Positions 1 to 43,351 of a DNA stretch of 43,351 bases are shown here, in pieces (positions within the stretch are counted from its first letter, which is position 1; each line of letters opens with the position of its first letter). The translations under genes were made by a program, and so were the position numbers. The stretch spans positions 1 to 43,351 of the forward strand of contig JBAXPC010000002.1 in NCBI GenBank assembly GCA_037132395.1. The letters run 5' to 3'. The notes below the pieces were generated by a model. It was given only the letters and a program-made list of their open reading frames with translations, searched no databases and was not told where the DNA came from. The stretch is from a bacterium (lineage in GTDB: Bacteria; Patescibacteriota; Saccharimonadia; CAILAD01; BJGX01).

Positions 1-1
1 G

Positions 2-139
2 CCTACGCCAGCCCCTATCTTGCCAGAAACTGGTATTGAGACAGGATTGCTAGGAGTGTTAGGCTCAAGTGCGATGACTATCGGTGCAATCAAGTACCGT
101 AAGAGCCGAAAAGCTCTAGCCGAAGCTCTAAAAAGCTAA
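2..139 (+). CDS. C-terminal fragment of an LPXTG-type sortase-anchored surface protein (5' end lies outside the window)
   Basis: Frame 2 reads PTPAPILPETGIETGLLGVLGSSAMTIGAIKYRKSRKALAEALKS*. This gives an LPETG motif, a hydrophobic segment and a basic tail, with TAA at 137-139. Confidence 0.75.
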   Translation, partial: PTPAPILPETGIETGLLGVLGSSAMTIGAIKYRKSRKALAEALKS

Positions 140-170
140 AAGCTAATCAAAGCTTAAAAAAACTTTCTAG

Positions 171-203
171 AAAAAGACCCTACCTCCGCGTAGGGTCTTT
201 TTC
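171..203 (+). terminator. Rho-independent terminator after the LPXTG gene
   Basis: AAAAAGACCCTAC (171-183) pairs with GTAGGGTCTTTTT (190-202) around a 6-nt loop. The 3' arm ends in a T-run. Confidence 0.7.
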
Positions 204-248
204 GTACAAGCTGCCCCCTTGGCATTAAAAAGGGTTATAATAATAATT

Positions 249-1361
249 ATGAAACAATCTATAGAACAATTAAAAGCGCTTAAAGCCAAACTCGCCGACG
301 CCGCACAAAAGCTCGATCTCGATAGCGATAAGCAAAAGCTTGCCGAATTAAGGCTACAAACGGCAGGTGCTGATTTCTGGAACGACCAAGCTCGCGCTGA
401 GCTGATTACCAAGCAAGCCGCCAGCCTGGCAGCCTATACCGAGCTATGGAACAACACAATTGATGATATCAACACACTCTTGGAGCTTTTGGAATACGAC
501 GACCATGACAAAAAGGACGACCATGATGAAAACAGCGATCAGAGCGAATACCAGCCAGACATCACCAGGCTAATCGTAGCAGCCGAGAAGCTCCTAATAA
601 CCGTTAAGCTCAACGGCCCTCATGACAAATCGCCGGCCATTATGCAACTCTCGGCTGGAGTTGGTGGTACTGATGCCGCCGACTGGACGGCAATGCTAGA
701 GCGAATGTACTTGCGTTACGCCGAGGCCAGTGGCCTGCAGGCTGAAATATTAGATGAAAGCCCCGCTGAAGAAGCCGGCCTAAAAAGTGCTACTATTCGC
801 TTTAGTGGCCCTTTTGCCTATGGCAAATTGCAATCCGAAAAAGGCGTGCATCGGTTGGTGCGCTTGAGCCCATTTAATTCTGCCAGCCTCAGGCAGACAT
901 CTTTTGCACTTGTCGATGTAATACCAGAAATATCCCAAACAGAAGCCTTAATTGACGAGAAAGATCTTAAAATCGATACTTACCGCAGTAGTGGTAATGG
1001 CGGGCAGAGCGTTAATACCACCGATAGTGCGGTCCGTATTACGCATTTACCAACAGGTCTGGTGGTGGCTATCCAAAACGAACGCAGCCAGCTCAAAAAC
1101 AAGCAGCGTGCTATGAGTATTTTAGCCAGTCGCCTAGCTGAGCTGGCGCGTGAGCAGCACCTAGAGAGCATCAGCGAGCTCAAAGTATCGTCCAAATCGG
1201 CCGATTGGGGAAGCCAAATCAGATCGTACGTTTTGCACCCCTATCAAAAGATCAAAGACAACCGTAGTGGCTACGAAACCAGCGATACCCAAGGAGTTTT
1301 AGATGGCGACCTGGAGCCCTTGATTGAAGCTTATTTATCTAGCCAGGTTGGTAAGGATTAG
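249..1361 (+). CDS. prfB: Peptide chain release factor 2
   Basis: Has the RF2-type SPF tripeptide (RLSPFNS) and the GGQ motif (SSGNGGQSVN). The ORF is open from 219, but the first ATG (249) lies 7 nt after TATAAT (236-241). It is one uninterrupted frame. Confidence 0.93.
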   Translation: MKQSIEQLKALKAKLADAAQKLDLDSDKQKLAELRLQTAGADFWNDQARAELITKQAASLAAYTELWNNTIDDINTLLELLEYDDHDKKDDHDENSDQSEYQPDITRLIVAAEKLLITVKLNGPHDKSPAIMQLSAGVGGTDAADWTAMLERMYLRYAEASGLQAEILDESPAEEAGLKSATIRFSGPFAYGKLQSEKGVHRLVRLSPFNSASLRQTSFALVDVIPEISQTEALIDEKDLKIDTYRSSGNGGQSVNTTDSAVRITHLPTGLVVAIQNERSQLKNKQRAMSILASRLAELAREQHLESISELKVSSKSADWGSQIRSYVLHPYQKIKDNRSGYETSDTQGVLDGDLEPLIEAYLSSQVGKD

Positions 1362-1399
1362 CTTTATTATTCTGGTTATTTTTGGTAAGCTAGTAGCAT

Positions 1400-2080
1400 A
1401 TGATTTTATTAGACCGCGTTACTGTTATATACCCCAATAAGACAGTGGCTCTTTCAGGCGCCTCACTGCACATTCAGCCCAAGGAATTTGTCACCATCGT
1501 CGGTGCATCTGGTGCCGGCAAGAGTACTCTAATTCGATTACTGATTAAAGAAGAAGAGCCTACTTCGGGCAAGATTATTGTTGGAAGCATCGATTATGAT
1601 ACTATCGACAAATCTAACATCCCTCATTTGCGCCGCAAAATAGGTGTTGTCTTTCAGGATTTTAAGCTCCTACCGAACCTTACGGTTTATGAGAATGTGG
1701 CATTTGCACTGGAAGTTTCTGGAGTCAAAACCAAAGAAATCAAAAGAGCCGTTCCAAAAATACTACAACTAGTCGGCTTGAGCGAAAAAGCTCGTCATTA
1801 TCCGGGTGAAATATCTGGTGGCGAAAAACAGCGCACAGCAATTGCCCGAGCACTGGTGCGTAACCCCAAAATACTTATCGCCGACGAACCGACCGGAAAC
1901 CTCGATCCCAAAAACTCCTGGGACATTATCGAGCTACTGCTTAAGATCAATCGTTTTGGCACTACCGTAGTTTTGACCACCCACAATAAAGACATCGTCG
2001 ATGCCCTAAAAAAGCGCGTCATTACTATCAATCGCGGACGAGTAGTAAAAGATGAAAAGGTCGGGAAATATAGCCTATGA
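1400..2080 (+). CDS. ftsE: Cell-division ABC ATPase FtsE
   Basis: Walker A GASGAGKST, ABC signature ISGGEKQR and Walker B ILIADEPTGNLD are present. There is a 4-nt ATGA overlap with the next gene. Confidence 0.93.
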   Translation: MILLDRVTVIYPNKTVALSGASLHIQPKEFVTIVGASGAGKSTLIRLLIKEEEPTSGKIIVGSIDYDTIDKSNIPHLRRKIGVVFQDFKLLPNLTVYENVAFALEVSGVKTKEIKRAVPKILQLVGLSEKARHYPGEISGGEKQRTAIARALVRNPKILIADEPTGNLDPKNSWDIIELLLKINRFGTTVVLTTHNKDIVDALKKRVITINRGRVVKDEKVGKYSL

Positions 2081-2991
2081 TTACCTTTTGGAGGGTTTTT
2101 AAGAGCGGTTTTCGTAATACTTTTAGGCATGCCTGGCTAAGTACAGCAGCTACGGCAATTATGGTCGTGACGCTGCTAATTCTGACCTTTTTTGCCTTTT
2201 CGATTTATTTTGTACAGACTCAACTGAAGGATGTCCAGCAAAAGATCGACCTAACCTTGTTTATTAGTGACGATGCCAAAGATGAACAAATTAAAGCTCT
2301 GCAAGCCAAGGTGTTGCAGTCGACTGGTGTAACCACTGTTCAATTTGTATCCAAGGCCGATGCCCTCAAACGACTCGAAAACAGCAGCGAAGAGGGCAAA
2401 AAGCTTGCTAAATCTGCGACCGAAATAGGAAACCCTCTGCCAGCCTCTTTAGAGGTAAAGCTCGTTAAAATCGATGATATAGGTACTATCAATAAGACTA
2501 TTCGGGGCTACCCAGAAGGAGCCATTGTTACCGAAACTAGCTACGACAGCCGAGACGACAATCGCAAGGGAGTTATCGAAAATATCATTCGTATCAGCAA
2601 CGCCGTAACTCGAGTTGGCGGAGTGTTGAGTGCAGTCTTCTTGATTATTGCCCTACTGATCATATTCAATACCGTTCGAATGGCGATATTCACTCGCCGC
2701 GAAGAAATCGAAATTATGAAGTTAGTTGGGGCTACAAAATGGTTTATTCGAGGGCCATTTATTATAGAGGGCTCAATGTATGGTATTTTTGGTGCTACTA
2801 TTGCTGTCATCGCTCTAGTGCCAATCACTCGGGTAGTCGGGCAGTTTTTGGTCGAAAAGCTTAACGCTGGTACAGCAGTTAATTATTTTGGCGCAAATAT
2901 TTTGCTAATAGTGCTAGCTATTTACGCTGTCGGGGTATTTATTGGGGCCGTTTCAAGCTGGCTAGCAATCTCAAGGCACCTAAAGCTCTAA
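2077..2991 (+). CDS. ftsX: Cell-division permease-like protein FtsX
   Basis: N-terminal TM, a roughly 130-aa extracytoplasmic loop and three C-terminal TM helices. It is translationally coupled to ftsE. Confidence 0.88.
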   Translation: MITFWRVFKSGFRNTFRHAWLSTAATAIMVVTLLILTFFAFSIYFVQTQLKDVQQKIDLTLFISDDAKDEQIKALQAKVLQSTGVTTVQFVSKADALKRLENSSEEGKKLAKSATEIGNPLPASLEVKLVKIDDIGTINKTIRGYPEGAIVTETSYDSRDDNRKGVIENIIRISNAVTRVGGVLSAVFLIIALLIIFNTVRMAIFTRREEIEIMKLVGATKWFIRGPFIIEGSMYGIFGATIAVIALVPITRVVGQFLVEKLNAGTAVNYFGANILLIVLAIYAVGVFIGAVSSWLAISRHLKL

Positions 2992-3036
2992 GGTGCCATA
3001 AAGGCTCCAAAAACTATCGTAATTTTTGGGCCGATG

Positions 3037-3045
3037 TGTTATAAT
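3037..3045 (+). promoter_or_regulatory. Candidate extended -10 promoter (TGTTATAAT) for the CHAP hydrolase gene
   Basis: TGnTATAAT lies about 36 nt upstream of a GGAGGG Shine-Dalgarno at 3081-3086. Confidence 0.4.
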
Positions 3046-3092
3046 AGTTATGGTTTTACATCTAGCTTTACCGTTTATTAGGAGGGTGACCA

Positions 3093-4217
3093 ATTTTTAG
3101 AAAAATAAATCGAAAGTCGAATCGAATATCAAAATTAAAAGCTATATCAATATTAGGTATTATTGTTATTGCTTTTGGTTTTGTAGCTACTATTGTTCCG
3201 CACCAAGCTAAGGCTGATCAGTACGATGTTCAGATAGCAGCCCTCAAGGCTAAGGTCAAGCAGGCCACAGATGTCGCTAATAGTAAAAAGTCTGAAGTCG
3301 ATACCCTGAAGGGTAAAATAGCCAGTATAGACGCCGAAATATCGGCTGCCCAGCAGCAACTCGACCTAACCGCACTCGAAATGCGTAGTACTGAAGCAAC
3401 TATCGATCAGACCAATCGTGATATGGAAAAGCAAAAACAAATACTGCGCGACAACCTAAAACTCATTTATAGGTCTGGCAATATTAGCCCGATTGAAGTT
3501 TTGGCTTCTAGCAAAAATCTCAGCGACTTTGTATCGCAACAACAATACCTGGGTGCAATTAAGCGAAAAGTTGATGACAATGTTAATAAAATTGATGCCC
3601 TCAAAAAAGAGCTTGATATCAAAAAGGGTCAGCTAGCCGCTCAGTCTGTCCAGCAGCAAACAGTCGTAAATCAAATTGCTACCAAACGTGCCGAGCAAAC
3701 TAGTATTTTAGCCAGAACTCAGGGAGAGGAATCGAACTACCGTAACGTCATTAAGGAGGACGAAAGTAAGATCGCTAGCCTTAAAGCTCAGCAAGCAGCA
3801 ATCATTAGCTCGTACTCGACCAATGTTCAGTACGGCGGCACAGGCGGATATCCTTGGGCCAATGCTTCACCGTTTCCAAACAGTTATCCAGACCCTTGGG
3901 GTATGTACCAAAGGCAATGCGTTAGTTATACCGCCTGGAGAGTAGCAGCATCTGGCCGTAACATGCCGTACTGGGGCGGTGTCGGTAACGCCTACCAGTG
4001 GCCAGGTAATGCTCGAGCAGCTGGCATTGCTGTCGATGGCAATCCTCAGCCTGGTGATGTAGCAATCTCTAGCGCCGGCTACTATGGGCATGCTATGTAC
4101 GTCGAATCTGTTCTGGGTGGTGGCAAAGTTAGGGTTAGCCAGTATAATGCTAACTGGAGTGGTAGTTACTCCGTAAGCGATGTATCAATTGCCGGGCTGG
4201 AGTTTATTCACTTCTAA
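3093..4217 (+). CDS. PcsB-like secreted coiled-coil plus CHAP-domain peptidoglycan hydrolase (likely ATT start; first ATG is at 3381)
   Basis: The frame is open from 3090. The upstream in-frame part encodes a basic N-terminus, a TM/signal segment (ISILGIIVIAFGFVATIV) and coiled coil. GGAGGG lies 6 nt before ATT 3093. The C-terminal CHAP domain has Cys in RQCVSYTAWRV and His in GHAMYVE. Confidence 0.8.
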   Translation: MFRKINRKSNRISKLKAISILGIIVIAFGFVATIVPHQAKADQYDVQIAALKAKVKQATDVANSKKSEVDTLKGKIASIDAEISAAQQQLDLTALEMRSTEATIDQTNRDMEKQKQILRDNLKLIYRSGNISPIEVLASSKNLSDFVSQQQYLGAIKRKVDDNVNKIDALKKELDIKKGQLAAQSVQQQTVVNQIATKRAEQTSILARTQGEESNYRNVIKEDESKIASLKAQQAAIISSYSTNVQYGGTGGYPWANASPFPNSYPDPWGMYQRQCVSYTAWRVAASGRNMPYWGGVGNAYQWPGNARAAGIAVDGNPQPGDVAISSAGYYGHAMYVESVLGGGKVRVSQYNANWSGSYSVSDVSIAGLEFIHF

Positions 4218-4234
4218 AGTGAAAATTAGTAATT

Positions 4235-5473
4235 ATGAATAACAAATCTAAGACTACACCAACTGAAACAACTTCGCCGGCAGATAAATTAATAAAATCC
4301 CGGCTCCACGGTTTTGGGAACATCGCTATCGGCTTTATGCTGGGTCTGGCTGTATTCTGGGCATTTAGCATTTTTTATCGCCCCGCCACCGGCAAAAATC
4401 AGCTCGATACCGCGATGCTTTATAAGGTGCAGTCGATCTTACAGCAAAAGTATGATGGCAATATCGACTACGGTAAGTTCTCGGAAGGTGCCGCCGCCGG
4501 CGCAGTAGCGTCGCTAGGAGACCCCTATACAGTCTTTTTAGATCAGCAAAACAATAAGGAGCTAGCCAACGATCTCAAAGGAGAACTCTCCGGAATCGGA
4601 ATCGAGGTTGGACAGAAAGATGGCAGGCTAACAGTTATTGCTCCTTTTGATGGAACTCCAGCCGCCAAGGCTGGCATCCGGTCAGGGGATATTATTGCCA
4701 CAATCGATGGAGTTGCAACCAGCTCAATAACCCTAGACCAAGCAGTTAATAAAATTAGAGGTGAAAAGGGTACCTCTGTTAAGCTTGGAATAGTCCGCGC
4801 TGGCGAGGCCCCAAAAGAGATAGAAATTACACGTGAGATTATTGATATCCCTAGTGTTTCCTACGAAATGAAGGATGGCTTGGTAGGCTATATCAAAATC
4901 AGACGCTTTGGCGAGGATACCGCTGCGCTGGTAAAGTCGGCCGGCGTTAGCCTAAAAAGCCAAGGTGCCAAGGCAGTTATTATAGATGTCAGAGATAACC
5001 CAGGCGGGTACCTAGATGCGGCCGTTGCTGTAGCATCGGAATTTTCCAATAAAGGGGTTGTAGTCGAAGAACGATCTCGCAACTCTAAGCCCAAAATACA
5101 ATACGCTACCACTGGCGGAACAATGACAAACATCCCAGTAGTGATGCTTATAAATGGCGGTAGCGCATCGGCATCAGAAATCCTAGCCGGAGCACTCAAT
5201 GACAACAACAGAGCTTTATTGGTAGGCGAAAAGACCTACGGTAAAGGGAGTGTCCAAGAAGTAGTCTGTTTGAGCCCAGTGTTTATGAACAGCGACTGCC
5301 CAGGTGCATCACTCAAAGTTACGGTTGCCCGTTGGTTTACACCTGCTGGTATAAATATTAGCAAAGAAGGCATTAAGCCTGAGGTTGAAGTTAAGCTCAC
5401 TGACGAGGATATCAACAACAGCAAAGATCCTCAACTCGAAAAGGCCATCGAGCTCGCTAAGCAAGCAAAATAG
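4235..5473 (+). CDS. ctpA: S41 family C-terminal processing peptidase (N-terminal TM, PDZ domain)
   Basis: PDZ-like segment GIGIEVGQKDGRLTVIAPFDGTPAAKAGIRSGDII. S41 motifs IDVRDNPGG, NGGSASASEI and GEKTYGKGS are present. Confidence 0.88.
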   Translation: MNNKSKTTPTETTSPADKLIKSRLHGFGNIAIGFMLGLAVFWAFSIFYRPATGKNQLDTAMLYKVQSILQQKYDGNIDYGKFSEGAAAGAVASLGDPYTVFLDQQNNKELANDLKGELSGIGIEVGQKDGRLTVIAPFDGTPAAKAGIRSGDIIATIDGVATSSITLDQAVNKIRGEKGTSVKLGIVRAGEAPKEIEITREIIDIPSVSYEMKDGLVGYIKIRRFGEDTAALVKSAGVSLKSQGAKAVIIDVRDNPGGYLDAAVAVASEFSNKGVVVEERSRNSKPKIQYATTGGTMTNIPVVMLINGGSASASEILAGALNDNNRALLVGEKTYGKGSVQEVVCLSPVFMNSDCPGASLKVTVARWFTPAGINISKEGIKPEVEVKLTDEDINNSKDPQLEKAIELAKQAK

Positions 5474-5579
5474 AAAAGTATCATAAAAACCTGACTCGGG
5501 TTTGATAATCGTATTGACCTATCACCAGCATAGGCATTATTATATTAAGTGACATCTAATTGTGAGGGGGTTTAATATA

Positions 5580-7226
5580 ATGAAAACAAAAGTTAAGACA
5601 AAGTTTATTTTTGTAACCGGCGGTGTGATTTCTGGACTCGGAAAAGGAATTACTGCTGCTTCAATCGGTAAGCTAATGTCGGCTCGAGGCATGAAGGTCA
5701 CAATGCAAAAATGTGACCCTTATTTGAATATGGACGCTGGTACACTTAATCCTTCCGAACACGGTGAGGTTTTTGTCACTAAGGATGGTGGGGAAACAGA
5801 CTTGGACCTAGGCCATTATGAGAGATTTATCGATACCGAGCTAACGCGTAAATCATCAACGATGAGTGGAAAGATATACTCCAAGGTACTATCCGACGAA
5901 CGCAAAGGTATGTACCTAGGTAAAACGATTCAGATTATACCTCATATCACCAACGAAATTATGAACCAAATCGTTGCATCTGGCGAGGGTAGTGATGTGC
6001 ATATAGCCGAAGTCGGTGGTACGGTTGGCGATTACGAGGCGATGGCCTGGATTGAGGCAATCCGGCAAATGAAGCGTCGTGTCGGGGAAGACAACATTCT
6101 CTATGCCCATGTGGTATATGTGCCGTATCTGGCTGTTAGTAAGGAGTTTAAGACCAAGCCAGCTCAAAACAGCGTTAGAGACTTGCGCGAGGCTGGTATT
6201 CAGCCCGACATACTATGTGTTCGTTCTGACGAGCCAATTAATGCCGAAGCATTCGATAAAATGAGCCTGTATTGTGATGTCGATAAGGATGCAATCGTAG
6301 CCCTGCCCAATTCTAAAAGTGTCTATGAAGTCCCTTTAAGAATGGAAGAAGCCGGCCTGGGCAACTATATCTGCAAGTTTATTGGTCTCAACTGCAAAAA
6401 ACCGGACTTAAAAGATTGGAAATTATTGGTAGATCGAATAAAGCAACCAAAGCCATCGGTATCGGTAGGCGTGGTAGCAAAATATATGAGTAACGAAGAT
6501 ACCTACTTGAGTGTTTTTGAAGCCTTACGATCGGCCGGGTGGCACCATAATCTCGATATCAACATCGTCTGGATTGACTCCGAAAAACTAATCGGTGACG
6601 AGTTCGAATTTGCTGGCCTTGATGGTATCTTGGTGCCTGGCGGTTTTGGAAGTCGTGGGCTAGAGGGCAAAATCTGGGCTGCTCGCTTTGCGCGCCAAAA
6701 TAATGTACCGTATTTGGGCTTGTGCCTGGGGATGCAGGTGGCGGTGATTGAATTTGCTCGCGAGGTACTAAATGATCCGTCGGCCAACAGTAGCGAGATA
6801 GACCCTGATACCAAAAACCCAGTGATACACATTATGCCGGACCAAATCGGCGTTGATTTGGGTGGCAGCATGAGGCTCGGCAACTATAAGGCTAAACTCA
6901 ATAAAAAATCTCGATCCTTCTTGGCTTATGGCAAGGGTAGTATTATCGAGCGTCATCGCCATCGCTACGAATTTAATAACGATTATCTAGTTCAGCTCGA
7001 GGCAGCTGGGCTAGTTATAGCCGCCACTTCACCAGACGGAAAGCTAGTAGAAATAATCGAGCATAAAAGCCATCCGTTCTTTGTCGCCTCACAGTTTCAT
7101 CCTGAGTATAAATCTCGACCAAACAGCCCACACCCATTATTTAAAGATTTTGTTGGTGCGATTAAGTTTGCCCAAGGTAACCCAATAAAACATCAACAAA
7201 AAAAAATAGTCAGTCGCGATAATTGA
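5580..7226 (+). CDS. pyrG: CTP synthase
   Basis: N-terminus KFIFVTGGVISGLGKGI, glutamine amidotransferase Cys in GLCLGMQ, and HRHRYE. GAGGGGG Shine-Dalgarno lies 9 nt before ATG 5580 (the ORF is open from GTG 5562). Confidence 0.96.
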   Translation: MKTKVKTKFIFVTGGVISGLGKGITAASIGKLMSARGMKVTMQKCDPYLNMDAGTLNPSEHGEVFVTKDGGETDLDLGHYERFIDTELTRKSSTMSGKIYSKVLSDERKGMYLGKTIQIIPHITNEIMNQIVASGEGSDVHIAEVGGTVGDYEAMAWIEAIRQMKRRVGEDNILYAHVVYVPYLAVSKEFKTKPAQNSVRDLREAGIQPDILCVRSDEPINAEAFDKMSLYCDVDKDAIVALPNSKSVYEVPLRMEEAGLGNYICKFIGLNCKKPDLKDWKLLVDRIKQPKPSVSVGVVAKYMSNEDTYLSVFEALRSAGWHHNLDINIVWIDSEKLIGDEFEFAGLDGILVPGGFGSRGLEGKIWAARFARQNNVPYLGLCLGMQVAVIEFAREVLNDPSANSSEIDPDTKNPVIHIMPDQIGVDLGGSMRLGNYKAKLNKKSRSFLAYGKGSIIERHRHRYEFNNDYLVQLEAAGLVIAATSPDGKLVEIIEHKSHPFFVASQFHPEYKSRPNSPHPLFKDFVGAIKFAQGNPIKHQQKKIVSRDN

Positions 7227-7316
7227 CCCACATGCCAATCATTGTGTGGCTAACTTGGCTAATTTTGATTTTAGTCAAAAAGCCAGCGACCAGCGTGCCG
7301 GCGACTAGCTAATAAA

Positions 7317-7347
7317 ATCAACCACATCGAGTAGTGATGTGGTTGAT
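7317..7347 (-). terminator. Hairpin terminator between convergent pyrG and rpmA
   Basis: Perfect 12-bp stem ATCAACCACATC/GATGTGGTTGAT with a 7-nt loop. The T-tract (TTTTATT) is present only on the minus strand, so it mainly serves rpmA. Confidence 0.6.
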
Positions 7348-7391
7348 AGGATTCGCCAAATATTGAAGTGCTAGTTTTTACTAGGTTTAAT

Positions 7392-7673
7392 TTAAGCGCT
7401 AGCTACGACGCTGACTAGAGATTTGCGTTGCTTAGTACCAGTAAATGCTTGTTTTTGGATGGTTTTGAATTCTACAAGCCCAGGTTGCAAGGCAAACAGA
7501 GTATGGTCTTTTCCAATACCAACATGTGAGCCAGCAATAAACTTGCTACCGCGTTGACGGATTATAATATCGCCAACTTGAACTGTCTGACCGCCCGAGC
7601 GTTTTACGCCCAGTCTTTTAGACTGTGAATCTCTGCCGTTTCTAGATGAACCGCCGGCTTTTGTATGTGACAT
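7392..7673 (-). CDS. rpmA: 50S ribosomal protein L27
   Basis: [24 protein letters not shown]... is a typical L27 N-terminus. AGGAG Shine-Dalgarno lies upstream. Confidence 0.96.
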
Positions 7674-7682
7674 TTGTTGCTC

Positions 7683-8822
7683 CTATTTAGTTTCAAAAAT
7701 GATAATCTGACGACCTGTGAATTGTCCTTCTCTGTGATAGCTCAGATTGCTTTGTCGTACAGATGTAAACTCGGACTTAGTATAACCCAAATTACATATA
7801 TCGTCAATGATATTTAGCCTGACAATCTCATCGCCGGGCAGCCAAAATGGCATACAGACGCAGACTTTGCTGGGCTTGGTGGTTTGTTGCAGTAGGTGTT
7901 TAAAAAACCCTAGGTAGAGTTCTTTGAGCTCCGGGAACTGCTCCTTGATTAGCATTTTGGTTGGCTTGGAGAGGAAGTTCCGACCCAAAAAGCCTTCGGT
8001 CACAATACTATACTTGCTGGTGGGGTAGTCTCTTGCAAGGGCATCTTCAGCTATACCAATGCTAATACTAGCAGTGTTATCGAAATTTTCAGCGAACCAG
8101 CTGGAATTTTTGTTGGCGCAATCTACCATATCTTTTTGGAGGTCGCTGCCTTGGCTTTTAAGGCCCATCAGAGAAGCCTCCATTAGTAGCCCACCAGAAC
8201 CGCAAAACGGATCGACAATTATGGTGTCGCGGTCGGGCCTGGTTAGATTGATCATTATTTGTGATAGCTTTGGCGGTAGCATACCGACCTTCCTGTCACG
8301 GCAAGGCTTTTCGTAGTCGCGCTTTGAATAGGCGTCGATGTCCTGTACACCATAGGTCGTAGCTAGTATGTACCTTGAGCCATCCTCAATAATTAGTATC
8401 TCGAGACCTTTAGTGAGTAGCTTGTTGTGTTTAACAGAGGCGGCATTGAGTTGGTTATTGGCCTTTGGGAGTACCAGCCTTGGCTTGAGGTCGATTTTTT
8501 GAAGTGATTTTTTAATTTTAATGCCAAGAGCACTAAGATTAATACTAGCCTTACCATAGTAGCTCAGTCCAAAGTTTAGTTTTGTGCCAGTGTTGGCTTC
8601 CTGTAAAAGCGTCTCTATCTTGATCTGAACTTCGGCTATACTACCTACTTCAGCATAGGCAACTCTGGCAAGTTTTATAGCACCACCCAGGCTGTTGATG
8701 TCTTCGATTTGGTCAGTTTGAATCTCAGCTATTTCGTCGCTGATCTTTCTGACATTACCAAAAATTACCTCGGCTTCAGCCAGGCAAAGATCGGTCTCTC
8801 TTCCTAGTACTATAATCTGCAT
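7683..8822 (-). CDS. Putative SAM-dependent methyltransferase (UPF0020/Trm11-like class I fold)
   Basis: SAM motif I VDPFCGSGGLLMEA is present. The ORF is open to 8870, but ATG 8822 lies 6 nt after TATAAT (8834-8829, minus strand). Confidence 0.55.
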   Translation of the reverse strand: MQIIVLGRETDLCLAEAEVIFGNVRKISDEIAEIQTDQIEDINSLGGAIKLARVAYAEVGSIAEVQIKIETLLQEANTGTKLNFGLSYYGKASINLSALGIKIKKSLQKIDLKPRLVLPKANNQLNAASVKHNKLLTKGLEILIIEDGSRYILATTYGVQDIDAYSKRDYEKPCRDRKVGMLPPKLSQIMINLTRPDRDTIIVDPFCGSGGLLMEASLMGLKSQGSDLQKDMVDCANKNSSWFAENFDNTASISIGIAEDALARDYPTSKYSIVTEGFLGRNFLSKPTKMLIKEQFPELKELYLGFFKHLLQQTTKPSKVCVCMPFWLPGDEIVRLNIIDDICNLGYTKSEFTSVRQSNLSYHREGQFTGRQIIIFETK

Positions 8823-8877
8823 ATCTACATTATAAACCCAGATACCATATAATGGCGAGCTAGGGTACAATTAAAGT

Positions 8878-9879
8878 ATGCGTTTACGACACTTCTTTTT
8901 CTTTTTAGCCATTGTTCTGATATCGATATTAATAATCGTCCAGTTTGGTCAATTTGGTGACTTCTTGTCTGTCATAGTAAATGTTAATATCTGGCTACTT
9001 CTGGTAGTGGTGTTTTTACGATTCCTCTACTATCTAACCAATACGAAGTACTTTCAGGTATATCTAAAAAGTTTTGGCTACCATTTGGCATTTAAGCCTT
9101 TGTTTAAGGATGTTGTTACCATGAATTTTGCTAATACCGTGTTCCCGACAGGAGGCGTCAGTGGTATAGCCATACTACGTGGACGCCTAAGAAAGCATAA
9201 GATTTCGGCACACACATCAACGGTTGCGCAAGCGTTCTGGATGGGCTTTACTGGGATATCGTTTATAGTATTGCTACTAGCAAGTATGTTATTGCTTTTC
9301 GTATCGACGAGAATAGAGCAAGTTAGCTTTAGGCTAATACTAGCCGTCTTGCTTTTTATGCTAGTTGGCTCAATAGTCACCATGGCTTTACTGCTCAACA
9401 GGCGAGTTGCCGAACGAGCAGTCTATCTCCTAACAAGACCAATAAACTTTATTTTGAGACGTTTTGGTCGAGATTCTCTTGGCAAGCAGCAGCTAGAAGG
9501 TCTTTTTGATAAATTTTACGAGACACTACTAGATTTTAAGAGTGATTGGCGTAAGCTGGTAGGGCCTTTTTCGTGGTGTTTTATAACATTAGTTATTGAT
9601 ATAGCTTCGCTTTACATGGTATTTGTAGCTTTTGGTGTTTACCCTAACCCCGGCGTCGTTGCAGCAGCTTTTTTGGTTGCAATGGTAGTGTCTTTGGCAT
9701 CAGTCGTAACTTCTGGAATCGGTGTTTTTGAAATCGGTATGGTTAGTGTGCTGGTTGGGCTGGGACTGGCATTTGATATTAGTTTTTCGGCCGCAATTGT
9801 ATATCGCATTATCGCACTATGGCTATTCTTGCCAGTAGGCTTATATTTTTACAAGAAAGCAATGTTCGATGAAAAATGA
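8878..9879 (+). CDS. Flippase-like / lysyl-phosphatidylglycerol-synthase TM-region family membrane protein
   Basis: About 8 TM helices. The segment NFANTVFPTGGVSGIAILRGRL resembles the conserved loop of this family. TACAAT lies 6 nt before the ATG. Confidence 0.55.
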   Translation: MRLRHFFFFLAIVLISILIIVQFGQFGDFLSVIVNVNIWLLLVVVFLRFLYYLTNTKYFQVYLKSFGYHLAFKPLFKDVVTMNFANTVFPTGGVSGIAILRGRLRKHKISAHTSTVAQAFWMGFTGISFIVLLLASMLLLFVSTRIEQVSFRLILAVLLFMLVGSIVTMALLLNRRVAERAVYLLTRPINFILRRFGRDSLGKQQLEGLFDKFYETLLDFKSDWRKLVGPFSWCFITLVIDIASLYMVFVAFGVYPNPGVVAAAFLVAMVVSLASVVTSGIGVFEIGMVSVLVGLGLAFDISFSAAIVYRIIALWLFLPVGLYFYKKAMFDEK

Positions 9880-11071
9880 TGCTATTACCGTCAGTGAATT
9901 TAACGCTGTTTTAAACCAAACCCTGTCATTTGCTTACCCAGAAGTGGTAGTTGAAGGCGAGGTTTCGGGCTTTAAGGTCAGCCAGGGCAAGTGGGTGTTT
10001 TTTGATCTCAAAGATAGCGAAAGTGTGGTTGGTTGTTTTATTACCACCTACCAACTCAAGACCGAGCTCGAAGATGGTATGCTGATACGCGTCAAGGCCG
10101 CTCCGCAGCTCACGAAATGGGGCAAATTTAGTCTGACCGTCAGGGAAGTTGAGCTAGCCGGTGAAGGCTCGGTTAAAAGAGCTTTTGAAATGCTCAAGGC
10201 TAAGTTCGAAAAAGAGGGGTTGTTTTCACCAGAGCGCAAGCGACCACTGCCAGAATTCCCACAAAAGGTAATGCTTATTACGTCCGCTCAGGCAGCAGCA
10301 TATAACGATTTCGTCACTATCATCAACGATCGCTGGAGTGGAATCGACATCGACCATATTCAGGTGCAAGTTCAGGGAGCATTAGCGCCAACCCAAATTG
10401 TAGAGGCAATCAGCTACACGAACAGTGTTGCTGACGAGTATGACGCGCTTGTAATTATTAGGGGCGGCGGTAGTGCCGAAGATTTACAGGCATTCAATAC
10501 CGAAGAGGTCGTACGAGCTGTATTTGCATCCGATATCCCATCGATAGTCGCAATCGGGCATGAGGACGACGTATCGCTCGCCGAGCTGGCGGCCGATGTT
10601 CGAGCTGCTACGCCAACAGATGCTGCCCGCCGCTTAGTGCCAGATAGGGCCGAAATTCAGACGCGAGTAGCTGGCCTCGCTAGTTCAATGCTTAGCTCGC
10701 TAGAGAACAATGTCAGTATCAGCCGAGCCCAGCTCGAAGGCTTTTATCATAGCATCGAGATTCGTTTTAATAACCTCAGATACAATCTGGCAGATGTATT
10801 TTCCCGATCCTGTACTGCAATCGATGTCGCATTGAACAACTCTGTGGTTCGACTAGAGTCCAATAAGAAACTGCTTAGCACTCTCGACCCACGGGCTATT
10901 TTGTCTCGCGGCTATAGCATTACCAGAATCAACGGCAAGGTCGTCAAATCGCCAGATCAGTACAGCAGTGGCGATACGATTGTGATACAATTGCACCAAG
11001 GAAAAATCAGCTTAAAACCAACTGACAAAGGAGATACCAATGACAAGCAACAAACAGCCATTAGCTTTTAA
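9869..11071 (+). CDS. xseA: Exodeoxyribonuclease VII large subunit
   Basis: N-terminal OB-fold region and the IIRGGGSAEDLQAFN motif. It is followed by an overlapping xseB. Confidence 0.92.
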   Translation: MKNDAITVSEFNAVLNQTLSFAYPEVVVEGEVSGFKVSQGKWVFFDLKDSESVVGCFITTYQLKTELEDGMLIRVKAAPQLTKWGKFSLTVREVELAGEGSVKRAFEMLKAKFEKEGLFSPERKRPLPEFPQKVMLITSAQAAAYNDFVTIINDRWSGIDIDHIQVQVQGALAPTQIVEAISYTNSVADEYDALVIIRGGGSAEDLQAFNTEEVVRAVFASDIPSIVAIGHEDDVSLAELAADVRAATPTDAARRLVPDRAEIQTRVAGLASSMLSSLENNVSISRAQLEGFYHSIEIRFNNLRYNLADVFSRSCTAIDVALNNSVVRLESNKKLLSTLDPRAILSRGYSITRINGKVVKSPDQYSSGDTIVIQLHQGKISLKPTDKGDTNDKQQTAISF

Positions 11072-11246
11072 ATATTCTGAGGCACTCAAGGAGCTCGAAG
11101 CCATCACTATCTATCTTGAGAGCAGTGATGTAGATTTGGATGAAGCCATTAAGAAATTTGACCGTGGTAGTGAGCTAGCCAGCCAAATCGAATCTCATCT
11201 CAAAAACGCCGAGAACAAGATCAAGACGGTCCGTTCTAAAAACTAG
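11040..11246 (+). CDS. xseB: Exodeoxyribonuclease VII small subunit
   Basis: A 68-aa helical protein (FKYSEALKELEAITIYLESSDVDLDEAIKKFDRG). It overlaps the xseA 3' end by 32 nt. Confidence 0.88.
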   Translation: MTSNKQPLAFKYSEALKELEAITIYLESSDVDLDEAIKKFDRGSELASQIESHLKNAENKIKTVRSKN

Positions 11247-11285
11247 ACAAAATCTACAAAATGTATTATAGTTTAGGTATAAATT

Positions 11286-11678
11286 ATGATGCCAGACTAT
11301 TTTACAGGCCTAATCAGCCAGTACTCCGGAGCTCTAAATGCCGACCAGTCAGCTCGCTACGCGAAGGCTGTTATTGAGGCGTGGTATTTTACATTGTCAT
11401 TTGACGACCAAAAACAACTCATCAATCTATTGCCGGACTACTTAAAGCCCAAGAAAAAAGTTTTCTTCATTAAAAAAAATCAGGAAGTTAGCCCCAACCA
11501 AGGCGAAATATTTATTTTTAGACTAGTTCAGGATTTATCGCGCTCTAGTAACGATGAAGCTGAGTTTATAGCCCGCGGCGTATTTAAATCACTCAAGGTA
11601 ATATCCTCTACCGAACAAAATTTTGCGTATTCGAGGCTCTTCACTAAGAAGTTTTCGGAATTCTTCATAGGATCTTAA
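11286..11678 (+). CDS. Hypothetical protein (weak DUF2267-like pattern)
   Basis: A 130-aa ORF with a helical pattern ARYAKAVIEAWYFTLSFDDQKQLINLLPDYLKP. The family assignment is tentative. Confidence 0.4.
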   Translation: MMPDYFTGLISQYSGALNADQSARYAKAVIEAWYFTLSFDDQKQLINLLPDYLKPKKKVFFIKKNQEVSPNQGEIFIFRLVQDLSRSSNDEAEFIARGVFKSLKVISSTEQNFAYSRLFTKKFSEFFIGS

Positions 11679-11686
11679 GGTAGACA

Positions 11687-12505
11687 ATGTTAGATTCGAC
11701 CATTATGCCCAGTACTATTAAAGAGGCTGATCTAGATGAGTTACTGTTTAACAGGCCAATAAATAATCTCAACCGTAGCAAAATTGGCATACTAGCTTGC
11801 CGACACGCAAGTCTTAGGTCAATCAGCGTTGCCTATTCGATACTTATAGCTCTGGGGCACAACGTTTTATTAGTGGCTGATATCGCTCACCAAAACAATC
11901 ATCTACCAGCTGATATATGGCTATCATCCAAGAGCAAGAGCTACTACGAAAACAGCGATGTCGCTATTCAGGCTCTGATGGATTGTAATGTCATTATAGA
12001 CTTGGTAGAGGGTGAGCTGAACTCGACGATGGAGCTCTTCACTGAGCGGCTCTTTGATAGCTACGATGGTCTCTATGTCAGTGACAGCCTGAAAGTATTC
12101 AAAAATCACAGCTATGGAGGTAAAAAAATAGTCTACAGCAGTCTGCAAAAAATTGCTGACGCCAACCACGTTGCGACTAAGCTAATTGGCATTAACCGAG
12201 TTTCTAAGTTGCTGGCAGATGTATCTGAGGAGCTTGCGACGTCAGTGGTAGTTATGAATCACAACCAGCTAATAGCGCTAGAGGCTAGCAAGAGCGATGC
12301 TGTATGTGTGGTAAACGCCAAAGATGATATCCGTAAGGTGGACTTCATGGCTATATTCGTGGGCCTCTTGGCTGATCATATTGGAGTCAGTAGTAGCCAA
12401 TGGCTCAACTACTGTCAGGCTGCAGGATATCTGTACCGAAACCATTACAGCGAATCAAAAAATGGTCCGGCCGATTTAAAAAAGTATCTCAATGGAAAGT
12501 TTTAA
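11687..12505 (+). CDS. Hypothetical protein, possibly a degenerate YjeF_C / NAD(P)HX-dehydratase-like fold
   Basis: A 272-aa ORF whose architecture is reminiscent of the YjeF C-terminal domain, but it lacks the GSGD-type motif (it has VDFMAIFVGLLADHIG instead). Confidence 0.35.
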   Translation: MLDSTIMPSTIKEADLDELLFNRPINNLNRSKIGILACRHASLRSISVAYSILIALGHNVLLVADIAHQNNHLPADIWLSSKSKSYYENSDVAIQALMDCNVIIDLVEGELNSTMELFTERLFDSYDGLYVSDSLKVFKNHSYGGKKIVYSSLQKIADANHVATKLIGINRVSKLLADVSEELATSVVVMNHNQLIALEASKSDAVCVVNAKDDIRKVDFMAIFVGLLADHIGVSSSQWLNYCQAAGYLYRNHYSESKNGPADLKKYLNGKF

Positions 12506-12512
12506 TAATTGC

Positions 12513-12600
12513 TGGTGCCAAAGGTGGGACTTGAACCCACATGCCCTTAACGAGCACACGATTTTGAGTCGTGCGTGTCTGCCAATTCCACCACTCTGGC
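12513..12600 (-). tRNA. tRNA-Leu (anticodon CAA), long variable arm, CCA encoded
   Basis: The reverse complement is GCCAGAGTGGTGGAATTGGCAGACACGCACGACTCAAAATCGTGTGCTCGTTAAGGGCATGTGGGTTCAAGTCCCACCTTTGGCACCA. It folds as a cloverleaf with anticodon loop CTCAAAA. Confidence 0.9.
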
Positions 12601-12682
12601 TTAAATATTAAGGCAAATATTTATACTTAACTGTAGCTATAATATACAATAGTATCAAGACAAGCAAAAGAGTTATAAAAAA

Positions 12683-13873
12683 ATGAAACATATTAAGCAA
12701 AATACCAACCCAGACTATCAACCCATTCCTGCTCACCGACTGCAAGAAGGCGAGGAGGTTAGCTTAGGCTTATCTGGGCATCACTTCGAGCCCGAGCTAA
12801 ACGCCAAGCATACCACCAGTATAGATACTGCTAAAACAACCCATACCAGAGTTCATCGTTCTGGTGCTCCCAAGCAGCATCGTATCGCTGGTCACGCTAG
12901 CGGTGATCTTAATGGACACCTGCATCAGTACAACCAACCAAAAGTAGAGGCCCAGGCTCAGCCACGCATCAATTTGCACCCAGACGCCCGTCGGTCTACC
13001 GATGGAGCCGCATCAAAGACGTCTAGGAAGCGGGCAGCACTCAATAAAATAAAACTAATTAGGTCTCATAAGCACTGGCATAATGCCAAGCTTGTAGTCA
13101 CGACATTAGTAGTCTTTCTTCTTATATTCAATTCCCAGTGGTTTATATCTCAATTCATGTACCTCTTCAATAAGCCCAGCAATAAAACAACCCAAAGCAA
13201 CTCCGTAGCTCAACCTGCTGCCATAGCTACTCCTGCTGCTGAAGTTGTGGGCCCCACTAACGAAATAATAATCCCCAAAATCGGAGTTACAGCACCACTG
13301 GTATTCCCTAAAACAAATGTCGAAGCAGATGTGCTGGTGTCACTACGGTCTGGCGTAGCTCATTATTATGGTACGGCAAACCCAGGCGAGAATGGCAACT
13401 CGGTGTTTTTTGGACATTCCAGTAGCGATTGGTGGGAACCAGGAAGCTACAAGTTTATTTTTGTCATACTAGAAAAACTCTCGCCTGGCGATACATACGA
13501 AATACACTACAACTCCCGAAAGTATGTGTACCAAGTAGAGGAGACCAAGGTGGTAGCTCCAAACGATTTGAGCGTCCTAAACCAAACCAGTTATCCAAGC
13601 TCAACACTCATAACCTGTACACCACCCGGTACTAGCTGGCAAAGATTTATAGTTCGAGCAAAACAAATTGCACCAGCTTATCAAAAACCAAATCAATCAG
13701 AATTAATTGCTAGCTCAGTTAGCGCCAGCGAGCAAGCTACGTTACCTTCAGCATCGAAGAGCATCTGGGATCAAATAGGAAGCTTTATAGCAGGACTGAC
13801 GGGTAGTAGCAAAAAAGATCAGCAAAAGTCTAGCCAGCCAGCTCAGATAAAATACTTACCGGAAGTTAATTAG
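12683..13873 (+). CDS. Sortase family transpeptidase with a long basic, His-rich N-terminal extension
   Basis: TM near residues 136-160. Catalytic His in FFGHSS, Cys in TLITCTPPG and Arg in WQRFIVRA. Confidence 0.85.
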   Translation: MKHIKQNTNPDYQPIPAHRLQEGEEVSLGLSGHHFEPELNAKHTTSIDTAKTTHTRVHRSGAPKQHRIAGHASGDLNGHLHQYNQPKVEAQAQPRINLHPDARRSTDGAASKTSRKRAALNKIKLIRSHKHWHNAKLVVTTLVVFLLIFNSQWFISQFMYLFNKPSNKTTQSNSVAQPAAIATPAAEVVGPTNEIIIPKIGVTAPLVFPKTNVEADVLVSLRSGVAHYYGTANPGENGNSVFFGHSSSDWWEPGSYKFIFVILEKLSPGDTYEIHYNSRKYVYQVEETKVVAPNDLSVLNQTSYPSSTLITCTPPGTSWQRFIVRAKQIAPAYQKPNQSELIASSVSASEQATLPSASKSIWDQIGSFIAGLTGSSKKDQQKSSQPAQIKYLPEVN

Positions 13874-15259
13874 ACCGCCCCGTGGCTCAAGGCTGTAGTA
13901 ATTTATTTTTCCAGCTATCAAAAATACAATGCTCTTGCTGTCTATCTGGGTTGCGATCTTATAATCCGTCAACGAAGAAGTATTGGGGGGAATTTTTAGT
14001 AAGTTGTATCCGTTATAGTCGATTATAAAAAGTCCGTTTGGTTTTTTCAGCAAAATCTGGTAGTTCGTGAGCCAATTTATTTGTCCTGTATCTGTGGCTA
14101 AGACACTATAGCGGTCTGTAAATTCGATATCGATCACTCTAAGCTTAGATGCTTGCATAAAAGATAAGAACCTACCATTAGGACTAAAACTCGGTAGCGA
14201 CGTATCGAGCCCAATTAGTGAGGACAGGTTTTTGCCGTCTTTTTGCCTGTATACTGTCAATCCTTGGTTGTCTGGGCTGGAGACGGCTACCACAAGCTCG
14301 TTATTGATTTTGCTAGAGGTAATCTGCATCGGCTTGCTTGTTGCGGGGTATTGATACAAAACCTTACGGTTGCCGCCATCGTAATCATAGCTAACCAAGA
14401 TCTGTGTCTTGTCGCTGGCACTAAGGTTTTCAAGTGCCAGAATGCTATCTTTACTCAAATTGAATGCTGTAATATCGGAGGCTGGTAGTAGGCTGGGTTT
14501 TTTACTATCTGTGTTCACGCGACTCAGCTTTCCAGAATCAAGACTATAAATATCCTTGTTGTTCCTGGGGCTGATTTGGATATTGGTCAGCGGTTGGTTG
14601 AAAATCTTATTGAGATTATAAAATTCGCCGGAGCTAGTATTGACCCAGAAATATACAGAGCTGCCGTCGTCATAAGTAGCTCGGGTTGCTAACGAACCAC
14701 TATCGCTACTAATTAGGATATCGGATTGTTTGATTGGCGTTTTAATTGAGTCATTAACAGGCAACTCGGCTACTTTACGAAGCTCATAATTGGATTTGAC
14801 CTCGTATATCAAACCGGGATTGTCAATAAATGCATAAAGGTTATTTTTTTCTGGGCTAGACACTATGTCTGTAAAAACCAGATTGCTTGTAACTTGCTTT
14901 GATTCGATAACCTTCGGTACTAGTAGGGCATAGTCTGCAAAAGTGACCTCGCCAGCTTTGACAAAAAAGTTAGCCTTCCAGTCGTAGTAACCAGCTAGAG
15001 AGTACTCCAGACTAATCGTACCAGTCTTGACGTTTTCGAGTCGATAGGGGGTTTTGTGCGCTGTTAGTTTGGAATCTATTTTAATGCTAGCTCCACCAGG
15101 ATTGGTACCAAGCAGTGCAAGCCCAGTCGCATAAATTTCACCACGGAATAGGTCTATATTGTAGCCAGAAGCTAGCCCAACGAGCAGGATGGTACCTATC
15201 GACACTAGGATAGTACCAATGGTTATGGTCAGCGAAGAGCGTGTCTTTTGTGATATCAT
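13856..15259 (-). CDS. PEGA domain-containing membrane-anchored protein with a beta-propeller-like C-terminal region
   Basis: N-terminal TM and a PEGA-like segment GTNPGGASIKIDSKLTAHKTPYRLENVKTGTISLEYSLAGYYDW. Its 3' end overlaps the sortase gene by 18 nt. Confidence 0.65.
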   Translation of the reverse strand: MISQKTRSSLTITIGTILVSIGTILLVGLASGYNIDLFRGEIYATGLALLGTNPGGASIKIDSKLTAHKTPYRLENVKTGTISLEYSLAGYYDWKANFFVKAGEVTFADYALLVPKVIESKQVTSNLVFTDIVSSPEKNNLYAFIDNPGLIYEVKSNYELRKVAELPVNDSIKTPIKQSDILISSDSGSLATRATYDDGSSVYFWVNTSSGEFYNLNKIFNQPLTNIQISPRNNKDIYSLDSGKLSRVNTDSKKPSLLPASDITAFNLSKDSILALENLSASDKTQILVSYDYDGGNRKVLYQYPATSKPMQITSSKINNELVVAVSSPDNQGLTVYRQKDGKNLSSLIGLDTSLPSFSPNGRFLSFMQASKLRVIDIEFTDRYSVLATDTGQINWLTNYQILLKKPNGLFIIDYNGYNLLKIPPNTSSLTDYKIATQIDSKSIVFLIAGKINYYSLEPRGGLINFR

Positions 15260-15330
15260 ATTATTATAGCTTAGACTGTATTATAGAACAGAAAGTCACA
15301 TAGCTAAACACTTTAATTAAGGAATATAAA

Positions 15331-16587
15331 TTGCAAAAACTAATAATAAATGGCCCCACTAAACTTGAGGGGGTAATAAAAACAGCTGGCAGCAAAAACC
15401 ACGTTCTGCCAATGCTATCGGCTATGCTACTAACCTCAGAAGACGTTACAATACACAATTTGCCTGCAATAGCCGATGCCGAAGTGATGATTGAGATTTT
15501 AGAGCTGTTTGGTGTTCGTGTTGAGCGCACAGGAAGCAGTATTGTTTGTAATGGTAAAGATGCCCAGCCCAAAGTTATACCAGCTGCGCTAACCCAGCGA
15601 TTACGAGCCTCACTACTAATTCTGGGGCCAGCCTTGGCGCGCTTCGGTGAAGTTGAAATTGGTATGCCTGGTGGAGACATTATTGGTGCAAGACCAATCG
15701 ATACCCACATCAACGGCCTCAAGTGCTTGGGTGCTAAGCTCGACACCACAACTGATTCAATTAAGCTCTCTGGTAAGCTCACCGGGAACCGCGTAGTCCT
15801 AGATGAAATCAGTGTCACGGCTACGGAGAATTTGATACTAGCAGCCGTACTAACTCCAGGAGTTAGTGAAATCAGGATGGCAGCCACAGAGCCGCATATT
15901 GTGGCACTATGTGAATTTTTAAATAATCTGGGTGCTAAGATATCCGGCATTAGCTCGCATGTCTTACTGGTAGAGGGTGTTGAAAGTTTGCATGGTGGTG
16001 AAGGGGCAATAATCCCAGATTATCTGGAGAGCGGTACATTAGCAATTGCTGCTGCATCATCAGGTGGCAACCTAGTAATAGAAGATTTTATTATCAGTGA
16101 CCATGATGGACTTCTGAATGTTTTTAGTCGCATGGGCGTTAACTATAAGATCCTGAACGAAAGAAAATTGCAAGTATTGCCATCCAATAAACTTCGCGCG
16201 ACCAAGATAAGAACTGATATATATCCTGGTTTCCCAAGTGATTTACAGGCCCCGATGGCAGTTTTGTTTACCCAGGCCGAAGGCGTTTCTGAGATCTTTG
16301 AGACTATGTACGAAGGACGCCTACAATATCTCTTTGAGCTTCAAAGAATGGGCGCACACGTCAATTTGCGTGATAGCCATATCGGTATGGTTGAAGGACC
16401 AACTACTCTTCACGGCACCGACTTAGTATCTTTCGACGTCAGGGCTGGAGCTACTATATTGATTGCAGCTGTCATTGCCCATGGTACAACCACTATCGAC
16501 AGAATCGAACATATCGACAGAGGTTACGAACATTTTGATGGCCGGCTTAGGGCGCTGGGAGCCAACATTTCAAGAACCAGCACTTAA
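15331..16587 (+). CDS. murA: UDP-N-acetylglucosamine 1-carboxyvinyltransferase (TTG start; Asp replaces the catalytic Cys)
   Basis: Full-length MurA similarity (GSKNHVLP..., GMPGGDIIGARPIDTH...). AAGGAA Shine-Dalgarno lies before TTG 15331. Confidence 0.94.
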   Translation: MQKLIINGPTKLEGVIKTAGSKNHVLPMLSAMLLTSEDVTIHNLPAIADAEVMIEILELFGVRVERTGSSIVCNGKDAQPKVIPAALTQRLRASLLILGPALARFGEVEIGMPGGDIIGARPIDTHINGLKCLGAKLDTTTDSIKLSGKLTGNRVVLDEISVTATENLILAAVLTPGVSEIRMAATEPHIVALCEFLNNLGAKISGISSHVLLVEGVESLHGGEGAIIPDYLESGTLAIAAASSGGNLVIEDFIISDHDGLLNVFSRMGVNYKILNERKLQVLPSNKLRATKIRTDIYPGFPSDLQAPMAVLFTQAEGVSEIFETMYEGRLQYLFELQRMGAHVNLRDSHIGMVEGPTTLHGTDLVSFDVRAGATILIAAVIAHGTTTIDRIEHIDRGYEHFDGRLRALGANISRTST

Positions 16588-16618
16588 GCTTTGAGCCTTA
16601 ACCTGTTAAAATATCTGT

Positions 16619-17626
16619 ATGTTTAATAAACGCATCGCAATAGACTTAGGTACTGCCAACACTCGAGTTTATATACCTAAAAAAGGTTTGGTAGCCAACG
16701 AGCCGTCGGTGGTCGCAATTAGCGTTGACGACAACCGTATCTTGGCAATTGGCAACGACGCCAAGGAGATGCTTGGGCGCACACCAGATACTATTGTTGC
16801 CTCTAAGCCGCTCCGAAATGGGGTAATCGCTAACTACCGAATCACTGAGGCGCTGCTGAAGTATTTCTTGAACAAAATATCGGGCCATATACGCCTGACC
16901 CGCCCAGAGCTAATGATAAGCGTACCGACCGGAATTACATCTACCGAACGTAGGGCGGTAATCGATGCCGCAACAGCTGCAGGAGCCAAGAAGGTCTATA
17001 TTATTCGAGCACCAGTAGCGGCCGCAATAGGTGCCAATGTACCGATAGCTGCACCGGCTGGCAACCTAGTGGTGGATATCGGCGAGGGCACAACCGAAGT
17101 TGCAATAATATCGCTAGGCGGTATCGTGGCCGAGAGTTCAGTTCGCATCGGTGGCGGACGCATTAGCTCGGCGATTGCTGAACATATTAGAAAGCGTCAT
17201 GGGCTGGTCATTGGCGTTCAGACTTCAGAGGAAATTAAAAAGAAGATCGGCTCGGCCACCGCACTGGATCAGCCCAAAACGATGCAAGTAAGAGGTCGAG
17301 ATGTGGTCGGCGGCTTGCCAAAAACAATTGAAGTAACTAGTACCGAAGTAACATCGGCTATCAAAGAGCGGCTCGATGAGATACTTTTGGCCGTCAAGGC
17401 AGTTCTAGAGCAAACCCCTCCTGAGCTATCGAGCGATATTATCGACCGCGGCATGATAATTACCGGTGGCGGTGCATTGCTTCGTAATATCGACAAGCTA
17501 ATGACTAAGGTCACAGGAGTGCCTGCTTACATCGCTGAAGATCCTATGCTCTGCGTTATCAAAGGGGCAGGAACAGCAGTAGAGCATCTTGATGAATACA
17601 TCAGAAGCGTAGTGACAAACAAATGA
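16619..17626 (+). CDS. mreB: Rod shape-determining actin-like protein MreB
   Basis: Motifs IDLGTANTRVY, DIGEGTTEVAIISLGG and ITGGGALL. TGTTAAAAT extended -10 lies 6 nt before the ATG. Confidence 0.94.
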   Translation: MFNKRIAIDLGTANTRVYIPKKGLVANEPSVVAISVDDNRILAIGNDAKEMLGRTPDTIVASKPLRNGVIANYRITEALLKYFLNKISGHIRLTRPELMISVPTGITSTERRAVIDAATAAGAKKVYIIRAPVAAAIGANVPIAAPAGNLVVDIGEGTTEVAIISLGGIVAESSVRIGGGRISSAIAEHIRKRHGLVIGVQTSEEIKKKIGSATALDQPKTMQVRGRDVVGGLPKTIEVTSTEVTSAIKERLDEILLAVKAVLEQTPPELSSDIIDRGMIITGGGALLRNIDKLMTKVTGVPAYIAEDPMLCVIKGAGTAVEHLDEYIRSVVTNK

Positions 17627-18900
17627 GTGGTTTATATAAGCAATTATCTCAAATATCACAACGACTGATTGGTATTGGTACTCTTTTAATATTACTCTTG
17701 ATGCCATTCCATGCTTTTATGAGTATCTATCTTGGTTACCTTGGTGCCGACAGGCTAGTTGTTCAATCCTGGAAGGAAGTTCTAATTTTGACCATGGGAT
17801 TTTTATGGCTAATATATCAGGCCACTAAAAAGCGCTTGGCTTTCGATCTCGACACGACCAATATCCTGTTTGGATTGATAGTGCTGTTCTCGTTATTTAT
17901 TACATTTTTTGTTCGACCCAATTCTGAAGCAGTATTATTTGGCATCAAGACTAATCTTGTTGCAATCGCACTCTACTTTATTGCCCAGACCCCACTAGCT
18001 AAGCATTCAATACTTAAATCAAAACTACTCTGGGTTGTAGTAATTCCTGGCGTAATAGTATCAATACTGGCAATTATGCAGAGCTTCTTTATACCGCCAG
18101 ATTTTTTGTCTAATTTCGGCTACAACTCGAGTACCATCAGCCCTAAGCAAATTATTGATGGGTCTATTAGCTTCTTCAGGGCATTCTCTACACTCGGAGG
18201 ACCCAACCAACTCGGGGCATATCTGGTCGTCCCGCTAGTTTTTGTCTTGGTTTACGGAATACGCAATAAACGATGGTGGCTTTTAGTATGCGGGCTGCCA
18301 ATTGTAGCAGGAATAGTACTTAGCTTTTCAAGAAGCGCCTGGATTGGCGCTGTAGTAGGAGTTTTAATAGCAATATTTGTATCAATCGATAAAAAATGGA
18401 GACTATACTTTACAATAGCTTCGGTTATTTTTATAAGTCTAGCTTCTTTGCTAGTTGCAACCCAAATTAATAGCAATACCGCGATAGAAAATGTACTGTT
18501 GCATGGCCGTTATTTTGAAAATAAGATAGAGGGATCCGACAAGGGCAGGCTGGAATCTCTAGCAGCAACTTCTAGTGAGGTTACCAGAACTCCGTTTGGG
18601 CATGGGCTTGGATCGGCCGGACCATCGAGTTTTAAGGCTGACAGCCCTGTCATTCCTGAAAATTGGTATCTGCAGATTGCCTACGAAATTGGCCTGCCTG
18701 GTCTTTTGCTCTATATAGTAGTTTTTGCTAGCCTAATACGAGACCTCATACGTAGCAAATCTGACTTGCTCGCAATGAGCTTGATGGCGGCGACATTTGC
18801 GATATTGGTTATGAACTTATTTTTACAAACATGGGCAGATTCAACACTTGTTCTGATGATGTTTGCCTTATACGGCATATTTAAGGCGAATAGCAAATGA
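17623..18900 (+). CDS. O-antigen ligase / polymerase (Wzy_C-like) family membrane protein
   Basis: About 11-12 TM helices and SFSRSAWIGAVVGVLIA followed by an extracytoplasmic loop. ATGA overlap with mreB. Confidence 0.7.
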   Translation: MSGLYKQLSQISQRLIGIGTLLILLLMPFHAFMSIYLGYLGADRLVVQSWKEVLILTMGFLWLIYQATKKRLAFDLDTTNILFGLIVLFSLFITFFVRPNSEAVLFGIKTNLVAIALYFIAQTPLAKHSILKSKLLWVVVIPGVIVSILAIMQSFFIPPDFLSNFGYNSSTISPKQIIDGSISFFRAFSTLGGPNQLGAYLVVPLVFVLVYGIRNKRWWLLVCGLPIVAGIVLSFSRSAWIGAVVGVLIAIFVSIDKKWRLYFTIASVIFISLASLLVATQINSNTAIENVLLHGRYFENKIEGSDKGRLESLAATSSEVTRTPFGHGLGSAGPSSFKADSPVIPENWYLQIAYEIGLPGLLLYIVVFASLIRDLIRSKSDLLAMSLMAATFAILVMNLFLQTWADSTLVLMMFALYGIFKANSK

Positions 18901-19997
18901 AGATAGCCATAGTACACGATTGGCTCAATCAAAAGGTCGGCGGTGGCGAGAATGTGGTTTTTGAACTGGCCGAACTGTATCCGAAGGCAGATATCTTTAC
19001 TCTAGTTTATAACCCAAAAAAGTTCGATCAGTACCTCTCCAATAGAACAATAATCGAATCAAGACTGAAGTATTTTCCCGGCTTTTTAAAGAAGAGGCCA
19101 AAACTACTTTTGCCATTTATCAAAAATGCTATTGGCAGGTGGTCTTTCGACGAATATGATGTTGTTATAAGTACGTCTTCGGCTTGGGCTAAAAATATAA
19201 AGTTTAACAAACCAACAAGACATATCTGCTATTGCTTCAGCCCAGCGAGGATGCTCTGGGATAGCTGGCCTAGCTACATGACAAACCAAAAGCTAGGGCC
19301 AATCGGTAGGTTCTACATCACCAGACTAGTATCAAAATTGAGGTTATGGGATTACTATCAGGCCCAAAATGGGACACAGTTTATTGCAATCAGTGATTAC
19401 ATCGCAGGACGAATTAAAAAATACTATCATCGCGATAGCACGGTAGTATACCCGCCGGTGGAGCTGGCCAATTTTGTAGGTCTCAAAACCAAAAAGGAAC
19501 CTTACTATCTGGTGCTCTCGGTTTTGGCGAAGTATAAAAATATCGAACTCGCCATTAAGGCTTTTCGTGCCTCGGGCCACCAGCTAGTAGTGGCCGGTGA
19601 CGGCCCCGATGCCCAGCGCCTGCGCGGTATCGCCGCAGGGGCTGACAATATCAGTTTTGTTGGTCGGGTCAGCGATAGTGACAAGGTCAATCTGCTCGCT
19701 GGTGCGAAGGGGTTTATATTTTGTAGCATCGAAGATTTTGGCATTACTATGGTCGAGTCTATTGCTGCTGGTACTGGAGTAATTGCCTTGGCCGGAGGTG
19801 GAGCAAAAGAAATTGTAAAAGACGGTCAGACTGGCGTATTTTACGATTCACCAGACGAAGCGAGCCTCAATAGGGCGATCGTAAAATACGAAGCGACTAT
19901 TTTGAAGGCCGGTAGCTTCAACAATAGCTATGTTTTTGATAAATTCAATAAAGATAAATTTAAAAGAGCAATCAGTGAGGCCGTCAATGAAAGATAA
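18897..19997 (+). CDS. Glycosyltransferase family 4 (GT-B fold)
   Basis: The C-terminal region GFIFCSIEDFGITMVESIAAGTGVIALAGGGAKEIVKDGQTGVF is typical of the GT4 EX7E region. ATGA overlap with the upstream gene. Confidence 0.85.
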   Translation: MKIAIVHDWLNQKVGGGENVVFELAELYPKADIFTLVYNPKKFDQYLSNRTIIESRLKYFPGFLKKRPKLLLPFIKNAIGRWSFDEYDVVISTSSAWAKNIKFNKPTRHICYCFSPARMLWDSWPSYMTNQKLGPIGRFYITRLVSKLRLWDYYQAQNGTQFIAISDYIAGRIKKYYHRDSTVVYPPVELANFVGLKTKKEPYYLVLSVLAKYKNIELAIKAFRASGHQLVVAGDGPDAQRLRGIAAGADNISFVGRVSDSDKVNLLAGAKGFIFCSIEDFGITMVESIAAGTGVIALAGGGAKEIVKDGQTGVFYDSPDEASLNRAIVKYEATILKAGSFNNSYVFDKFNKDKFKRAISEAVNER

Positions 19998-20811
19998 TAA
20001 AGTGTATATTTTGGGTGTCAGAATAGACCTATTGACTATCAAAGAAATTAACTCACGCATAATTGATCAAGCCAAAAAGCCATACCATGCGCCACTTGTT
20101 ATTTTTAAACCTTACGTCGAGTTTTTGTCGTTAGCTTCCCGCAACAACGATATCAAGGATATTATCAATAGCTCTGATATTAATGTTGCTGACTCTACTG
20201 CAGTAGCCTGGTCAGCCAGCTACCTATACGGCCGGCCGGGTATGCGCTGGGGGTTGATATCTCTTTTTAGCAGCTTGGTGTTTAGACTGCAATCAAAGAG
20301 TTGGCTAGCTCAGATAGTGCCAGAGCAAATGGCAGGTGTTGATCAGACCATACCGTTGATGAAACAGGCCAATAAAAACCGACTCAAAGTGGGCATAATT
20401 GGTGGGCCCAAAGATACTGCAACACTCAGCCACGCCGTTACGAGTAGATATGATGATATTCGGCTATCATGTTGGTCTGGCTTTTTCGACAAATCGAACG
20501 AAACAGAAGTTGTCGAACAAATCGCTTCCAAAAAACTAGATATACTTTTTTGTGCAATGGGCTTTCCGAAGCAAGAAAAATTTATCAGTAAGTATAAACG
20601 AGTCCTAGGAGCTAAGGTCATTATTGGCGAAGGCGGCAGCTTTGATTATGACCAGCTTGGAGGCACTATTAAGAGATCTCCAGCTTTACTCAGAAGATTG
20701 CACTTAGAGTGGCTGTGGCGATTAGCATTGCAGCCGAAGCGTTTGCGTCGGCAGTTTGCTATACCAAATTTCATCCAAAAGGTCTACTCTGAGAAAAAAC
20801 GAATAAAATAA
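19987..20811 (+). CDS. WecB/TagA/CpsF family (GT26) glycosyltransferase
   Basis: Motifs ILGVRIDLLT, CAMGFPKQEKFI, GEGGSFDY and LEWLWRLALQPKRLRRQ. ATG 19987 overlaps the upstream stop by 11 nt (the ORF is open from 19930). Confidence 0.85.
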   Translation: MKDNKVYILGVRIDLLTIKEINSRIIDQAKKPYHAPLVIFKPYVEFLSLASRNNDIKDIINSSDINVADSTAVAWSASYLYGRPGMRWGLISLFSSLVFRLQSKSWLAQIVPEQMAGVDQTIPLMKQANKNRLKVGIIGGPKDTATLSHAVTSRYDDIRLSCWSGFFDKSNETEVVEQIASKKLDILFCAMGFPKQEKFISKYKRVLGAKVIIGEGGSFDYDQLGGTIKRSPALLRRLHLEWLWRLALQPKRLRRQFAIPNFIQKVYSEKKRIK

Positions 20812-20839
20812 CTTTACGCTTATGTTCAAATAACCTATA

Positions 20840-22444
20840 ATGGTTATATCTAAAAATATACTTATGATTGAACTTAGTAAATGCCCCCAATGTGCCCCAG
20901 ATGACCAAGTAGTAATAGCTGGGAAAGAGTTTTGTATGCGCTGCGGTACTCCTGCAGAAGACAATAGCTTGATGGAATCTGCGTCAGCAGCAGCAACTTC
21001 GGCTAGCAGCTCGGCTGATAGTCTGCAGTCGCCAGCAGTTGCAAAATTCAACACAGCGCCGCCTGCGATTATACCAATCCAACCCATGGGTACAGATTTA
21101 ACACCAGCTCCAGCAACACCAGCTCCAGCAATACCAGCTCCAGTAACACCAGCTCCAGTAGCTCCAGCTCCAGCAACACCAGCTCCAGCAATACCAGCTC
21201 CAGTAACACCAGCTCCAGTAGCTCCAGCTCCAGCAACACCAGCTCCAGCAACACCAGCTCCAGCAACACCAGCTCCAGTTCTAGAATCAACTGGCAGTTC
21301 TGTTGCCGAGCTCGATAAAACTATTTCAGAGCTTAGTGCAACTCCTACCATAGCAACTATTAATCCTGAATTACCCCAGGACGCACAATCAACCCTGCCC
21401 AATACTGCCGTAACTCTCGACCCGATCAATACAGCAGTACCACCAGGCGTCGTTACTCCAGAGGCTCCTGTAATGCCCGCAGCTCAAGTTTCTCAACCCC
21501 TGCCTCCAGCAACCGACGCCCCATCTACAGCGATGCAAAATCCTACAAACCAGCAGCTCAATGCCTCAGACATATACCTGTCAGTAGATGCTCAAGTACC
21601 AGCTCCGCTGCTTGCTACGCAGCCGCTAGCTACACCCCCGCTACCTGCCACCAATTTGCCAGCCAGCACTTTACCGCAAGAGCCAATGCAACTGAGCGAG
21701 CAAAGTGGAGTATTGAGCGATGCCCAGTTCGATGAACTACAAAACTCACTGGCACCAGCCCCGCCACCAGTAGATAGCTTAGCAGCTGTCAGCAGCCCTG
21801 CCCCAGTAGCACCGCCTGAGCCTACTGAGGCGATCAGTCCGCAGCCAGTTGCCGCCCCACAACAGTCTAACGATATTTATTCAAGTCCTATAGCGCCTAG
21901 TAATTTAGCCGTCAATTCTGCTGCAATCGAGCAGGTATCAGCTGGTCTACCAGATGCTTCAAATAAGACCTCATCTATCAAGAAAGTACTCAAGCCAGCC
22001 AGCGTTGCAGTTAGTATCGTGACGTTATTTATGGTTGGTGCGTACATATGGAAAGTTAACTATCCAAACCTAGCTTTCAAAATAGCTAGTGCTAAAGCCG
22101 GGATCGTAGCAACAGTGCCGGGGTATATGCCGAGTGGCTTTGACTTGGGTGGTGAAATACAAACCAACCCCGGATCTATCAGCTACAGCCTACAAAGTAG
22201 CCATTCTGGTAAAAAGATCCTAATATCGCAGTCTAAAACCGACTGGGATAGTCAGGCTCTTGCCGAAAATTACGTGGCTCCCAAAGCAGAGAATTACCTA
22301 GCCCTACAGGCTCAAGGATTAACGGTATACATACTGGGTAAAAACCAAGCTACATGGGTTAATCACGGAACGTGGTACAAAATCGAAAGTTCTGACTCGT
22401 CTCTCGACCAAGACCAGATCATCAGAATGGCTACTAGCCTGTGA
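20840..22444 (+). CDS. Zinc-ribbon / Pro-rich repeat / single-TM protein with an extracytoplasmic C-terminal domain (anti-sigma-factor-like architecture)
   Basis: Has CPQC...CMRCG near the N-terminus, long PAPxT repeats, a TM (VAVSIVTLFMVGAYIW) and a roughly 130-aa C-terminal globular domain. The start could be 20840 or ATG 20864. Confidence 0.6.
   Translation: MVISKNILMIELSKCPQCAPDDQVVIAGKEFCMRCGTPAEDNSLMESASAAATSASSSADSLQSPAVAKFNTAPPAIIPIQPMGTDLTPAPATPAPAIPAPVTPAPVAPAPATPAPAIPAPVTPAPVAPAPATPAPATPAPATPAPVLESTGSSVAELDKTISELSATPTIATINPELPQDAQSTLPNTAVTLDPINTAVPPGVVTPEAPVMPAAQVSQPLPPATDAPSTAMQNPTNQQLNASDIYLSVDAQVPAPLLATQPLATPPLPATNLPASTLPQEPMQLSEQSGVLSDAQFDELQNSLAPAPPPVDSLAAVSSPAPVAPPEPTEAISPQPVAAPQQSNDIYSSPIAPSNLAVNSAAIEQVSAGLPDASNKTSSIKKVLKPASVAVSIVTLFMVGAYIWKVNYPNLAFKIASAKAGIVATVPGYMPSGFDLGGEIQTNPGSISYSLQSSHSGKKILISQSKTDWDSQALAENYVAPKAENYLALQAQGLTVYILGKNQATWVNHGTWYKIESSDSSLDQDQIIRMATSL
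21101..21280. repeat. Tandem 15-bp repeat (12 units, ACACCAGCTCCAGCA-like) including a perfect 60-bp duplication
   Basis: 21121-21180 and 21181-21240 are identical. The repeat is in frame and encodes (T/I/A)PAP(A/V). Confidence 0.95.
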
Positions 22445-22782
22445 GCGACAAAGCCTGGGAAGATCTAATAGACCTCATAGATAGCAAATACACTCTAGAC
22501 ACAACTGAAAAAAGGCAAGAACCCCTCGAAGACAATCGTAAGCTGAGCGAAAATATAGAATCTATAGGTTTCGAAAAAGACAATATCAAGTTTAAGATCG
22601 AACGCATTACAGGGCCACGAATAATTGACAAAAAGACATTCTATTCTGGCCAGGGAAGCTCTAATAGAGTCCAATATATCTACGATCCAGAGGAGACCTC
22701 GTCAAAAGTAGTTTGTTATAAGCAGTTGCCTGATGGGCACTATAACGAGATATCACCTGAAGATCTAATGATGTCATCTTAA
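22441..22782 (+). CDS. Hypothetical protein, 113 aa
   Basis: The GTG start overlaps the upstream TGA (GTGA coupling). No recognisable motifs. Confidence 0.55.
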   Translation: MSDKAWEDLIDLIDSKYTLDTTEKRQEPLEDNRKLSENIESIGFEKDNIKFKIERITGPRIIDKKTFYSGQGSSNRVQYIYDPEETSSKVVCYKQLPDGHYNEISPEDLMMSS

Positions 22783-22801
22783 TTCTGGTATAATATGGGC
22801 T

Positions 22802-24223
22802 ATGAACAAAGCTATTAGAGTACGATTTGCCCCAAGTCCGACAGGTTTCTTGCACGTAGGTGGGGTTCGAACTGCCTTATTTAATTATCTTTTCGCTAAG
22901 GCTAGTGGCGGCAAATTCATATTGCGCCTTGAGGATACCGATAGGGAGCGATTTGTAGAAGAAGGAGTCGATCAGATTATCAGCTCGCTCGATTGGCTAG
23001 GCCTGCACCCAGACGAAGGTGTTTGGTTTGAGGAGCTGGCAGGCGAGCACGGCCCCTACGTGCAGTCCAAGAGGCTAAATCATTATCGCCAGTATGCTAA
23101 CGATATGATCAAATCTGGCCAGGCCTACTACTCCAGGACTTCACCTGAGCAATTAGAGGCTTTAAAAAATGAAGCAATGCTAGCTAAGCAGCCTTTTGTT
23201 TATAACCACTCAATGGAGCCAGCATCCGACAACGATACCGATACCGAAGGGCTACCTATCAGGCTCAAAGTGCCTACCGGAATCACCAAATGGACAGACG
23301 AGGTAAGGGGAAGTTTCGATACCAAAAATGAGCTTATCGATGACTTTATTATTATTAAGGCCGATGGCTACCCAACGTACAATTTCGCTAACGTCATTGA
23401 TGATTATCTTATGAAAATATCCCATGTTATTCGTGGCGACGAGTTTATCAGTAGTACAGCTAAGCATGCCTTGCTTTACGATATGTTGGGCTTTGGCAGA
23501 CCTGCGTGGGTACATTTGCCGCCAATTCTCGGCCCTGACGGAACCAAAAAACTCAGCAAGCGCGATGGCGATGTCAACGTGCTCGATTATAAAGCCAAGG
23601 GCTACCTGCCAGAGGCACTGCTCAACTTTTTATCACAACTGGGCTGGAACGACGGCACTACTCAGGAGATTTTTAGCCCCGAGGAGCTGATAGCTAAGTT
23701 TAGAGTTGACCGTATCCAGAAAAGTCCAGCCGTTTTTGATGCCCAGAGATTAGATTGGATGAATGGCGAATACCTCCGCAATAAGCTCTCTGAGGATGAG
23801 TTTATAGAGCATGTTAAGCCATATCTCCCAGAAACCTGGCTAGAGGATCAGAATTATTTCAAGACCGTTCTGAGGCTCGACCGTGACCGCATAAAAAGGC
23901 TTGATGAAGCAAAATACATTATGGAAATATTTTTTGAGACTCCAGACGTCGACAAGCAGTTACTTTATAAAAAAGACGATACAAGTGCTGTGACTGCCTG
24001 GATAAACAACACAATCACATCCCTCGAGGGCAATCAGTTTACTCACGATAGTATCGAAAAAACCCTTCGCGAGCTAGCTGGAGAGATGAACGTTGGAGCT
24101 GGCCAGTATTTTTACGTTCTGCGGGTAGCACTGACCGGCCGTACAGAAGCACCTGGACTATTTGATATATTTGCTACTCTAGGCCATGATGAGTCGCTAA
24201 AAAGACTCAAAGCTACAATATAG
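22802..24223 (+). CDS. gltX: Glutamate--tRNA ligase
   Basis: RFAPSPTGFLHVGG (HIGH) and KLSKR (KMSKS) motifs. TGGTATAAT lies 7 nt before the ATG. Confidence 0.94.
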   Translation: MNKAIRVRFAPSPTGFLHVGGVRTALFNYLFAKASGGKFILRLEDTDRERFVEEGVDQIISSLDWLGLHPDEGVWFEELAGEHGPYVQSKRLNHYRQYANDMIKSGQAYYSRTSPEQLEALKNEAMLAKQPFVYNHSMEPASDNDTDTEGLPIRLKVPTGITKWTDEVRGSFDTKNELIDDFIIIKADGYPTYNFANVIDDYLMKISHVIRGDEFISSTAKHALLYDMLGFGRPAWVHLPPILGPDGTKKLSKRDGDVNVLDYKAKGYLPEALLNFLSQLGWNDGTTQEIFSPEELIAKFRVDRIQKSPAVFDAQRLDWMNGEYLRNKLSEDEFIEHVKPYLPETWLEDQNYFKTVLRLDRDRIKRLDEAKYIMEIFFETPDVDKQLLYKKDDTSAVTAWINNTITSLEGNQFTHDSIEKTLRELAGEMNVGAGQYFYVLRVALTGRTEAPGLFDIFATLGHDESLKRLKATI

Positions 24224-24225
24224 GT

Positions 24226-25260
24226 TTATTCCCAATCTAGGGTTCCGCCAGTTTGATACTCTGTCACTCTAGTTTCAAAAAAGTTTTTTTCCTTTGATAG
24301 GTCAGCAGCCTCGCTCATCCATGGAAAAGGATTTTTGGTGTGGTACTGCTTTGGTAGCGCAACAGCAGACAGACGCCTATCGGCGACATGTTCGATGTAT
24401 TGCTTAAAGCCATCAGCATTCATTCCGAATATTCCGTTTGGAAAAACATTCTGGGCGTATTTATACTCAAGCTCGGTGGCTTGCTTTACCAAATCAACCA
24501 TTCTGTTCTGAAAATCTTCAGTCCATAGTTCTGGCTGTTCTTCTCTGATGGCGTTTATCATATTGATGCCAAAGTTTAGGTGCTGCGATTCGTCACGCAT
24601 GATGTATTGGATCTGCTCGGCACTACCTACAAGCTTATTCTGGCGCTGAAAGCCAAAAATCACTGCAAAGCTAGAGTAAAAAAAGATGCCTTCTAGGATT
24701 AGCGAAAATACACATAGGTTTTCTAAAAACTTTTGGTCGTTCTCGAATGTTCCGGTACGGAAGCTGTCATCAAAAATGCCCTCATTAAAAGTTAGGATAA
24801 ACTTTGCCTTACTGAAGTGTGATGACTTTTCGCGGTACATATTAAATATCTTTCCGCCATCAAGGCCTAGGCTCTCTACGATGTATTGGTAGGCGTGTGT
24901 ATGAATCGCCTCTTCATAGGACTGACGAAGCAGGTACATTCGGCACTCCGGGCTGGTGACATGCTTGTATAGAGCTAGCACTAGGTTATTGGCTGCAATA
25001 GAGTCGGCTGTAGTAAAAAACCCCAAAGCAGTTTCAAATGCTTGGCGCTCGTCGGCAGTCAACTGGTCTGATTTCCAAAGTTCGATATCGTCTTGCATTG
25101 CAATCTCGGTAGGGAGCCAGTGGTTAGCATTGCCGGCCAAATAGGCATCCCAGGCAAAATTATGCTTCATTGGGTGTAATTGTATGACATCGGCATCCTC
25201 GCCGTTAATGATTCGTCGCTTATTGATATCGGGCCTAGTTTCGGACATTTTGAGTGACAT
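24226..25260 (-). CDS. nrdB: Class Ia ribonucleotide reductase beta subunit
   Basis: Di-iron ExxH motifs (EEAIHTHAY, RDESQHLNF) and the radical Tyr region FFYSSFA. AGGAG Shine-Dalgarno lies upstream. Confidence 0.94.
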   Translation of the reverse strand: MSLKMSETRPDINKRRIINGEDADVIQLHPMKHNFAWDAYLAGNANHWLPTEIAMQDDIELWKSDQLTADERQAFETALGFFTTADSIAANNLVLALYKHVTSPECRMYLLRQSYEEAIHTHAYQYIVESLGLDGGKIFNMYREKSSHFSKAKFILTFNEGIFDDSFRTGTFENDQKFLENLCVFSLILEGIFFYSSFAVIFGFQRQNKLVGSAEQIQYIMRDESQHLNFGINMINAIREEQPELWTEDFQNRMVDLVKQATELEYKYAQNVFPNGIFGMNADGFKQYIEHVADRRLSAVALPKQYHTKNPFPWMSEAADLSKEKNFFETRVTEYQTGGTLDWE

Positions 25261-25333
25261 TATAATACTCCTTTTATTTTAGTTATTTTCTGAATGTTAC
25301 TGGCCACATACAAGCTTGCTCTTGGCATCGTTA

Positions 25334-28057
25334 CTAGCCTTCAACCTTCACTTCGCTGGCATTGGCATTAGACACTTCGCGTTTATGAGTTGATCCGAAT
25401 TCGGCAGTATCGACGGTCGACTTTTCGACCTGAGAAATAGCCAGGCTGCGCAGATAGTAAGTTGTCTTTAGGCCCTGGTTCCATGCCGCCATATAGATAT
25501 CGCTAAGCTGCTTACCACTAACTCCTTGCACAAATATATTAAAGCTCTGGCTCTGGTCAATCCATTTGCCGCGATGGGCGGTGATCTTGACTAGGTTCAT
25601 TGAATTGATCTCAAATACTTCTTTGTATTTAGCTCGGAGCTTTTCTGGTATTTCTGTAATCTTTTGAATCGACCCGTCGTGAAACTTGATCTTTTTGACC
25701 ATCGTCTCGTTCCACATGTTAAGAGCCTTTAGATCCTCGATCAGGTAAGAATTGATAACAGTAAAGTCTCCGCTCATGTTTGATTTGACATAGAGGTTTT
25801 TGTAGATTGGCTCGATGCATGGGTAGCAGCCGGCAATATTTGCAATAGATGCAGTGGGTGCAATCGCCATTGTGTTCGAATTGCGCATGCCATTCTTCTT
25901 AACGTGCGATTTAACGTAGCGCCAATCAAGCTTGCCACCTCTTTTGACATCAATCTTGCGGCCGCGTTCTTTTTCGAGCAAATCAATTGTGTCGGCAGGG
26001 AATATACCTCTATCCCACTTTGAACCCTTGAAGCTCTTGTACGCTCCGCGCTCCTTGGCGAGCTTGCTTGAGCCTAGGATTGCATGGTAGCTAATTAACT
26101 CCATCGATTCGTCAGCAAACTCTGTGGCTTTTGGAGAATCAAAGTTGATGTCGAGCATATAAAGTGCATCCTGGAAGCCCATAATACCCAGTCCGACAGG
26201 CCGGTGCTTAAGGTTAGAGGTTTCGCACTCTTTGGTGGTGTAGTAACAAATGTCGACGACGTTATCGAGCATTCGCATGGCTTTTTCGGTAGTGTCCTCG
26301 ATGAGGTCCTTGTCGAGCTTGCCGTTTTTGATGTGCTTTGCCATATTGATTGAGCCTAGGTTGCAAACTGCAGTTTCATCGGCCGAGTTATTAAGGGTAA
26401 TCTCGGTACAAAGGTTTGAGTTGTGGATAACTCCGGCGTGGTCTTGCGGACTACGAACATTGCAAGCATCCTTAAAGGTTATCCATGGGTGGCCGGTTTC
26501 AAATAGCATCGTCAACATTTTGCGCCAGAGTTGGACTGCTGGTATACGCTTGAATAGTTTTATTTTGCCTTGGTCGGCCATTTGCTCGTATTCTTCGTAG
26601 CGTTTCTTAAAGGCCTTGCCGTAGAGGTGATGCAAATCTGGGGTCTCGTCAGAACTAAATAGTGTCCAGTCTTGATTGTCGGTAACACGCTCCATGAATA
26701 GATCGGGCACCCAATTGGCTGTGTTCATATCGTGGGTTCGGCGACGTTCATCTCCTGTATTTTTGCGTAGCTCCAAGAAATCTTCGATGTCTAGGTGCCA
26801 AGTTTCGAGGTAGGCGCAGGTAGCACCTTTGCGCTTGCCAGATCGACTAATCGCCACTGTGGTATCGTTCATAATTTTAAGAAAAGGCACAACTCCCTGG
26901 GAAGGTATATTGATGGCCTTAATCAGAGAGCCAGTACCTCGGATGTTGGTCCAGTCAGTTGCGATGCCGCCCGAGTATTTGCTCATTAGGGCGTTGTCTA
27001 GATAGACCTTAAAGATGTGCTTTAGGTCGTCCTCGACAGTATTTAAAAAACATGAGCTAAGCTGGGGCTTGGCAGTGCCAGAGTGAAACAGGGTAGGGGT
27101 AGAAGGCACATAGCGCAGTGTCGAGAGCACATCATAAAAATCCATGGCCCATTTGTCTTGGTCTTTTTTCTCAGCAATCGCCAAGCCCATGGCGATACGC
27201 ATCCAGAATATTTGTGGGACTTCGAGTCGGTGTCCGCGGCCTTGGGATTGCACAAAGTAGCGGTCGTGGAGCATATCGAGACCCATAAAATCAATTAGTT
27301 GGTCACGCTCTGGCTTGATGTGCTCAGAAAGTAGCTTTAGGTTAAAGCCGCTCAAGCGCTTGTCGAGGCGACCGTCTTTTATGGTGTCAGTAATGAAGCT
27401 TATAAAGGTCTCTTTGTAGGTTTCGCCTAGATCAACTTTGTTGGTTTTACCCAAGACTTCTTTATAGACCTTACGAAGAAGTAGTCTTGAGGCAAGCTTA
27501 GAATAGAGCGGGTCGCGCTCAATTTGAGCCTTGGCACCCATTATCATGCTGTCTTCAAGCTCATCAAAAGTAATGCCATCGTACAAGCTAGCCTTAACAG
27601 CCTGAGCGATATCATCGAGGTCAATCACGTCGGCGATATCATCTGCAGCTTCTAATAATTCCTTGACGAGCTTAGCGTAGCTAAAGTTTTCGAGGCTGCC
27701 GTCGGGCATTGTCACTTTTAGGTTGCTTTGCTCGAGCTTTTCGGCCGAGCGGGCCGATTCGGCGGCGCGGATTGCTTTGTGGGTCTCGCGGTATAGTATA
27801 AAACTACGGACCGTTTTGTAGTGACCCGAGCGCATTAGCTCTTGTTCAATAAGATCTTGCAAAGCCTCGACATCTGGGGCACCCTCTTGAAATAACGCCT
27901 CAGCCTGAACAATAACTTCGGTTACAACGGCTGCTATGTCCGCAGGCGTTGCTTCTGTGCCAACCGACTCGCTAGCTTTACCAATGGCAATCTCAATACG
28001 AGACCTATCAAAATCAACCATTTGACCGTTACGTTTTCTAATCTGAACAAAACCCAT
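25334..28057 (-). CDS. nrdA: Class Ia ribonucleotide reductase alpha subunit with an N-terminal ATP-cone
   Basis: ATP-cone VQIRKRNGQMVDFDRSRIEIAI and active-site SNLCTEI. AAGGAGGG lies 5 nt before ATG 28057 (the ORF is open to 28147). Confidence 0.94.
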   Translation of the reverse strand: MGFVQIRKRNGQMVDFDRSRIEIAIGKASESVGTEATPADIAAVVTEVIVQAEALFQEGAPDVEALQDLIEQELMRSGHYKTVRSFILYRETHKAIRAAESARSAEKLEQSNLKVTMPDGSLENFSYAKLVKELLEAADDIADVIDLDDIAQAVKASLYDGITFDELEDSMIMGAKAQIERDPLYSKLASRLLLRKVYKEVLGKTNKVDLGETYKETFISFITDTIKDGRLDKRLSGFNLKLLSEHIKPERDQLIDFMGLDMLHDRYFVQSQGRGHRLEVPQIFWMRIAMGLAIAEKKDQDKWAMDFYDVLSTLRYVPSTPTLFHSGTAKPQLSSCFLNTVEDDLKHIFKVYLDNALMSKYSGGIATDWTNIRGTGSLIKAINIPSQGVVPFLKIMNDTTVAISRSGKRKGATCAYLETWHLDIEDFLELRKNTGDERRRTHDMNTANWVPDLFMERVTDNQDWTLFSSDETPDLHHLYGKAFKKRYEEYEQMADQGKIKLFKRIPAVQLWRKMLTMLFETGHPWITFKDACNVRSPQDHAGVIHNSNLCTEITLNNSADETAVCNLGSINMAKHIKNGKLDKDLIEDTTEKAMRMLDNVVDICYYTTKECETSNLKHRPVGLGIMGFQDALYMLDINFDSPKATEFADESMELISYHAILGSSKLAKERGAYKSFKGSKWDRGIFPADTIDLLEKERGRKIDVKRGGKLDWRYVKSHVKKNGMRNSNTMAIAPTASIANIAGCYPCIEPIYKNLYVKSNMSGDFTVINSYLIEDLKALNMWNETMVKKIKFHDGSIQKITEIPEKLRAKYKEVFEINSMNLVKITAHRGKWIDQSQSFNIFVQGVSGKQLSDIYMAAWNQGLKTTYYLRSLAISQVEKSTVDTAEFGSTHKREVSNANASEVKVEG

Positions 28058-28380
28058 TTCACCCTCCTTGTTGTTGTTTATGTCTGTATCTAGTGTTACA
28101 AAGCTCTTGTGCTCCACTATATACAGGCTTTTAGTTATGGTCAACATGTTTTTTTTACTACACTATGGCTGGCTTATGGAATGGCCATAAATTACCAAAA
28201 ATACCAGCGTGGTTACGGACCCACATACGAAAACACCCCTCTTTGTCAACTCATCGGTCAATAAACTTTTCTTACTAACGATAATACGACAATATAAGCA
28301 TTGCCGTCTAGACTACCAAAAAGACGTATTTGGTGTTGTGGCTAGTAAAATTGGTCTAAAAATACTATAATACATCTGTT

Positions 28381-28455
28381 GGTCCCATCGTCTAACGGTT
28401 AGGACACCAGATTCTCAATCTGGCAATGCGGGTTCGATTCCCGCTGGGATCACCA
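28381..28455 (+). tRNA. tRNA-Glu (anticodon CTC), CCA encoded
   Basis: GGTCCCATCGTCTAACGGTTAGGACACCAGATTCTCAATCTGGCAATGCGGGTTCGATTCCCGCTGGGATCACCA folds as a cloverleaf. The anticodon stem is CCAGA/TCTGG and the loop is TTCTCAA. Confidence 0.9.
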
Positions 28456-28515
28456 GCTTAAATAGCAATTATATTGTAATATTATTTAAATAATATCATG
28501 GTAAAATACCATAAA

Positions 28516-29064
28516 ATGAACGAACACGTAGTTTTGGTAGACAATTCAAACCACGCAATCGGCACCGCCGATAAATACCAGGTTCACACCGGCAATACCC
28601 CCTTGCACCGTGGCTTTTCGTTGTTTATTTTTAATGCCCGTGGTGAGCTGCTACTGCAGCAACGCTCTCATAAAAAAATCGCCTGGCCCAATGTCTGGAG
28701 CAACTCTGTTTGCGGTCACCCAGCTAAAGACGAAACTGCCAAAGCTGCAGCTAAGCGGCGGGCCTACTATGAGCTGGGTATTGAGCTCAAGATAGCCAAT
28801 ATCAAAATGATGATCAAGGACTACCAATATCGATACGAGCATCAGGGAATTATTGAGAACGAAATCTGTCCTGTAATGGTGGCTTTTTATAATAGCGACG
28901 ATCAGCTACAGCCAAATCCCGATGAAGTAGCCGACTGCAAGTGGATAGCCTGGCAGTACTTTTTGGATCAGCTTGCTAAACCCAATAGCTACTCGGAGTG
29001 GTGTCAAGAAGAAGCCCTGCTGCTAGCTAGCTCCGAGAGGTTCAATAAGTTTCTTTTAGGGTAA
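28516..29064 (+). CDS. idi: Isopentenyl-diphosphate delta-isomerase, type 1 (Nudix fold)
   Basis: Collinear with E. coli Idi (HVVLVDN..., LHRGFSLFIFN, WPNVWSNSVCGHP, YELGIE). The alternative upstream ATG is at 28498. Confidence 0.88.
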   Translation: MNEHVVLVDNSNHAIGTADKYQVHTGNTPLHRGFSLFIFNARGELLLQQRSHKKIAWPNVWSNSVCGHPAKDETAKAAAKRRAYYELGIELKIANIKMMIKDYQYRYEHQGIIENEICPVMVAFYNSDDQLQPNPDEVADCKWIAWQYFLDQLAKPNSYSEWCQEEALLLASSERFNKFLLG

Positions 29065-29119
29065 ATAGCTATAGCACAGTTTGCCTTGTGGGTAGCTTAA
29101 GAGGTATCATTGAAAGGTA

Positions 29120-29752
29120 ATGCAAGAATTACTCAAAGCAACCCCTTTTATAGTTGGCGCTGCAATTAGCCCAGTGCTTTTGGTTATGACACTATTTATA
29201 CTATCCAGGCCAGTTGCACCAGCTAAAAAGAGCCTACTATTTTTGCTGGGCTCAGCGGTTACAATTACGCTAATTGGGACGATTATATTTTTTACCACCA
29301 CCATAAGACCCGACCCAAGCCCTGGCAAGGATTTACTACCGCACATTATTATTGGTTTATTGCTGTTATTTTTAGCATTTAATATTCTTCGCCAGGGCCC
29401 CGCCAAAGCCGAGAACAAGCCTCAAAAAAATGATAGCCCCATAAAATACCTAACACTTGGGGCAATCCTAATGCTGACCAACTTCACTACCATTGCGATG
29501 GTATTTGCACTAGCCCTGGAGCTACGATCCTCTAGTATCTTGGGTGCCGAAAAAATTATGTACTTGGCGGCCGTAATTATATTCGCATTGCTACCGATAA
29601 TTTTACCGCTCTTGGTTCTGGCCATAGCGGGCAAAAGGAGTGCCGATATCCTCGAAAAACTCTCCAGCTTTATGCAGCGCTACGCCCACATCGCAACGGC
29701 CGTCTTTTTTGCACTAATGGCTGTTTATGTACTACTTAAGCCGTTCTTGTAG
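29120..29752 (+). CDS. Integral membrane protein (GAP / Sap-like family, tentative)
   Basis: Six predicted TM helices. The N-terminus FIVGAAISPVLLVMTLFILSRP resembles the GAP family pattern. Confidence 0.45.
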   Translation: MQELLKATPFIVGAAISPVLLVMTLFILSRPVAPAKKSLLFLLGSAVTITLIGTIIFFTTTIRPDPSPGKDLLPHIIIGLLLLFLAFNILRQGPAKAENKPQKNDSPIKYLTLGAILMLTNFTTIAMVFALALELRSSSILGAEKIMYLAAVIIFALLPIILPLLVLAIAGKRSADILEKLSSFMQRYAHIATAVFFALMAVYVLLKPFL

Positions 29753-29870
29753 CGCTGTCACAACTACCTAGCCAGCGACTAGCGAGGGGCTGTCACAGCC
29801 TTGCTTTATGGTGCGTTATGATTACCGGTATAACATTTAAGATGCGCAACGAAAGGTAATATAAACAACT

Positions 29871-30263
29871 ATGAACAATACATCAAAACTAACAATCGCC
29901 TCAATCGCCACAGTAGCTCTGTTGGCCGGCGCTGCTGTGCCAGCATTGGCAGCTGTGCATATGCGCCCTAGCAATGTTCAGCGTAGTGGCGTCTCCGAAG
30001 AGACCAAGGCTGCAAGCTATAGCGATCGACAAGCACGAGTAGCCGACAAGCTAGACCGCGCCGTGCAAAGTGGCAAAATAACCGCCGATCAAAAAGCACA
30101 GATTATAGCTAAGCTAGCCGAAATGCACAGCTACCGGATGTCGTTAAAGGATTTGCCACAACCTGAACGCAAGCAGGCCATCAAATCCAAAAAGGCCGAG
30201 CTTAAGCAGTGGGCCATTGATAATGGCATCAACCTTAGGATGTTTGCCGGTGGACACAAATAA
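29871..30263 (+). CDS. Secreted helical hypothetical protein
   Basis: Signal peptide (LTIASIATVALLAGAAVPALAA) followed by a charged helical region. A strong terminator follows. Confidence 0.6.
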   Translation: MNNTSKLTIASIATVALLAGAAVPALAAVHMRPSNVQRSGVSEETKAASYSDRQARVADKLDRAVQSGKITADQKAQIIAKLAEMHSYRMSLKDLPQPERKQAIKSKKAELKQWAIDNGINLRMFAGGHK

Positions 30264-30291
30264 GTTTTAGCTATTAGATATAGCAGTTTTT

Positions 30292-30323
30292 AAAAAATCT
30301 AGCCCACAGAGGGCTAGTTTTTT
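30292..30323 (+). terminator. Rho-independent terminator
   Basis: CTAGCCC (30299-30305) pairs with GGGCTAG (30311-30317). It is flanked by an A-run and a T6 run. Confidence 0.7.
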
Positions 30324-30417
30324 ATGCTATGTCTAACCAATTCGAGAGAGGCGAAAATAAATAACAGCTACTTTGGCAAGATTATAATCTGGTTTGTTGG
30401 TGTCTGTGCGGTGGTTA

Positions 30418-30445
30418 TTGATTTGAGAGCTTTTTAGGCTATAAT
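30418..30445 (+). promoter_or_regulatory. Candidate sigma-70-type promoter (TTGATT-16 nt-TATAAT)
   Basis: Both hexamers were read directly. It lies about 45 nt upstream of the GGAGG/GTG start at 30489. Confidence 0.45.
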
Positions 30446-30488
30446 ATAGCTGTTCAGAGTTCGCCTAGACGAAACTGGAGGTATCAAA

Positions 30489-30719
30489 GTGTTGGAGCCG
30501 AATATGATTAGCCAGGCGGCACGCTATATCTACCCTGGATTAGTTTTGCCAGTCGTGCCTTATTGCGCTAGCGAAGGGCTTGATCCGAGTCTAGTGCCAC
30601 ACCAACTCGGTGCCATAGGCTTCGATTTTGTCAAAATCTTCCAGTTCGAAATCGAGCCAGGGTTTTGCTTCGAACACGTCTTGTCCTACGTAGAAAATCA
30701 CACTGGGGAGAAGAGATAA
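30489..30719 (+). CDS. Hypothetical protein, possibly the 5' half of a frameshifted gene
   Basis: GGAGGT lies 6 nt before GTG 30489. It overlaps the next ORF by 55 nt in a different frame. Confidence 0.4.
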   Translation: MLEPNMISQAARYIYPGLVLPVVPYCASEGLDPSLVPHQLGAIGFDFVKIFQFEIEPGFCFEHVLSYVENHTGEKR

Positions 30720-30889
30720 GTATCGATGACCTGACTAACTCACCCGAGCTTGCAAGCATCAAAGAGCTGGTTGAGACCAACAGATTCGTAATAACATCAT
30801 GGGGGGCATTGATACCCCTCTTTGAGGACGATATAGCCGTCCCATACCCAAATACTGTCGAGCTACCGCTCGATATGCGCCTAGATTAA
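30665..30889 (+). CDS. Hypothetical protein, possibly the 3' half of a frameshifted gene
   Basis: Frame -1 relative to 30489..30719. It has no Shine-Dalgarno of its own, and a terminator follows directly. Confidence 0.35.
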   Translation: MLRTRLVLRRKSHWGEEISIDDLTNSPELASIKELVETNRFVITSWGALIPLFEDDIAVPYPNTVELPLDMRLD

Positions 30890-30900
30890 TATTATTTACT

Positions 30901-30931
30901 TCGCTCTTATCTGTATTAAGGGCGATTTTTT
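30901..30931 (+). terminator. Rho-independent terminator
   Basis: TCGCTCTTA pairs with TAAGGGCGA (one G-U pair), 7-nt loop, then TTTTTT. Confidence 0.65.
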
Positions 30932-30951
30932 ATTTAAGGGCCTGAATAATT

Positions 30952-31275
30952 CTACTTATTTTTGAGTGCTTTTTTTTGGAGTCGTTTTTGGGCTGCAATG
31001 CGCACCAGAATATTGAGGCTGGCAGCAATAATACCAACGCCTATCAGCACATAAAATATCGTAAATAGCTTGGTGCCTGGTGTGGTGGGGTGAATATCGC
31101 CGTAACCCACGGTGGTAATAGTGATCACCGAAAAATAAACCGCGTCTATCCAGCTCAAGTGCAGGAACCTATGATAAAAGACTGATCCAGTAGCAATAAC
31201 AGATAAGGCTGTCAGCACCACCCACTTGAAGTGTAGGGCTGTATCAACTGCTTCAGACGATTTGTGTCTAGTCAT
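30952..31275 (-). CDS. Minimal two-TM potassium channel (KcsA-like pore, no RCK or ligand domain)
   Basis: Selectivity filter TTVGYGD is flanked by two TM helices. ATG 31275 lies 7 nt after TATAAT (31288-31283, minus strand). There is an alternative GTG at 31293. Confidence 0.85.
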   Translation of the reverse strand: MTRHKSSEAVDTALHFKWVVLTALSVIATGSVFYHRFLHLSWIDAVYFSVITITTVGYGDIHPTTPGTKLFTIFYVLIGVGIIAASLNILVRIAAQKRLQKKALKNK

Positions 31276-31357
31276 GACTATAATTATAACCACTAAGCAA
31301 CTTAAACACCAAATTATTCTTGCTCTATATATTAATTCTTATGCTAAAGTAAATCGT

Positions 31358-32140
31358 ATGAAACCCAAAACGAAACAAGGCAAGAAACTACAGAATTTTA
31401 ATATAATAATGGGCTGCATACACTTAGTCCAAGCTACAGTGATGCTATTTATCTTAAATTACAGCCTAAAAATACCTATTATCACTAGGTTTTTTGATCA
31501 GTCTCCCAACGGCAGCTTTACTGTATCTACTAAAGTTCTGATAGATGTCCCAATAGCAGTTGTAGCACCAGTATTCTTACTTATTTCGGCTCTTTTCCAT
31601 TTCATCATCTCGTCACCTTTTTATGTACGTCGCTATGAGGCGAATATAAAAAAGGGCTATAACCCTATGCGCTGGATCGAATATTCATTAAGTAGCTCAG
31701 TTATGTTGGTCGCGCTACTTATGATGGGTGGTATCAATGAACTCTCAAGTGTAGTGTTTGTTTTTACTCTAAACTTTTTGATGAACATGTGGGGGCTAGA
31801 GATGGAGCGTTACAACCAGCTCACCGAAAAGATCAAGTGGTTTCCGTACAACATGGGCGTAATCGCAGGTATAGTACCATGGATTATCGGTGGCCTATAC
31901 TTCTGGGTCAGCACCACCAATGTCGCCGACAGTATCCCTTGGTATGCCAAGCTAGGGTTCTTGATCACGTTCCTATTCTTCAATAGCTTCGCTATCAATA
32001 TGGTTCTTCAGTATCTCAAGGTAGGCCGCTGGAAGAATTACGTACATGGCGAACGCGCCTATATATGGCTTAGCCTGATAGCCAAAAGCTCACTAGCCTG
32101 GATTCTTGTGCTAGGAACCCTAAATATAGCAGCAAAATAG
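31358..32140 (+). CDS. Heliorhodopsin (7-TM retinal protein)
   Basis: Collinear with HeR-48C12 as recalled: KLQNFN, GCIHLVQ (His22), ISALFHFIIS (His81), RWIEYSLSSSVM (Glu108), IAGIVPWI, FFNSFA, GERAYIWLSLIAKSSLAW (Lys243). The ORF is open from 31226, but ATG 31358 fits the family N-terminus. Confidence 0.92.
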   Translation: MKPKTKQGKKLQNFNIIMGCIHLVQATVMLFILNYSLKIPIITRFFDQSPNGSFTVSTKVLIDVPIAVVAPVFLLISALFHFIISSPFYVRRYEANIKKGYNPMRWIEYSLSSSVMLVALLMMGGINELSSVVFVFTLNFLMNMWGLEMERYNQLTEKIKWFPYNMGVIAGIVPWIIGGLYFWVSTTNVADSIPWYAKLGFLITFLFFNSFAINMVLQYLKVGRWKNYVHGERAYIWLSLIAKSSLAWILVLGTLNIAAK

Positions 32141-32281
32141 CGTAATTTTTTGACTCTGTTACGGTGGGCGTTTATGAAATTAAAGCGATAATTATGAATG
32201 CTATAATTTGCCCTCAAGCCCAGAAGTTTTATCTTTAAATTGTCTTTAAAAAGTTCGGATATAACAATCAGTAAGCAATAA

Positions 32282-32728
32282 CTACTTTAGTGTGCCGATT
32301 TGGTAGCTAGCAAGAATACTATCGGCTCGACTAGAATGTCCGCTTTTCCGGCCACCCTTAGTATTGTAGGCGCTAGTAGCATCCTTACCACAATACATTA
32401 GTATTAGGTCAGCTCCGCCAGGGTGCTGATCGATGTAGGCTGTGATGTCGTAGATGTTAGAATTAATAATTAGCCAGCAATCCTTGTAAGATTTGTGCCC
32501 GGCTACTTCAGCTATTGAGTATGATTTAGGGCCTGAGCCTTGCGTTGTGGGGGATGTTTGATCATTAGAGGTAGCGCCGCCGGGCTCGCCAGTATTAGTA
32601 CCAGAGCCAGTGTTAATTCCAGCGGGCGTTGCAGATTCCTTGACTTGTTTATCAATAAAACCCCATATAAACATTGTGCCCATGGTTAGTACAAACAGCA
32701 TAAACACAATAGCAACTAGTTTTTTCAT
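32282..32728 (-). CDS. Membrane-anchored cytochrome b5-like heme-binding domain protein
   Basis: N-terminal TM, a Gly/Thr/Ser-rich linker, then HKSYKDCWLIINSNIYDITAYIDQHPGGADLILMYCGKDATSAYN. ATGA overlap with the upstream gene. Confidence 0.85.
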   Translation of the reverse strand: MKKLVAIVFMLFVLTMGTMFIWGFIDKQVKESATPAGINTGSGTNTGEPGGATSNDQTSPTTQGSGPKSYSIAEVAGHKSYKDCWLIINSNIYDITAYIDQHPGGADLILMYCGKDATSAYNTKGGRKSGHSSRADSILASYQIGTLK

Positions 32729-34038
32729 GCTAGGTAAAACTCCTCGGTGTTAATGTTTTTATTTATTACGCCCATGGCTTTTAGCTGTTCTTTAAGGTTG
32801 GTCATCATCAATTGAGGTCCGCAGATCATGAAACTTGCGCCTGTAAGATCGGAGCTAGTCTTAAAGATATAATCAGCCGTCAAGAAGCCATTGGTGTTAG
32901 CTGTAAACGGGATGATAGTTAGGTTCGTTTTGAATCTGGCTATTTGCTTGAGTTTGGGCAAGTAGGCTGCTTCTTGGGCGGTTTTTGTAGAGTAATACAG
33001 GTCGACCCTCTGGCTATCGTCTAGCGCTTCAGCCATCGCTACGAAGGGAGTTATGCCTATCCCACCAGCAACCCAAATCTGACGACGGTTCAATATTACT
33101 TTATTAGAGAATGTACCATAGGGGCCATCAACCTTGATTTTGAGACCGACCTTAGCCTCGGCCATAAGCTTTGTGTAGTCGCCTAATGATTTGATACCAA
33201 ATTTTATAGCTGGCTCACCAGTATCGGTGCTTGCACCGCTCATACTAAAGGGGTGTGACTGTCCGAGAACTCCATCGGCTTCAGCCTTTATAAAAGCAAA
33301 CTGGCCTGGTAAATACGCCATAGGCTTGCCAATTGGAGTCAGCTTTAACTCATAAATATCACCAAAACTCGTTACGCTAGCTAGGCTGTACTGATAGTAT
33401 TTCGAAAAGTTACCGTGAAAAATCGAACGGTAAACATATACAACTCCTGCCAAGATTATCAATCCAAAAATATAGGCTTGCAGAGCTAACAGCCCAGAGT
33501 TAATACCTAGGTCGCTTGAGCCTACAAATATGGCGTGTATGCCACCAAAGAACAATAAGAGACCCAGTAGTCGTTGGGCTAATACAAATCTTTCGTATTT
33601 GACGTTCATATAAAGTGTGACCAGCATCAAGGCCGACATACTAAATAGAGTTATCGAGCCTAGGGCAGAAAATGGCGAGGCAAAACTTGGTTTCAAAAAT
33701 TCAAAAGCTGCCATCGGTGACGAAAGAAAGTACCGATACGCTATTGCTACCGGATGAATTAGCAGTAAAATATAGGCTAACGAACCTATGATATGGTGCG
33801 CTCGGTAAGTATTGTCGAGGCCCATAAAGAGCTTGTTGTATATCTTAAGACGGGCACTCAAAATAACATTCCAGGCAAATAAAGACATTCCAGCCAGGCC
33901 GGCTAATCTACCGATGTTATCAAATATTAGCTTTGGTGTATTCCATTGTGATGGCATCGCAGCTAGCCACAAAGCAACGGGGATAATTGCGACCAAAATT
34001 GTTATAAGCCAGCCAAGGTTTGTGTATCGATTGCGCAT
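32725..34038 (-). CDS. Ferric-reductase/NOX-like flavocytochrome (6-TM heme domain plus FAD- and NAD(P)H-binding domains)
   Basis: TM His pair in HHIIGSLAYILLLIH, FAD motif HPFSMSG and NAD(P)H motif GGIGITPF. Confidence 0.85.
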   Translation of the reverse strand: MRNRYTNLGWLITILVAIIPVALWLAAMPSQWNTPKLIFDNIGRLAGLAGMSLFAWNVILSARLKIYNKLFMGLDNTYRAHHIIGSLAYILLLIHPVAIAYRYFLSSPMAAFEFLKPSFASPFSALGSITLFSMSALMLVTLYMNVKYERFVLAQRLLGLLLFFGGIHAIFVGSSDLGINSGLLALQAYIFGLIILAGVVYVYRSIFHGNFSKYYQYSLASVTSFGDIYELKLTPIGKPMAYLPGQFAFIKAEADGVLGQSHPFSMSGASTDTGEPAIKFGIKSLGDYTKLMAEAKVGLKIKVDGPYGTFSNKVILNRRQIWVAGGIGITPFVAMAEALDDSQRVDLYYSTKTAQEAAYLPKLKQIARFKTNLTIIPFTANTNGFLTADYIFKTSSDLTGASFMICGPQLMMTNLKEQLKAMGVINKNINTEEFYLA

Positions 34039-34212
34039 GTATTAGATCATTATATCAGATAGTAGCCTCTACCAACTACGGCTTTGGGGTGTATTGTTTA
34101 TCATATCGCTATTGCTTGGTGGTATAATTGTATTTGTATATTTTACAGACCTAAAGATGTAATAAGGATTGCTTTAGTAGAAAAATATAAACCAATCACA
34201 AAAGGAGTACCA

Positions 34213-34383
34213 AATGTTAGAAAGATTACGAAACTTTTACAATAAGAACCGCATATCTGGTCAAAAGGTCAATGCCGAGCAGAATATCAGCAAGGCCAGC
34301 CGCGACAAAGAAACTGAAGAAACCTCGGAAGAAGTTTATAGCACCAAACAGTCCGAAGAAGATAGAAAAAAACCTCAGCACTA
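34213..34383 (+). CDS. Small, highly charged hypothetical protein (56 aa, below the ORF-track cutoff)
   Basis: AAGGAG lies 6 nt before the ATG. Translation is MLERLRNFYNKNRISGQKVNAEQNISKASRDKETEETSEEVYSTKQSEEDRKKPQH*. Confidence 0.35.
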
Positions 34384-34485
34384 GCAAATGCCCTAAGCGA
34401 GCATTACAATTGACTTCTAAGCATATTTATGCTATTATATAGCTTCCAAAAAATCTTTGGATGTACCTACCATAGAGGTGATAAA

Positions 34486-34980
34486 GTGATAGACATCTAT
34501 GAGGCCATAAGAGAAAAGCAAGTAGTACGAAATTTCATCGTCTTTGTAGGCGAGGGAGTCGACTGGGAATCCTCGGTAACCGAGTTGGAAGCACTGCACG
34601 CCAGGGATATACCACCAAAGTTCGTCATGATCCCCAACTCAGACATACCGGGGATCGATGAGCACGGCGAGGATGGTCACCATGACATCTACGGTGCACT
34701 GTTCCACCACTTCGAGCTAACTGCAGCTCAGAAGAAGCTCTGGGAAGAAGGGCTGGTTGGTGACAAGGACTATGTCGACCCAGCCCAGCTGCTGAAAGCG
34801 GAACTGGACGCCAAGCATGGTATCGACCCGTTCAAGGTCTATGCCATGTCGTATCAGCCCCACGAGGGTTGCGACCATCTCGATGAGGAAGACGCCAATG
34901 GCGAATTCACCGACTGCATCGGTCAGTTCTTGACTCAAGTCTTCGCACTTGGCAATAGAATCAATGCCATTTCGGCATAG
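34486..34980 (+). CDS. Acidic His/Asp/Cys-rich hypothetical protein
   Basis: GAGGTG lies 5 nt before GTG 34486 (the ORF is open from ATG 34429). Has DEHGEDGHHDIYGALFHHFE and HEGCDHLDEEDANGEFTDC segments and its own terminator. Confidence 0.55.
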   Translation: MIDIYEAIREKQVVRNFIVFVGEGVDWESSVTELEALHARDIPPKFVMIPNSDIPGIDEHGEDGHHDIYGALFHHFELTAAQKKLWEEGLVGDKDYVDPAQLLKAELDAKHGIDPFKVYAMSYQPHEGCDHLDEEDANGEFTDCIGQFLTQVFALGNRINAISA

Positions 34981-35022
34981 AAGATTATTTAAGCAGTCTG
35001 GCAATAGCTAGAGTGCACCAAG

Positions 35023-35047
35023 CCACCCTGAAATATGGGTGGTTTTT
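35023..35047 (+). terminator. Rho-independent terminator
   Basis: CCACCC pairs with GGGTGG around an 8-nt loop, followed by TTTTT. Confidence 0.55.
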
Positions 35048-35144
35048 ATTTTACAAACAGAAGTAAGAGTATATAATACAGCTATCGAAACCCACAGCAC
35101 CTCATACAAAACAAATCACAAGCAACTGAGCCAAAGGAGGCGAT

Positions 35145-35477
35145 GTGTCTGGAGATTACAATAAAGCACTGCAGGCCTCTGAGGCCATCAGGGCGACCTA
35201 CACCCGTGAAAAGCTAAGTAAGAGCCCGACGCTGGTGGTCGAGTACTACCAAGCGCTCATTAAGCTCAGCGACAGCGGTGCACTAACGCCCAAGCAAGCC
35301 TGCTTTTTAATTGCCGATACGCTCGATCTGGAGTCAATTAGGCGCAATTACGACATCGAGTCTATTGCTATCGATGCTGGCTTACTTGAGCTTCCAGACA
35401 GGCATATCGATGGCGTGCCAGCCGAACGCTGGGAATTACTCAAAATCTGGATAGCCGAAATGCCATCCAATTATTAA
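35145..35477 (+). CDS. Hypothetical protein, member of a small paralog family (second copy at 43002)
   Basis: AAGGAGG lies before GTG 35145. It shares YYQxLIxL..G..T.K.A.[FY]LIADT...DAGxLELPxxHIxGxPAERxxxLxxWI with the ORF at 43002. Confidence 0.7.
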   Translation: MSGDYNKALQASEAIRATYTREKLSKSPTLVVEYYQALIKLSDSGALTPKQACFLIADTLDLESIRRNYDIESIAIDAGLLELPDRHIDGVPAERWELLKIWIAEMPSNY

Positions 35478-35508
35478 TAAGCTGGTTATAACGACCAGCT
35501 TATTTTAC
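35476..35508 (+). terminator. Rho-independent terminator
   Basis: Perfect 11-bp stem AATAAGCTGGT/ACCAGCTTATT with a 7-nt loop and a T-rich tail. It overlaps the stop codon. Confidence 0.7.
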
Positions 35509-35633
35509 TTATAGCTTTTCCTGAAGTAGCTATCAAGCTGCACAGAATCCCTTACTGCTTATGCATTTTCTATTGAATATCACATAAGCTGGTGCTAAGA
35601 TTTAAGTATGATAGTTAATACAAACCTACTCTG

Positions 35634-36341
35634 ATGGATATCAATAGGTTCACTGGAGATGAATCAAATGGCCTCGCACTAGCTTCTATTTTGCTAAGAG
35701 CCGAGGAAGATGCCGCCAAGAATAAAGAATTACAAGAAGAAATAGCGGATCTACAAAAAAGACTTGATCTTGATGCATTCACTGGGCTGCTTAATAAGCA
35801 GGCGTTTAACCGTGAGCTGGGTAGAAGAGTAGATATCAGCATCACAACTGGTGAACCTGTGGCGCTGGCCTTTCTAGATATCGACTTTTTTAAGCAAGTT
35901 AATGACACTCTTGGCCATGATATAGGAGACGAGCTAATACTAGCACTTTCAACTAGACTTAGAGATGGCGATGCATACGTAATCGGACCTACCGTCCTCC
36001 ATAGCACTGACCCAGCAGGCTCCAGGCAAGGAAGGCTTGGCGGCGATGAATTTGGAGTTCTCGCATCGCTTACGCAGAGAGACCAGGATAGAGATACCAA
36101 CAACACCCCGCTGTCACCCGAGCAAAGATTTGAGGGATTTAAATCTCATATCTTGAAGCTGTGCCAAGAGTTTATAGGAGCTCATCCTGAGATTAAAAAG
36201 ATGGTACCAGGTTTTGATATAAGCGTTGGTTTTGCTAGCTCCACGGGCATCGAGGGCACAGCTACATCCGAAGCTCTAGTCAGAGCTGCAGATCAAGATA
36301 TGTACAAAGCAAAAGGACGCAACAAAGCCAACCCCAGTTAG
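35634..36341 (+). CDS. Stand-alone GGDEF-domain protein (putative diguanylate cyclase) with no sensor domain
   Basis: Stalk helix plus DAFTGLLNKQAF, FLDIDFFKQVND and RLGGDEFGVL. No RxxD I-site lies 5 residues upstream of GGDEF. There are insertions on both sides of the GGDEF loop. Confidence 0.85.
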   Translation: MDINRFTGDESNGLALASILLRAEEDAAKNKELQEEIADLQKRLDLDAFTGLLNKQAFNRELGRRVDISITTGEPVALAFLDIDFFKQVNDTLGHDIGDELILALSTRLRDGDAYVIGPTVLHSTDPAGSRQGRLGGDEFGVLASLTQRDQDRDTNNTPLSPEQRFEGFKSHILKLCQEFIGAHPEIKKMVPGFDISVGFASSTGIEGTATSEALVRAADQDMYKAKGRNKANPS

Positions 36342-36479
36342 TAACCACTAGGCTACTTAAGGCTGCTTACATTATATTACTTTTATTGCAGAATGAGCTG
36401 TTCTAGCTGAGATTGTGTATTGATTAGATTTAGAGTTATTAGACACTAACGACTAACAATGTAGTATAGTAGCTATAAT

Positions 36480-37121
36480 ATGAATACCAACCTCCCCAAT
36501 TACGCTTTTATTGATAGCCAAAACCTCAATCTCGGCATTCGATCGCAGGGCTGGAAACTCGACCACCGCAAGCTGCGTCTGTACCTCAAAAACAAGTACA
36601 ACATCGAGAAAGCCTTTATATTTATTGGTCATGTTACCGACAACCAAAGCCTCTACGACGAGCTCGAGCAGGCTGGTTTTATAATGGTTTTTAAGCCAAC
36701 TGTTGGCTATATGGAAAACGGCAAAGAGATCGTTAAAGGTAATGTCGATGCCGAGCTAGTTTTACATGCCGCCGCCATTGAGTACAACAATTACAATAAA
36801 GCGGTCATCATTACCGGCGATGGCGACTTTAATTGCCTCATCGAATATTTGAGCCAAAAAGGCAAATTGCTTAATCTTTTAGTCCCAAGCGACAGGTTCT
36901 CGAAATTACTAAGTAGCCACACCAAAAAAATTGTCAAAATGAGCGAGCTACGTAGTAAGCTCGAGCTACGGGCACGAAAGCGCAAGCCGACACCCGCGAA
37001 TACTCCGAATCCGACTCCGAATCCGACAAGCACTGCTGCGCCGCAAGACCAGCCAAAGCAGCCTTTCAAGCCTAATAACCAACCTAAACCCCAAGATAAT
37101 ATTCAGAATACGCCTCGATAA
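36480..37121 (+). CDS. NYN (LabA-like/PIN-like) domain protein with a Pro/Asn/Thr-rich C-terminal tail
   Basis: YAFIDSQNLNLG at the N-terminus, ITGDGDFNCLIEYL, and the tail PTPANTPNPTPNPTSTAAPQDQPKQPFKPNNQPKPQD. Confidence 0.78.
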   Translation: MNTNLPNYAFIDSQNLNLGIRSQGWKLDHRKLRLYLKNKYNIEKAFIFIGHVTDNQSLYDELEQAGFIMVFKPTVGYMENGKEIVKGNVDAELVLHAAAIEYNNYNKAVIITGDGDFNCLIEYLSQKGKLLNLLVPSDRFSKLLSSHTKKIVKMSELRSKLELRARKRKPTPANTPNPTPNPTSTAAPQDQPKQPFKPNNQPKPQDNIQNTPR

Positions 37122-37329
37122 TTTAATTTAGTTTAATTTAAGCAAAAAAAATAACCAGGAGTAGCTTTCGGTCGAAACCTTTGGCCTGCCTGGTTTGGTG
37201 ATATATCCAATATACCAAAAGGCATAAGCAAGGTCAATACCCGCTTGCAATAACTGCTGTTTTTTAGGCTCATTAAAAAAAGAATTACCATCCTTCCTAA
37301 CATAAGTAGCCTTTTTTAAAGCTTATGAT

Positions 37330-37370
37330 TGCTACAATCAAATCATAAAAGTGCTACAATCAAAGCATAA
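37330..37370 (+). promoter_or_regulatory. Direct 19-bp repeat (TGCTACAATCAAATCATAA / TGCTACAATCAAAGCATAA), a possible duplicated -10/operator upstream of the SDR gene
   Basis: The two copies are 3 bp apart and each contains TACAAT. TTATGAT (37324-37330) is also the inverted complement of ATCATAA (37342-37348). Confidence 0.4.
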
Positions 37371-37385
37371 GGGAGTATGTTACGT

Positions 37386-38192
37386 ATGAATATCTCAGAC
37401 AAAGTTTTTGTAGTTACTGGCGCAGCTAGTGGCATCGGCAAAGAAATCACCATGGCACTATTGGCTAAAGGCGCCAAGGTCGCGGCCGTAGACCTCAAAG
37501 AAGAAACTCTAAAGGAGCTTAGTGAAGAGCTAGGCTCAAATAGCAAAAACATTAGTACCCACGCCCTTAGTGTTGCTGACAAAAAAGCCGTCGAGGCCTT
37601 GCCTGGCGAAGTTATTGCCAAGCTTGGGCAGATCGATGGCGTTATTAATAATGCCGGTATTATTCAGCCTTTTGTAAAAATCAACGACCTAGACTACGAA
37701 GCAATCGACAGAGTAATGGGTGTTAACTTTTATGGCACACTCTATATGCTAAAAGCCTTTTTACCAGTACTCCTCAAGCGGCCCGCAGCCCACATTGTAG
37801 ACATCTCTAGTATGGGCGGATTTTTGCCAGTACCAGGGCAGGCAGTTTATGGCGCATCGAAAGCCGCTGTAAAATTGCTTACCGAAGCCCTTCAAGTTGA
37901 GCTAATTGATACCAACGTCGGTGTGACGGTAGTATTTCCGGGGGCTACAAGTACCAATATAACTAAAAATTCTGGTGTCAAATCACCCATTAGCGAAGAG
38001 GCCGCCAAAAAAATCAAGATTCCGACCCAGTCGCCAAAAGATGTAGCTAAATTAGTTATTAAGGCCATCGAAACCAATCAGACACAGGTTTTTGCAGGCA
38101 AAGACTCGAAGTTTATGAACCGTCTGTACCGCCTCAGCCCGAGCTACGCCACAGGCCTGATTGCCAAACAAATGAAGTCGCTACTTAAGTAG
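37386..38192 (+). CDS. Short-chain dehydrogenase/reductase (classical SDR)
   Basis: Motifs TGAASGIGKE, NNAG and YGASKAA. GGGAG lies 10 nt before ATG 37386 (the ORF is open from ATG 37377). Confidence 0.9.
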   Translation: MNISDKVFVVTGAASGIGKEITMALLAKGAKVAAVDLKEETLKELSEELGSNSKNISTHALSVADKKAVEALPGEVIAKLGQIDGVINNAGIIQPFVKINDLDYEAIDRVMGVNFYGTLYMLKAFLPVLLKRPAAHIVDISSMGGFLPVPGQAVYGASKAAVKLLTEALQVELIDTNVGVTVVFPGATSTNITKNSGVKSPISEEAAKKIKIPTQSPKDVAKLVIKAIETNQTQVFAGKDSKFMNRLYRLSPSYATGLIAKQMKSLLK

Positions 38193-38240
38193 CTCGCAAT
38201 TTGATACCTAACATTAGTAAGTCAGCTATTATTTAGTACT

Positions 38241-38276
38241 AATAACAAAAGCAGCGAATATAATTATCCGCTGCTT
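38241..38276 (-). terminator. Hairpin terminator, best oriented for the minus-strand gene
   Basis: AAGCAGCG pairs with CGCTGCTT (12-nt loop). TTTTGTTATT follows on the minus strand. Confidence 0.55.
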
Positions 38277-38287
38277 ATTGCTGTTAG

Positions 38288-38959
38288 TTATTGTGTGGCG
38301 GCAGGAGTGGTTGGAGTCGTTGTTGATGCTGGGGTAGTCGTTGTTGATGCTGGAGTAGTCGTTGTTGATGCTGGAGTCGTTGTTGATGCTGGGGTAGTTG
38401 CTGCCGTTGTACCACAGGTGATCTTATTGGCTTCTTCTTTTGAGACGACGAACATTATTAAGCTTATCATCTGGTCGGTATCACCAGCTTTCGGTCTTTG
38501 CAAGACAATATCGAAGTGATTAACTGGGTTGTCTGTAGTAAGTGCTAATAGTGTTTTCGAGAACTGATCAGGATTTTTTAAGAGCCCGTTGACGCCTAGT
38601 GAGTACTCAATAGCGATTACTTCGCTGTTTCGCACATCGAAGATTGGGCCGGCAGGGATGTTTTTGGGCTCAATATACTGCTTGCCTCGACCAGGAATAC
38701 ATTCGTTAAGCACAATAGCCTCTTTGGGGAGGTTGATCGGCTTAGCGACCACTACAGCCACTTTGGCTGTTTCTTTATTTTGCTTGCCTATTAAAAACGC
38801 ACCAAAAGTCGATGCTGCAAATAGTGCTAAAATCGACACAATTATTAATATTTTGTTAATATTAGATTTTTTAGGTTGCGGAGCCTGATTCATGGGACCT
38901 GAGCTTATGGGGCCTGCACCGGCATTGCCGATGTTGTTGTTGTTGTTATTATTATCCAT
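38288..38959 (-). CDS. Membrane-anchored hypothetical protein with a poly-Asn N-terminus and a Thr/Pro-rich C-terminal repeat
   Basis: MDNNNNNNNIGNAG..., TM ILIIVSILALFAASTFGAFLI, a globular domain, then TTPASTTTPASTTTTPASTTTTPASTTTPTTPAATQ. The ORF is open to 39016. Confidence 0.65.
   Translation of the reverse strand: MDNNNNNNNIGNAGAGPISSGPMNQAPQPKKSNINKILIIVSILALFAASTFGAFLIGKQNKETAKVAVVVAKPINLPKEAIVLNECIPGRGKQYIEPKNIPAGPIFDVRNSEVIAIEYSLGVNGLLKNPDQFSKTLLALTTDNPVNHFDIVLQRPKAGDTDQMISLIMFVVSKEEANKITCGTTAATTPASTTTPASTTTTPASTTTTPASTTTPTTPAATQ
38316..38396. repeat. Tandem 18-21-bp repeat (GTCGTTGTTGATGCTGG[GGTA])
   Basis: Four consecutive units were read directly. They encode the (T)TTPAS repeat on the minus strand. 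Confidence 0.85.
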
Positions 38960-39108
38960 AAGCTTTATTATAGTAGTATGTTTACTATTGTCAACAGCTA
39001 TAATCAAAATAAGCAATACAACCCGTTGCGGGCGTTATTGGCTTCTATATTATTGTCTCGCGCTGCAGTAGAACCACGAGTGCAAACTTTAAAGCACAAT
39101 ACACTATA

Positions 39109-41067
39109 ATGGCGTTCCATTTACTACCCAGACTCAAAATTTCCTCAAAGGTATTGGTGTTTTTCTTATTCGTTTCATTATTGCCACTACTGGTAGTGAG
39201 TGTTGTTCTGGTGGGTCGAGGGCGAGCCTTGCTGCTAGACGCCGCCATAACCAAGCAAAAGGTGGTAGCCACTAGCACCGCCGATAAGGTCAATATTTTT
39301 CTTGATGACCGTATCAGAGCACTGGTATTGGAGTCGAAGTTACTGGCCCTAGCTAAATCCGAGCCTGCACTCACTAGCAAAGATTTCGCAGCACTCATTA
39401 AACAAGATAAAAGTATTCAGGAAGTTATACTTTTGGATCCGAAAGGCGTGCAGGTAGTAAAGGTCGATGCCAACGGCTCAGATTTTAGTACTCCCGACCG
39501 CTCATCGTCTGATTCGTTTAAAGCCGTCGGTTTTTTGGAGGGGAGGTATTTTGTAAGCTCCGTTAGCTATGGTCAAAATAACGAACCCTCTATCACCATA
39601 GCCGTACCGATATTGCCTACCAACCTCAGCCAAGCTCAAGACGAAACTACTCGTTCGGCGTCCAGCCCCAAAATAACTTCCGATGTTTTTCTTGGTGTTA
39701 TAGTAGTCAAATACAATATCGGCGATCTGTGGCAGTCGGTGCTCTCGACAACTATCGGCAAAGGTGGCTATGCCTATGTGGTCGATAGCCTTGGCAACCT
39801 CGTGGCGCATCCCGATAGCAACTATTTGGCAAAGAACCAAAAAATAGCCGATGTTGAAGCCGTCAAAAACTATATCAATGACAATTTCGAAACCAAAATT
39901 ACCACCTCTGAGCAGGGTGTAAGCGTCGTTAGTACCCCTACCAAACTATCTAGCAATAGCTGGGCAGTAATAGTTCAGGAGCCAGTTTCGAGTGTTTATT
40001 CGGGTATCAACTCTTTTATTGAGCTCTCGGTAATTATTATTGTATCCTCGGCGCTGTTTGCAATCGTCCTTAGTTTGATATTCCGCAAACAGCTCCTCGA
40101 CCCCATTAAGCAGCTGCTTATCGGTACCAAAAAGATCTCCGAAGGTGACTATAGTTATACCGTTAAGGTCAAATCTAACGACGAGCTGCGATATTTGGCC
40201 GAAACCTTCAATAGTATGTCGCAAAATATCAATAAGCTCGTTGGCGATCTGAAAATCAAAAACGCCGACCTCGACAAAGCAACCAACCAGCTCAGCGAGG
40301 CCAATGAAAAACTTCAGCAAGCCGATACCACCAAGGACGAGTTTATATCGATGGCCTCGCATCAGCTGGGCACTCCACTGGCCACCATCGAGGGCTACCT
40401 GAGTATGGTCAACCAAGGTTACTACGGTCCGCTCAACGAAAAGCTGGCCACGACAGTCAATAAGGCCCTCGGCCGCACCAATGTCATGAAAGGCTTACTG
40501 GCCGACTTTTTAGATGTCAGCCGCATGACGGCCAATAAGTTTTATCTCGACATCGAGCCAACTGATTTTAATAAAATCATCGCCGAAGAGGTCGGTGCCC
40601 TAAAAGCCTCGGCTGCCGAAGCCAAGGTCGAGCTAGCTTACCACGCCCCAGAGCAGGTACCACCGCTAATGAATATCGACGAGCATAAAACCCGCCAGGC
40701 CGTAATGAACCTCATCACCAACGCCATCAATTACACCAAGGGCGGTAAGGTCGATGTCTTTTTGCGCTACGATAGTGTTAATGCCCAGTACACCGTGGTC
40801 GATAACGGCATCGGCGTGCCAGACGAACAAAAGTCGAAGCTATTTAAAAAGTTTTATCGTGCCGATAATGCCAAAGAGACCCTACCAACTGGCACGGGCT
40901 TAGGTCTATACCTAGTTAAGCGCGTCGTTGAAGACCAGGGCGGCAAAATTATCTTCCATAGCGAAGTCGGCAAGGGCTCGACCTTCGGCTTTGTACTGCC
41001 TCTTGATACTAAGCTGCCGCTTGGGCAGTATCTGGCGCCGTCCAATAGTGCCGACGAGTCGGCTTGA
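39109..41067 (+). CDS. Sensor histidine kinase (extracytoplasmic Cache-like domain, HAMP, HisKA, HATPase_c)
   Basis: Two TM segments flank a roughly 270-aa loop. H-box FISMASHQLGTPLATIEGY, N-box NLITNAINYT, and G-boxes DNGIGVP and GTGLGLYLVKRVV. Confidence 0.9.
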   Translation: MAFHLLPRLKISSKVLVFFLFVSLLPLLVVSVVLVGRGRALLLDAAITKQKVVATSTADKVNIFLDDRIRALVLESKLLALAKSEPALTSKDFAALIKQDKSIQEVILLDPKGVQVVKVDANGSDFSTPDRSSSDSFKAVGFLEGRYFVSSVSYGQNNEPSITIAVPILPTNLSQAQDETTRSASSPKITSDVFLGVIVVKYNIGDLWQSVLSTTIGKGGYAYVVDSLGNLVAHPDSNYLAKNQKIADVEAVKNYINDNFETKITTSEQGVSVVSTPTKLSSNSWAVIVQEPVSSVYSGINSFIELSVIIIVSSALFAIVLSLIFRKQLLDPIKQLLIGTKKISEGDYSYTVKVKSNDELRYLAETFNSMSQNINKLVGDLKIKNADLDKATNQLSEANEKLQQADTTKDEFISMASHQLGTPLATIEGYLSMVNQGYYGPLNEKLATTVNKALGRTNVMKGLLADFLDVSRMTANKFYLDIEPTDFNKIIAEEVGALKASAAEAKVELAYHAPEQVPPLMNIDEHKTRQAVMNLITNAINYTKGGKVDVFLRYDSVNAQYTVVDNGIGVPDEQKSKLFKKFYRADNAKETLPTGTGLGLYLVKRVVEDQGGKIIFHSEVGKGSTFGFVLPLDTKLPLGQYLAPSNSADESA

Positions 41068-41191
41068 GGTATGAAGCGCGCTGCCTTGCCAAACTAGCTA
41101 TTATGAAACTATCTATTTTTGGGGCCAGTGATAAAATCGGTGGTCATACTAGCCTATTAATCTACTAACCCTTTTTTAGCTTTTTTGCAAT

Positions 41192-41219
41192 TTGCTAGGT
41201 ACAATATAAGTATTACAAT
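41192..41219 (+). promoter_or_regulatory. Candidate promoter (TTGCTA-16 nt-TACAAT) for the SOD gene
   Basis: Both hexamers were read directly. This would place the transcription start about 20 nt upstream of ATC 41247. Confidence 0.4.
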
Positions 41220-41246
41220 GTAACAACCAAAAGAAAGGCCAATACC

Positions 41247-41870
41247 ATCAAAAAATTCGTTCTACCCAAGCTCAAATACGCCACTAACGCCCTAGAGCCA
41301 ATAATGTCTCAAGAAACTATTGAGTATCACTATGGCAAGCACCACCAGGCCTATATTGATAATCTCAATGGTCTTATCGAGGGTACAGATCTTGCCGAGC
41401 TGCCAATTGAAGAGGTTATTGTTAAGGCCGAGCCGGGCCCAATTTTCAATAACTCCGCCCAGGCTTATAATCATAGCTTTTACTGGCAGTGCCTGACCAC
41501 GCCGCAAGGCGAGGGCAATGCGCCATCGGGCAAGCTAGCTCAGGCCATAGACGAAGCTTTTATAGATTTTGCCACCTTCAAGACTCAGTTTAGTGAGATG
41601 GCCAGCAAACATTTTGGCAGTGGCTGGGCCTGGCTGTTTGTTGGCAAATCCGGCAAGCTCGAAATGCTTGCTATGCACGACGCCGGCACACCTATTCAAG
41701 ACGGCCTCAAACCACTCCTTGCCGTAGATGTCTGGGAGCACGCCTACTACATCGACTACCGCAACAAGCGCCCGGATTATGTCGCCGCTATCTGGCAAAT
41801 TATCGACTGGAAGTTTGTCGAGTCTCAGTACGACGCTACCGCGCCCAGCTCGCTGATGCTCCCAGAGTAG
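41247..41870 (+). CDS. sodB: Fe/Mn superoxide dismutase (Fe-type-like), probably initiating at ATC 41247 (first ATG is at 41304)
   Basis: The in-frame upstream sequence encodes [18 protein letters not shown], matching the conserved SOD N-terminus ([17 protein letters not shown] in E. coli SodB). Downstream are EYHYGKHH and [18 protein letters not shown] lies 8 nt before the ATC. Confidence 0.88.
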   Translation: [207 protein letters not shown]

Positions 41871-41981
41871 CCATTTCAAGAATATTTCAGCCCCAAGTCA
41901 GCTATTCGGGAACATAATGTTAGTGCGCAATAAAACAATGCGCCTAGCGCCGGCAGGCGCGGAAGGCGTATAATTTAAGTC

Positions 41982-42485
41982 ATGAATAATTTCGAGATGA
42001 AATGGGTCGAATCGAATAATATATTAAAAAGCGATAGAGCATACCAAGTAAGGCAAGTTTATGTCTGGGCGATGGACAAAAACAAGGAATTTTTAATCGT
42101 TTCAAAGGACGGGAACAATTGGCAGTTGCCGGGAGGCAAACCCGATACGAACGAGCCGATGGTGGCGACAGCTTGTAGGGAGATGCTTGAAGAGACAGGC
42201 GTCAATATTAGCGATCGTATTAGAGATTTAGATTTTTTTGGATACTACAAGGTTAGAGATTTAAGCACGGATAGCCATCCATTTTTGCAGGTTAGATTTG
42301 CCCTAGATATGCAAGGTAGCAATGCCCTAAACTATTTTCATACGCGCAATGAGGATCACAATCAGCAGCAGAGTGAAACAATCAAGCACATCAGGCTTGT
42401 CGATGGAGCAGAGGCAGTACAATTAATACCCTGGCTTTCAAGCTCAGGCGAGTACAAGTACCTCAAATTGTATAACTTAATCTAG
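41982..42485 (+). CDS. NUDIX hydrolase
   Basis: Nudix box GGKPDTNEPMVATACREMLEETGV. GCGTATAAT lies 7 nt before the ATG. Confidence 0.85.
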   Translation: MNNFEMKWVESNNILKSDRAYQVRQVYVWAMDKNKEFLIVSKDGNNWQLPGGKPDTNEPMVATACREMLEETGVNISDRIRDLDFFGYYKVRDLSTDSHPFLQVRFALDMQGSNALNYFHTRNEDHNQQQSETIKHIRLVDGAEAVQLIPWLSSSGEYKYLKLYNLI

Positions 42486-42550
42486 CATAATAAGTTTTGC
42501 AGTTTGCAAGGACTTTCCTTGCAAAACTAAAAAAGCGTATAATTTGAGCT

Positions 42551-42976
42551 ATGAATATATACCTAGACATAGACGGCGTACTGATTAAAAATGATTCTAC
42601 GCTGGCCAATTTTGCCCCAGAGTTTATTGAGTATGTACTTACCAAATACCCAGACAGCACCTACTGGCTTACCACTCATTGTCAGGGTGATGCGAGCGTG
42701 CCAATGCGCCGGCTGGGCCACATGTTTGAGCCCCGCATAGCTGAGCTAATGCTAGCAATCAAGCCAACTAGCTTTGATCACGCCAAGACCACGGGCATTG
42801 ATTTTAGTAAGCCATTTTTATGGTTTGACGACAATGTTTTTGATTTTGACAAAGATATTCTCAGAGAAAATAACGCCTTAGATAATCTTATAGATGTAGA
42901 TTTGCTCAAAAACCCAAATGTCTTACAGCAATTTATTTACGACTTTCCTACTATGAGCCCACACGCTAGCGCGTGA
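42551..42976 (+). CDS. HAD-like small hypothetical protein
   Basis: The N-terminus MNIYLDIDGVLI resembles HAD motif I (DxDGV). The late FDDN segment may be motif IV. GCGTATAAT lies 7 nt before the ATG. Confidence 0.5.
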   Translation: MNIYLDIDGVLIKNDSTLANFAPEFIEYVLTKYPDSTYWLTTHCQGDASVPMRRLGHMFEPRIAELMLAIKPTSFDHAKTTGIDFSKPFLWFDDNVFDFDKDILRENNALDNLIDVDLLKNPNVLQQFIYDFPTMSPHASA

Positions 42977-43001
42977 TGGTGGGGCGGGGTATAGTAATTA
43001 T

Positions 43002-43351
43002 ATGAAAGAAGATAATGACTTTGATTCTGCCAATGAAAAAACTCAAGCCCTCAGAGACAAGTATGGCAGGGCTGAGCTGCCAAATGATGCCCTAAAAGTA
43101 CTTCACTACTACCAAGACCTCATTGCTCTGGCTCAAGATGGCCCAATCACCAGTAAAGATGCTGCCTATCTTATAGCAGATACTATGTGGTATCCGGCAG
43201 TAGATAAACACCCTGGCCTTGAGGCTATAACAGGTGATGCCGGTGAGCTAGAATTGCCAAATGGCCACATAAGTGGAGACCCGGCAGAGCGCTATAAGCG
43301 GCTAAGTGTGTGGATACAAGAAGAAATCGATATTATCAACAAGGCTAAGGG
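43002..43351 (+). CDS. Hypothetical protein, paralog of 35145..35477 (3' end lies outside the window)
   Basis: My translation is MKEDNDFDSANEKTQALRDKYGRAELPNDALKVLHYYQDLIALAQDGPITSKDAAYLIADT...DAGELELPNGHISGDPAERYKRLSVWIQE. There is no stop before the window end. TATAGT lies 6 nt before the ATG. Confidence 0.7.
   Translation, partial: MKEDNDFDSANEKTQALRDKYGRAELPNDALKVLHYYQDLIALAQDGPITSKDAAYLIADTMWYPAVDKHPGLEAITGDAGELELPNGHISGDPAERYKRLSVWIQEEIDIINKAK

Follow-up and report, generated by a model that had tools for sequence, protein, structure and literature searches.

A gene for a minimal potassium channel lies head-to-head with a heliorhodopsin gene in one clade of probable freshwater Saccharibacteria

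Introduction

The roles of heliorhodopsins are still largely open, and the few that have been shown consist in the light-dependent regulation of proteins encoded by neighboring genes. One example is the membrane ABC transporter OmrDE, which is bound and light-modulated by the heliorhodopsin encoded next to it (the OcHeR-OmrDE system; PMC11109279). Other examples are glutamine synthetase and photolyase, presented as heliorhodopsin-modulated neighbor products in PMC11109279 and the references therein. The contacts known for such pairs are formed between the basic cytoplasmic loops of the heliorhodopsin and the cytoplasmic domains of the partner (PMC11109279). As to the range of potential partners, ten classes of heliorhodopsin neighbors have been distinguished among genes considered to belong to the same operon, with no ion channel or K+ channel among them (PMC11109279), and the gene context survey of PMC8612252 took genes on the same strand less than 10 bp apart. 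Heliorhodopsins are frequent in freshwater Saccharimonadia (PMC9166423), and Actinobacteria are the known hosts of cultivated Saccharibacteria, as well as their proposed hosts in freshwater (PMC9296517).

A light-controlled K+ conductance is the concept that the gene pair described here would have in common with several systems that combine a photoreceptor with a K+ channel. In zoosporic fungi, a rhodopsin-guanylyl cyclase occurs along with a cGMP-gated K+ channel, and a cyclase has been combined with the SthK channel in engineered silencers. These cyclase systems depend on a cyclic-nucleotide messenger and on a nucleotide-binding domain, whereas the pair described here possesses neither a cyclase nor a ligand domain. 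In the kalium channelrhodopsins, the rhodopsin itself is the pore. As to the channel alone, the minimal 2-TM channels NaK, NaK2K, the MthK pore and those of the KcsA-Kcv kind are likewise proteins of ~100-110 aa, made of N-terminal, outer, pore and inner helices plus a filter, and like them the channel described here has no cytoplasmic gating domain. It differs from NaK in having a native TVGYGD filter (TVGDGN in NaK), from MthK in having no RCK ring, and from KcsA in having no counterpart of its pH-sensing C-terminal bundle.

Here we describe a locus within a window of 43,351 nucleotides (the whole stretch of DNA analyzed), in which a gene for a minimal K+ channel and a heliorhodopsin gene are transcribed away from each other. 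As in the regulatory heliorhodopsin-partner pairs, a heliorhodopsin adjoins a possible effector, and one of the known partners, OmrDE, is also a membrane transporter. However, in those pairs the partner and the heliorhodopsin share a transcript, whereas the window pair is divergent, with separate -10 elements and with the two genes sharing neither strand nor operon. No description of a heliorhodopsin-potassium channel pairing was found in the literature on heliorhodopsins and their gene context, within an incomplete coverage of that literature, in agreement with the first-pass annotation, which had considered the pairing undescribed. The earlier surveys, limited to same-strand or same-operon neighbors, would not have picked up such a divergent pair (PMC8612252; PMC11109279). 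Our reading, to which we give slightly better than even chances, is that these are two ordinary autonomous genes whose adjacency has been inherited within one clade. The pairing thus presents an inexpensive and well-defined experimental lead, not a demonstrated system.

The Channel

The channel gene occupies positions 30952..31275 of the minus strand, with the ATG at 31275 (cat at 31273-31275) and the stop at 30952, as read directly, and it encodes a minimal 2-TM K+ channel of 107 aa with a TVGYGD filter, similar to NaK and to the MthK pore and with no gating domain, as judged by Pfam, by a sequence match in the PDB and by an AlphaFold2 model. A GTG start at 31293, which would extend the reading frame to 113 aa, is unlikely, as the homologues begin at the ATG and as the TATAAT hexamer discussed below would fall within the extension. 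The match to Pfam family PF07885 (Ion_trans_2) is strong (7.9e-22, 77.4 bits versus a cut-off of 22.5), the related Ion_trans family is the other match above cut-off, over the same stretch, and a match to 7TMR-DISM_7TM is below cut-off. Neither RCK, nor CNBD, nor voltage-sensor domains are recognized by Pfam in the 107 aa, and in the AlphaFold2 model the pore fold accounts for the entire chain. In this single-chain model, built on 40 homologues (pLDDT 88.1), the chain runs from a long N-terminal/outer helix (residues 6-37) through a pore helix (42-55) into an inner helix (66-106), and the model is superimposed by Foldseek on NaK (2ahy/2q67) with TM scores of 0.71-0.74 and an rmsd of 1.2 A over 80 columns. 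The filter, TTVGYGD, corresponds to residues 54-60, of which T55, G57, Y58, G59, and D60 are invariant among the 40 homologues. In the PDB sequence search, NaK2K (3ouf) is matched at 1.5e-16, with ~50% identity over the pore, and the MthK pore is next closest. The claim of the first-pass annotation, of a TVGYGD channel of roughly 107 aa without a gating domain that starts 82 bp from a heliorhodopsin on the opposite strand, is thus borne out by coordinates, Pfam and model alike.

The protein is a new member of a well-known family and is predicted to form a tetrameric K+-selective pore. The pore domain itself is very common, with 15,029 cluster representatives matching at E<=1e-3, many of these being single-pore proteins of 100-120 aa. 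The C-terminal tail is basic, and the cytoplasmic mass is almost nil. When channels from the clade described below are aligned with channels from outside of it, the architecture is found to be uniform in both, and no obvious clade-specific features or insertions are seen that would mark an interface with a heliorhodopsin.

One alternative to our reading is that the channel is an effector of the neighboring heliorhodopsin, in which case the photo-activated heliorhodopsin would bind the tetramer, either within the membrane or via its own short termini, and would shift the open probability of the pore, resulting in a light-modulated K+ conductance and membrane potential. We regard this as rather unlikely. 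Its more specific form, in which contact with the heliorhodopsin within the membrane would directly gate or bias the 107-aa channel, itself devoid of a sensor, and in which two proteins would provide a natural light-modulated K+ conductance with no messenger between them, is slightly more doubtful still. If true, the K+ channel would represent a new class of heliorhodopsin effectors, tying light to membrane potential in an ultra-small epibiont, and a compact optogenetic silencer, with a sensor of 260 aa and a pore of 107 aa, might become possible. The absence of a sensor domain from the channel itself speaks for this alternative, and so does the precedent of glutamine synthetase, photolyase and OmrDE, all bound and light-modulated by heliorhodopsins as products of neighboring genes (PMC11109279); the restriction of the earlier surveys to same-strand genes, which a divergent pair would escape (PMC8612252; PMC11109279), is also in keeping with it. 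However, the channel shows no insertion specific to the clade, and as the contacts known from other partners are formed between basic loops and cytoplasmic domains, the near absence of cytoplasmic mass from this protein and its basic tail speak weakly against the same mode of binding. Under our preferred reading, of two autonomous genes, the channel would gate autonomously, with no obligate coupling to the heliorhodopsin, through intrinsic gating at the filter, at the helix bundle or through lipid contacts of the basic tail, and, as a housekeeping pore, it would serve K+ uptake and the setting of the membrane potential in an epibiont with a reduced genome.

The Heliorhodopsin

The heliorhodopsin gene occupies positions 31358..32140 of the plus strand, with the ATG at 31358-31360 by direct reading, and it encodes a canonical protein of 260 aa, a new member of a well-known family. 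Family PF18761 is matched over its entire length (1.1e-80, 271 bits, profile positions 1-242 of 242), and the structure of 48C12 (6su3) is matched at 2.7e-54. The retinal lysine (SLIAK) and the Glu counterion (WIEYS) align with SLVAK and WVEYS of 48C12, and both histidines (GCIHL, LFHFI) are also aligned. In common with 48C12 and with the heliorhodopsins of freshwater actinobacteria, the protein thus has a full-length PF18761 domain, a lysine for retinal in helix 7 (SxxxK), a Glu counterion in helix 3 and the two histidines. By homology, an inverted topology (N-terminus inside) and an absence of ion transport are to be expected, and the protein would act as an independent retinal-binding light sensor. 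No fusions of heliorhodopsin with a channel are present among the best 120 heliorhodopsin matches, all of which possess PF18761 alone.

The window heliorhodopsin is 60-67% identical to the heliorhodopsins of freshwater Actinomycetota and, unlike these, is encoded by a probable Saccharibacteria epibiont. The clade to which it belongs is small and stands apart from the bulk of the Saccharibacteria heliorhodopsins (40-46% identity). Its closest relatives, as a side result of the comparison, are the heliorhodopsins of freshwater Actinomycetota.

Distribution of the Gene Pair

Both genes were used as starting points to follow the pair through other genomes and metagenomes. In the heliorhodopsin-based scan, in which each species was represented by one genome, a homologue of the channel adjoins the heliorhodopsin in 2 of 80 loci, L001 (from the species of the window) and L003. 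The channel is absent from the vicinity of the heliorhodopsin in L002, a Saccharibacteria locus with a 64% identical heliorhodopsin, in ~28 freshwater Actinomycetota loci (60-67% identity) and in ~49 loci of Saccharibacteria, Dojkabacteria, Chloroflexota and Archaea (40-47%), and neither is it found near the heliorhodopsins of 66-70% identity in L174, L175, and L178. In the channel-based scan of metagenomes, which also covered 80 loci, a heliorhodopsin adjoins the channel in L082, L083, and L084, whose channels are 70-72% identical to that of the window; none is present beside channels of 55% identity or less. Channels of other lineages, at 60-66% identity, are found in unrelated contexts, with no heliorhodopsin nearby. 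Look-ups of long contigs added L161, L184, L162/L163, L171-L173, L165-L167, L185, and L168-L170.

Among the contigs examined, which do not amount to an exhaustive census, the head-to-head arrangement of heliorhodopsin and channel within 0.8 kb is found in 9 distinct lineages. Ten lineages of the channel clade were sampled, of which 9 keep the pair, even at identities as low as ~62% for the channel and ~68% for the heliorhodopsin. Three variants of the arrangement are present. One is direct adjacency, with a spacer of 64-85 bp, in the window and L001, L161, L184, and L165/L083. Another has a TspO gene between the two, co-directional with the heliorhodopsin, as in L082, L162/L171, L084, and L185. 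The third, in L168/L003, has a different gene in this position, of 131 aa; its assignment as TspO has been ruled out, with only sub-threshold, helix-hairpin-helix-like matches being detected. A gene therefore intervenes in 5 of the 9 lineages, and there the promoter of the heliorhodopsin is located in another spacer, separate from that of the channel. Across these variants the channel is the most constant neighbor of this heliorhodopsin clade, more constant than any same-strand partner.

As to the origin of the arrangement, the channel-linked heliorhodopsins all belong to one clade in a neighbor-joining tree without bootstrap support, and this is suggestive of a single origin: the head-to-head arrangement would date back to a single event in the common ancestor of a clade of, probably, freshwater Saccharibacteria. 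What the evidence supports, then, is a neighborhood that is inherited and restricted to one clade, and nothing beyond it. When co-occurrence in related genomes is taken as the check, as proposed in the first-pass annotation, the outcome is positive within a single clade only, the neighbors co-occurring in nine of its lineages and the pairing being absent from the other relatives of either gene that were examined. The same observations cut both ways with respect to the channel as an effector of the heliorhodopsin. That the two genes have been kept in proximity in nine lineages, one rearranged context included, speaks for it, but the single origin, with no independent recurrence in ~78 other heliorhodopsin loci, and the presence of an intervening gene in more than half of the lineages speak against it.

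Probable Separate Promoters in the Intergenic Region

The divergent intergenic region (31276..31357) measures 82 bp, is 74% A+T and very likely contains both promoters. By direct reading, -10-like hexamers are present exactly where first noted, each 7 nt before an ATG. For the channel this is TATAAT at 31288-31283 (ATTATA on the plus strand, 31283..31288; minus strand element of the leaderless type), and for the heliorhodopsin it is TAAAGT at 31345-31350, part of an extended -10, TGcTAAAGT, at 31342..31350 of the plus strand. A generic scan for sigma-70 -35/-10 pairs missed both hexamers, detected a -35 hexamer for neither gene and produced no excess over shuffled sequences, and such a scan is uninformative here because the promoters appear to be of the extended -10/leaderless kind. 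Within the window, and for the window alone, 10 of 40 genes have a TANNNT whose end is 6-8 nt from the start codon, versus 5.4 expected, a marginal enrichment (P about 0.05). Included among these are perfect TATAAT hexamers at the same distance of 7 nt, at 22802, 41982, and 42551, in all three cases with no Shine-Dalgarno sequence, and many genes of the window lack one.

Comparison of orthologous loci is more informative. A TANNNT is located 6-7 nt before the channel ATG in every orthologous locus, in the forms TATAAT, TAAAAT, TAATAT, and TACAAT, including the window, L081, L082, L162, L165, and L168, whose upstream DNA is otherwise unrelated. The -10 of the heliorhodopsin is orthologous to a clade-conserved element, CTTATG...TGnTAAAAT/TATAAT. 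In L165, L162, L185, and L168, a leader of ~20 nt that contains a Shine-Dalgarno sequence separates this element from the gene; in the window, L161, and L184 the heliorhodopsin gene is leaderless. Because the -10 positions are conserved across orthologous loci and TANNNT is enriched across the window, it is very likely that each of the two genes has its own promoter, and the two hexamers probably represent genuine promoters of the leaderless kind. Such starts seem to be general in this genome and not specific to the pair, and apparently widespread leaderless promoters are a side result of this analysis. Under our preferred reading, of two autonomous genes, each of the membrane-protein genes would be transcribed from a leaderless-type promoter of its own.

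This evidence also bears on the possibility that the adjacency is meaningless, with the hexamers being chance matches in A+T-rich DNA and with the starts, or the pairing itself, being artefacts of assembly or ORF calling. In its favor, the generic promoter scan did not rise above the level of shuffled sequences and missed both hexamers, and the enrichment of TANNNT is marginal. However, the same arrangement is repeated in independent assemblies from many samples, the position of the channel -10 is conserved despite non-homologous upstream sequences, the -10 of the heliorhodopsin is conserved in the clade, and both proteins are full-length and canonical. We consider this possibility highly improbable.

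As to a regulatory element common to both genes, no shared operator-like motif was found. The sole inverted repeat of the region (31252-31263 / 31351-31362) was tried as a shared operator and is attributable to chance, as a comparable one appeared in 19 of 300 shuffles and as it is missing in L161 and L184. No Rfam RNA family is present in or near the spacer, and two tRNAs are located elsewhere in the window. The idea of back-to-back promoters in a short AT-rich shared region thus holds with respect to base composition and to both -10 elements, which are credible, but these very likely represent separate promoters, with no shared operator found, and the 82-bp region is not conserved as a shared control region, as another gene lies between the two in 5 of the 9 lineages. 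The spacer is nearly identical in the window, L161, and L184 up to the -10 of the heliorhodopsin, beyond which the heliorhodopsin coding sequences diverge, and no alignment is possible between the window spacer and those of L165, L082, L162, and L168.

A Mosaic Locus

One example of discordance between the two genes is presented by L081, which encodes a channel 94% identical to that of the window, followed by the same downstream genes, and in which no heliorhodopsin is present within the 3.9 kb sampled upstream of the channel. Homology between L081 and the window breaks at the start codon of the channel, with a 304-aa gene located upstream in L081. Another example is the comparison of the window with L161, in which the channels are 97% identical and the heliorhodopsins 73%, and the reverse is seen with L082, in which the channels are 72% identical and the heliorhodopsins 83%. 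Heliorhodopsin alleles with a divergence of 27% thus adjoin nearly identical channels. For a heliorhodopsin acting on the channel, these are unfavorable observations, both the 94% identical channel that has no heliorhodopsin within 3.9 kb on its upstream side and the interchangeability of 27% divergent heliorhodopsin alleles beside nearly the same channel.

On the heliorhodopsin side, an operon convergent on the heliorhodopsin (32282..34038, minus strand) consists of two genes, one (32282-32728) for a membrane-anchored cytochrome b5 and the other (32725-34038) for a NOX-like ferric reductase, recognized through Pfam families Cyt-b5, Ferric_reduct, FAD_binding_8, and NAD_binding_1. It belongs to a variable island, and 6 of the 9 lineages have it at no more than 3-5 kb from the pair. 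In comparison with L162/L171, the reductase of the window is 85-89% identical and the cytochrome b5 is 76-77% identical, versus 53-74% for the backbone genes of the same loci, and both genes are absent locally from L161 and L184, the nearest relatives by backbone. The reductase and the cytochrome b5 of the window are a recent import. The discordant identities, the nearly identical spacer, the breakpoint in L081 and this import, taken together, are the reasons why the channel and the spacer are best described as stable backbone and the heliorhodopsin as the first gene of a recombining island, a further side result of this work. Under our preferred reading, the heliorhodopsin would head a recombining light/redox island that variously contains TspO, a membrane protein of ~220 aa, the NOX-like ferric reductase and cytochrome b5. 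Homologous recombination, with the channel side serving as a flank, would aid the inheritance of the neighborhood, and this alone would be enough to keep a heliorhodopsin in this place.

The most divergent member, L168, with a channel of 62-65% identity, is in a different wider context (FBPase, FtsW, IleRS), and it keeps the heliorhodopsin, the channel, the ferric reductase and the cytochrome b5 together. The reductase operon has moved in this locus and is found directly 3' of the channel, on the same strand, with a gap of 78 bp. The survival of the pair in such rearranged surroundings suggests either selection for clustering or movement of the block as a whole.

The composition of the island points to one more explanation, in which the locus would serve the response to light and redox stress and K+ passing through the channel would balance the charge moved by an electrogenic NOX-like reductase that exports electrons to cytochrome b5. 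The electrons would pass from cytoplasmic NAD(P)H to an outward-facing cytochrome b5, with both topology and acceptor predicted. The heliorhodopsin and TspO would act as sensors of light and of porphyrins, respectively, under common transcriptional regulation, and the channel would have no direct link with the heliorhodopsin. That ion channels balance the charge moved by NOX enzymes is an established concept for eukaryotes. The explanation is in accord with the proximity of the reductase/cytochrome b5 operon in two-thirds of the lineages, with its position after the channel in L168, on the same strand and 78 bp away, with the persistence of all four genes together in L168 despite different surroundings, and with TspO being co-directional with the heliorhodopsin in 4 lineages. 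But L161 and L184 keep the pair with no reductase or cytochrome b5 nearby, no shared regulatory motif was found, and the clustering may reflect a recombination hot spot. Overall, it seems to us quite improbable, slightly more so than direct gating by the heliorhodopsin.

As to the wider surroundings, the housekeeping genes of the window include those for a release factor, FtsEX, CTP synthase, MreB, GltX and ribonucleotide reductase. L001 shows ~94% DNA identity to part of the window, a syntenic relative is found in GCA_037129115.1 (Candidatus Saccharibacteria), and several of the related contigs originate from lake metagenomes, which makes an origin of the window from freshwater Saccharibacteria probable. 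On the backbone side, the neighbor convergent on the channel is a frameshifted copy of a conserved 133-aa gene (30489..30889, plus strand; called from ORFs), with intact homologues in L081, L161, and L184, and a terminator-like hairpin (30901..30925, plus strand) is located between the convergent 3' ends of this gene and of the channel gene. On the island side, a 56-aa ORF (34214..34384, plus strand) has counterparts directly 3' of the heliorhodopsin in L161, L184, and L168 (78%, 71%, and 45% by tblastn).

Mosaic structure of the locus

Comparison with loci L161 and L184, the nearest backbone relatives of the window, and with the related loci L162 and L171 reveals that window positions 31358-34200 are a mosaic. 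The genes for the NOX-like ferric reductase (32725-34038, minus strand) and cytochrome b5 (32282-32728, minus strand), which converge on heliorhodopsin as an operon, are 85-89% and 76-77% identical, respectively, to those of L162/L171, with the backbone genes only 53-74% identical in the same comparison, and both are absent from L161 and L184, whose heliorhodopsin allele is only 73-74% identical to that of the window. One crossover was placed, from the comparison of these loci, at the 5′ end of heliorhodopsin.

Flanking genes in related lineages

The neighbours of heliorhodopsin and the channel vary among the related lineages. One example is a TspO/MBR gene (PF03073), found directly 5′ of heliorhodopsin and in the same direction in four lineages (L082, 4533-4928, with a PF03073 match at 9.4e-29; L162, 5543-5911; L171, 5543-5935; L185, 5534-5929); no mention of TspO was found in a paper on heliorhodopsin gene context (PMC8612252). 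Another example is a gene whose 346-aa product weakly matches DUF998; it directly follows the channel gene in several lineages (L162, 6334-7374; L165, 6339-7379; L185, 6326-7366), separated by 3 nt at most or overlapping it by 1 nt, and probably encodes an operon partner of the channel. A third example is a gene for a roughly 220-aa membrane protein, without a family match, located directly 3′ of heliorhodopsin in four lineages (L082, 3057-3716; L162, 4032-4706; L165, 4464-5132; L185, 4038-4703), either overlapping it by 4 nt or no more than 10 nt away, and a probable heliorhodopsin operon partner. Both the 346-aa DUF998-like gene and the gene for the membrane protein are absent from the window.

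The window also carries, at 30489-30889 on the plus strand, a frameshifted copy of a 133-aa gene of unknown function, present as two overlapping ORFs (76 and 74 aa) that jointly match the intact gene of L081 (4322-4723), L161 (4080-4481) and L184 (3494-3895). The frameshift, near 30695, means either that this copy is a pseudogene or that the assembly has an indel there.

Putative promoter elements

The motif CTTATG, adjoining the -10 element 5′ of heliorhodopsin (31337-31350 in the window), is kept in all lineages compared (the window, L161, L184, L165, L082, L162, L185, and L168), even within the TspO-heliorhodopsin spacer, and also ahead of leaders that contain a Shine-Dalgarno sequence. The motif may represent the half-site of a regulator or just belong to the promoter. 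On a wider scale, TATAAT-like hexamers end 6-8 nt 5′ of the ATG of many window genes that have no Shine-Dalgarno sequence (start codons at 22802, 41982, 42551, 8878, and 16619, among others), this spacing being found for 10 of 40 window genes, versus 5.4 expected. Together, the hexamers and the missing Shine-Dalgarno sequences suggest that leaderless transcription is widespread in this genome.

Affinity of the heliorhodopsin clade

In a neighbour-joining tree (L001-L179, without support values), the channel-linked heliorhodopsins, along with two others from Saccharibacteria, group with those of freshwater Actinomycetota (60-67% identity), apart from most Saccharibacteria heliorhodopsins (40-46% identity). 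This grouping is compatible with heliorhodopsin transfer between an epibiont and its putative host.

Other window genes

Genes for a GGDEF diguanylate cyclase (35634-36341) and a dCache-HAMP histidine kinase (39109-41067) are located 4-9 kb from heliorhodopsin in the window. A similar dCache kinase is encoded near heliorhodopsin in L178, a locus with no channel nearby, and a GGDEF gene near the heliorhodopsin-channel pair in L185. The predicted start of a release-factor gene (PCRF and RF-1 domains, 219-1361), as listed, is TTG; its actual 5′ end may lie in a different reading frame, as with the programmed frameshift of RF2.

Follow-up and report, generated by a model that had tools for sequence, protein, structure and literature searches.

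The gene at positions 31358-32140 of the stretch of DNA analysed here (the window, 43,351 nucleotides) encodes a genuine, intact heliorhodopsin (HeR). Judged from gene content, its host is a freshwater member of the Patescibacteria/Saccharibacteria (CPR) with a small, monoderm-type genome. HeRs of freshwater Saccharibacteria, and the proposal that their retinal is borrowed, have been described before, and neither the kind of finding nor, in essence, the individual case is new; Chiriac et al. 2022, Jaffe et al. 2022 and Shihoya et al. 2019 precede it, and the novelty implied by a first-pass annotation of this sequence was overstated. The gene adds one more uncharacterised member to a known family, and its value lies in its genomic context. 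Taking the explanation as a whole, we consider it quite likely that this is a functional saccharibacterial HeR that uses scavenged retinal and would serve as a non-pumping, slow light sensor acting on a partner.

Family membership and key residues

The coding sequence and the codons of its signature residues, with their counterparts in HeR-48C12, are as follows.

31358..32140, plus strand: heliorhodopsin (HeR) coding sequence, 260 aa plus stop, an ATG-to-stop open reading frame assigned by PF18761, NF038020, an AlphaFold2 (AF2) model and Foldseek
31421..31423, plus strand: codon of H22 (48C12 H23)
31598..31600, plus strand: codon of H81 (48C12 H80)
31679..31681, plus strand: codon of E108, the Schiff-base counterion in TM3 (48C12 E107)
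32084..32086, plus strand: codon of K243, the retinal Schiff-base lysine, in the motif S239-x-x-x-K243 (48C12 K241, with S239 equal to 48C12 S237)

The profile-HMM comparison with the Pfam heliorhodopsin family, which the first-pass annotation had suggested as a check, gives a match to PF18761 at E=1.1e-80 and 271 bits (cut-off 26.7) in which residues 11-255 span all profile positions (1-242 of 242), and the NCBIfam equivalog model NF038020 ('HeR') scores 286 bits (cut-off 100). These full-length matches bear out the view that the 260-aa protein is collinear with characterised HeRs. Heliorhodopsins are the sole matches in a sequence search of the PDB (48C12 at E=2.7e-54, TaHeR at E=6e-54), and PF01036 (Bac_rhodopsin) gives no match at E<=0.01, the TM7 motif being SxxxK and not DxxxK.

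The motifs GCIHLVQ (H22), ALFHFI (H81), RWIEYSLSSS (E108) and SLIAKSSLAW (K243) all lie where the first-pass annotation had placed them, and alignment to HeR-48C12 and TaHeR, a further check it had proposed, sets K243 and E108 on K241 and E107 of 48C12; none of the contrary outcomes it had listed, as far as these can be computed, was found. K243, S239, E108 and H81 are invariant across 40 homologues and H22 is kept in at least 90% of them, and pairwise alignment shows that R105, W106, Y109, N102, E150, W175, Y228 and E232 are also conserved. The residues of the lateral fenestration, taken in 48C12 numbering from bioRxiv 10.1101/2025.11.27.691015, are kept as Y164, V168, G171, F208, N209 and A212 (48C12 162, 166, 169, 206, 207 and 210). 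The product is, as its sequence predicts, almost certainly a retinal-binding heliorhodopsin photoreceptor; it would have seven transmembrane helices in inverted topology and bind all-trans-retinal at K243, with E108 as counterion.

Fold, topology and comparison with characterised heliorhodopsins

An AF2 model built from the 40 homologues has a mean pLDDT of 82.7 and seven TM helices, together with a short intracellular helix at residues 90-99 and a beta-hairpin in the first extracellular loop (ECL1; strands 38-48 and 54-65). A long beta-hairpin in this loop is a typical HeR feature. When the model is compared with the PDB using Foldseek, the best ten matches are all heliorhodopsins (6is6, 7u55 and 6su3 included) with TM scores of 0.77-0.84, followed by type-1 rhodopsins at TM ~0.5-0.6 and 8-15% identity. 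A positive-inside count with the N-terminus taken as inside and helix limits from the AF2 model places ~16 Lys/Arg residues on the N-terminal side vs ~5 on the opposite side, and residues 1-10 contain five Lys; this distribution is consistent with a cytoplasmic N-terminus, that is, with the inverted topology.

Two structurally characterised proteins provide the closest points of reference. HeR-48C12, from a freshwater actinobacterial fosmid (PDB 6su3, 6uh3), is collinear with the window HeR over its full length at ~40-45% identity, and the two have in common (48C12 numbering) H23, H80, N101, R104, W105, E107, Y108, E149, S237 and K241, as well as the ECL1 beta-hairpin and the fenestration residues. 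It differs in its host phylum, which is not CPR, in having Q213 where the window HeR has M215 (M as in TaHeR), and in belonging to a HeR branch other than the acI-type clade that is sister to the window HeR. TaHeR, from a Thermoplasmatales archaeon (PDB 6is6, 7u55), is the best structural match to the model (TM 0.79-0.84) and likewise has Y164 at the fenestration; it differs in its archaeal host, in its ~42% identity and in its genomic context.

Host of the window

The CTP synthase (PyrG) of the window shares 96% identity with a protein that bears the name 'Patescibacteria group bacterium' and 82% with one named 'Ca. Saccharibacteria', a member of the Idi cluster bears a Patescibacteria name, and the gene order RF2-FtsE-FtsX-CHAP is syntenic with Saccharibacteria MAG loci. 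The housekeeping genes of the window comprise RF2, FtsEX, a CHAP hydrolase, sortase, MreB, MurA, class I RNR, GluRS and CTP synthase. The reduced monoderm genome proposed by the first-pass annotation thus proves to be that of a saccharibacterium, with sortase, CHAP and an FtsEX divisome and no outer-membrane genes found in the window. To our knowledge, HeRs are reported to be missing from diderms.

Lake metagenomes and MAGs yield the exact HeR protein on 22 contigs, each the product of an independent assembly. The gene is carried, among others, by GCA_964865775.1, by ELA453 (JBAXMM01) and by IMG Ga0209596_1000038 (116 kb), and a 70% relative is represented by the 804-kb contig Ga0643546_0000001. 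The 90%-identity cluster of the window HeR includes NCBI MEI6741930.1, which is named 'heliorhodopsin HeR' and whose locus (L007) has a HeR 99% identical to that of the window. GC content is uniform along the window.

Phylogenetic relationships and selection

A pattern-based, and hence biased, scan yielded 80 genome loci with HeR. The closest of these are in an unclassified MAG (99% identity), Umea_bin-07027 (73%) and Saccharibacteria UBA6175 (64%), followed by ~26 HeRs of acI/Nanopelagicales Actinobacteria at 60-67% (63%), and then by many HeRs of other Saccharibacteria, Dojkabacteria and Chloroflexota at 40-46% (other CPR 42%). Neighbour joining (200 bootstraps) unites the window and acI clades with 100% support; taken singly, the acI clade has 100% and the window (CPR) clade 68%. 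The lineage of the window HeR is thus placed by its sequence as sister to the acI/Nanopelagicales HeRs and not to other CPR HeRs, and most other Saccharibacteria and Dojkabacteria HeRs that were retrieved belong to a lineage apart. As such, the CPR appear to hold two deeply separate HeR lineages, of which that of the window shares an ancestor with the HeRs of proposed actinobacterial hosts. The tree is consistent with an old transfer of HeR between phyla in either direction, given the 68% bootstrap of the CPR clade. The literature searched contains no statement of this acI affinity.

The acI/Nanopelagicales HeRs are the closest non-CPR clade and are similarly from freshwater; their hosts, unlike that of the window, are free-living, many make their own retinal (PMC12817590), and no mini K+ channel adjoins their HeRs. 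The affinity would fit an exchange of genes in which the episymbionts and their putative hosts and sources of retinal, the Actinobacteria, were the two parties. If true, such an exchange would give this putative freshwater partnership a further molecular link, the second and independent of the first. The catalogued Saccharimonadia HeRs resemble the window HeR in phylum, habitat and SLIAK motif: Chiriac et al. 2022 (PMC9166423) recovered 98 HeRs from 1326 CPR genomes, 80 of them in Saccharimonadia, found SLIAK among the commonest retinal-binding motifs and suggested a sensory role in oxidative-stress protection. That paper discusses neither the acI affinity nor the island of K+ channel, TspO and NOX-like genes described below, and the UBA6175/SLIAK lineage was not found in the part of its supplementary tables consulted.

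Within the CPR clade, HeR identity between contigs is 72-83% vs 81-83% for PyrG on the same contigs; HeR divergence therefore tracks PyrG divergence, which argues for vertical inheritance within this clade. Comparison of the window HeR with its relatives gives a pS of ~0.8, which is saturated, and a pN of 0.09-0.19, and from these values strong purifying selection in old lineages follows.

These data also bear on the proposal that HeR has decayed to a relic without function, or that it came onto a CPR contig through faulty assembly or binning, for instance of actinobacterial DNA. The greater similarity to acI HeRs than to other CPR HeRs and the lack of a retinal pathway would fit such an origin, which we regard as almost certainly wrong: the same protein recurs in the same CPR gene context on all 22 contigs, CPR genes lie on both sides of it, base composition does not shift, and its divergence follows that of PyrG. 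A chimeric contig or actinobacterial contamination is ruled out by the independent contigs and the uniform composition, and a pseudogene or relic by purifying selection and the invariant key residues.

Retinal supply

The window contains a single gene of isoprenoid metabolism, which ends 2.3 kb upstream of HeR.

28498..29064, plus strand: type-1 idi, the sole isoprenoid gene of the window (NF002995, 204 bits, cut-off 127; TIGR02150, 140 bits)

No match to Blh, carotenoid oxygenase, CrtB, CrtI or CrtY was found with Pfam in the 48 plausible open reading frames of at least 90 aa in the window, and no carotenoid or retinal genes are present among the called genes of the 20 kb flanks at twelve related loci. 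The statement of the first-pass annotation that idi is accompanied by no blh or crtEBIY-type genes in the window therefore stands on these 48 frames, with idi itself identified by NF002995.

This pattern accords with what is known of the group. No blh was found in rhodopsin-bearing Saccharibacteria (Jaffe et al. 2022, PMC9296517), whose type-1 rhodopsins take up external retinal fast and share their lakes with Nanopelagicales, the main blh carriers (PMC9296517); HeR is encoded by every Nanopelagicales isolate, and many of these isolates are able to synthesise retinal (PMC12817590). The saccharibacterial type-1 rhodopsins (SacR, PMC9296517) are like the window HeR in host group and in the logic of retinal scavenging, and unlike it in being DTS-motif outward proton pumps of the type-1 family. 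Uptake of exogenous retinal has already been proposed by Jaffe et al. 2022 (PMC9296517) and, as cited there, by Shihoya et al. 2019; for TaHeR, whose host has no retinal pathway, external retinal is thought, according to the summary in PMC9296517, to load rapidly through the fenestration.

Scavenging of the chromophore is plausible because the residues of TaHeR's retinal-entry fenestration are conserved in the window HeR, and it is the best-supported reading because retinal genes are missing locally, the fenestration is kept, no blh was found in rhodopsin-bearing Saccharibacteria and many Nanopelagicales can produce retinal. On the evidence of the window and the flanks of related loci, we think it probable that retinal is acquired externally through the fenestration and that it comes from retinal-producing Actinobacteria. 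The chromophore would enter from outside by the conserved lateral opening, with the co-occurring Nanopelagicales as its most plausible source.

The same opening has been assigned a second role, in which HeR would act mainly as a two-chromophore light harvester, with an exogenous xanthophyll antenna at the fenestration and both pigments scavenged. The signature of the carotenoid site proposed for most HeRs combines aromatic residues at 162 and 206 (48C12 numbering) with Gly at 169 and residues that are not bulky at 166 and 210 (10.1101/2025.11.27.691015), and the window HeR carries it as Y164, F208, G171, V168 and A212; inverted topology would expose the site to the exterior of a monoderm cell (10.1101/2025.11.27.691015). 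This proposal comes from a preprint and is built on docking and sequence statistics, it is silent on the use of the absorbed energy, and it is compatible with a sensor. We regard light harvesting as the main function as possible, though the odds are against it.

Genomic neighbourhood

HeR is apparently monocistronic, its upstream neighbour being divergent and its downstream neighbour convergent.

30952..31275, minus strand: minimal two-TM K+ channel (Kch), 107 aa from ATG (Ion_trans_2, E=1e-21; the GTG-start reading frame extends to 31293)
31276..31357, no strand: AT-rich divergent intergenic region between Kch and HeR, 82 bp; the site of a TspO gene in L087, L089, L093 and L097
32282..32728, minus strand: membrane-anchored cytochrome b5-domain protein, convergent with HeR (Pfam Cyt-b5, E=5e-20)
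32725..34038, minus strand: NOX/FRE-like transmembrane reductase (Ferric_reduct, FAD_binding_8 and NAD_binding_1)

Kch has a TVGYGD filter and is divergent from HeR. The last bases of the NOX-like gene are shared with the first of the cytochrome b5 gene, and the two therefore form one operon. Genes for an Fe-SOD, a GGDEF protein and a Cache-HAMP histidine kinase lie 3.5-10 kb downstream of HeR in the window. Promoter-like sites around HeR are no more frequent than in shuffled sequence, and a terminator scan found none between HeR and the cytochrome b5 gene.

Related loci share this organisation with variations (signs give strands, and percentages the identity of their HeRs to that of the window).

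L093, L087 and L089 (HeR 80-87%): Kch (-) / TspO (+)-HeR (+)-219-aa membrane protein (+) / cytochrome b5 (-)-NOX (-), with gaps of 2-48 bp inside TspO-HeR-219-aa
L097 (HeR 73%): retains Kch / TspO-HeR-219-aa
L098 (HeR 73%): HeR-(131-aa protein) / Kch-NOX-cytochrome b5, the cytochrome b5/NOX pair having moved

An island of the K+ channel, usually with TspO and the cytochrome-b5/NOX-like pair, thus appears from gene order to recur across diverged relatives. The window strain is without TspO and the 219-aa gene, and in comparison with these loci it appears to have lost TspO; the cytochrome b5/NOX pair is missing in strains L001 and L004, whose HeR is identical. With b5/NOX missing beside an identical HeR and TspO missing in the window, no neighbour can be obligatory. 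At actinobacterial loci, TspO adjoins HeR in L019 and cytochrome b5-domain genes are 1.7-3 kb away in L016, L027 and L036, which hints at an older link of these genes with HeR.

The literature searched contains no mention of the HeR island or of the TspO loss. No publication on heliorhodopsin together with TspO was found, and those naming heliorhodopsin and a potassium channel concern, to judge from titles and abstracts, channelrhodopsins, viruses or reviews. Cho et al. 2024 (PMC11109279) describe ten recurrent HeR operon partners, namely GS, NAD synthetase, photolyase, MerR, TerC, an ABC transporter, SDR, alpha/beta hydrolase, DUF2177 and DUF2238; K+ channel, TspO and NOX-like reductase are missing from the ten. 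We infer that the island is a new lead to candidate HeR partners, as distinct from functional evidence, and its K+ channel, TspO and cytochrome-b5/NOX-like genes are concrete, testable candidates.

HeR and the K+ channel

The adjacency of HeR and Kch could be taken to mean that the two form a two-component light-regulated K+ conductance. HeR, once activated by light, would then gate the channel or modulate it, and the membrane potential of a host that has no respiratory chain would be set in this way. Kch is without a gating domain, and the divergent Kch/HeR pair is kept in six lineages with HeRs of 73-87% identity and saturation at synonymous sites, among them L098, in which the cytochrome b5/NOX pair has been relocated. 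A 79% relative that is without the mini-channel has an unrelated K+ channel of the TMEM175 family 200 bp downstream of HeR.

The distribution of the channel is nevertheless narrow, with a single evolutionary origin of the Kch-HeR association. A channel HMM built from 120 homologues and run on 100 loci gave matches confined to the sub-clade of the window, no such channel is adjacent to HeR at the other genome loci with HeR (0/78), and members of the HeR clade itself (L096, L095 and L008) are without it. Three mini-channel homologues at 53-60% identity are in unrelated contexts and not beside HeR. Kch and HeR are moreover divergent and not co-transcribed, and the wider region (SfLAP, ABC2, idi and SDR) is likewise syntenic in relatives, so that the adjacency may be passive. 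A metagenome scan seeded with the channel alignment returned at least 80 loci, mostly distant K+ channels, and serves as a background set: among the 79 loci listed, none of the distant K-channel relatives has a HeR within ~5 kb, which shows only that the pairing is not general to K+ channels. One close channel relative is among the metagenome matches listed, on a contig whose length is insufficient to be informative. The association of K+ channel and HeR is not general, and we regard a dedicated light-regulated conductance as improbable. If true, a light-regulated minimal K+ channel pair would be of interest to optogenetics.

Ion transport, sensing and candidate outputs

Some HeRs transport protons, according to work cited in PMC11109279 and PMC12873467, and the window HeR might be thought to transport ions as does the viral proton transporter V2HeR3. 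Its position in a bacterial clade beside the acI HeRs speaks against this, as does a set of counterion and His residues the same as in 48C12 and TaHeR. Pushkarev 2018 and Shihoya 2019 reportedly found no transport for these two proteins. The viral transporters, further, belong to a subfamily without the fenestration signature that the window HeR possesses, and ion transport by the latter is in our view highly improbable.

The preferred reading of the window HeR is that of a sensor. It probably does not pump ions and would instead sense light, with a slow photocycle, and modulate a partner protein through physical contact; by analogy with studied bacterial and archaeal HeRs, the absence of pumping, a slow photocycle and output through partner contact are all likely. 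HeRs regulate partners by binding (PMC11109279), and for CPR HeRs a role in protection against oxidative stress has been suggested (PMC9166423). The Kch gene, the cytochrome-b5/NOX operon and the genes for Fe-SOD, GGDEF protein and histidine kinase could together point to a light-triggered ion or redox response to photo-oxidative stress. That the partner is a membrane protein of the island, with control of K+ conductance or of transmembrane electron transfer and oxidative stress as its output, is speculative, and we would place it between improbable and possible. We know of only a few cases in which the physiological output of a HeR has been established, those of glutamine synthetase, photolyase and ABC transporters.

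As an observation that counts against a partner of this kind, HeR has no operon partner in the window, and its neighbours could reflect the inherited synteny of one lineage.

A broader proposal would make HeR the light input of the entire island, comprising the pore-only K+ channel, the porphyrin-binding protein TspO, the 219-aa protein and the cytochrome-b5/NOX-like reductase. Light would then act on the conductance to K+, on the membrane potential and/or on redox defence. The cell would have to scavenge both retinal and tetrapyrroles and may have exchanged its HeR with its likely Nanopelagicales hosts, and the window strain would be a natural TspO-less variant. We consider this combination unlikely. 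Histidine kinases and GGDEF proteins occur near Patescibacteria HeRs (Bulzu et al. 2021, PMC8612252), and the window likewise has both downstream of its HeR.

Conservation and variation of the heliorhodopsin neighborhood

The heliorhodopsin (HeR) gene is bordered on both sides by genes transcribed leftwards:

Window 30952-31293, minus strand: pore-only K+ channel with a TVGYGD filter (107 aa counted from the ATG; the coordinates are those of the longer GTG-start ORF), divergent from HeR
Window 32282-34038, minus strand: cytochrome-b5/NOX-like reductase operon, adjoining HeR

The divergently transcribed K+ channel and HeR genes are kept as a pair in six diverged Saccharibacteria lineages, and the pairing is not retained for channel homologues below approximately 60% identity. 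The reductase operon is a presence/absence polymorphism, missing from the sister strains (L001 and L004) despite their identical HeR protein, and in the relative L098 it lies on the opposite side, behind the K+ channel.

At locus L091, where HeR is 79% identical to that of the window and there is no Ion_trans_2 channel, the gene at 2221-2841, 200 bp downstream of HeR, encodes a TMEM175-family K+ channel. In this single case a second, unrelated K+ channel family adjoins a gene of the window's HeR clade.

Genes immediately flanking HeR in relatives

Among related loci, one of two genes can adjoin HeR:

L087 5572-5967; L089 916-1311; L093 4863-5264; L095 2261-2647; L097 4543-4911: TspO/MBR gene
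L098 4468-4863; L009 340-735: soluble 131-aa protein (Umea_bin-07027 lineage)

In these relatives, with HeR identities of 72-87% to the window, the TspO/MBR gene shares the strand of HeR and ends 31-94 bp before it. In four of the five lineages (L095 being the exception) HeR is followed by a conserved membrane protein of 219 aa and unknown family. The corresponding gap in the window (31276-31357) contains no TspO, and both this gene and that for the 219-aa protein have been lost from the window's strain. In the Umea_bin-07027 lineage the space separating K+ channel and HeR is filled not by TspO but by the 131-aa protein, which has a weak match, below the Pfam cut-off, to the RNA-polymerase alpha C-terminal/helix-hairpin-helix domain. 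TspO is also the divergent neighbor of HeR at an actinobacterial locus (L019, 797-1258).

A variable tract beside tRNA-Glu

The segment from tRNA-Glu to the K+ channel (window 28381-30900) is hypervariable between strains, with identities of 70-95% for Idi and only 56% for a 130-aa ORF, and with additional small genes in L001 and L004. NrdA and HeR on either side retain 97-100% identity. The pattern suggests a recombination hot spot beside the tRNA gene. The tract includes:

Window 30489-30889, plus strand: divergent allele of a 133-aa ORF, split into 76-aa and 74-aa ORFs

The counterpart in sister contigs L001-L003 and L006 is a single ORF. The window allele is ~70% identical to it at the nucleotide level and has lost 1 bp; either the gene is a pseudogene here or the split stems from an assembly error.

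Downstream genes and actinobacterial paralogues

Window 35634-41870: stand-alone GGDEF protein, NYN-domain protein, SDR oxidoreductase, Cache-HAMP histidine kinase and Fe-superoxide dismutase

SDRs are among the recurrent HeR neighbors (Cho et al. 2024, PMC11109279), and in relatives the counterpart of the window's downstream SDR remains no more than 2.5-5 kb from HeR, rearrangements notwithstanding.

Two actinobacterial loci each carry two HeR paralogues ~9 kb apart:

L032 764-1588 and 9980-10771: HeR paralogues
L036 474-1238 and 9451-10221: HeR paralogues

At each locus one paralogue belongs to the acI (Nanopelagicales) type, the sister group of the window clade; the other groups with the characterized actinobacterial HeR 48C12.
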